Both the position numbers and the translations under genes were made by a program. The notes beneath the pieces are model-generated. The model was not told where the DNA came from. It ran no database searches and worked only from the letters and a program-made list of their open reading frames with translations. Shown here piece by piece: positions 1-58,972 of a stretch of DNA of 58,972 nucleotides. Positions within the stretch are counted from its first letter, which is position 1. Each line of letters starts with the position of its first letter. This stretch comes from Reclinomonas americana ATCC 50394 (Eukaryota). The stretch covers positions 171,443 to 230,414 of the forward strand of contig PS015093.1 of the NCBI GenBank assembly GCA_048213135.1, written 5' to 3'.

Positions 1-2
1 CC

Positions 3-7968
<7,966 letters not shown>

Positions 7969-8493
7969 GGGTGAAGGGATGGGAGGATGAGTATAGTGCA
8001 CGAGATTATTGATTGGAGACGAAAGGCGAAGGGTGACAGAGGTGCTTTCCAGATCATCTGACATCGGATGCGACGGAGCAGTGTCTCGGTATGCCGGAGA
8101 CGTGGGCCTATTCGGGTCTTGCTCCGTTTGCCTGACTATGACTGTTACCAAAGATTGGAAGTGGCATGTTCTTCGGCAAGTGCGTCAATCCATTGTTCAA
8201 CCACGCTTATGCGGTGAAGGTCGCAGTTCTCGACTTGTTCGGGGCTACGCACACAAGAAGACTTGCTGCAGATGCCCTCAAAACCAGTGTTTGTGTTGAT
8301 GATTTGGATATGGTTGGACTTCGTCATTGAGACATGCACATGTGCAGCTGCCAATTGCGGCTGATGGTGCTGGTGCTGGTACTGGTGCTGCTGGTGCTGC
8401 TGGTGGTGCTGTTGCTGCTGCTGCAGAAAACGTCGCTGAAAGTTTTCAACTTTCGGTCCCATGCGTCCCATCGGAGTATTGTGTCGTCGCGCA

Positions 8494-9382
8494 ATGTGCT
8501 TGCGCCTCCTGCTCGTCGTGGCCCTGGTGGTCTCCCTGAGTGTCACCATCGCTCTGGCCGACTGCCAACCATCACGCAACAGCGTTGTCGCCGCTCGTTT
8601 CAAGCCGGGCCAAGACATTTTTGTTGCGCACTGATTGCATTCTCTTCTCTGCCTGCATTCAAGTCTCACTCTCGGTCGCAGGTGGAGCTGGGTGCGCTGG
8701 TGGAGGCGTACCAGCTGGAGGTCAGTGAGTGAGCTACCGCTCTGTGCGAATGATCGTCTCATGTTATCGCAGGCAGCCTATGTGATCACATGTGTGGGAT
8801 CGCTTACCAAAGGTAACACGCACGCCTCGTGCCTGCTCGCCCCCTACGTGTCGCACTCACGATGCATGACACATCTGCAGCGAGTATCCGCTTTGCCAAT
8901 CAGCCAAATGGTATCCCCACTCATGACTGCCATCATGCCGATCGTCACTCACCAACGATGCAGCCACGATTCTGGAGGGCCACTTTGAGATCACAAGCAT
9001 GTTGGGCACGCTCGGAACTAAGGCCGGTCCCCATGTGCACATTACAGTGGCGGATGAGTTGCGTGCCTCGGTCTTGAACAGTAGGAAGCGTCACTGACGA
9101 TCGAATGCAACAGACAAGGCAAGGCGATCGGCGGTCACTTGATGTTGCGCCTGCTTGCTGCTTTTATGTGTCGTGGCGATCGCTCATCTCTATGTCCTTT
9201 GTGCTAAAAGGCCCGGGTCGGTGATCTATACGACGGCGGAGGTGGTGCTGGGGGAGGCGCAGGATTTGCTGTTTACGCGGCAGTATGTGCCGCCGCCGGA
9301 CTCGGGGTATGAGGAGTTGGTGGTGTCGTGTAGGAATCCGTCGCCGTGGGTGGCGGTTTGGGGGGAGGAGGAGAGGGAGTGA
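8494..9382 (+). CDS. PPC/DUF296 domain protein with N-terminal signal peptide; 7 exons (8494-8622, 8682-8720, 8773-8812, 8881-8910, 8964-9057, 9114-9143, 9211-9382)
   Basis: Manual splicing gives MCLRLLLVVALVVSLSVTIALADCQPSRNSVVAARFKPGQDIFVELGALVEAYQLEAAYVITCVGSLTKASIRFANQPNATILEGHFEITSMLGTLGTKAGPHVHITVADEQGKAIGGHLMPGSVIYTTAEVVLGEAQDLLFTRQYVPPPDSGYEELVV... It has the RxxPGQD, CVGSL, FEIxSxxGT, HxHxxxxD, GGHL and TTAE motifs of PPC domains, and all intron phases agree. The ORF track does not show it as a whole. Confidence 0.88.
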
Positions 9383-9649
9383 AGGGGATTGGAAGGGGTA
9401 TGGAGGGGCTTGGAGTAGCGAAGGTTCGGGGAGAGTAATGGAGGAACTGCTGCGTTCCTTGTGTCGCGTCACTGTGGACTGTAATGCTGATGATTGTCAC
9501 AACGCTGGGTGTAACCTTCTTCAGAGAGAACGAGCCGGCTCACTCGTACCGTACGGAGGACGAGTTGGTCAGGAATCAAGTGTGACTAACAACTCAGTTA
9601 TCAGCCACACGTGCGGAGGCGTTTCGGTGAACAGAACTTTGCAGCTCGT

Positions 9650-12600
9650 TCACTCATACAAGACGTCAGTGAAATCAGAAGAGAATGACCCAAAGATTCG
9701 AGTCAACACGGCGCCTTGTCGGCGAGAGAAAGTCGACTCTCTCGAAGGTTGAATGGAGACATCGGTCAACGCAGCAGGGGTGCTAGAGTTACGTTGCACA
9801 TCTTCTCGACTTGCCATCGACCATTGCCGCACAGTCTTGTCCCGACTGCCACTCACAATGTTCTGGCCATCGGGTGTCACTGCTACTGCCCACACCCAGC
9901 CCGTGTGGCCTTCCAGTCTCTGCACCTCCTCGCCGCTCGCAAGTGACCACATCCGTACAGTCTTGTCCAAACTGCCACTCACAATGTGCTGGCCATCAGG
10001 TGTCACCGCCACTGCCATCACCACACTCGTATGGCCTTCCAGTCGCCGCACCTCCTCGCCACTTGCCACCGACCACATCCGGACAGTCATATCCGCACTG
10101 CCACTCACAATGTGCTGGCCACCGGGTGTCACGGCCACTGCAGACACCCAAAGCGCATGGCCCTCCAGTCGGCGCACCTCCTCGCCACTTGCCACCGACC
10201 ACACTCGTACAGTCTTGTCAAAACTGCCGCTAACAATGTACTGGACATCGGGTGTCACTGCCACTGCAGACACCCAAAGCGCATGGCCCTCCAGTCGGCG
10301 CACCTCCTCGCCACTTGTCACAGACCACACCCGTACAGTCATGTCCCAGCTGCTGCTCACAATGTACTGGCCATCGGGTGTCACTGCCACTGCCAACACC
10401 TCATCCGTGTGGCCTTCCAGTCGGCGCACCTCCTCGCCACTGGCCAGCGACCACACCCGTACAGTCATGTCCCTACTGCCACTCACAATGTGCTGGTCAT
10501 CGGGTGTCGCTGCTACTGCAGTCACCTCTTTCGTGTGGCCTTCCAGTCGGCGCACCTCCTCACCATTTGCCACCGACCACACCCGAACAGTCTCGTCCTC
10601 ACTGCCACTCACAACGAGCTGGCCATCGGGTGTCACTGCCACTGCACACACGTAACTCGTGTGGCCTTCCAGTAGATGCACCTCCTTGCCACTTTCCACC
10701 GGCCACACCCGTACGGTCTTTTCCTCACCGCCAATCACAATGTACTTGCCATCGGGAGTGACGGCAACAGAGGTCACACGAGTAGTGTGACCCTCTAACC
10801 GTCGCACCTCCTCGCCACCTGCCACCGACCACACCCGTACAGTCCTGTCCTTACTACCACTCAGAATGTGCTGGCCATCGGGTGTCACTGCCACTGCCCA
10901 CACCTCACCCGTGTGGCCTTCCAGTAGGCGCACCTCCTCGCCACTAGCCAGTGACCAAACCCGTGCAGTATTGTCATCACTGCCGCTCACAATGTGCTGA
11001 CCATCGGGTGTCACTGCCACTGCACCCACCCCATCCGTGTGGCCTTCCAGTCGGCGCACCTCCTCGCCACTTGCCACAGACCACATCCGTACAGTCATGT
11101 CATCACTGCCACTCACAATGTGCTGCCCATCGGGTGTCACTGCCACTGCAATCACCCAACCCGTGTGACCCTCAAGTCGGCGCACCTCCTTCCCACTTAC
11201 CAGCGACCACACACGTACAGTCATGTCCCAACCGCCACTGACAATGTGCTGGCCATCGGGTGTCACTGCCACTGCAGTCACCCAAAGCGCATGGCCCTCC
11301 AGTCGGCGCACCTCCTCGCCACTTGCCACCGACCATACCCGCACAGTCTCGTCATCACTGCCACTCACAATGTGCTGGCTATCGGGTGTCACGGTCACTG
11401 CATTCACCCCACTCGAGTGGCCCTCTAGTCGTCGCACCTCCTTGCCACTTGCCACCGACCACACACGCACAGTCTTGTCCCCACTGCCACTCACAATGTG
11501 CTGGCCATCGGGTGTCACTGCCAGAGCACGCACCGAATCAGTGTGTCCTTCCAGCGGCTTCCTCGGCCACTTCACATCCTTCACATTCTCACCCCTAAAA
11601 TCCGCCCCCCTCGCATATGCCATGCACACATTCACCCCTCGCATATCCGCTCCTCTCCACACCGTCCTGTGCATCACCGCATCCCTCAAATCCGCACCTC
11701 TCACTCGCACACCCGACAGATCTCGTCCACTGAACGACACTTTTGCCACACACAACACCGTCGCTGCATTCGCCGCCGCCGTCACCACTCGCTCATCATC
11801 CACCTCTCGTGACATCTCAGTCACCTCCCACAGTCTCCCTTGTAGTGTAGGAGACCGTCGAACCACCTCGGCCATCTGCTCCACCAACGATGGTCTGTCG
11901 TTCAGCAATCGCACTCCCATCACATGCTGCTGCACATCTTGCATCGTCAATCTCCTCTCCTCATCCCACGTCTCCCACGCAAACACATGCCGTGCCACAC
12001 AGTGCTCCAGCAACGACAGATGCACAAACCCCCACTGTGTCATTCCATACCGTCGCACAATTGGACAGCACACTCGCACGTGCTGATTCTTCTGGCCGAG
12101 GAATTTGTCAAATGGTCCCTCTCCCACTCGTCGCAAGGCGAGTGGCGCACCACCAAAGTCATCCTCCTCTCCATTATCACCTGCTCGATTCTCCATCACA
12201 GACACACGCACCACATTCCTCTCGTGCATCAACCGTGCCAGTCCCTCACAGAATGCTAGACACGTCTCCTCACTCGGCACACGCTCCGCACCGAGACGCG
12301 TCTGCCTCTCCTGCTCCCTCTCGATCCACTGTCGAATGAATCGGTCAAATACATCACACCGAGTCGGTCGCTGCACACCACTCGCCACCAACTGCGGCAA
12401 CACACGAGCCACCACTGAGAGCAGGAACGGATTCGACACTAGTACATCCAGTCCATGCACACTCTTCAGTGCACGAATGTACTCATCGGCAGTCGACCAT
12501 CGCACATCTCCATCATCATCACCACCCACTTGCACGAGCCGATCAAAATACTCCTCAATCTGCTCCCTGTTGAACGGTGCAATGTGTCGCTCCATCAACT

Positions 12601-14330
12601 TATGCATGCACAACTGTCCTCGTGCATCTACAGGTGCAAAGTACCTTCGATACTGCGTCGCGCCACCCAGTGCCGTCAGCGCGTAATCGCCTCGACAAGT
12701 GATAATCACCTTCAAGTCGCGACACACATCCAGCTGGTTCTTGACAAACAGATTCACACCACGGTACAGCTCGTCATATCCGTCAAGCAACAACAGCAGT
12801 GGTTCCTCCTTCAACCGTCTCACATCCGACTCCAATCCCAACTCGGGTGACAGTCGTTCTTGTGCCTCCTCCAACAGTCGCTCATCGGCATTGCGCAGAG
12901 CACCAAGAGGCACTCGCACTGGCACTCGTCGACTCTCTTTCGACTGCCACTTTCGCCAAGCTCGCTCGGCCAGCACCGACATGGTGGTGGTCTTACCGGC
13001 TCCACTGTTGCCAAACAGCATCAGCACACGGTGGGTGGTATTAGTGTCGGAGAGGAAACTATCCACCTCCGTCAACAGATCCGTCATCTTGTCCTTCGAC
13101 GAGACGTCACGCTCATGTGAGCACAGCAGTGGCACACACATCTGCATGTCCTTGCGCACACTCTCATCTTCGTTATAATAGGCCATCTCACGCAATGCCA
13201 GTCGATGCAATCGAACCGCAAAAGTACTAAAGTCGATATCAACAAGGCGCGCCTCGCGAATCTGCGCTGCGAAACCAGTCATTGCATCGGCAGGCAGCTG
13301 CAACTTCCCGAGGAAGGAGAGGAATACACCACCGTCATCGAGATACTCTTGCACGTTGGTCTCGGTCAACGCATTCGGATCGTGCCCTAGCTTGTTGCGA
13401 ACCTCTCGCAACTGCTCCACAGCCTTCCGTTCATCAACAACATCAACCAGCAGTAGCTCGCGACCGTCATCGTGCATGAAGCCACCGAACAGCAGGATCG
13501 ACGCCAAGGCCGTCACATCGAACGCGTCACACAGAGGGTCGGATGACGGGTCGGCATCAAAAGCACTCTTCCAGTCGAGCATGTGATGCTGTTGCGGTGC
13601 AAACAACTTCACGCGACCAGGAGCGAGTGGCGCATGCCGATCGTACCACGCCCTTATCGTCAATGGATGTAAACACAACGGCGGAGTCCACACATCGGGA
13701 GTCCACGCCCGCACGTCAAAATCGAAATGATCGCGACTAAACTTCGCCAGCGCGAGTTGACAGCGCAGACGCAGAGCGTCGACCACAGCCTCCCAGGCAA
13801 CGTCGATGCGATTTGAGTGGACCATTCTACACCGCGCATTATGTCAGCAACATTAACAGCAGCGAGGAACCACGTCTGACAACAAACCGCTCCGATAATG
13901 CCGATGTGCTGATGAGTGCACTCTGCCAGTGAGCTCACACATCAACTACACAAGTGATTCACGCACGGAATCACCTTGCAACTCCGCCGACGACGGCAGC
14001 AGCAGCTGGGACTGCAGGCGACACGCTCACCCGCACAACCAGTGGGGCGCTTGCGTCGATACCCAGATCTGCCAGCTCCAATCTGCCGACCTTGGCGAGT
14101 TTATACTTTGCCGGCTTCTCCACCCCCACAATTTCCATCATCTCGTCTCCACTCTTCTCACGCAGCAAGCCAGTGGCCTCGCGCAGCAAGTCCGCGAGAG
14201 TGGACATTGCCGACATGCCCTCCACCAACACGACGAGTGCAGAATCGTGAGAGGCGACGACGCTGACAGTGAACTGTGCGTCATGGTCAGTACACAGTGG
14301 CAGCGCACAAGCACACACAACTCATACCAT
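9650..14330 (-). CDS. NLR-like STAND protein: (ubiquitin-like)-HEPN-NACHT-pentapeptide repeat-14xWD40
   Basis: The 1391-aa open exon 13825-9650 contains FDVTALASIL...LREVRNKLGH (HEPN RxxxxH, 13399-13382), Walker A GNSGAGKT, Walker B LLLLLDGYDE, KVIITCR, NPFLL, pentapeptide repeats (FSGRDLSGVRVRGADLRDAVM) and 14 WD40 repeats. Upstream exons (ATG at 14330, exon from 14273, small exon at ~13922-13891) are inferred from splice signals and are less certain. Confidence 0.9.
9800..11556 (-). repeat. 14 tandem 126-bp coding repeats (WD40, high internal conservation)
   Basis: The unit LEGHxxxVxAVAVTPDGQHIVSGSxDxTVRVWSVASGEEVRR was counted 14 times, and near-identity is visible at the DNA level. Confidence 0.95.
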
Positions 14331-14595
14331 TGTGTGTGTGTGTAATTCTCCGAGACTGAAGACAAATGATGATAGATGACGGAATGCAAATGAACGGAAG
14401 AATCGTCTTTTTCTGTGGTTATCATTCGCTTTCATTTGCGCTTACGTGCCAATTCTTCCAAATGAAGGCTACGTTGTTCGAACCATTGGTTTTTCGTACA
14501 CTTATGCGTGCCAGCTTCTCTCCGACACACAAACAACGAAAAGATGGTTCTCACACCGNNNNNNNNNNNNNNNNNNNNNNNNNNNNNNNNNNNNG

Positions 14596-14972
14596 GAACC
14601 AAGTGGCACACATAGTACATTCGGTTTGGTGGTGAGTCTCACTCTCTCTCCTCTCAGTCCTCCTACTGACTTGATGCACTGACGCATTGTGATACACTGC
14701 GCTCTGTACGAACTGCACGTTCTCATTATACGTTCGCCGTGCAGATACTCGCTCATCTTCGTGGAGTCTCTGTGGAGTTCGTTCACGGCAATGTGTTTCA
14801 AGACTTGACTGCATTGCTGCCGAATGACGGGTGCTTGCGTCTCCGCTTGACGGCGGATCGGCTGTTTACGATCGTGCCCAGACTTGCTTGTGGAACGCTT
14901 GTGACGCTGGATGGCTCTTTGCCGGTGCTGCTGCCGTGCTGTTACAAGGAGGAGGTCGACCTCGTCTGGTGA
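14596..14972 (+). CDS. Possible 3' fragment of an unknown spliced gene
   Basis: A GTGAGT donor at ~14632 and a TGCAG acceptor at ~14744 precede an open frame ILAHLRGVSVEFVHGNVFQD...YKEEVDLVW*. No family recognised. Confidence 0.25.
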
Positions 14973-17573
14973 CGGTGATGCGGCGGTGCTGAATCCTTCT
15001 GGAGTGGAGCTGGATTGTGCTGGCAGTTCGTGTGCCACCGATTGCTGGATGATGGATGCTTCTCGGGACTGTGGGCGCTTCCTGGGTCAACGCTATGCGG
15101 AGGACTTCACGAGTTTCCGACTCTGGCTTTTTTCTTTGTTTTTTCTCTAATAGAGCATTTTGTATGAGCATGAGTGAATCCATGGAGTGTGGCACCTGTA
15201 GTAGATGGTGGGTGGTGGGGCGAGGGAGTGCATGCAAAGCGGAGCGGGGGCGGGGGGCGGGGCCGGGGCAGCCGCGGCTAAAAATGGGCCCGTGCCGACA
15301 CCGGACGACGCCGGATGAGCTTCATTCAGCAGAACAGGTGAGTTTTTTTCTCCTTTTTTGTCGATCACCGGAAGAATGAGGCATAATCTAAGTGTAAGAA
15401 CGGTGCCGTTCGGCGTCTGGACGGTACCGTGGACGGTACCGTATTCATTGGTTGCATGTAAGGGTTCACTAATGGAGGATTTTCACCGGACGGTGCCGGA
15501 CGGCACCGTTGCCGAATTGTTCCGGTGCCGTACGACAAGGGACAGTCCTGGCTGTGTAGCCTGGTTTACAGAACAAGCATTCTTTGGACAGAATGCCTAA
15601 TACAGAAGTGTTCGCCGCACTGACGAGAACAACGTTACACACAATGTCTTGTCTGCATTTTCCTCGTGAGGCCGAGTGGGTTCTGCAAGACTTCCCTTCT
15701 TCTCCATCCTCGCCTGCATCATCCCTTCTCCTCCCCCCTNNNNNNNNNNNNNNNNNNNNNNNNNNNNNNNNNNNNNNNNNNNNNNNNNNNNNNNNNNNNN
15801 NNNNNNNNNNNNNNNNNNNNNNNNNNNNNNNNNNNNNNNNNNNNNNNNNNNNNNNNNNNNNNNNNNNNNNNNNNNNNNNNNNNNNNNNNNNNNNNNNNNN
15901 NNNNNNNNNNNNNNNNNNNNNNNNNNNNNNNNNNNNNNNNNNNNNNNNNNNNNNNNNNNNNNNNNNNNNNNNNNNNNNNNNNNNNNNNNNNNNNNNNNNN
16001 NNNNNNNNNNNNNNNNNNNNNNNNNNNNNNNNNNNNNNNNNNNNNNNNNNNNNNNNNNNNNNNNNNNNNNNNNNNNNNNNNNNNNNNNNNNNNNNNNNNN
16101 NNNNNNNNNNNNNNNNNNNNNNNNNNNNNNNNNNNNNNNNNNNNNNNNNNNNNNNNNNNNNNNNNNNNNNNNNNNNNNNNNNNNNNNNNNNNNNNNNNNN
16201 NNNNNNNNNNNNNNNNNNNNNNNNNNNNNNNNNNNNNNNNNNNNNNNNNNNNNNNNNNNNNNNNNNNNNNNNNNNNNNNNNNNNNNNNNNNNNNNNNNNN
16301 NNNNNNNNNNNNNNNNNNNNNNNNNNNNNNNNNNNNNNNNNNNNNNNNNNNNNNNNNNNNNNCCCGCCCCCCTCTTGTAACTTTTTTTGTGGATTACTAT
16401 TAAGTTTGTGACAGATTTGTTTTCGTAGTGTTGTTGTTTGGTTTGGTCAAGGGCGGTTGTTGTTGTTTTGTTTGTTTGTTTGTTTGTTTTGTTTGTTGAG
16501 GAGAGAGAAAGAGAAGGAAAAATAGCAGGAGAGTGGCATGCTCTCTTGCGTTAGGTTGTGTGTTCAGGAAAAAACAATCATAATGAAAGTCGTTTTGCGT
16601 AAGATGAAAGAGGGGGGAGATGAGGGGAGGATAAGGGAAAGGGGGCAAGGGAAGGGNNNNNNNNNNNNNNNNNNNNNNNNNNNNNNNNNNNNNNNNNNNN
16701 NNNNNNNNNNNNNNNNNNNNNNNNNNNNNNNNNNNNNNNNNNNNNNNNNNNNNNNNNNNNNNNNNNNNNNNNNNNNNNNNNNNNNNNNNNNNNNNNNNNN
16801 NNNNNNNNNNNNNNNNNNNNNNNNNNNNNNNNNNNNNNNNNNNNNNNNNNNNNNNNNNNNNNNNNNNNNNNNNNNNNNNNNNNNNNNNNNNNNNNNNNNN
16901 NNNNNNNNNNNNNNNNNNNNNNNNNNNNNNNNNNNNNNNNNNNNNNNNNNNNNNNNNNNNNNNNNNNNNNNNNNNNNNNNNNNNNNNNNNNNNNNNNNNN
17001 NNNNNNNNNNNNNNNNNNNNNNNNNNNNNNNNNNNNNNNNNNNNNNNNNNNNNNNNNNNNNNNNNNNNNNNNNNNNNNNNNNNNNNNNNNNNNNNNNNNN
17101 NNNNNNNNNNNNNNNNNNNNNNNNNNNNNNNNNNNNNNNNNNNNNNNNNNNNNNNNNNNNNNNNNNNNNNNNNNNAACCAAAACAAGGGAAAGAACAAAG
17201 GAGGGGGGGCAAAGAAAGAAGAGGGGAGTTTCTTTTTTTAGGCGGCGGGTCAGGAGGAGGAGAAAAAGAAACTGCTGCAACCCAGCAGCTTTTTTCCTCC
17301 CTTCCCACACACAAACACTTATCTGACAGGGCAAATAAACAAAGAATGGAGACCAACAAAGGAAAGAAAAGGGTGGTGGCGCGCACAACACACGAAAAAA
17401 AGAGGGCGCGCCAAACTCCCACCCCTTCTACTCCTCCTCTATCAGTTCCACCAACACACGGTACAACAAGCAACCACATATATCGAGCGATATGGGAATA
17501 CAGAGAGAGATGTAGATAGAGAGAGACACACAAAGAAACAAGTATTTGGCAACAACAACACAGGGGTGCACGC

Positions 17574-20500
17574 TTACTGTGCACCGACAGCGGGCGCGAG
17601 CATCAGCATCTCCATCGGGTGCGCCACAAAGCAGCCCGGCGACGATGGCGACGACGACGACGACACCGACGAGAACGACGCCGTGGCGGTGAGCTCGTCC
17701 ATGTTGAACGAGAACTCATCGTCGTCGGCGTCGTCCAGCAGTCCACCGAGCGCCGGCGAGAGCGGCGGAGTGAGACCGCTGCCGCCCACCGAGTCGGCCA
17801 CGCACACATCCTCGGACGTCGGGAACGTCAGCAGGTACGAAAACGCTGCTGCCGCCGCCGCCGTGGCATGCGCGTGCGCGTGCGAGCGCGACGTCATGGT
17901 GGTTGCCGTGGTGGCCATCGACAGCAGCGACGGAGTCACCGTGGAGCCGCAGCAGTCGAGGCCCAGCAGGCGCGACGAGGCGGCCGACACAAAGTGCGCC
18001 AGAGTCAGCTGCGGGTGCGAGCGTTGCCACTCGGCGGCGTACGCCGCCAACAGCTGGCGCGCCTGCACCAGGTCCGTCGCGTAGCCGGCACCCGAGCGAC
18101 CCGTCGACAGGCACGCTGCCACTGCACGCTGGCACGCGTCGGCATCATTCTCAAACGCCACGTAGGGCTCAATTCGGAGCACATTGGCATCCTGAACCCA
18201 CACCTAGATATGGAGAGGAAAGAGGAGAGGGAGTGTGAACACCAAGGCAGAGGAGACTTGGTTGCCGTGCAAAAAAAGAAAAACTCACGTCTGGGCGGTC
18301 ATCGAGCACCACAGCCGAGGCCACGTGCACGTGCACACCGAGGCGACGGAGATCCTTGACGCAGGCGTCGGGGTGCTGCGGCGGGCATTGCCACGCCGAC
18401 ACCGACGACGTCGAGGCGGCATGGCGCAGCGACTCGCGCGAAACCACATGACGAATCACGTCGCGCGACGGGTCCAACAGCGCCACCACCGCGTCCACAT
18501 AGGCCGCCACACCAGCCGAGCAGACCACCACCTCAATCAGGTGCGACACGGAACGCAACCAGGCCATGAGGTCACGCGCACCCGGACGCACGCTGACCAC
18601 CACCGTCTCCACGACAAATTCGTCACACGACGGCGCCGCCGCCGAAGAAGCAGAAAACAAGGAAACGCTGTTCGCGTCTCCATCGTTACCGTCCTCGTCG
18701 TCCACCGCGTCCGCGTCCGTCACCGAGGTCGCAACGGATTGCAGCGGCGACCACAGGGGCGACGACAGGAACGACGAAGGCCAGGAAGAGGAGGAGGAAG
18801 ACAGCTTGGTCTTCGGGTGCTTCACCTCCAGCACGTGCGTGTCGTCGGGGGCGAACCAGCGATACCGGCGCACGGCGCGCTCGTCGACTTCGGAGGAGGC
18901 GTGGACCTGGAAAGGAGGGAGAAGGAGGTGAGAAATGGGAATGGGGGGTGAAGGGGAATGAAGGGGAAGGGGGATGGGAGAAGGGGAAAGGGGAGAAGGG
19001 GGAATGGGAAAGAGGGGAGAGGAGGGGGAAAGAGAGGGAGAAGGGGGAAGGGGAGAGAAGGAACGGGAGAGGGGGGAGAGGGAAAAGGCAGAAGAGGGAA
19101 AGATACGAAGATGCGAGCGCGAGAAACTTGCAAGTACCCGTCAAGAGGCAGAGCCGAGAGATTGGAAGAAAGGCCAGTGCAAGACGGCTCAAGCGTGCAG
19201 AAGATGACTATCATGGGAAAAGCCGCCCAGAAGCGATAAGACGAGGAGCCGAGAGACATTTGACGAATGAACAGAGAAGAGACAAGCACGTGCGACAAAT
19301 GTAAAGTGCTTCGTCAGGAGAGGAGAGAAGAGGAGAGAGACGCGAGGGGACAAGCGCGACACAACGGCAAATGCTTCGCAAGAGAGGACGGAGAGAGGAG
19401 AGTGTGCAACGGCAGCAAAGCGATCGTGCGAAAGAAGCAGAAAGAGAGCTTCCGGACACAAGAAATCAACTAGAACGGGCGATGATGCAGAGTGGAACGG
19501 TCGACACCTCCCTCCACGACCATCTCTCAAAAGGCAACACCAGGGAGCACCCGAAAACACAGCGAAACCAAGACAGCGCAAGCAAGAAGAAAACAGAGAG
19601 AGAACACAAATGAAGAGTGACACATTTGAGCGCGAATGCACCAAAGAGCAGTGCCGCACAAACAAGAACAGTCGACAACACCAAAAGGAGACCTCGTGAT
19701 GATCATCGCGCGCAAAGGAGAGTGAGAGCTCAGAGAGAGACACAGAGGAGAGAGTGAGAGAGCACGCGCACAAGCAGACAACACCAGAATGAGGGAATCA
19801 CGCAAAAACAACAAGGAAACCAACACAGAATCCAAGACGCACACGCTGATCACAAAGCAACAGAGAGGGAGAGACAGGAGGAGACAGGAGGAGACAAGAG
19901 ACGCAATACAGAAAGAGAGGTGATGATTGCGACCCGCAAATGGAAGAGGCGATGATGACTGCGCAAGAACGGTCGGCAGCGGCAAACCACAATAAACAAA
20001 AGAAACAAACAACATAAGAAAAACAAAGACAAGAAGGAAGAGGAAGAGGAAGACGAGAGAAAGAAAAGGAAAAACCGCACAAATAAGTGAACAGACGATC
20101 ACGCGCGCGCGCGGGAACGGAAATGCACAATGGACGACAGCAACACAGGGCAACAGAGAGAGAGACAGCGAGTAAGGCGAGACAAGATCACACAAAAGAG
20201 AGGAGAAGAGGGGGGAGAGAGAGAAAGAGTGAGCGTCGTGACGCGCTCATCGCCACCCAAAAAACAGGAAGAGAATCTGCAAATCAACACCATGCAACGA
20301 AACCGCAACAAACACAGAGAGCGAGACACGCGCACACACGCACAAGCAACACAAAGACAGCGCGCAACACGCCGCGTGCGAAATGCCCAACAAGCATACA
20401 AAAAAAGACGTTTTCCTTCCTCTCTCTCACACACTCACCAACGTATGATCCAAGTCCAGCACCACCGTCAACCGCGACGTGATCAACCGCGCACGCAGGC

Positions 20501-21215
20501 GATACCGCCCCTCCGCCTCACCACACCCACTGCTGCTCTCCAGCAACAGCGTGCGCCCGCCCGCCACAGCCACCGCAAGCACACAAGTCTACAAGAGAGA
20601 GTGAGCGCAAAGAGACAGAGAGAGAGGCAGGGAGCGTCACACTCACCAGTGCAGAGGTGCTCTCGAGGAGGCCATCCAGCTCGGCCAGCGACGCAGAGGG
20701 CCCCAAAACGGCACCAATCACCGGTTCCGCTTGAAGCACCGCGCCACTTGTCACAGGCAACGCCATTGCGCTGTGTAACAGAGAGCGACAGGGTGGAGGA
20801 GGTGAGCGCGCACATAAAAAAAAAAAAACGGTGTGATGGCCGATCATCACGAGGCACACGTCTTGACTTTTCTCATCTTGTGCTTTGTGTGTGTGTTATA
20901 CGCAACAGTTCAGTGGAGGAGCCGATGAGCGTGAGGCGGCCGAGCACTTGGCCCTGCACAATGAGACGACGCGTGACCTGTGTGTGCACAAAGATCGAAC
21001 ATTTCAGTGAAGACGCGACATATGTCGTTGCTCATAATCAACACACAAACCTTTTCCATTGTTGCGTCGTGTGGGAAGAGTGGTGGTGAGGAGGTCTGCG
21101 AGGGTGTTGGTGTTGTTGTTGTTGTTGTGGTTGTTGACTTTGGTGCAGTGGAAAACAAGCCGCCCCACATGGTGCTACTTGGTGGGGGTTGGAACAGGGA
21201 GCGCGGGGAGGACAT
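17574..21215 (-). CDS. FCP1/SCP (NLI-interacting factor) family HAD phosphatase, multi-exon
   Basis: The spliced catalytic motif LTVVLDLDHTL|VH (DxDxT, ~20470-20440 joined to 18907) is followed by VSVRPGARDLM, VVCSAGVAAYVDAVVALLDP, VKDLRRLG and VVLDDRPD|VWVQDANVLRIEPY. The start at 21215 (MSSPRSLF) is tentative. Confidence 0.85.
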
Positions 21216-21725
21216 TGCCAAGAGGAGGCACACAGTGTGTAGTGTTGTGTTGTGAGAGAAAAGGACGTACACAGCGCGCGCTCGAAGCACTGCGACGAAA
21301 TTGGGATTGTTGTTCGATCTCCAGTCGATGGAATTTCGACGAAATTGAATGTGAAAGCTATCTTTAGCGCACTCTCTCGCCGTCTTCTCGGTGGAGCGAG
21401 AGAGTGATGCGTGCGGGAGTGCGAGAGTGTGCATGTGCGTTTGTCGGAATTATTGGTATTTTGATGGTCGCGGGGCAGCTAGCGCTGGTAATTCGATTTC
21501 GAATTCAACGCGAAATCGAAGTCGAAGCACGCGTGGGCAGTTGCAGGGCGGGTGGAACAGCTGCGGTTTGACATGATGATGTGGTTTGGCGAAGATGTGA
21601 AGGATGCGTGCCAAGGGGAATTTGGTGGAAAAACTGGCACGATCGATCGCTGCGGCCGCGTTGTCGACGTCGCTGGATCACCTCCGGTGTTTGTTGTTTC
21701 ACGAAGTCATCATGTTACACGCCGT

Positions 21726-22178
21726 TCACTTCGCCGCCTCCTCCACTCTCGGCTGCTCGAGATCGCCGTCGAACACGACAATGGTCGGCGGTGTCGTGCG
21801 AAAATCACTGACGCGGATCCACCTCGGCCGGACGCGAAAGTAGGCCATGTCGGGATTCGTCGCTCGCTCGTGGCCATCCGGAAAGCGCTGCAGGTAGAGC
21901 TCCTTGAGTCGCAGCAATTCTGCGCCGACGGGCTCATCGGCCGCACCCTCAATCTGCGCCGTCCGCCCATCATCCCAGCCAATGACCATGGCAGCGCGTG
22001 GATTCGCTCGCAGATTGCCGGCTTTCCGCGAAGTTGTGAGCGTGTCGAAGATGAGCTCGAGCTGGTCAGAGATCGCCACGCCGACAACAGCCGCCTGTGG
22101 ACCGCCGTCGCCTGTGACAGATGCCTCCACCGCCCACGGTTGGGAGCGCAGGAACGCCAGTAGCTCATCGCGTGTCAT
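21726..22178 (-). CDS. Pyridoxamine 5'-phosphate oxidase-like (FMN/F420 split-barrel) protein, intronless, 150 aa
   Basis: MTRDELLAFLRSQPWAVEASVTGDGGPQAAVVGVAISDQLELIFDTLTTSRKAGNLRANPRAAMVIGWDDGRTAQIEG contains the typical 'A-S/T-V-xxdGxP' and 'SRKxxNLxxNPR' signatures of the family. Confidence 0.85.
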   Translation of the reverse strand: MTRDELLAFLRSQPWAVEASVTGDGGPQAAVVGVAISDQLELIFDTLTTSRKAGNLRANPRAAMVIGWDDGRTAQIEGAADEPVGAELLRLKELYLQRFPDGHERATNPDMAYFRVRPRWIRVSDFRTTPPTIVVFDGDLEQPRVEEAAK

Positions 22179-22340
22179 CTGGTGGGATGTGGATGCAGTG
22201 CGTGTCACCGCGGCGAGTGAACGTGTTGTTGTGCACGACGCGAGTTCACGCCAGATTGATTGTCCATCAACGTGCCCGTCTATCACACAGTCCTCCATTG
22301 GTATGCAGACAAAGACTCAAGCGTGTTGCATGCCCCAGTT

Positions 22341-22548
22341 TGAGACCGATGCCGCGTACCGTCGTGCATTCCTATCTGAATGCCAACACTCATCACAAGC
22401 GTGGACATACGAAGCCTTCCCTTTCCTCTACTCTCGCCTCCCGCTTCATTACCTCGCCAGATTGGCGTGGATATTTCTCCTCGCCGCCAACCTCAACGAC
22501 GACACACCCTTCTCCTTCTCCCCCTCCTCCTCCTCATCCTCTTCCTCC
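22341..22548 (+). CDS. Possible exon of an unknown gene, truncated by a gap
   Basis: A CCCCAG acceptor at 22339 precedes FETDAAYRRAFLSECQHSSQAWTYEAFPFLYSRLPLHYLARLAWIFLLAANL. No family recognised. Confidence 0.25.
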
Positions 22549-23180
22549 NNNNNNNNNNNNNNNNNNNNNNNNNNNNNNNNNNNNNNNNNNNNNNNNNNNN
22601 NNNNNNNNNNNNNNNNNNNNNNNNNNNNNNNNNNNNNNNNNNNNNNNNNNNNNNNNNNNNNNNNNNNNNNNNNNNNNNNNNNNNNNNNNNNNNNNNNNNN
22701 NNNNNNNNNNNNNNNNNNNNNNNNNNNNNNNNNNNNNNNNNNNNNNNNNNNNNNNNNNNNNNNNNNNNNNNNNNNNNNNNNNNNNNNNNNNNNNNNNNNN
22801 NNNNNNNNNNNNNNNNNNNNNNNNNNNNNNNNNNNNNNNNNNNNNNNNNNNNNNNNNNNNNNNNNNNNNNNNNNNNNNNNNNNNNNNNNNNNNNNNNNNN
22901 NNNNNNNNNNNNNNNNNNNNNNNNNNNNNNNNNNNNNNNNNNNNNNNNNNNNNNNNNNNNNNNNNNNNNNNNNNNNNNNNNNNNNNNNNNNNNNNNNNNN
23001 NNNNNNNNNNNNNNNNNNNNNNNNNNNNNNNNNNNNNNNNNNNNNNNNNNNNNNNNNNNNNNNNNNNNNNNNNNNNNNNNNNNNNNNNNNNNNNNNNNNN
23101 NNNNNNNNNNNNNNNNNNNNNNNNNNNNNNNNNNNNNNNNNNNNNNNNNNNNNNNNNNNNNNNNNNNNNNNNNNNNNNNN

Positions 23181-26100
23181 CAGCATCGTGAGCAGCGACG
23201 CCATGGCCCGCGGCCTCGACATCTCCAACGTCTCGTGCGTCATCAACTACGACATGCCGCACGCCGTCGAAGCCTACGTGCATCGTGTGGGTCGCACGGC
23301 GCGTGCCGGTCGCCGGGGCGTGGCCTACACCATTCTGACGTCGCCCGAGGTGCTGCCGTTCCGCGATTTGATGAAGCGGCGGCGTGACGCGGAGCGCCTG
23401 CAGCTGCTCAAGCCGAAGAAGCGCATGGACGACGCCAAGTACGAGCGGTATCGTCGGGCGGTGCGGGCGCTGCATGAGTTGCTGGAGGCGGAGGGCAAGG
23501 GCCTGCTGTCGCGGGTGGCGTCGGTGGCGCCGATGGAGGAGGGTGGTGAGGGGGAGAAGAAGGTAGAGGAGGAGGANNNNNNNNNNNNNNNNNNNNTGTG
23601 CGAGAATGATTGAGAAGGGGGAGGGGAGGGGGGGGGGGGGGGTGGGGCAGGGGACGCAACAGCTGCAGGCGGCCGGTCTTGAAATCGTGCAGGATCTGCG
23701 TGCGCTGGCTCTGCGGTTGCAGGCGAGAGAATTCGGCGGCCTTGATGCCGCCGCCGTACAGCTCCAGGAGGCGCACGAGGCTGACGGACACAGAGGGGTG
23801 TGAGAAGAAAGGAAGAAGTGTGCTTGTGTGCCTCGTACAGATCATTCAGAGTCTCGCCGTCACTCCCCATGGTGCGTGCGAGGAGAAGACGATTCGAGTG
23901 TGGTCCTCTCTCATTTTCCGACTCACCGATGAGCCGTGTCGACGCTGCCGGTGAAGCAGAGAATGTGCGTTGTGCTCTCCACTTGCTCCAAGAGTTGCAA
24001 GAGTGCCAGCACTCGATCCGAGCCGCGGCACACGAACATGAATTCCTGATACGCAGGCACAAGGAAGACAAGACGGGCAGAGAAAGAGAGAGAAAGAGAG
24101 AAATGAGAAGCGGGAGGACGAGGAGGAGAAGGAGGAGGAGGAGGAGAAAGAGGAGGGGAGAAGGAGGAGAAGTGGAAGAGAGAAAGAGAGAAGAGAGAAA
24201 TGAGAGAAATAGAGAAAGNNNNNNNNNNNNNNNNNNNNNNNNNNNNNNNNNNNNNNNNNNNNNNNNNNNNNNNNNNNNNNNNNNNNNNNNNNNNNNNNNN
24301 NNNNNNNNNNNNNNNNNNNNNNNNNNNNNNNNNNNNNNNNNNNNNNNNNNNNNNNNNNNNNNNNNNNNNNNNNNNNNNNNNNNNNNNNNNNNNNNNNNNN
24401 NNNNNNNNNNNNNNNNNNNNNNNNNNNNNNNNNNNNNNNNNNNNNNNNNNNNNNNNNNNNNNNNNNNNNNNNNNNNNNNNNNNNNNNNNNNNNNNNNNNN
24501 NNNNNNNNNNNNNNNNNNNNNNNNNNNNNNNNNNNNNNNNNNNNNNNNNNNNNNNNNNNNNNNNNNNNNNNNNNNNNNNNNNNNNNNNNNNNNNNNNNNN
24601 NNNNNNNNNNNNNNNNNNNNNNNNNNNNNNNNNNNNNNNNNNNNNNNNNNNNNNNNNNNNNNNNNNNNNNNNNNNNNNNNNNNNNNNNNNNNNNNNNNNN
24701 NNNNNNNNNNNNNNNNNNNNNNNNNNNNNNNNNNNNNNNNNNNNNNNNNNNNNNNNNNNNNNNNNNNNNNNNNNNNNNNNNNNNNNNNNNNNNNNNNNNN
24801 NNNNNNNNNNNNNNNNNNNNNNNNNNNNNNNNNNNNNNNNNNNNNNNNNNNNNNNNNNNNNNNNNNNNNNNNNNNNNNNNNNNNNNNNNNNNNNNNNNNN
24901 NNNAAGAGAGAAGAGAGGAAAGAGAGAAAAGAGAGAAGAAAGAAAAGAGAGAAAAGAGAAAGAGAGAGAAGAGAAAAGGAGAGAAGAGAAAGAGAGAAAA
25001 GAGAGTACAGAGAAGAGAGTGTGATTGAGAGAGAGAGACGCACACACGAACACACGCACGCAACCATTCCGCGGAAATACGATAAATAGAATAGGTAAAG
25101 TGAGCACGCACACGATAACAAAAAGACGCACGCACATAAACGCACCCCGAAAACACACATACCCCACAACAACAGCATCAACATGAAACACGCACGCGCG
25201 AACACACATACAGACACAGCCAACCACGACAACAGACAATAACAACAACAACAAAGACGCACACACGACAAAACAGTGAGCGCCGCGCAGCAGACGAAAC
25301 ACACCCTTCCCCTTCAGCCTCCTCACCTCCAGCTCCTTGGGCAAGGCATACATCTCGGCCTCCAGATTGGCCAACTGCAAGTGCGCCGCAGTTTCCGACT
25401 CCTGGCTGACCGCCGCCGCGTCGTTCGTGTCACTGCCGACGGAGATGTACAGCGGCGAGAACAACCCGAGACGCGCCAGCGTTTCGGGGTGGCGTGTGAG
25501 TGTGGCGCTCACGAGAATCTTTTGCAGCTGTGCGATTGGGGAAGAGTTAGAGGAGTAGGAAGGCGTGCAGAGGTCATGCAAGTAGCCGCAACATAGGGAG
25601 TGGTGGTGACCGCGCGCGCCGCATTGCTGAGCACGGCGTCGGGGCGTCGCGTGAGATGCTGCGGGAGGCGCGTGGCCGGCAGTGCACTCCACAGCGTGTG
25701 CAGGAAGTCGAAATAGGATTGATTGAGCAAGCGATCGGCCTCTGCACACAGAATGAGAAAGGGAGTGAGGAAAGCAAGAGAAAACCCACCTGCCTGTCCT
25801 TCCAGCTTATCACACTCCCTTTCCCCTCTGAATGCACACGAAAATCACCTGTCTGTCCTTCCCGTCTCTCTTTTCTCCACTCTACTTTTCCCTTCTAAAA
25901 GCACAAGAAAATCACCTGTCTGTCCTTCCCTCTTTCCACCACTCTCCTTTTCCCCTCTGAAAGCACAGGAAAATCACCTGTCTGTCCCTCCCCCTTCCTC
26001 TTTCTCCTCTCTCTTCCCCACTGAAAGCACAAGAAAATAACCTGCCTGTCCTTCCCCTTCCCACTCTCCCTTTCCCTCTGAAATCACAGGACAATAACCT

Positions 26101-29100
26101 GCCTGTCCTTCCCCCTTCCCTCGTTGCACCACTTTCCCTCTCCCCTCTGAAAGCACAAGAAAATCAGATGTCTGTCCTTCCCTCTTTGCTTCACTCTCCG
26201 TTTCTCCTCTGAAATCACAAGAAAAACACCTGTCTGTCCTTCCGCCCTTCCTCGTTCTTCACTCTCCCCTCTGAAAGTACAAAAAATCACCTGTCTATCC
26301 TTCCCCCTTCCCTCATGTCTCCACTCTCCCTTTCGCCTCTGAAATCACAGGACAATAACCTGCCTGTCCTTCCCTCTTTGCTTCGCTCTCCCTTTCCCCT
26401 CTAAAAGCACAAGAAAATCACCTGTCTGTTCTTTCCCCTTCCCCCTCTCTCTCATTGGCAAGACGGACGACGACGACCAGTGAGGGCGCCGCCCACACAC
26501 AGACGAATGGATACACACGCGTGGCAGCACAAGAGACTCTCCCTTTGCTCTCTCCCCTTCTCCCGACTCCCCTTCCCCCCTTCCCCTTTCCCTTCCCCTA
26601 CCATCGAGAACCACCGTGTGCAGGCCCTCCAAATTCAGCTGCTCGTGCTTCAACAGCGACACCAGACGGCCGGGTGTGACCACCAGCACATCGGCACCCT
26701 CGACGTCGCCACTCTGATGCGAGGTCAGGAGACGATGAGAAAACCAACACAAGCCCCTTTTCCCAGATCTCTCACCAGCGTCTGCCCGCAATCCAGCACC
26801 ACATGCNNNNNNNNNNNNNNNNNNNNNNNNNNNNNNNNNNNNNNNNNNNNNNNNNNNNNNNNNNNNNNNNNNNNNNNNNNNNNNNNNNNNNNNNNNNNNN
26901 NNNNNNNNNNNNNNNNNNNNNNNNNNNNNNNNNNNNNNNNNNNNNNNNNNNNNNNNNNNNNNNNNNNNNNNNNNNNNNNNNNNNNNNNNNNNNNNNNNNN
27001 NNNNNNNNNNNNNNNNNNNNNNNNNNNNNNNNNNNNNNNNNNNNNNNNNNNNNNNNNNNNNNNNNNNNNNNNNNNNNNNNNNNNNNNNNNNNNNNNNNNN
27101 NNNNNNNNNNNNNNNNNNNNNNNNNNNNNNNNNNNNNNNNNNNNNNNNNNNNNNNNNNNNNNNNNNNNNNNNNNNNNNNNNNNNNNNNNNNNNNNNNNNN
27201 NNNNNNNNNNNNNNNNNNNNNNNNNNNNNNNNNNNNNNNNNNNNNNNNNNNNNNNNNNNNNNNNNNNNNNNNNNNNNNNNNNNNNNNNNNNNNNNNNNNN
27301 NTCCCTCTCGCTCCCCCTTCTCCCCCTCTTCCCCTTTCCAAAGGACTTCTCCATGGACTCCATCTTCTCCGTCCAGCGCCGCGTCTGGCCGGTGCTCCTC
27401 AGCACCGCCGGCCTCTCACCGCGCTCCACCGTGCAACTACCGCACGACCTGTGCATCTGCGCGCCCACCGGCTCCGGCAAAACTCTGGCCTACGCCGCCC
27501 CGCTCCTCTCGCGCCTGCTCACGTCGAGTGTGCGACACGAGGCCGGGCGGTCGCGACTGCGCGTGCTGGTCATCCTGCCCACTCGCGACCTGGCGCAACA
27601 GGTGCACTCAGTGATTGAGAGGCTGGCGCGGCAGGCGCCCGGCTTNNNNNNNNNNNNNNNNNNNNNNNNNNNNNNNNNNNNNNNNNNNNNNNNNNNNNNN
27701 NNNNNNNNNNNNNNNNNNNNNNNNNNNNNNNNNNNNNNNNNNNNNNNNNNNNNNNNNNNNNNNNNNNNNNNNNNNNNNNNNNNNNNNNNNNNNNNNNNNN
27801 NNNNNNNNNNNNNNNNNNNNNNNNNNNNNNNNNNNNNNNNNNNNNNNNNNNNNNNNNNNNNNNNNNNNNNNNNNNNNNNNNNNNNNNNNNNNNNNNNNNN
27901 NNNNNNNNNNNNNNNNNNNNNNNNNNNNNNNNNNNNNNNNNNNNNNNNNNNNNNNNNNNNNNNNNNNNNNNNNNNNNNNNNNNNNNNNNNNNNNNNNNNN
28001 NNNNNNNNNNNNNNNNNNNNNNNNNNNNNNNNNNNNNNNNNNNNNNNNNNNNNNNNNNNNNNNNNNNNNNNNNNNNNNNNNNNNNNNNNNNNNNNNNNNN
28101 NNNNNNNNNNNNNNNNNNNNNNNNNNNNNNNNNNNNNNNNNNNNNNNNNNNNNNNNNNNNNNNNNNNAAGTTAAGATCTCGCACATGACTTGCTGCTCTC
28201 TTTTCTTTCTTTCTTTCTCCCCTCCTCTCTCTCTCTCTCTCTCTGCGCGCGGCGAAAGAGACGCAAGGAGCAGTACACATAGCCTTCTTCAATCAAGCTG
28301 CGCGTGGTCACTTCCGAACACACTCAGTGCGAGGTGTCAATGCGAGAGAAAGCAAGGAAGGAAGAGTGGGTGGGGAGCTCTCCTTGAGGAAAGAAAAACT
28401 CAAGGTGCTCGCGGGCAACAAAGTGACGTGGATTCTCTCATGCTTCTCCTCTCCAAGTCAGCAAATTTCGAGCTGCGACGAGTTCTCTCCCTCTCTCGTC
28501 TCTGACCAAGTCAAGAAGAACACTCAACCACACACAATCCAGTGTCTCCCAACCTGCCTCGTTCTCGCTTTCACATCTCCCGCGAGTGAAGAAGAACCCT
28601 CGCACAACCAGCTTCTCTTAACCCTGCCTCGCCCTCGTCTTCTCATCAACCCAAGTCAAAAAATACTCTCGACCACAAACCCAGCTTCTTTCAACCTGCC
28701 TCGCTCTCGCCTTCTGGTCTCTGTCCAAGTCAAGAAGAACACTCGACCACACAACCCAGCTTCTTTCAACCTGCCTCGTTCTCGCCTTCTCATCTCTCCC
28801 CAAATAAAGAAGCCCTCTCGACCACACAGAACAGCTTCTCAACCTGCCTCGCCTTCTGGTCTCTGTCCAAGTCAAGAGGAACACTCAACCACACAAACGA
28901 GCTTCTCTAAACCTGCCTCGTTCTCGCCTTCACATCTCTCCAAGTCAAGAAGAACTCTCAACCACACAACCCAGCTTCTTTCAATCTGCCTCGCCCTCGC
29001 CTTCTCATATCTCTCCGAATGAAGAAGAACCCTCGCACAGCCCAGCTTCTCTTAACCCTCCTCCCTCTCTTCTCCCTCTCTCGCACTACGCACCTTCCGC

Positions 29101-31047
29101 ATCGCCTTTGCAATGCACGGATGAAACAAATCCTCCACCGCACTCAGCGGCAACAATCCCACTCGCTCAGTCGCTCCTCCCGTCGAAGAAGAAGAAGACG
29201 AAGAGTCACCACTCTCCACAGTGGCATTCTTTGCTCGTTTCCTGCACAGAAAGAGAGAGACAAAGAGAGAAATGGCGAGTTAATGCAGGGAGGGAGAGGG
29301 AGAGAGCACAGTCAGCAGCGAAATGCAGCTGTTTTCACGTGCATTCCGTCCCTCACACTCTTGCTCATGCATGGACATGTGAGTGGAGTGGAGAGGAGAG
29401 GAGAGGAGAGGNNNNNNNNNNNNNNNNNNNNNNNNNNNNNNNNNNNNNNNNNNNNNNNNNNNNNNNNNNNNNNNNNNNNNNNNNNNNNNNNNNNNNNNNN
29501 NNNNNNNNNNNNNNNNNNNNNNNNNNNNNNNNNNNNNNNNNNNNNNNNNNNNNNNNNNNNNNNNNNNNNNNNNNNNNNNNNNNNNNNNNNNNNNNNNNNN
29601 NNNNNNNNNNNNNNNNNNNNNNNNNNNNNNNNNNNNNNNNNNNNNNNNNNNNNNNNNNNNNNNNNNNNNNNNNNNNNNNNNNNNNNNNNNNNNNNNNNNN
29701 NNNNNNNNNNNNNNNNNNNNNNNNNNNNNNNNNNNNNNNNNNNNNNNNNNNNNNNNNNNNNNNNNNNNNNNNNNNNNNNNNNNNNNNNNNNNNNNNNNNN
29801 NNNNNNNNNNNNNNNNNNNNNNNNNNNNNNNNNNNNNNNNNNNNNNNNNNNNNNNNNNNNNNNNNNNNNNNNNNNNNNNNNNNNNNNNNNNNNNNNNNNN
29901 NNNNNNNNNNNNNNNNNNNNNNNNNNNNNNNNNNNNNNNNNNNNNNNNNNNNNNNNNNNNNNNNNNNNNNNNNNNNNNNNNNNNNNNNNNNNNNNNNNNN
30001 NNNNNNNNNNNNNNNNNNNNNNNNNNNNNNNNNNNNNNNNNNNNNNNNNNNNNNNNNNNNNNNNNNNNNNNNNNNNNNNNNNNNNNNNNNNNNNNNNNNN
30101 NNNNNNNNNNNNNNNNNNNNNNNNNNNNNNNNNNNNNNNNNNNNNNNNNNNNNNNNNNNNNNNNNNNNNNNNNNNNNNNNNNNNNNNNNNNNNNNNNNNN
30201 NNNNNNNNNNNNNNNNNNNNNNNNNNNNNNNNNNNNNNNNNNNNNNNNNNNNNNNNNNNNNNNNNNNNNNNNNNNNNNNNNNNNNNNNNNNNNNNNNNNN
30301 NNNNNNNNNNNNNNNNNNNNNNNNNNNNNNNNNNNNNNNNNNNNNNNNNNAGAGGAGAGGAGAGGAGAGGAGAGGAGAGGAGAGGAGAGGAGAGGAGAGG
30401 AGAGGAGAGGAGAGGAGAGGAGAGGAGAGGAGAGGAGAGGAGAGGAGAGGAGAGGAGAGGAGAGGAGAGGAGAGGAGAGATAATAGGAGAGAGGGAGGAA
30501 AGGAGAGGAGAGAGAGGTAGAGTAAGGAAAGGGAGTGAGAATGGAAAAGAAAAGAGAGCAAGCAAGCGATAGAAAGGTGGGAGAGAGACAAAGAGCAAGG
30601 AAGAGATGGGGAGAAAGAGAGGACGGTGAGCCACAGGCGACAAAGAAGGGAAAAAAGAAGAGAGAAAGAGAGAAAGAGAGACTGAAGCAACACATGACTC
30701 TCAATGCATTCCTCTCTCTCAATGCGCAAACATGCGAAGTCAACACAGAGCTCATCGCATGCAGCTCTCTCTCTCTCTCTCTCTCTGCATATGCAAGACT
30801 GAGTGCAACTTGCATAGTCAGAACACTGTTCTTCACACAGCTCTCTTGTTCTCTTCTCTCTTCTCTCTCTCTGTGCCTCTCTGTGCGCGTGTGTGCGTGT
30901 GTGAGAATGCATGTGTGTATGTTTCATGCAAGTATCACACAACCCTCCTCTCCTGCACTTCTCCCTCTCACGCAACATCGGCCTCTCCTCCTTCTCCTCC
31001 TGCTCCACCAGCACATCCTTCTCCAACGCTCTCTTCCTCGATGACAT
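23181..31047 (-). CDS. DDX51: DEAD-box RNA helicase DDX51/Dbp6, multi-exon; two exon-bearing contigs (27302-27645 and 23181-23576) lie on the + strand
   Basis: Exon order: [10 protein letters not shown] (31047, -); ...[11 protein letters not shown] (29241-29094, -); [11 protein letters not shown]...[16 protein letters not shown]...PTRDLAQQV (27343-27644, +); VTPGRLV...[14 protein letters not shown] (-); [40 protein letters not shown]...[15 protein letters not shown] (23181-23576, +). [21 protein letters not shown] and SDAMARG are Dbp6/DDX51 hallmarks. Confidence 0.88.
25780..26445. repeat. Intronic degenerate minisatellite, ~55-65 bp unit
   Basis: Repeated CTGAAAGCACAAGAAAATCACCTGTCTGTCCTTCCC... 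units in the DDX51 intron that splits the DEAD motif. Confidence 0.9.
28490..29060. repeat. Intronic degenerate minisatellite, ~70 bp unit
   Basis: Repeated CCAAGTCAAGAAGAACACTCAACCACACAACCCAGCTTCTTTCAACCTGCCTCG... units. Confidence 0.88.
30351..30478. repeat. (AGAGG)n pentanucleotide microsatellite
   Basis: Perfect run flanking a gap, also present at 29391-29411. Confidence 0.95.
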
Positions 31048-31629
31048 GACACAAACAAACAAAGAGACAAATCACTGTCACTNNNNNNNNNNNNNNNNNN
31101 NNNNNNNNNNNNNNNNNNNNNNNNNNNNNNNNNNNNNNNNNNNNNNNNNNNNNNNNNNNNNNNNNNNNNNNNNNNNNNNNNNNNNNNNNNNNNNNNNNNN
31201 NNNNNNNNNNNNNNNNNNNNNNNNNNNNNNNNNNNNNNNNNNNNNNNNNNNNNNNNNNNNNNNNNNNNNNNNNNNNNNNNNNNNNNNNNNNNNNNNNNNN
31301 NNNNNNNNNNNNNNNNNNNNNNNNNNNNNNNNNNNNNNNNNNNNNNNNNNNNNNNNNNNNNNNNNNNNNNNNNNNNNNNNNNNNNNNNNNNNNNNNNNNN
31401 NNNNNNNNNNNNNNNNNNNNNNNNNNNNNNNNNNNNNNNNNNNNNNNNNNNNNNNNNNNNNNNNNNNNNNNNNNNNNNNNNNNNNNNNNNNNNNNNNNNN
31501 NNNNNNNNNNNNNNNNNNNNNNNNNNNNNNNNNNNNNNNNNNNNNNNNNNNNNNNNNNNNNNNNNNNNNNNNNNNNNNNNNNNNNNNNNNNNNNNNNNNN
31601 NNNNNNNNNNNNNNNNNNNNNNNNNNNNN

Positions 31630-31720
<91 letters not shown>

Positions 31721-31767
31721 TACACACACAGACACATACACACTTGGACACACACACACACACACAC
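31630..31767. repeat. (CA)n microsatellite
   Basis: Perfect then degenerate CA run ending just before the ATG at 31769. Confidence 0.95.
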
Positions 31768-31768
31768 A

Positions 31769-33366
31769 ATGGAGCTGGCCATCCCCACTCTCCTCCACCA
31801 CGCACTGCACTCTGCGTGGACGCGCCTCCACTCCGTGCTTCTCACTGCCTCGACGTTGCCTAGCGCATCTGAGAATCTCTGGTCGCTCTTGTCACACTCT
31901 GCGAGTGAGAGGAGTGCGTGGTGGTGGGCGTGGCGAGTGCAGGTGATGGCGAGGCGCGGCGAGTATGTGTGGTCGCATGTGCGGAAAGGGATGGCGTTGG
32001 CGAGGGAATTGGAGGGGAAGGAGGAGGAGGAAAAGGTCGTGCGGAAGGGAGTGGTGCGCGGGTTGGAGTATTGGAGGAGGGTGTATGAGTTGCGGAGGTG
32101 GTGGGAGGGAGGGGTGGACAAGGAGAAGGGTGAGAAGAGCTGTCTTTATCGTCACTCCGGAGCGGTCTTTCCTGCAGACTTGAGAGCTGTGCTGTTCACT
32201 GAAAGGCTGTGTCATGAGGTGTCTTGCTTGTACTGGGAAGCTGGCTTGCTTGCTGTGCAAATGCTGTCTCTTCTTCATCCTTGAGAGCTGTGCTGTTCCC
32301 TGGGAAGCTGCGTAGTGAGCTGTCTTGCTTGTCATGACCGGAAGAGCTGTCTTGATCGTCGCAGGAAGCTGGATTGTTTGCTGTCTCTAGAAGTGCATTA
32401 CCTTGCATGCTTTGAGAGCTTGTGTTGTTCACTGGGTGAGGTGTCTTGCTTGCAGTCAAGCTGATTTGTCACGTGGGAGCAGTCTTTCTTGCTTTGTTGA
32501 GACTCGCTGCTTGACTTGCTGCAAGGCTGTTTGTAGTCTTGCCTCATTTCCATTTGAGAGCTGTGCTGTTCACTGGGAAGCTGTGTCGTGAGGTGCCGTG
32601 CTTGTACCCGTGAGAAACACTGTCTTTATCGTCACTTGGGGGCTGTCCTTTTCGCAGCCTTGCGAAGTGCTTGCGTTGTTTGCCGTGTGTCTGCGCGATA
32701 AGCTGTCTCTTTTTGTTGAGTGAGAAGAGCTGTCTTGATCGTCCGTGTTGAGGCTAGCGCTCGAGAGTTGGAGCAGGAGGTGGTGCACGGGTTGGAGTAT
32801 TGGAGGAGGGTGTATGAGTTGCGGAGGAGGTGGGAGGGAGGGAGGGAGACTGGGAAGAGCTGTCTTTATCGTCGCTTGGGGGCGGTCACTGGGAAGCTGT
32901 GTCGTGAGGTGCCTTGCATGCAGCTGTGAGAAACGCTGTCTTGATCGTCACTGGAAGCTGGATTGTTTGCTGCGAGGCTGCGCGAAAAGTCATCTTTGAG
33001 CTGTGCTGTTCCCTGGGAAGCTGTGTCGTGAGGTGCCTTGCTTGTAATCGCCGGAAGAGCTGCCTTGATCGTCACTTGAGCGTAGGATTGCTTGCAGTCT
33101 TCAGTTGCATTGTTGCTGTGTGTGTATCTGCGCGAAAAGTTTTCTTTTGAGCTGCAGAAGCTGTGTCGAGGGCGTAACGCTGTCTCTCTTCCAACCTTGT
33201 GGAGCTGCCTCGCTCTCATTTTATGGCGACTGTTCTCTCTTCCCCTTCCGCCCCTTCTCCTCCCGTTGCTTACTCTTCACACAGGGAACGCCACGGTCGC
33301 TCCTCCCCCTCCACCACCGACCTCCGCATGCGTCTCCACCACCGAATCCACCCACCAGCACCACTC
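31769..33366 (+). CDS. Hypothetical protein, 3'-partial (exons 31769-32129 and 33285-gap)
   Basis: MELAIPTLLHHALHSAW...GLEYWRRVYELRRWWEGGVDKEK ends at an AAGG|GTGAGA donor that is in phase with the CACAG acceptor at 33284. It is divergent from DDX51. No family recognised. Confidence 0.5.
32130..33190. repeat. Intronic degenerate repeats with a partial copy of the upstream exon
   Basis: Recurring GAAGAGCTGTCTTGATCGTCAC and GAGCTGTGCTGTTCACTGGGAAGCTGTGTCGTGAGGTG motifs. Confidence 0.8.
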
Positions 33367-34787
33367 NNNNNNNNNNNNNNNNNNNNNNNNNNNNNNNNNN
33401 NNNNNNNNNNNNNNNNNNNNNNNNNNNNNNNNNNNNNNNNNNNNNNNNNNNNNNNNNNNNNNNNNNNNNNNNNNNNNNNNNNNNNNNNNNNNNNNNNNNN
33501 NNNNNNNNNNNNNNNNNNNNNNNNNNNNNNNNNNNNNNNNNNNNNNNNNNNNNNNNNNNNNNNNNNNNNNNNNNNNNNNNNNNNNNNNNNNNNNNNNNNN
33601 NNNNNNNNNNNNNNNNNNNNNNNNNNNNNNNNNNNNNNNNNNNNNNNNNNNNNNNNNNNNNNNNNNNNNNNNNNNNNNNNNNNNNNNNNNNNNNNNNNNN
33701 NNNNNNNNNNNNNNNNNNNNNNNNNNNNNNNNNNNNNNNNNNNNNNNNNNNNNNNNNNNNNNNNNNNNNNNNNNNNNNNNNNNNNNNNNNNNNNNNNNNN
33801 NNNNNNNNNNNNNNNNNNNNNNNNNNNNNNNNNNNNNNNNNNNNNNNNNNNNNNNNNNNNNNNNNNNNNNNNNNNNNNNNNNNNNNNNNNNNNNNNNNNN
33901 NNNNNNNNNNNNNNNNNNNNNNNNNNNNNNNNNNNNNNNNNNNNNNNNNNNNNNNNNNNNNNNNNNNNNNNNNNNNNNNNNNNNNNNNNNNNNNNNNNNN
34001 NNNNNNNNNNNNNNNNNNNNNNNNNNNNNNNNNNNNNNNNNNNNNNNNNNNNNNNNNNNNNNNNNNNNNNNNNNNNNNNNNNNNNNNNNNNNNNNNNNNN
34101 NNNNNNNNNNNNNNNNNNNNNNNNNNNNNNNNNNNNNNNNNNNNNNNNNNNNNNNNNNNNNNNNNNNNNNNNNNNNNNNNNNNNNNNNNNNNNNNNNNNN
34201 NNNNNNNNNNNNNNNNNNNNNNNNNNNNNNNNNNNNNNNNNNNNNNNNNNNNNNNNNNNNNNNTCATAAAGCACCCCCCAGCACGCAATCAAGCGAACAG
34301 CGAACGGCATCGACATCGATATCTCCACGTACAAGAACGCGATCGAAAAAGAAAGCGCGCAAGAGCTCTGCGTTATCACAGACGCTCTACAGTGAACCAC
34401 TTCGCAAGTCGCAATTCGCTTCCTCTCATCGCTATAACGAACGTCGCGTGTCCTCGCAATCATCCCTTGCTCCTGTCTTTGCGCGCGCGCACTCAGTCTC
34501 TCTCCTCTCGCGCGATGACGTGGCGCCCTCGCCACCGCCGCGACGTTCCCTGCTGTCAAGGCCTCACACACCACGTTCTCGAGAAGTGCCCATGCAGTTA
34601 CGACAATTCCCCTCTCTCTCACTCTCTCACTCTCTCTTTCTGACTCTTTCCACAGTGTGTCAGTGGTTCCTCTGTGTGCCCTCCTGCTGTGCATGCTGTG
34701 GAGGCTGCGATAAGGCACTGTGTCTGCAGATCAGATCGTCGCTCAATCGATCGTGTCAAGGCGAAGGCGTGGCAGTCGTTGCGCAAC

Positions 34788-34820
<33 letters not shown>

Positions 34821-35382
34821 CAGAGAGACAGAGAGAGAGAGAGGAGGGNNNNNNNNNNNNNNNNNNNNNNNNNNNNNNNNNNNNNNNNNNNNNNNNNNNN
34901 NNNNNNNNNNNNNNNNNNNNNNNNNNNNNNNNNNNNNNNNNNNNNNNNNNNNNNNNNNNNNNNNNNNNNNNNNNNNNNNNNNNNNNNNNNNNNNNNNNNN
35001 NNNNNNNNNNNNNNNNNNNNNNNNNNNNNNNNNNNNNNNNNNNNNNNNNNNNNNNNNNNNNNNNNNNNNNNNNNNNNNNNNNNNNNNNNNNNNNNNNNNN
35101 NNNNNNNNNNNNNNNNNNNNNNNNNNNNNNNNNNNNNNNNNNNNNNNNNNNNNNNNNNNNNNNNNNNNNNNNNNNNNNNNNNNNNNNNNNNNNNNNNNNN
35201 NNNNNNNNNNNNNNNNNNNNNNNNNNNNNNNNNNNNNNNNNNNNNNNNNNNNNNNNNNNNNNNNNNNNNNNNNNNNNNNNNNNNNNNNNNNNNNNNNNNN
35301 NNNNNNNCTCTCTCTCTCTCTCTCTCTCTCTCTGTGTCTGCAACAGCCTCGTCGTCTTGCGCATCATCATCACCACGGTCAC

Positions 35383-38223
35383 ATGCTGTCTCCGCAAGGC
35401 ACTGAGATGCAGGATATGTCGACTCCAGCAGCTGCAGCAGAGACTCCCAAGGCGACGACTGCCACAGGCACAGTGCCTGTGCATTTGCGCAACAAGTCGC
35501 TCAGTAACGATGCACTGCCTCGTGGACGCGCACGGGCCAACTCTGCAGGAGGCGATCGCGTGATGTTGAAGGACGTGGGCAGTGCACTGTCGACTCCTGC
35601 GCTTGCTGTTGGAGCTGGAGGAGGAGTGGCGGCAGTGCATCGGCCTCCGCGGATGGAGTCTATTGCTTCGAATGCGAGCAGCGTGGCCGCGGGCTCGGCG
35701 GGAAGCGAGGCGGCGGCGGCGGGTCTTGTGGGCGATGATTACTCGGAGATGGTGCAGACGCCGGCGAACCCGCGAAATAATCGACCGCTGGCGACTGGTA
35801 AGAGGGAGGGAGGGAGGGAGAAGAGAGGAGTGGGTGAGAGAGAGAGAGGAGAAGAGGTAGAGTGACAAACAAGAGACGCTGTCTCTCTCTTCGTGACATG
35901 AGTGGTGCTGTCTCTCCCACTCCCCGCATCCGCTTTCTTTATTCTTGTGATCTGACTGTGGCTGGCTTGCCGTTTCTCTCTCTTTCTTTCTCTCACTCTT
36001 TCTCTGCAACTTCCCCCCCTCTCCATGCCTCTCGCTTCGTCTCTTCTCCAACTCTTCCCGAGTTGCCTCCTCACCCCTCCCTCTCTCTTTCACTCCTTTC
36101 CTCTTCCTCATCCACTGTCTTTCTCTTTGTGACTTGAGTGTGGCTGACTCTCCTTTTCTCCGGCGTTCTCTCTCGCTCCCCCGCTGCCTCTCACTCTTTC
36201 TACTTGACTTAAGTTAGTCTCACTTTCCGTTTCTCACTCTTTCGTTCTCTCAGTCTTCTCTCCGGCTCACCCTCTTCCTCGTTTCGTTCTCTCCCCCACT
36301 CATCTCCTCTCTCCTCCCGTCTCCGAGACGTGAGTGGTGCTGTACCTCCCTCTCTCCATCTCTCTTTCGCTCTCCTTTCCTCTTTCTCTCAGTGGCTCCC
36401 TCTCTCCCCTCTCCTTCTCCCACTTCCTCTCTCTCGTGGTGCTGACTCTCTCCCTCTCCCTCTGCCCCCCACAGTGACCAGCATGCCTAAGCGCGTGCTG
36501 GAGATGCTCTCACGCATGAAGACCTGGCACACCATCGACAACTACTTTATGCAGCTGTACTGCAAAGAGCTGCCGGGGTTGCAGCTGCTGGCGCAGGCCC
36601 TCCCGCTGACCTCACGCGTGCAGCGCGTCGATTTTTATCGTGCGTTTTTTTGAGGGCAAGGGTGTTGCCTGCGCTTGCTACAAACATGTGTGTTGCTCAG
36701 GTCGCGCATTTTCTCCCTGGGAACTGGAGCTGGTCTCCGACGCGATGGTGTACAATAGATCTGTAAAGTCGTTTTCCCTGCGCGGTGAGTGGAAGGGAAG
36801 TGTTAGTTGGCTCTGTGTGCTCGCCTCGCCTTGCGTGCGCTGTCTCTCTTTGTTCGCCTCTCATTTTCTCTCCACCCGCCTTGCATTCGCTGCCAGTCAG
36901 CTCTCCTTCGTTAGCTTTCACTGCGCTAATCTAAGGTCCGCTGTCTTTCCGCGCTCGCGTTGCGCTGTCTCTTTTCGCCTTTCGATCGCCGTCGCTCCGC
37001 GCCGCGATTCTCCGTCTCTCCACTTGCCTTGTATTTGCTGTCTCTCAACTTGCCTTGTATTCGCTGTCTCTCCACTCACCTTCACGTTTCTACCAATCTA
37101 GTCTCCTGTCTTTGCCGTCACCGCACTCGCCTTGCGTTCGCTGTCTCTCCGCGCTCGCCATGCGCTGTCTCTCCGCGCTCGCCATGCGCTGTCTCTCCGC
37201 GCTCGCCATGCGCTGTCTCTCCTCGCCATGCTGTCTCTGTCTCTCTGTTTGCCTTACATTCACTGTCTGTCGTCGCCACGCTATCGCCGTCGCTCCTCTC
37301 GCCTTGCATGCTGTTGTTCGCGCTGCGCTGTCTCTCCCTTTCCCCAGTTCGTCTTTCGTCTTTCGTTCTATTTCTCCCTCTTACCACCCTCACTATCTCG
37401 CCTCTTCTCGCAGACTCGCGCCCACACCGCGCCGGCCTGAACCATTTTCTCGACATGCTGACCCTCAACGCCACGATCACCGAACTCAACTTGTCCGGTG
37501 CGTGCGCGCCTGTGCGCCACCGTCTGCTGAGCATCGTTCTCACCTGCAGGCACAGGTGTGGAGCTGCCGGGCGATACCTTCACCCGTTTTCTCGAAGTTT
37601 TCCGTCACAACGTCACCTGGAAGACACTGGACATGTCGAGCTGCATGCGCTTTGGCAGCGGCAACTCGCCCAACGAGTTTCTCGAGATTCTCGGCGGCAA
37701 CTCGAGCTTAGTTGGCGTGCACCTGGATCGTTGAGTTTTCATGCCATGACGGCGAAGTGCTGCTCTCTCTTCTCACCTCTTTCTTGTCACAGACACGTTT
37801 CTCGGCGACGCCATGCTCACATTACTCCTCAACTCGCTGGTGGAGAACTCGACGCTGCGATACATTAGTTTGAATGGTTGGTCTCACCTTTTTTCTGTCT
37901 TCCTTGTGTCAATGATCTCATTGTCTCGCCACAGACTGCATGCTGTTTGACAAGGGCGCGTGCGACCTGTCGCGCTTGCTCCTCTCCCCGCGTACACAGC
38001 TCACAAGTTTGTCGCTTCGAGGTGCGATGAGAAGCGGAATGTGCCCTTCCCGCTTTACTCTTTCTAACAGTGTAAGCAGAGAACTTCCTCTCTGACCGCG
38101 GAGCCATGGCCGTGTGGGATGTGCTAAAGCACGAGGAGAGCCGGGACAGTGTTATTGTTGGCGGTGAGTGGTGTGGCGACTGTGGACCAGGCAACATGTT
38201 CCCTCCATGCGGCTGCTTCCTGT

Positions 38224-38254
<31 letters not shown>

Positions 38255-39644
38255 CTCTCTCTCTCTCCGTGGTCCATCTCGTCTTTCTCCCCTGTCACCG
38301 TTGGTTCTTCTTTCCTCATGCTGCGTCTTTTTCTCACACTTTGACTCGCTGTCTTCTTCGCCTCTTCCTCCTTCGCCCTTGCTCGCTCTCTCATTGACCC
38401 TTTGTCTCGCTCTCTCCCTCGACCTTGCTTCTCCTGCCACGCTCATGCTTCCTTTCCCTCAATCTCCTTCACCCTTTGCCTCTCTCTTACTCCTCTCTTT
38501 TGCCATTTCTTAACCCCTCGCCTGTGTCTCCGTCTCCTATTTGCCAAAATTTGAGTTTCCCTTTGCCCTTTCCCCCCTCTCTCTCGCCCTCTCTCTCCTC
38601 TTCTCCGTCTCCTCCCTTCACTCCTTCCCCAACGCCTGACCCTCTAACCGTCTCCGTTTCTTCGTTTTCACCTTTCGCCTCTTTTCTTTCTCTCTTCGTT
38701 TACCTCTCCCTCACCCTTCCCCTCCTCCCCCCTTTCCCTTCCCCCCTCTCTCCCCCTTCCCGCTTTGGCAGACCCTGGGATGCACATCGAAGTCCGCGAA
38801 GTCATCAACACCATGAGCGGCCTCAACCAAGAACTCCGCCTCGTCACCCTCCTCCTCGAAGCCCTCCGCCGCCAGCGCACCGATCCCGACGTCTCGCGCA
38901 CCTCCTCGGTCACCTCCAACAGTCCGAGTGAGGACGACTATCTCGAGGCCGACTTGCCGGTCCCTGTATATGCTGACGCTGTGCAGGTGCGTCTTTCATC
39001 GCCCTTTCCCTTCTCTTTGTCTCCTCATGACGGTGGGCGCAGGACGATGAGCTCTCCGACTTGGCCTCTGTTCGCTCGCACCACCGCGGCCCCTCGTTCG
39101 TTCTGGTCCATTCGCCAGCAGTGCGCGCTCGTCTGGCCAGCGGCGATGCCCCGCCGTCTCCATCGCCGTTTGAGGTAAAGTGCATTCAATGGCTGCCTGT
39201 CTCTTCTCTCTTGCTCTGCTCTATCGCTCTTTCTCTCCACCTCTGTCTGTTTGTCTGTCCGTCTGTCTGTTGTCTCCCTCCCTCTCTCCGTTTCCCTTTT
39301 CTGTTTGTTTGTTTTTTGTTTGTTTGTCTGTCTTTCTCTCTGCTCTCTCACTTCTCTCTGCGTCAGTCATTCGGTCTGTCTCTCTGTCTCTCACTCTCGC
39401 ATTCTCTGTCTCTTGCTGATTTTCATTCTTCTTCTTCTCTCTCCACGTCTGTCTGTCCGTCTGTCTGTCTGTGTGCGTGTCTGTGTCTGTCTGTCTGTTT
39501 GTCTGTCTGCCTGTCTGCCTGTCTCTCTCTTTTATTTCTTTCTCTTTAATCTCCTCCGTTTCCCCTCCCTCTCTTTCTCTCTTTCTCTCTCTCTCTCTNN
39601 NNNNNNNNNNNNNNNNNNCTTACTCTCTCCTCCTCCTCTCTTCT

Positions 39645-39694
<50 letters not shown>

Positions 39695-41728
39695 GTGTGT
39701 TAGTCTGTTCGTGTCCTTGTCAGTTTGTAAGTCACCTTGTCTTTCTTTCTTACTCTCTGGTTGTCCGTCTGTCTGTCTGTCTCTCACTCTCAGTCTCCAT
39801 CCCTCCATCCTTCCCTCCCTCCTCAGCCTCCCTCTCCCTCCCTCCCTCCCTCCTTCCTCACTCTTTTCCCTCCCTCCCTCCCTCCCCTGTCTCCCTCCCT
39901 CCCTCTATTCACCTCCCTCCACCAGCTCGACGACCCCTTCGCCGGCAGCGGCGTGGGAGCACTCTTCCCTGTGCAACGCACTGGCTCCGGCTCGTCGCGC
40001 CCGGTGTCAACCACCGCCCGCCAGTCCGCCACCACGCAGCACCATTTCGAAGACGGCGACGGAGGTTTCCCGGCGCGAGGATTCGTGGAGAGCCCGCTTG
40101 ACAACAGCGGGACAGACTCGGATAGCGACGACGACGACGACGACGACGAAGAGGAGGAAGAGGAGGAGGAGGTAGAAGAGATTGCCGACGACGACGACAC
40201 GCACTTGTTCGCACATCCGGGTGTGGTGGTGTTGCCGTCGCCGGCGCATCAACGACACCCGCATGATTTGTCGCAGGAGCAGACGTGTGACATTACCACT
40301 CTCGGTTCTTCGTCGTTTGTCAGCGGCGGTACGCCTCCGCGGCTTCTGGGAGCCACGTCGGACTCGATAGTGTCGCCGCAGGGGACCACTCGCCTGCTGC
40401 TGGAGTTGGCGGAGAACGAGTCGCCGACGCCGGGTGTCGAGCGCGGCAACACGCTCAGACTACCGCGCACGCCGCTGTCGGAGATCGGCTCGCATGACCA
40501 CTTGCTGCAGCCGGGCGAGCATGACGACGACGACGATGAAGATGATGACGATGACCCCGGGCATAGCGGCGACGACGATGCGCCGACATCGATTGCATCG
40601 CCACCTCTGCACGCGGCGCGTGAATACGGCGACCTGCTGCGCCAGCCGGCGTCGTCGTCACACGTCATTCCGGTTGCCGCACAGGCGCGTCGATTGCTGG
40701 GCTTGCCGCATCGCATCCGCGACGGTGTGCCAGACGACTCGCACAGCGATGAAATGCACGGTTTGATGGATCGTGAGGACACGGCGACCACCGGCACCAC
40801 CAACACGGGAACAACGCCGCGCGACACACCGTATCTGTCGCCCGGCAACGAACTCCCACTGGCGCGCCACAGCTTGCCCGGCGTGCGGCTGCAGGAGACG
40901 CTGCCGCCCGGCGCATCTGTTGGCACCACTGGTCATCTTGTTGGCCCACCGCTGCTGTTCCCGACGAACCGGCGTCGCGACTCTGGCAGCGCCGCCGCCG
41001 GCGTGATTCGCCAGTCGCGCAGCATGAGTCCCGACGCACTGTCGCTGGATGCCTACCAGACGCCGCGTGTCGACTCGTCGGCACCGTCGGAGCATGCGCG
41101 CTCGGACGACGCCATGCAGCCACTGATGGTGTCGGCCAGCGACGTGCGTGTCGGCTTCACCAGCAGCGACAAGCAGGTCCCGTCGAGTGCGAGCACCGTG
41201 GGCGAGGTGGGCGGCGATTTACCCGACTCGGACGACGACTACCCCGCCGACGATGACCGTCGCGAGGTGGAGGAGGTGGAGCCAGTGCCGCGGCTGGCAC
41301 GAGGCAAGCAGTCGGCCATTCGCGGCACCGCGTCGCTGCCCCCAGTGCAGGCCTTCAGTGCTGCCGGTCCCAACTTGACGGCGGCCACCTCGCCACCGGC
41401 CTCGACTGCTGCAACTACAACCACCACCACCACCACCACCACGGTCGTCACCGCGACTACCGGCACCGCCGCCGCCGGAGCAGCGCCAGCACCACCAGCA
41501 CCATCGCGGCCACTGCGCAAACCGGCAGACAGCGCGGCGCCACTACCACGACCAGGCGCCGACGCACGTCGACGCCGTCGCAAGTCGAAGAAGCCGAAAC
41601 CGCTCAGCGCCGACGAGCTGGCCATTCGATGCCTCGAATGTGTAGCCGCCCACCTCATGCATCTCCGCAAGGTCGGCGAGCAGCGTCGGTCCGCCAGCGT
41701 GTCTTCGTATGGCTACGGGATAAGGTAA
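35383..41728 (+). CDS. RNI-like leucine-rich repeat protein with a long acidic/disordered C-terminus, multi-exon (start uncertain)
   Basis: Successive short exons each encode about one LRR: NRSVKSFSLR, NATITELNLS, NVTWKTLDMS, NSSLVGVHLD|HTFLGD, NSTLRYISLN|DCMLFDKGA, TQLTSLSLR|ENFLSDRGA. A large terminal exon runs ~39925-41728. Confidence 0.75.
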
Positions 41729-41829
41729 TAAGATGGCATCGGGAATATATACAGATCGAGCTTTTTTGTTTGTTTACGAAAGAATATTGTGAGGGAAAAA
41801 CAAAGAGAGAGAAAAGCAAATCACCACTT

Positions 41830-42157
41830 CTAATCTGTATTGTCCTTGATCACTACTGGTACTGCGGCGGCCGTCTTTTGCACGTGCACGTAGGTGGCCA
41901 CCGTGGCCGCCACGCGAATGACCAGGCTGAGGAAGGTGGGGAGGCCGAACATGCGGACGGCGAGGCTGCGGGAGGGGTAGAGGGGAGAAGGGGGGGGAGA
42001 GTGAGATAAAGTGAGGATTGAAGCAGGGCGGGCTGAGAAACGAGGGAATAGGAGGAAGGCGAAGTAACGGAGCATGCAAACTTAGGGGCAACGAGATTGA
42101 CAGAGCAACAGGAGGAGACCTTTCTCGTTGTCCCTTTCTGACAGCAGTGAAGAAGTG

Positions 42158-42209
<52 letters not shown>

Positions 42210-44873
42210 GAGCGTACGTACTACAAACTAACGTTACGTACGTACGACCAACCAACCGACGACGTAGTAAGTTAGTACTACTAACTTACGACGAACGAAC
42301 TAACGACGGACCNNNNNNNNNNNNNNNNNNNNNNNNNNNNNNNNNNNNNNNNNNNNNNNNNNNNNNNNNNNNNNNNNNNNNNNNNNNNNNNNNNNNNNNN
42401 NNNNNNNNNNNNNNNNNNNNNNNNNNNNNNNNNNNNNNNNNNNNNNNNNNNNNNNNNNNNNNNNNNNNNNNNNNNNNNNNNNNNNNNNNNNNNNNNNNNN
42501 NNNNNNNNNNNNNNNNNNNNNNNNNNNNNNNNNNNNNNNNNNNNNNNNNNNNNNNNNNNNNNNNNNNNNNNNNNNGCACACTGCTGTACCGTACATCCGC
42601 CTTGGCCGTACAGCAGGAGAGAGAGAGAGAGAGCGAGCTGACTCAAACATTGACTGCACACCAGCTGAATGTATCAACTTGACACGATAACAGCGCGGAC
42701 AAAGCGGAGGAGAGTGAACTACAGTTATGAACACAGCAACAGAAGACACTATCCCCTACCTTTGCCACCAGCAGCGAATGAGTGAACACGGAAGAGAGAT
42801 CACAGAGAAGAGTGACTGAGTGGCAGCTCAACATATCAACGACAGGTTGACAACAAGGACAAGGAGGACGGCAGTAAACAACAGTAAAGAAAGCGCTACC
42901 GAGCAACAAGAAGACACTTCCTTCCTCTCTTCCCCACGCCACCAACCGCGAAGGAGCGGAGAAAGGAAGAATAGAGAAATAGGCTCACAAGATGGAATAA
43001 AACAACAGAGATTAGAAGAATCAATGAGACGCGTCTCGACGACAGCAGGGACAAGAGTGAACAGCCGCCAGCATGGCGCGATACGTGAGCTGCCTCTCGG
43101 GATCCTGAGCAGAGAGAGAGAGGCAATCGAAATGACTCCACCTTCGACCACCCATCTCCCGACCCTTCCCCCTTGTTACCCCTTCCCCCTTATCCCCTCC
43201 CATCACTCAACTCCATCACATACGGCAATCCAACATACACCGCCAGCACAAACTTCAACAGCGGCGTGGAATACTTGCGATCCAGGCGCGTGTTCGACCA
43301 CGTGCGCACCGCAATGGCAATGGTGACGTACAGCACCATCGACACGTTGGCCTCCACCGCCGTCCGCACATACGTCCAGTCAAACTCCCACGCTCGCCAG
43401 CACACAATCAGGGTGACCACGCGGGTGAAAATGCTCTCCAGCACGCTCCAAGCTGTTTTTTTTTGTTGTCGTCAGGGGATGATGATATAGTCGCTCTTCC
43501 CTTAGTCGAGCACGCAACTCAATCCCAGATCCACCGACCTGACCTCCTTCTCGACTTGCACGCGACGCATCTCCAAGCAGTAGTAGATGCCGACGACATC
43601 TACCAGTGTCACCACGCACTTGAGAGCCTCCTGCTCCAGCATGAGTACAATTGCTGGGAGGGAGGAGAGGAGACGGGAGGATGAGAAACGAACCGCAAAG
43701 ATGTGGAAGTCAGCCTCCTCGCCCAGTGAGGGTACAAAGGTGGCCATCAACAGCAGCTGTGATCGCGAGGAGGCGGTCGTGAGAACAACGAGGAGGGGAG
43801 CGTGAATCGGAGAGAGATGAGGGACCTTTAGGAGCTGTGTTCCGAGGAAGTAAATGGCGATCCACATGTTGTGGAACCATGATCCTTGTTCGCCGCTGTG
43901 GTTAAGAGGTTCATGTGAGAGGGGGAAGGGACAGGGTGAAGCGACAGACGATAGGAGGAGAGGAAGACAAGAGGCAAGGATGAGGAAACAACGCTGAGCG
44001 GAAGGCACGAAAGGGCTGGGGAAGAGAGAAGAGAAAGTGAAAGCAACGGGAAAGACAGGAAATGTGGGACAGGGAACCGGGAGCACTGAAAAAGCAGAAA
44101 GGCTGAACGCGAGAGGACAGAGGAGGGAGAGACCGCGAGGGACAGAGAAGGGAGAACCGAGTGCGGAATGAGGGACATGGAACTGGGAGCGGCCAAGGAT
44201 CAGAGAGGAGAGCGGGAGAGAGAGAGGAAGCGCGAGGCAGAGAGAGAGAGCGCGAGACGGAAACAGAGAGAAGAGCGCGGAATGAAGGACATGGAACTGG
44301 GAGAGGTCAAGGATGAGAGAGGAGAGCGGGAAAGAGAGGAAGCGCGAGGCAGAGAGGAGGGAGAACGAGACGGAAGCAGCTAGAAGAGCGCGGAATGAGG
44401 GACATGGAACAGGAAGAGGCAAGGGACCTGAAGAGGAGAGAGCGAGAGACAGAAACACAGTCGGAAATGAAGAAGGAGCGAGGGCAGAGAGAAGGGAGAG
44501 GCATTAAGGCATGAGAAGACGGGGGAAAGAGAAAGCAAGCGGGATCGGAGATGAGGCGACATCGTGAAAGGGCGACCGGAATGGAAGGGCGTGGGTGCAT
44601 GCAGACATTCTCCTTCTCCTCCTCCTCCTTCCTGCCTTCCTTCATTCTTCACTCTTGCTGTCTCCATTCCCTCTCTGTCACATGATCATCCTGTTGTCTC
44701 AACACAACCTCAAAATGCCTGAATGCAACATGTACATCTCACACACTCTCTCTCTCCCCACTCTCACACGACACATACTCAGAAAGGCACACAGACAGAG
44801 CAACACACTCGTCACGAGTGTGCAGGCAGTCATGTGCATGTCCTGCACACACACTCACATACGCCCTTGCTCC

Positions 44874-44925
<52 letters not shown>

Positions 44926-45833
44926 CTACTACTCTCTCTACTCTACTACACTCGTACCTCTACGTCCTACTACTACTACTACTACTACTACTACNNNNNN
45001 NNNNNNNNNNNNNNNNNNNNNNNNNNNNNNNNNNNNNNNNNNNNNNNNNNNNNNNNNNNNNNNNNNNNNNNNNNNNNNNNNNNNNNNNNNNNNNNNNNNN
45101 NNNNNNNNNNNNNNNNNNNNNNNNNNNNNNNNNNNNNNNNNNNNNNNNNNNNNNNNNNNNNNNNNNNNNNNNNNNNNNNNNNNNNNNNNNNNNNNNNNNN
45201 NNNNNNNNNNNNNNNNNNNNNNNNNNNNNNNNNNNNNNNNNNNNNNNNNNNNNNNNNNNNNNNNNNNNNNNNNNNNNNNNNNNNNNNNNNNNNNNNNNNN
45301 NNNNNNNNNNNNNNNNNNNNNNNNNNNNNNNNNNNNNNNNNNNNNNNNNNNNNNNNNNNNNNNNNNNNNNNNNNNNNNNNNNNNNNNNNNNNNNNNNNNN
45401 NNNNNNNNNNNNNNNNNNNNNNNNNNNNNNNNNNNNNNNNNNNNNNNNNNNNNNNNNNNNNNNNNNNNNNNNNNNNNNNNNNNNNNNNNNNNNNNNNNNN
45501 NNNNNNNNNNNNNNNNNNNNNNNNNNNNNNNNNNNNNNNNNNNNNNNNNNNNNNNNNNNNNNNNNNNNNNNNNNNNNNNNNNNNNNNNNNNNNNNNNNNN
45601 NNNNNNNNNNNNNNNNNNNNNNNNNNNNNNNNNNNNNNNNNNNNNNNNNNNNNNNNNNNNNNNNNNNNNNNNNNNNNNNNNNNNNNNNNNNNNNNNNNNN
45701 NNNNNNNNNNNNNNNNNNNNNNNNNNNNNNNNNNNACGGGGACCGGAACGGTACCGTAACTTAGTTGGGTCGTACTAGTTCCCGTTCCGGTCGACCAACC
45801 AACCACACACACACTACTACCTCCGTCGTCCTC

Positions 45834-45873
<40 letters not shown>

Positions 45874-46003
45874 TCTCCCTCTTCCTCTGCTGCAACATGC
45901 ATCGCAAACAAACACAAACAATCACACGCAACACTTTGATTTGCCAAATGACCACCGCAGGCACAAACGTGAGTGCTGCACAGTTGAAGAAGTGGAACCA
46001 CAT
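41830..46003 (-). CDS. TMEM147: Transmembrane protein 147 (nicalin-NOMO/BOS complex subunit), 6 exons
   Basis: MWFHFFNCAALTFVPAVVIW; YFLGTQLLK|LLLMATFVP; EALKCVVTLVDVVGIY; LGL|TWSVLESIFTR...RAWEFDWTYVRTAVEANVSMV. These match the TMEM147 pattern as I recall it (FHFGNC, VQLCKMLFLATFFP, RGIEFDWKY). Confidence 0.88.
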
Positions 46004-46139
46004 ACTCTCTCTCTCTCTCCCTCCTTCTCTCTCACACACACACTCAACCCTTGTTGTCACACAAAACAGGGAGGACGACACAACGTCGCATTTCATTGTC
46101 GAAACGAACGTCGAGAGCGATAAAAGCAAGACGGAGCGA

Positions 46140-49100
46140 TTACTTGGCATCCTCGCCGTGAGTCTCCGCATACACAATCTCCTCCTCGGTGCGCTTGTCA
46201 ATGTCGAGCAGGCTGAAGGGGATGAACTTGACACCGTCGCCGACGTAGAACTTGCTCTGGAACTCGACCCAGTGCAAGCGCAGCGCGTGCAAGAACGCCG
46301 ACAGCGACTCCATCATCAGCAGCACACCGACAGTCACGCCCGACCACACCGCGAAACCGACAAAGGTGAAGATGCCGTAGTAGTTGTCGGCGGCAATGGC
46401 CTTGGCCAGCACGAAATCCCAAAACACCTCCGACAGCTGCGCGTGCGCCAGCGACAGCGCCCACAGACGCAGGTACGAGGCGGTGTTGGAGATGGCGCCG
46501 AGCACGTACTCGATCGTGTGGATCATCTGGTGCATCATCACGTCGCTGAACTCGAACTCGCCGTCACCGTGCTGCGGGTGGGGGGAAGGAAAGGGAGAGA
46601 GGGAAGAGTGAGCAAGGACAAGGGTATTACGTACAAGGCACCGCCTCCATTCTACATTCTCTGAGCTGCAATTACTCCCCTCTCGCTATTCGAAAGCATA
46701 TCTCTCTTCCTTCTTATCATTCTACTCTCCCACACACTGACAAGCACCCTCTTATCATTCTACTCTCCCACACACTGACAAGCACCCTCGACATTGTTTC
46801 CAGTCATTCAAAACTGAGTATCTCGTGCCTTCGTCCCTCCCACACAAGCTCTTCCTTTTGCGACAAAATGTCTCTTCTCTTCAACAGTCATTCAAAACTG
46901 AGTATCTCTTTCGTTGTCATTCGCCTTCTTCCCTCTCCCACACAGACAAGCTCTTCCTCCTACGACAGAATGCATTTTCTCTTCGACAGATCTTTTTCGC
47001 TGTCATTCGCCTTCTTCCCTTCCACGCACAGAGCACTTCCTCCACGGCAGAACGTCTCTTCTCTTCGACAGTCTTTCAAAAGCACGCACTCTTTCGCGTT
47101 CTCTGTCAGGCCAGCTTCTCCTCACCATCACAACATCTCCCCCTGATGCCCACGCTTCCTCTCTCCCCCACACACTTGCTCTCTGCGACATGCAATCTCT
47201 TCTCCTTTCTCATTACACACTCTTCCTCCCTCTCCTTCTCCCCCTCCCCCTTCCCCCCTATACCCCACTCACCCCATCATGACCACCACCACCACCGCTG
47301 TTGCCACCGGCAGTCGCGGCATGATCCGAGGCCTCCACACGGCGGACACCACTCGACGGCCCCTCATTCTCCTCATCCTCGTGCGAGTCCGACGACAGCA
47401 GCATGGGGCGGCTCTCGTGGAACGTGTGCGGCACACCGTCGGCCGGCGCCAGCCCGCGGCGCTTCAGCTCCTGCTTGTGGCGGTAGCGCAGAATCAGGGG
47501 CTTGGGCAGCAGCAGGATCGGGATGGCCAGCACGGCAATGACCAGCAGGGCGGCTTGCACTTTCGGCTGCGTGGGTGGGAACGGGGGAAATGGTGAGCAC
47601 ACAAGCAGTGAGCCCCTACTTCTTCTTCTCCTCCTCTCCCTTTCTTTTCTCTCTCAGAGCCCCTGTGTAAATCAATGTCACAGGCGGCACGGACGAAAAA
47701 TTGCCCGTCGCTACCTCATACACAAAGCAAGTAACACAATCATCACCGAGAGCTCGCTCTCTCAATCTCTCTCTTCCCCACACTCACTACACAAAAAAAC
47801 GAGGCGCTCACCTGCGACTCGTAGATAAGGTCGCCGTCGTTGACACCGCCAAGTTGCAGGAAGAACGAGGTCATCATGGTCAGCAGCGACGGCGGGCCCT
47901 GGGACAGGCCAACCGGGCGGCTCGCAGACCAGTTGATGCACCACTTGACGAAGATCATGACACACATGTAGCCGAAGGTGAACGAGAGGAAGATGAACTC
48001 CGGGATGGTCATGGTGAACACGTTGAGGTAGTTCTTGTTGTAGAGGTTGTTGAGCAGGCTCATCACCACGCCGAAGAGCATGTGGGTCACTAAACGGGGG
48101 AAGGAGGGGAAGGGTGAGATAGGAGGAAGAGGGAAAGGGAGACAGAGCAAGAGGGCGATGAGGGCAAAGAGAGAGTGCGTGTGTGTGTGAGAGAGAAAGG
48201 CAGACAGAGATGCAACACACCACATTTGTACGCAATGAAACATGAAAAATTAAGAGGAAAAAGAAACAGAGAGAGAGAGAGAGAGATAGAGAGAGAGAGA
48301 AAGAGAGGAGCACGAACACACACGCGCACAAAGAAAGAGTGAGAGATTTGACAGAGAAAGACACACGCACACAAAAGACTTGCGAGAACGAAAGAGAACT
48401 CACCAGAGAGAGAGAGAGAGATAATGGGTGAGAATGAAGCGATAGATTCAAGAGGAATACGCACACACACTCACACACAGAGACATGCAGGAACAAACAG
48501 ACCTCTGACCTTACAGAAACAAAGAAAGAAAGAAAAAGAAGAGAAAGAAACAGATTGCGTGTGCGTCCGCAATGCACTGGCACACAACATGAAGCGAAAT
48601 TCTCGTAAACGAACGGAGCCGATGCCAATCAAGAAGAGCGACTGACAGACAAAACAAATGATGAGGGAGAGCCTGCACAGCGGCGAACTGGCGCGCGCGC
48701 ACGCGAAAGAGAAAGAGAGACAAAAACGTTCCTCCCCCTTNNNNNNNNNNNNNNNNNNNNNNNNNNNNNNNNNNNNNNNNNNNNNNNNNNNNNNNNNNNN
48801 NNNNNNNNNNNNNNNNNNNNNNNNNNNNNNNNNNNNNNNNNNNNNNNNNNNNNNNNNNNNNNNNNNNNNNNNNNNNNNNNNNNNNNNNNNNNNNNNNNNN
48901 NNNNNNNNNNNNNNNNNNNNNNNNNNNNNNNNNNNNNNNNNNNNNNNNNNNNNNNNNNNNNNNNNNNNNNNNNNNNNNNNNNNNNNNNNNNNNNNNNNNN
49001 NNNNNNNNNNNNNNNNNNNNNNNNNNNNNNNNNNNNNNNNNNNNNNNNNNNNNNNNNNNNNNNNNNNNNNNNNNNNNNNNNNNNNNNNNNNNNNNNNNNN

Positions 49101-51852
49101 NNNNNNNNNNNNNNNNNNNNNNNNNNNNNNNNNNNNNNNNNNNNNNNNNNNNNNNNNNNNNNNNNNNNNNNNNNNNNNNNNNCCCCTTCCCCTCCACCCC
49201 CTTTCCCTTTCCAAACCTCCGAGAATGACCGACATCTTCATCTTCAGCGAGTTGTAGTAGTTCAGCTTGTTGTCGCGACCAAACCACACCGGGTCGACAC
49301 CAAACGGATACGCGTGCGGCGGGTGGAAGTTGGCAAACTGCGATTCGTCGTGCGGGTACGGCGAGCCAAACATGTCGAACGCGAGCGAGAACAGATCGTT
49401 GTAGATGAGGCCGGTGTAGATGCTGAAAATCGACATGAACAGGAGCACGTAGCGGCCCTTGAAAAGCATGCCGAAAATCTAATAGGAAAGAGAAGAAAAG
49501 TGAGCTGTTGTAGATTCACATAAAAGAGAGAGGGGGGTTGCCACACGTCACCTCATCCAAGTTGGACTTGCCGAGCTTCTTCTCCGCCAACACCAGGTAC
49601 AGCGCAAAGCAGAGCATGCACAGCGCGTGACCCCAATCACCAAACATGACGGCGAAGAGGAAGGGGAAGGTGGAGATGGTGAACACGCCGGGATTGACCT
49701 CGCCGTAGCGCGGCACGCCATACGAGTCGACAATGTTCTGGAAGCCCGAGGTGACCTTGTTCAGCGGGAAGTAGGTGGGGATGACGTCGTTCTTGGCCGG
49801 CACCAGCGGGCGGGTGATCGACGAGACGCCGGCGGCGGCGCGCTTCTCGGCNNNNNNNNNNNNNNNNNNNNNNNNNNNNNNNNNNNNNNNNNNNNNNNNN
49901 NNNNNNNNNNNNNNNNNNNNNNNNNNNNNNNNNNNNNNNNNNNNNNNNNNNNNNNNNNNNNNNNNNNNNNNNNNNNNNNNNNNNNNNNNNNNNNNNNNNN
50001 NNNNNNNNNNNNNNNNNNNNNNNNNNNNNNNNNNNNNNNNNNNNNNNNNNNNNNNNNNNNNNNNNNNNNNNNNNNNNNNNNNNNNNNNNNNNNNNNNNNN
50101 NNNNNNNNNNNNNNNNNNNNNNNNNNNNNNNNNNNNNNNNNNNNNNNNNNNNNNNNNNNNNNNNNNNNNNNNNNNNNNNNNNNNNNNNNNNNNNNNNNNN
50201 NNNNNNNNNNNNNNNNNNNNNNNNNNNNNNNNNNNNNNNNNNNNNNNNNNNNNNNNNNNNNNNNNNNNNNNNNNNNNNNNNNNNNNNNNNNNNNNNNNNN
50301 NNNNNNNNNNNNNNNNNNNNNNNNNNNNNNNNNNNNNNNNNNNNNNNNNNNNNNNNNNNNNNNNNNNNNNNNNNNNNNNNNNNNNNNNNNNNNNNNNNNN
50401 NNNNNNNNNNNNNNNNNNNNNNNNNNNNNNNNNNNNNNNNNNNNNNNNNNNNNNNNNNNNNNNNNNNNNNNNNNNNNNNNNNNNNNNNNNNNNNNNNNNN
50501 NNNNNNNNNNNNNNNNNNNNNNNNNNNNNNNNNNNNNNNNNNNNNNNNNNNNNNNNNNNNNNNNNNNNNNNNNNNNNNNNNNNNNNNNNNNNNNNNNNNN
50601 NNNNNNNNNNNNNNNNNNNNNNNNNNNNNNNNNGGGAGAGGGAGGGAAGGGGGAAGGGGAAGGGAAGGGGAAGGGAAGGGGAAGGGAGAGGGAGGGAGAG
50701 AGGGAGAGATCGACGCGGGCGATGCTGAGAATTGAGAAGGAAGCACCAGCCCTCGACACGAGCTAAATTGGAGAGGGAACGAAGGCAGGATAAAGAAACG
50801 AGGAGACTGAACACACAGATAAAGCGAGCGACTGAGACTCCACAAGGTGTGATGCAGACAGCAACATAAAGATGGATTAGGAGGGACGCAGAGAACACAC
50901 AAACAAGGCGAGGGTGAGAGACTGATGCTGACAGCGAGCGAGAATCAGAGGGGTCGTCAACGAGGAACAAGAATTGAGACGACGCACACAATGACATGAG
51001 TGATGCAGACAGCAATGGAGAATTCGGAAAGAACGGGTGAGACGAGAGCGACAACTACTCGCACAGAGAGAGGGGGGAGAAAGAGAACAGAATGGAGACA
51101 AGAGCGAGAGAGAAACGAGAGTTGTCAACAGCGGGAGTGCGAGAGGCAACAATGCGTGATGCAAATAGCAGAAGCGAATTCGGAAAGAGCAGGCGACAAA
51201 CGCTCACAGAGAGTGGACGAATGAGCGATGCACACAGAGAGTGATGCAGATAGCAGAGGATGAAATGAGAAGGCTCGCATCGCAAGTGATGCAGAGAAAC
51301 GAACTCTGCAAAAAACACAAGCAAGGCGACACGACGAAGAGAGAAGCGCTTGCCCTCCGTCTCTTCCTCTCCATCTCCTCCTTTCCCTTTCTCCCTTCTC
51401 CTCCTCCCGCCTCACCTCCAGCTCCTCCAGCGAATCATTGCCCGGCGGCATGTTGAGCTGGGCCTTGAGTCCGGCCAAACGCATAGCCTTCTCAAAGTAG
51501 CGCACCTTGCGCTCCAGCTCCTCAATGCCCTTGATGTCCTCGGCGAACTCACGAGCAAACGCATTCAGTTGCGGATTCAACTATATTACGCAGTCAGCAA
51601 TGCCGACGGAACTGCTGCGACTGAATGCAGCACGCAACATCCTTGAACTGCGTCAATCCCATGCGTCCAAGCTCCTCGCATGCCTCGAAACACGCCTAAC
51701 ACGCACACAGAGAGAGAGTGTTCCTGTTGTGTAAGAAGACATGTCGAACGTGCCATCTCCCCGTCCTTCGCGTGTGACAAGAGAAACGCAACATCGCGCT
51801 GCACAATGAGCTGCAGCAGCTCCATGGGCGCCGAACGCCACAACGTGCCCAT
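46140..51852 (-). CDS. ATP6V0A: V-type proton ATPase subunit a (Vph1/ATP6V0A family), multi-exon with gaps
   Basis: [135 protein letters not shown]. Confidence 0.97.
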
Positions 51853-52374
51853 CTTGATTGCGGGTTAAAGATAGCTGATGCAATGGAGTGGGAAAAGTGA
51901 GTGAAAAGTGTGAGAAAGTGCAACAGAGAGAGAGAGAGAGAGGAGAGAGTGGGCGGGGGGGGGGGATAACAATGGTGTGCACTGATAGAAAGATAGAGAG
52001 ACAGGGAGAGAGTGTTGAAGAGACTTGTCATAAAAGTGCGACATGGCATCTCACTCACACGCACTCAGGCGCGAAGGCAGCACACGCGCACGCTCTCATG
52101 TGCTCTCTTTACACACACAAGCGCGCACGTACACACGCACGCACTCACTCAGAGAGAGGAAGAGAGAAAAACGCGTGCGTGAAAGTGCAAACTCAAACAA
52201 GCACACAAACACAGAGAAACACAGACGCACTTCCAACAACGCACGCGCACGCACCTCAATCAACACAAAGACCGCCCGCGCGCACACCCGCACTGTGCGT
52301 GACGAAAGTGAGTGCGTGACAATGGACAATGCACTGGTGGACAGAGCGAGCACGCGTCGGTTTCGATTTCATAC

Positions 52375-55300
52375 ATGGCCGATGCGGAGGACGCGCATTC
52401 CCGTGCCGCCTCGAGCATCGAAGAGCTCTTCTTCGGCGAGGGCTTCCTGCTCAGCGCCGACGCGATGGGTCCGGTGATGCCCGCCGGCCCGCGACGTCGT
52501 CCCGTCCCGAAACTGAATGCGTCTGGATCGTCGTCATCGGCGTGGTCGCGTCGGCGCCGGAGAAGCAAGAGCGGCGGTCCCCTGTCCCCTCCACGGTGGA
52601 TGCCACCAGCGAAGGCAGTGGCGCAGGACGCGACGCCACCAACGCCGACGCAAACAGTGACAACAAAGAAAAAGAAGACGATTGTGCGACCAGTGGTGCG
52701 TTTGGTGTGTGCCTCTTCTGTGCGTCGAGTGCGAGTGCATTGTGGTGATGAGAACGTCGGTTGTGTAGAGAGTGAGCGGGGATGCGGAGGGTGGCGATGA
52801 TCATGTGATCCAGCTGGTGTTGATTGAGGAGGCGGAGATGGGGAGAACGGAATTGGTCATTCGAAGTCCGCAGGCGGGCGTGTTGCATGTTGTTGTTGCG
52901 TTTGTCCTGCTTGCTCTGAGGAAGAGAGCGCGCTCTTCTTATGCCTGAGCCTCGCAGCCGGTTCGGAAAATGAGACGGAGACCAGTGACACCGCCTGCTC
53001 GGGATCTTGACGCGTTGTCTGCTGCCACTGGGAATGCTGCTGGTGCTGCTGGAGGGAAGAAGCGATTGGTGTTTACGGAGTATGCGGGGCCAGGGGAAGG
53101 AGTGACGCCGGTGGAGGTGGCGACGGATGTGGGGAGGCTGGCGGAGAGGTTGTCATCGACGCGACCGCAGAGTGCAATGCCGCTGTCGGTNNNNNNNNNN
53201 NNNNNNNNNNNNNNNNNNNNNNNNNNNNNNNNNNNNNNNNNNNNNNNNNNNNNNNNNNNNNNNNNNNNNNNNNNNNNNNNNNNNNNNNNNNNNNNNNNNN
53301 NNNNNNNNNNNNNNNNNNNNNNNNNNNNNNNNNNNNNNNNNNNNNNNNNNNNNNNNNNNNNNNNNNNNNNNNNNNNNNNNNNNNNNNNNNNNNNNNNNNN
53401 NNNNNNNNNNNNNNNNNNNNNNNNNNNNNNNNNNNNNNNNNNNNNNNNNNNNNNNNNNNNNNNNNNNNNNNNNNNNNNNNNNNNNNNNNNNNNNNNNNNN
53501 NNNNNNNNNNNNNNNNNNNNNNNNNNNNNNNNNNNNNNNNNNNNNNNNNNNNNNNNNNNNNNNNNNNNNNNNNNNNNNNNNNNNNNNNNNNNNNNNNNNN
53601 NNNNNNNNNNNNNNNNNNNNNNNNNNNNNNNNNNNNNNNNNNNNNNNNNNNNNNNNNNNNNNNNNNNNNNNNNNNNNNNNNNNNNNNNNNNNNNNNNNNN
53701 NNNNNNNNNNNNNNNNNNNNNNNNNNNNNNNNNNNNNNNNNNNNNNNNNNNNNNNNNNNNNNNNNNNNNNNNNNNNNNNNNNNNNNNNNNNNNNNNNNNN
53801 NNNNNNNNNNNNNNNNNNNNNNAAGAGCGCTGACCTTGAATGCGCTCGCTCCAGTCTCCTCGACTCCTCCACACACGCTCGTGAGACCTGCAAGCAGGCT
53901 CAGCATTGTTGTTTCCCAAAAAAACATCACTCTCGTACTCACCGGCAACACAGCCGCACTCTGTGGTCTCGTCAGCCGCTGTGCCAGCGTTTGCACGGTG
54001 CCGAGTCGCTCCCGATCCGGCGACGACGACATGTCGGTGATGGTCGTCAGTGTGGTCGTCGCGGTGGTGGTGGTCGACAGGCTGCCGGGCGAGCGCTGCA
54101 GGTTGGTCGGTGATAGCTTGGAGGCGGCGGTCAACTTGTCGTGACTCGACTGAGGGGGTAAATGGGGAAGGGGGGAAGGGGGAAGGGGAAGGGTAAGGGG
54201 GGAAGGGTAAGGGGGGAGGGTAAGGGGGGAGGGTAAGGGGAAGGAAGAAGATCGAGAACATAAGTGAAGGAGGGAAGACTACAGCGACAAGAAGCAAGGG
54301 ATGACAGGCAACAAGGGGGACTGCAAGGACGAAGATGAGGGGGAAGACAGCGACAAGAAACAAGGACGGCAGGCGACAAGGAGGTAAAACGTGAGGAGTG
54401 AGAAGGCGATGGACGGAAGGAGACAAGGGAAAACAGACAAAGGGGGAAAGGCAAGGATGAAAGGAGGCGAGGGGGAGAAAGCGAGAGTGAACAAGGACGA
54501 CAAAAAAGTTGAATCGATGAGGAGACAGAAGAGAAGGAGGAGGGAAGAAGGAGAGGAGAGGAGAGCCTAATCAACCACACACTCCTCCCACATCGCACAT
54601 CGCACACCCNNNNNNNNNNNNNNNNNNNNNNNNNNNNNNNNNNNNNNNNNNNNNNNNNNNNNNNNNNNNNNNNNNNNNNNNNNNNNNNNNNNNNNNNNNN
54701 NNNNNNNNNNNNNNNNNNNNNNNNNNNNNNNNNNNNNNNNNNNNNNNNNNNNNNNNNNNNNNNNNNNNNNNNNNNNNNNNNNNNNNNNNNNNNNNNNNNN
54801 NNNNNNNNNNNNNNNNNNNNNNNNNNNNNNNNNNNNNNNNNNNNNNNNNNNNNNNNNNNNNNNNNNNNNNNNNNNNNNNNNNNNNNNNNNNNNNNNNNNN
54901 NNNNNNNNNNNNNNNNNNNNNNNNNNNNNNNNNNNNNNNNNNNNNNNNNNNNNNNNNNNNNNNNNNNNNNNNNNNNNNNNNNNNNNNNNNNNNNNNNNNN
55001 NNNNNNNNNNNNNNNNNNNNNNNNNTGCGATCAATGTTGAAGAAGGAGAAGTCGACGCCCGTGCCACTCTCCGCCGGCAACACCACGCTCATGTCGTCCA
55101 CAAAGAGGCCATGAAAACGTACCTTGACATGCACGTAAGAGGGAGAGAGAGAGAAAGAAAGAGTAGGAGAATGAGTGAGTTACCTGTCGCACTCCGAGAT
55201 CGATTCTCGTGCGCGCCATTTGCTGCTGCCAGTCCGCACGCAGCGCCAGTGCTGCATGTCCACTGCCCACACACTGCTCAAAGAAGTGCGTCCACGCAGC

Positions 55301-55899
55301 AGTCACATTGCGCGTGTCAATGGTGTATTGCAAGAGAGGAGCCTCGAGGGACGAGTTGTCATGCAGTGCCAAGGCACTGGCGTTGTGCACGAGGACGAGG
55401 AGGAGGAGCAAGACAATGGCTCTCATGCAAAAGGCAAAGCGATTCACTGTTCTCCGCGTCCAGGACCTGGCGACGCTGGACCGGCGGAGAGCGACGAGGC
55501 CACAGAGCCGGTGGCACTTAGCAAGTCCTGCAAGCGGTTCTGTCGGGCCGCTGGCAACGGTGCGAACGAGGTGTGCGCGAAGCGTTTGGCGGAGCTGAGG
55601 CGAGCGCCGAGTTGCGGCTTGCTCTGCAGTGCGCGTTCCCAGCCGGTGGCCTTTTGAATCGACGGTGTGCGTTCTCTGGAGGCGCTGCGTGGTCGTGCGT
55701 TGGTGCTGATGGAGCTGGCGCCGAGGGAGGACATGGAGGTGACGGAGGCCAGCAGGGTTTTGGCGGACTCGGCCATGACGTCGCGCTTTTTGCGGGGAGC
55801 GGCTGGGGCCGGCAGTTTTCGTGGGTACACGACCCGCCGTGTTGCTGCAAAAATTGAGGAGCAGGTCAGCGTCGGCTATTTTTTTGAGCAGGAGGGGAG
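52375..55899 (+). CDS. Hypothetical low-complexity protein; later exons lie on apparently inverted contigs (53823-54609, 55026-55899)
   Basis: MADAEDAHSRAASSIEELFFGEG... ends at a GTG|GTGCGT donor. The motif RLxxRPQSA occurs on + (RLSSTRPQSA, ~53150) and on - (RLTRPQSA, ~53960). A similar basic low-complexity frame on - ends at TGA 55444. Confidence 0.45.
55026..55426 (-). CDS. GH39 glycosidase N-terminal exons (signal peptide); contig probably inverted
   Basis: MRAIVLLLLLVLVHNASALA...HFFEQCVGSGHAALALRADWQQQM...LGVRQ|VRFHGLFVDDMSV...FSFFNIDR matches the N-terminus of GH39 beta-xylosidases. It continues naturally into 'FDFLVSIGMRPL' at 56033 on +. Confidence 0.88.
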
Positions 55900-56032
55900 N
55901 NNNNNNNNNNNNNNNNNNNNNNNNNNNNNNNNNNNNNNNNNNNNNNNNNNNNNNNNNNNNNNNNNNNNNNNNNNNNNNNNNNNNNNNNNNNNNNNNNNNN
56001 NNNNNNNNNNNNNNNNNNNNNNNNNNNNNNNT

Positions 56033-57475
56033 TTTTGATTTCCTCGTCAGCATTGGTATGCGACCACTGGTGAGGAGCAGAAGGCAAAGTCCTTTCTCAG
56101 TTCAGGCTGCATTCTCTGACCAAAGTTGGGGGGTAACAAGGTGGAGATTGGCTTCATGCCGACCCTGCTGGCCTCGGGCAACCAGACGTGGAGTCACTAC
56201 ATGGCCAATGTGACGCCTCCGCGTGACTGGAATCAGTGGGCGTTGCTCGTGGCCGAGTTTGTGGGTCATCTGGTGGACCGATACGGGCTGGCGGAGGTGC
56301 TGCAGTGGAACTTTGAAGTGTGGAATGGTGAGAGGGTGAAAGGGCGCTGTGAGTGAGTGCAGGGAAGCTGACCTTGGGTGTCGCGCATAGAGCCGAACTG
56401 CTGCCCGCACGACTTTTGGACCGGATCGCAGAGTGCGTCGTGTCATCGTCGCCGTCGTGTTGTTACACGGACTCAAGAGGCACTGTGTGCGCATGCCAGG
56501 CGACTACTTTTACCTCTTCAAGGTCACGTCGCAGGCGGCCAAGTCGGTGGATCCTCGCATCCGCGTCGGTGGTCCGGCAACTGGTGTGTTTTTGCGCTCC
56601 ACATCTCTCTCTCTCTCCCGCCCGCCAGTGACATGACTCGCGCGCAGCCATGTCGGCGTGGGTCGCCGACTTTGTCAACTACTGCCGCACCAACAATGTG
56701 GCGTTTGATTTCATCAGCACGCACGAGTATCCCACCGATCCGCCAGGTCCGCAGACCCGTGCGTTCTTTGGCGACCAACTCGCACGCACCCGTGCCACTG
56801 TCGGACCGGGCATTCCGATCTACTACACCGAGTACGACGACGGCTACAACGACGGCACAAGCTATGCGGCCGCCTTTGCCGCCTTCCAGGTGTTCCGCGC
56901 CAATGGTGTCGTGGATGCCATGTCGTGGTGGCCGTTCAGTGATTTGTTTGAGGAGGCGGGATTGCGGCCGGATCCGTTCAATGAGCAGTGTGAGTGGTGG
57001 GGGAGGGGGAGAGGGAGAGAGAGGAGGGGGGGGGGGAAGAGAGGGCCGAAGATGTCAGTGCTTGTGTTTGTTCTGTTGCGCAGTGTCTGAGGGTGAGAGG
57101 ACGGAGAGGAGAAGGGGGAAGAATAGAGTGTCTGCGTGCTGCAATTGTTGGGGAGAAAGGAGAGGTTGTTGTTGTTGCAAGTGAAGGGAAGGTGAACGAA
57201 TGAAGCGCGTGTTGTTTGGGCGGCAGAAGCGGAGAAGCAGAGAGCCGAGGAGGAGTAGGAATGCATACTGCTGTTGCAGTTACTGGTGGTGGAGAGGAGC
57301 ATGCACAGGAGAGAAGCAGAGCAGAGATGTACGGAGAGCCGACAACAGGGTAGTGTGAATCGAGCGCCTTCATGTCGCTGATGTGGGGGAGGAAGTAGAG
57401 GTTGTTGTTATTGGTGTTGTTGTTGTTGTTGTGGAGAACTGACGGAGAAGTGGCGAAGAAAAAGTGGAGCGCCCG

Positions 57476-57537
<62 letters not shown>

Positions 57538-58647
57538 GAGAAGTGACGGAGAAGCGGCGAAGAAAGAATGAAGCGCCCGTTGTTGGGGAGGACGGGGAGA
57601 ATGGAGACAAGAGCAGAGAAGTGGAGAAGGCGAGAAAGAGGAGATGGCAAGGTGGGTTGACGTTGCCCCCTGAAAGCGAGTGAGGACCTTGCAAAGTTGA
57701 GCAGAGTAGTAGAGATGGAAGACGATGCGTCAATTCAAAATGCTTCCGTTCCTGTTGTCAGTTGGAAGCAGGTAGCGAATAACAGAAGAGCTCGAGAGTT
57801 TAAACTGGCGTCTGCATATGCCTGTTGTTGCTAGAAGAGAAAAGAAGTGAAAAACGACGGGAGGGAGTGAGGGTGAGGGGAGGGAATGGAGTGTCCATAT
57901 GCTGCTGTTGATTTGGGGAAGAGAAGGAAGAGTGGAAAACGTGAGGCGAGTAGCAAGCGATGGGAGACAGCCGACAACAACAAATAATGCAATAATAGAA
58001 GAAACATTCACTGAGCATGCACAACAATGAGCATCTAACAGTGATCGTCAGCAAGTCTTGTGTGCTTTCCTTCTCCACATTCTCCTCCACATCGCTTTAA
58101 TACAGCTCACTCTCTCCCTCCCTTCTCCCTTCCGTCTCCCTTCTCCCTTCTCGCCTTCGCCTCCAAAGGGCTCCCTGTTGCCGGCCTGCTCAACATCTAC
58201 GGCATTCCGAAACCATCGTACCGCGCCTTCCAGCTTCTGCACTGGACCGGCGACAAGCTGCTCGCCACCACTCCCGACTTCATGTCGCACCCGTCGGTGG
58301 GCGTCTTTGCTGTCGGCGGCAACGGCACGTCGGTGTTTGTCGTCAACTGGAATGTGAAGAACCAGACGCCGCCACAGCCGCAGTCGGTGCAGGTGACGGT
58401 GCGCGGTCTGCCTGCCACTCCCACCCCCAAGGCCGTGGCCTACTACATTGACGAGCACAGTGCGAACGCGCTGCCGACGTGGATCAAGATGGGCCGCCCG
58501 CCGTACTTGTCGCCGGCGCAGGTCGCCGTGCTGCAGGAGGCGTCGGAGTTGCAAGCCGAGCCGCTGGCGTTGCAGATTGACTCCAGTGGCGTGACATTCA
58601 CCGTCACTGTCGCCTCGAATGCGCTGGTGAATGTGGTCATTCGATGA
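56033..58647 (+). CDS. GH39 beta-xylosidase-like glycoside hydrolase, main body, multi-exon
   Basis: FDFLVSIGMRPL|VEIGFMPTLLASG; HLVDRYG; FEVWN|EPN (acid/base Glu); RVGGPAT; DFISTHEYPTD; YYTEY (nucleophile); SWWPFSDLFEE; GLLNIYGIPKPSYRAFQLLH. Confidence 0.92.
57475..57538. repeat. (TTG)n microsatellite in a GH39 intron
   Basis: Perfect trinucleotide run. Confidence 0.95.
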
Positions 58648-58972
58648 GTGTAAGCCAAACAACAACAACAACACCACTGCGCCTGTGGTCAACGTCGCCT
58701 TCAACCCTCAGTCCTCTTGTTTCTCACTGTGCGGCCACCGGTCAGTGGCTGTCACAGTGTTGAAATCACTACTGCGACAACAGTGCCAACAACTTCTCAA
58801 GCCACCACCGATATGAGCCAGCAACATGACAAGCTCTCTTCTGTTTCTGCCACACCACCACTGCTTTTGCTTTGCCTGCTTCACGGATCCGGACCCGGCT
58901 TTGCTTTGTTTGCCTGGCTTATGGCCTTTTCCCGAATTCGATGTGCCGTTTACGATCGCAGGAAACGCTATG

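Follow-up and report, generated by a model that had tools for sequence, protein, structure and literature searches.

What kind of receptor is encoded by the long minus-strand reading frame of this locus, and does its N-terminal head belong to the HEPN RNases? In the window, by which we mean the whole analysed stretch of 58,972 nucleotides from Reclinomonas americana ATCC 50394, the long ORF claimed in a preliminary description of this DNA was confirmed as one open frame of 1391 aa reaching from 13825 down to 9650 with no internal stop codons. Its approximately 4.2 kb are free of N letters, and the contig as a whole is gap-rich with 21 N runs. The contig looks eukaryote-like and the gene is probably intron-poor. 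Nine of the ten neighbouring ORFs that were tested gave no Pfam family and the remaining one showed a weak match to GH39, and a scan of the window with Rfam gave no match. The ORF and the parts that make up its body and C-terminus are the following:

9650..13825, minus strand, main ORF, stop codon at 9650-9652
11756..13108, minus strand, NACHT NTPase module with helical and winged-helix parts, aa ~240-690 (Pfam NACHT, shared motifs)
12989-13012, minus strand, Walker A GNSGAGKT, aa 272-279
12770-12799, minus strand, Walker B LLLLLDGYDE, aa 343-352
12689-12706, minus strand, ITCRG motif
12419-12436, minus strand, SNPFLL motif
12002-12031, minus strand, GFVHLSLLEH motif
11555..11758, minus strand, pentapeptide-repeat linker, aa ~690-757 (Pfam match at 11591-11701)
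9791..11554, minus strand, array of 14 WD40 repeats, each exactly 42 aa (126 bp) long (Pfam WD40, TRF, repeat table)
9653..9790, minus strand, C-terminal tail with no assigned domain, aa 1346-1391

The NACHT had been described as intact on the basis of GNSGAGKT and LLDGYDE, and this was borne out by a Pfam NACHT match (PF05729) to aa 266-359 that scores above the cut-off (E 8.3e-7, 29.4 bits against 26.7) and by both Walker motifs, which follow the patterns GxxGxGK[ST] and hhhhDGxDE of NACHT STAND NTPases. The Walker motifs are also shared with the homologues, and when the ORF product is aligned with eight of these, no fewer than eight of the nine sequences retain CR, SNPFLL and F-x-H-x-S. The linker is recognised by Pfam Pentapeptide (E 1.6e-6; 28 bits, cut-off 20.2) as well as by an MfpA-like match in NCBIfam (E 7.7e-6) and is conserved in homologues of the NACHT body, and Pfam WD40, too, exceeds its cut-off, matching 14 stretches with E 1.3e-169. 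The reading as an NLR-like protein of the NACHT-pentapeptide-WD40 type thus has the full support of Pfam matches, motifs and a domain order common to the homologues, and judged by its sequence the ORF product is an NLR-type STAND receptor with such a body. Of 8000 candidates that were scored, thirteen match the region aa 200-760, and the best relatives of the body are proteins from Mortierella/Linnemannia, Mycoavidus and EukProt (E 1.6e-39 to 2e-26, 27-29% identity); two relatives, P0006 and P0007, are named Arm-like repeat domain proteins. At about 28% identity the NACHT-pentapeptide-WD40 body is, on these alignments, a distant relative of the NLRs from Mortierellomycota and Mycoavidus.

The WD40 array is highly regular, with TRF reporting a period of 126 and 13.9 copies at 81% matches, and the 14 repeats share a mean identity of 74%. 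Codons 5, 6, 7, 9, 25 and 27 of the repeat are hypervariable, and four of them (7, 9, 25 and 27) flank the conserved codons 8 and 26. Between the blades of this one gene pN/pS amounts to 2.0 at the six variable codons, where pN is inflated as the codons were picked after their amino-acid variability had been seen, compared with 0.26 at the other 36 codons, which points to purifying selection on the blades. The best explanation is that the 14 near-identical blades form a double-propeller sensor with hypervariable ligand-facing codons.

The N-terminal head, which had been described as a putative HEPN RNase, contains the following features:

13226..13825, minus strand, N-terminal helical region, candidate divergent HEPN, aa 1-200 (low-confidence AF2, Pfam HEPN_Swt1, ESM neighbours)
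13490..13522, minus strand, FDVTALASILL, aa 102-112 (MAFFT alignment)
13316..13435, minus strand, segment matching positions 74-112 of the 115 positions of the Pfam HEPN_Swt1 profile, aa 131-170
13382..13399, minus strand, RNKLGH (R143, N144, H148), putative R-x4-H catalytic motif, aa 143-148

HEPN_Swt1 (PF18731) is the only Pfam family that matches the N-terminal 200 aa at E<=10, with E 0.011 for these 200 aa, 0.005 for a 120-aa cut and 0.003 for a 90-aa cut (16.4-18.3 bits). Overall the match scores 14.6-18.3 bits and covers approximately 40 of the 115 profile positions (74-113) at the Rx4H end, that is the RNKLGH helix and the next helix only, and as the score stays below the cut-off of 27.5 bits we call the head a candidate and do not file it as a HEPN member. 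FDVTALASIL and LREVRNKLGH do lie N-terminal to the NACHT as described. RNKLGH has the form of the HEPN motif, R-x4-6-H often with N following R, a string that by itself occurs no more than by chance, two copies being present in the first 271 aa. MAFFT alignments with 13 and 47 sequences place R143 and H148 in the R and H columns of Swt1-type HEPN domains, the H148 column being invariant and the R143 column conserved to at least 90%. The same method puts FDVTALASILL on the family helix LDLAALLRVL / IDYTTFGELGEII (also LDLAALL / IDYTTFGEL), but HMMs made from the first-helix block only fail to pick it out, with a score of -0.9 in one and no match in the other, and the block thus has no statistical support. 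The head scores 7.5 bits with a custom HMM of 12 bacterial Swt1 sequences (equalled by 1 of 2000 shuffles) and 4.8 bits with a 65-sequence Swt1 HMM (4 of 2000), and hhalign against Swt1 alignments gave P 0.0018 (probability 14.8%) and P 0.0076 (probability 5.2%). In the ESM Atlas aa 1-250 reached top scores of 0.95, 0.95 and 0.94 with 194-201 shared features, and clusters carrying HEPN_DZIP3 appeared at ranks 3 and 7. When aa 80-200 were compared with named clusters the best were DZIP3-like HEPN with 0.83 and 0.82, scores below 0.9 being leads only, and nine of the ten best named clusters share family or clan. The ESM 'recognition' value of the head is low with 1841 compared to 2300 for most known families.

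The searches for homologues and for a fold gave a different picture. HEPN_DZIP3 (PF18738) did not match the head at E<=10, and since none of 401 Pseudomonadota genomes contained this family a DZIP3-type alignment could not be built. No homologue of the head was present among 2976 candidates, nor did phmmer find a true one among 1.84 billion representatives; its single match (P0002) is a repetitive, unrelated protein and was rejected as spurious. A metagenome scan brought up 35 stretches that fitted the pattern, all of them unrelated, and the head had no match in PADLOC, PHROGs or NCBIfam. The search of PDB sequences with the head returned nothing relevant, and a Swt1 profile including the head retrieved from them only HepS (E 0.26) and Csm6 (E 0.75), both below a spurious RGS14 peptide. 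The helical region, said to be of about 170 aa, is indeed all-helical in AF2, but the models are of low confidence: the single-sequence model is unusable (pLDDT 36.4), and the one obtained with a Swt1-family alignment (pLDDT 61.5) is not independent evidence, as this alignment was drawn from the HEPN family. Searches with these models in Foldseek and VIA brought up no clear match, be it to HEPN or to another fold, and a homodimer prediction for aa 50-200 without an alignment gave no answer (score 0.00), the monomer fold itself being uncertain. Thus the HEPN assignment has the sole Pfam match and the ESM neighbours on its side but is sub-threshold and has no backing from a fold or from homologues. 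We regard the HEPN identity of the head, as far as sequence comparison goes, as probable and short of proof, and among the readings open for the N-terminus a HEPN effector fits best, on the strength of the partial sub-threshold Pfam match and the language-model neighbours.

Upstream of the main ORF, where the preliminary description had placed a 'Ubl' domain, lies one further candidate for coding sequence:

13975..14273, minus strand, putative upstream coding exon (open frame 13971-14318, GT..AG ends)

It would follow a putative ATG at 14328-14330 and a 54-nt intron (14274-14327) and would join the main ORF in frame across a putative 148-nt intron (13827-13974). Both putative introns have GT..AG ends and a CTGAC 12-16 nt before each AG, and the codon usage of the upstream frame is neutral. 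The 'Ubl' domain was not confirmed, as frame 13971-14318 matched no Pfam family at E<=10 and the search of PDB sequences gave NusA as best match (E 0.1), ubiquitin-like chains being absent from its results. Among public data no RNA run is listed for this DNA, which speaks neither for nor against expression; the only match listed is a contig of 776 bp (X1). It matches 13447-14207 with 1 difference and is colinear across the putative intron, which has no bearing on splicing as the kind of this contig is not stated.

Taken together, we propose a four-part NLR composed of a WD40 sensor, a pentapeptide linker, an intact NACHT switch and a helical head of approximately 180 aa, most likely a HEPN of the Swt1/DZIP3 clade that has diverged strongly and carries an intact R-N-x-x-x-H, a reading to which we give a probability of roughly 0.6. 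The sequence itself establishes the domains of the body, the motif and the way in which the repeats vary. For such a protein we infer a HEPN fold, dimerisation, RNase activity and a biological role that would be connected as follows. Binding of a ligand to the propellers would release autoinhibition, and the NACHT modules would then form oligomers with ATP. Oligomerisation would place the heads next to each other, and two HEPN domains at a time could then build a composite RNase site of the kind seen in RNase L, Ire1 or Csm6, and the cutting of cellular or invader RNA might lead to growth arrest, cell death or an allorecognition-type killing.

The same NLR body could also carry a lineage-specific helical domain unrelated to HEPN, which might be an adaptor, a membrane-targeting killer or an unknown enzyme, with RNKLGH as a chance look-alike. 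This would fit HEPN signals that are all sub-threshold and confined to about 40 aa, a first-helix block without HMM support and a head that has neither a confirmed fold nor homologues. It would also fit the very different long helical heads of related NACHT-pentapeptide-WD40 proteins, which are Arm-like or of the 'NLR_Helical' type described in a survey of fungal NLR effectors (PMC9815663), in whose main text, as far as it is available, the term 'HEPN' is absent. However, profile HMM and language-model features point independently to one HEPN clade and to nothing else, and the matched stretch coincides with the catalytic motif, in which none of R, N and H is missing; we therefore consider an unrelated head rather unlikely. 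We find it improbable that the head derives from HEPN without cleaving RNA and instead binds or senses RNA, or serves only as a dimerisation or adaptor surface. The head is very divergent, and according to the available part of PMC3710099 the HEPN of eukaryotic Swt1 may lack catalytic activity and have a role in binding or sensing; the inactive versions are, however, described there as motif-less, whereas R, N and H are intact here.

A last reading questions the gene itself, as the ORF might be an unexpressed recent acquisition, an incipient pseudogene or a mis-assembled array with the wrong number of blades. The N runs of the contig would agree with this, as would 126-bp repeats of 81% identity, which are prone to assembly error, and nearest relatives that have been linked to interkingdom transfer (PMC11291939, in the text available). 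Nevertheless the 4.2-kb frame is open and without N, the low pN/pS outside the variable codons indicates purifying selection on the blades, every NTPase motif is intact and the public contig is near-identical to the DNA it covers, so that a non-working ORF appears very improbable to us.

A further idea can be put forward tentatively, at clearly less than even odds: the head might represent an unsampled family of HEPN RNases with no detectable relatives in the representatives searched, possibly behind a ubiquitin-like cap, that was grafted onto a bacterial-type NACHT-pentapeptide-WD40 chassis in a non-animal eukaryote. Sensor-to-RNase NLRs would then have originated separately in two or more lineages of eukaryotes, with heads being swapped on mobile NLR bodies. 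In corals and bivalves few predicted immune genes are as expanded as HEPN-headed NLRs, and a compact gene with an intact NTPase, R-N-x3-H and diversifying WD40 repeats would be a convenient test of whether NACHT oligomerisation switches a HEPN RNase. With this ORF the range known for the chassis extends further than Mortierellomycota and their endosymbionts, and the chassis is seen with a different head.

Compared to known systems, the ORF product shares the order NACHT, pentapeptide, WD40 with the NLRs of Mortierellomycota and Mycoavidus cysteinexigens, for which the available text of PMC11291939 describes a NACHT-PPR-WD40 architecture and its transfer. Both are alignable over aa 200-760 (E ~1e-39) and have Walker A/B, SNPFLL, FxHxS, AAANA and the pentapeptide blocks in common. 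In contrast, the heads of these relatives (P0003-P0009) are helical or Arm-like and extend over ~530-910 aa before Walker A, whereas the head of the ORF product has 271 aa; upstream of the NACHT no similarity was found between the two, and the long Arm-like head is absent here. With the HNWD/NWD proteins of Podospora anserina (HET-E, HET-D, HET-R) it shares the NACHT and the highly conserved 42-aa WD40 repeats. Their diversification at codons 7, 9, 25 and 27 around the conserved codons 8 and 26, described in the part of PMC1805685 at hand, is the pattern found here, where it was measured between blades only. Unlike HNWD proteins the ORF product has no HET domain (no Pfam match at E<=10 in aa 1-755) and contains a pentapeptide linker.

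The closest counterparts in terms of the proposed domain order are metazoan HEPN-NACHT proteins of the DZIP3/hRUL138-like or CXorf38 type, which are predicted immune RNase-NLRs and have the same order of HEPN, NACHT and repeats and an R-N-x3-H. In the accessible portions of the respective papers a HEPN of the Swt1/DZIP3 clade N-terminal to NACHT is described with LRR, TPR or WD40 tails in cephalochordates and cnidarians (PMC3710099), and HEPN-NACHT proteins are described in 15 cnidarian species (PMC8260672) and in pearl oyster (PMC9646362). The head studied here differs by having no PF18738 match and only a PF18731 match below the cut-off, and the NACHT body is of a separate lineage, its best relatives being proteins of fungi and Mycoavidus, and is joined to a pentapeptide linker. 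That the full architecture is uncharacterised was therefore overstated, as computational work has already described the HEPN-NACHT-repeat order for cnidarians, molluscs, cephalochordates and bacteria; an experiment on HEPN-headed NLRs was not found in our literature search, which included the available text of PMC3710099, PMC9646362 and PMC8260672.

Bacterial HEPN-STAND fusions are also described in what is available of PMC3710099, as are Swt1-type HEPN-ATPases (Ava_2192 / DUF499 type) that resemble our reading of the ORF in having an N-terminal HEPN followed by a large NTPase; their ATPase is DUF499/AAA+-like instead of NACHT, and they have no WD40 sensor. We found PF18731 in 12 of 401 Pseudomonadota genomes, several times at the beginning of a frame that stays open for 1050-1223 aa. 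Among the 53 Swt1-type matches listed in a profile search for HEPN fusions five carry PF18731 together with PF04465 and none shows PF05729 (NACHT). No sequence relation was detected between the ORF and RNase L or Ire1. In these two proteins a sensor-driven dimerisation or oligomerisation switches on a HEPN RNase. Their RNase domain is of the KEN type, a different family that is counted as HEPN in the available text of PMC3710099, and it is mounted on a kinase or pseudokinase and not on a STAND NTPase, yet their working logic is the one that we propose here.

The coding sequence is one unbroken minus-strand frame from an ATG at 13825 to a stop at 9650-9652, encoding 1391 aa, and is the sole long ORF in the window with ordinary amino-acid composition. 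The motifs GNSGAGKT, LLDGYDE, FDVTALASIL and RNKLGH quoted in the preliminary description were all found at the positions given there, and Pfam placed the NACHT, pentapeptide and WD40 parts above their curated cut-offs. The features are as follows.

13490-13522, minus strand: FDVTALASILL
13382-13399, minus strand: RNKLGH
12989-13012, minus strand: GNSGAGKT
12770-12799, minus strand: LLLLLDGYDE
aa 266-359: NACHT, E 8.3e-7, 29.4 bits against a curated cut-off of 26.7
aa 709-745: pentapeptide repeats, E 1.6e-6
9791-11554, minus strand: WD40 array, 14 units of exactly 42 aa each; Pfam WD40 in 14 stretches, E 1.3e-169

To place the body of the protein we searched with aa 200-760 and obtained 13 matches from the 8000 candidates scored, led by proteins from Mortierella alpina, Mycoavidus cysteinexigens and Linnemannia (E 1.6e-39 to 2.9e-34, 27-29% identity) and followed by EukProt and metagenome proteins. 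In a nine-sequence alignment Walker A, D-x-YDE, a CR motif, SNPF-L, F-x-H-x-S-x-x-E and AA-NA are conserved; the pentapeptide block comes next, and after it the WD40 array begins. In the excerpts available, such 'NACHT-PPR-WD40' NOD-like receptors are described as common to Mortierellomycota and Mycoavidus endosymbionts, with interkingdom transfer invoked (PMC11291939), and the long helical heads of the Mortierellomycota-type proteins are termed 'NLR_Helical' (PMC9815663). Judged from its sequence, our protein is a distant member of this chassis, but its head is unrelated to theirs, with 271 aa before Walker A compared with about 530-910 aa in the relatives P0003-P0009. The body relatives P0003-P0013 occur in Mortierellaceae fungi, Mycoavidus, EukProt 'tig...' proteins and metagenomes, each with a long and different N-terminal region, a variety that would fit an exchange of heads on a mobile chassis.

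The WD40 array has a period of 126 bp in the DNA (13.9 copies, 81% matches), and its units share a mean pairwise amino-acid identity of 74%. Variation clusters at unit positions 5, 6, 7, 9, 25 and 27, while position 8 is V in 14/14 units and position 26 is D in 13/14. Between blades, pN/pS is 2.0 at these six codons versus 0.26 at the other 36, the pN of the six being biased upward because they were picked after their variability had been seen. The codon pattern published for Podospora NWD genes, with 7, 9, 25 and 27 around fixed 8 and 26, is the same (excerpt of PMC1805685). Long plus-strand ORFs within 9753-12086, for example 9753-10655 (300 aa) and 11223-12086 (287 aa), are repetitive, lie antisense to the array and look like repeat by-products, not genes.

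The N-terminal head had been described as a putative HEPN RNase. HEPN_Swt1 (PF18731) was the sole Pfam family at E<=10 on its first 200 aa (E 0.011, 16.4 bits, all 24,736 models already allowed for), with E 0.005, 0.003 and 0.04 for queries of 120, 90 and 755 aa, respectively. Every cut matched aa 131-170 to profile positions 74-112/113 of 115, which covers the R-x4-H helix and the next helix. In the ESM Atlas, where scores below 0.9 are leads only, the top matches of aa 1-250 scored 0.95, 0.95 and 0.94 (194-201 shared features) and were eukaryotic clusters, some with HEPN_DZIP3; a bacterial Swt1-HEPN cluster followed at 0.88. With aa 80-200, two DZIP3-like HEPN clusters were best among named clusters, scoring 0.83 and 0.82, with 83% PF18738 members in the second, and one family or clan was common to nine of the ten best clusters. 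Aligned by MAFFT with 12 bacterial Swt1-type domains (from 12 of 401 Pseudomonadota genomes), RNKLGH falls over RNRWAH and FDVTALASILL over LDLAALLRVL; H148 does not vary and R143 reaches at least 90% conservation, likewise in a 47-sequence alignment. With an HMM built from the 12 domains the head reached 7.5 bits, a score that 1 of 2000 shuffles equalled.

That the head is not a HEPN domain at all is an unlikely reading, yet one with evidence on its side. Every PF18731 score lies below Pfam's 27.5-bit cut-off, PF18738 gave no match to the head in any Pfam run (E<=10), a 65-sequence HMM reached only 4.8 bits (equalled by 4/2000 shuffles), and hhalign against two Swt1 alignments returned P 0.0018 (probability 14.8%) and P 0.0076 (probability 5.2%). 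The ESM recognition value is low. Homologues of the head numbered 0 among 2976 candidates and none in metagenome contigs, and 1.84 billion representatives gave a single, spurious match. The structure check proposed earlier (AlphaFold and Foldseek) recovered no HEPN fold from low-confidence models: AF2 gave pLDDT 36.4 for the head alone and 61.5 with a Swt1-family alignment, the latter hence not independent of the HEPN premise, and Foldseek returned no match at E<=0.001. Of the proposed signature, the RNKLGH segment carries the sub-threshold PF18731 match; FDVTALASILL is aligned by eye or MAFFT only, since HMMs of this block alone did not pick it up.

We nevertheless favour HEPN at about 0.65-0.7, because two different methods give the same clade and no other family, the aligned segment contains the catalytic motif and the head sits where an NLR has its effector; the negative fold and homologue searches hold the figure down. 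The head is therefore a candidate divergent HEPN and not a filed family member. A HEPN derivative without catalysis is improbable for a head that carries both R143 and H148, and a non-functional or mis-assembled gene is slightly more so for an unbroken frame with intact NTPase motifs. The NLR-like gene is real and intact, and its head is a probable HEPN RNase.

The preliminary description had placed a ubiquitin-like domain upstream, where a minus-strand frame is open at 13971-14318. An ATG at 14328-14330 is directly followed by GTATGAG, which opens a 54-nt segment that closes with CACAG at 14274; CTGAC lies 12 nt ahead of this AG.

14273-13975, minus strand: candidate upstream exon, ending in AAG before GTGATT

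The following 148 nt end in TGTAG at 13827 (CTGAC 16 nt before the AG), and base 13826 completes a codon that brings the ATG at 13825 into frame. This putative two-intron model, with splice sites picked by eye, is coherent and agrees with the upstream end proposed earlier. The strand-helix pattern of the exon presumably resembles that of ubiquitin. The domain itself found no backing: Pfam gave 0 families on the upstream frame, a PDB sequence search with the exon no ubiquitin-like chain (top match NusA, E 0.1), and codon-usage log-odds were 0.00 per codon, which did not exceed the value of one plus-strand frame, versus 0.26-0.54 across stretches of the main ORF. A search of public data listed no RNA run with this region. 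Ubl-HEPN precedents are Sacsin and a KEN protein (excerpt of PMC3710099). The single public contig spanning 13447-14207 has C at 14164 where the window has A, and a 15-base loose end past 14207.

Apart from the NLR gene, no clear gene was seen in the window. It contains 21 runs of N, 20-966 bases in length; a large part of the remaining sequence resembles (CT)n, (GA)n or (CA)n repeats, and the other long open frames mostly translate such CT/GA/CA microsatellite-like low complexity. Nine of ten other ORFs tested lacked a Pfam family, and an Rfam search of the window gave no match. The ORF 55034-55897 (minus strand, 288 aa) matches glycosyl hydrolase family 39 weakly over 45 aa (E 1.5e-4, 21.2 bits, below cut-off).

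If the protein works as characterised NLRs and HEPN RNases do, a ligand would be bound by the hypervariable top face of two propellers, upon which the NACHT module would swap nucleotide and oligomerise. Adjacent heads could then pair, two R-N-x3-H motifs forming one RNase site, and cutting of RNA might lead to arrest or death, or destroy invader RNA.

The preliminary description knew of no such architecture; for the general design this is contradicted by HEPN-NACHT fusions already published. In the excerpts available, CXorf38-family proteins of cephalochordates and cnidarians fuse an N-terminal Swt1/DZIP3-clade HEPN to NACHT, and bacterial HEPN-STAND proteins are on record (PMC3710099); anthozoans have 17-83 DZIP3-HEPN-NACHT proteins per genome (PMC8260672), the pearl oyster more than 50, with LRR, TPR or WD40 tails on oyster NACHT proteins (PMC9646362), and Crassostrea combines HEPN with WD40 propellers (PMC8195603). 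Our literature search, within such excerpts, found no eukaryotic HEPN-NLR that had been studied by experiment. New are the joining of a HEPN-like head to the NACHT-pentapeptide-WD40 chassis, although exact combinations may stand in published supplementary tables, the extreme divergence of this head, and its presence on an NLR in an apparently non-animal eukaryotic contig. In bacteria, Swt1-type HEPN domains (L002-L004, L006, L008, L009; P0055, P0062-P0065) form the N-terminal end of long open frames, given as 643-1223 aa, and their database relatives pair PF18731 with PF04465 (DUF499), a HEPN-then-ATPase layout that parallels the order proposed here.
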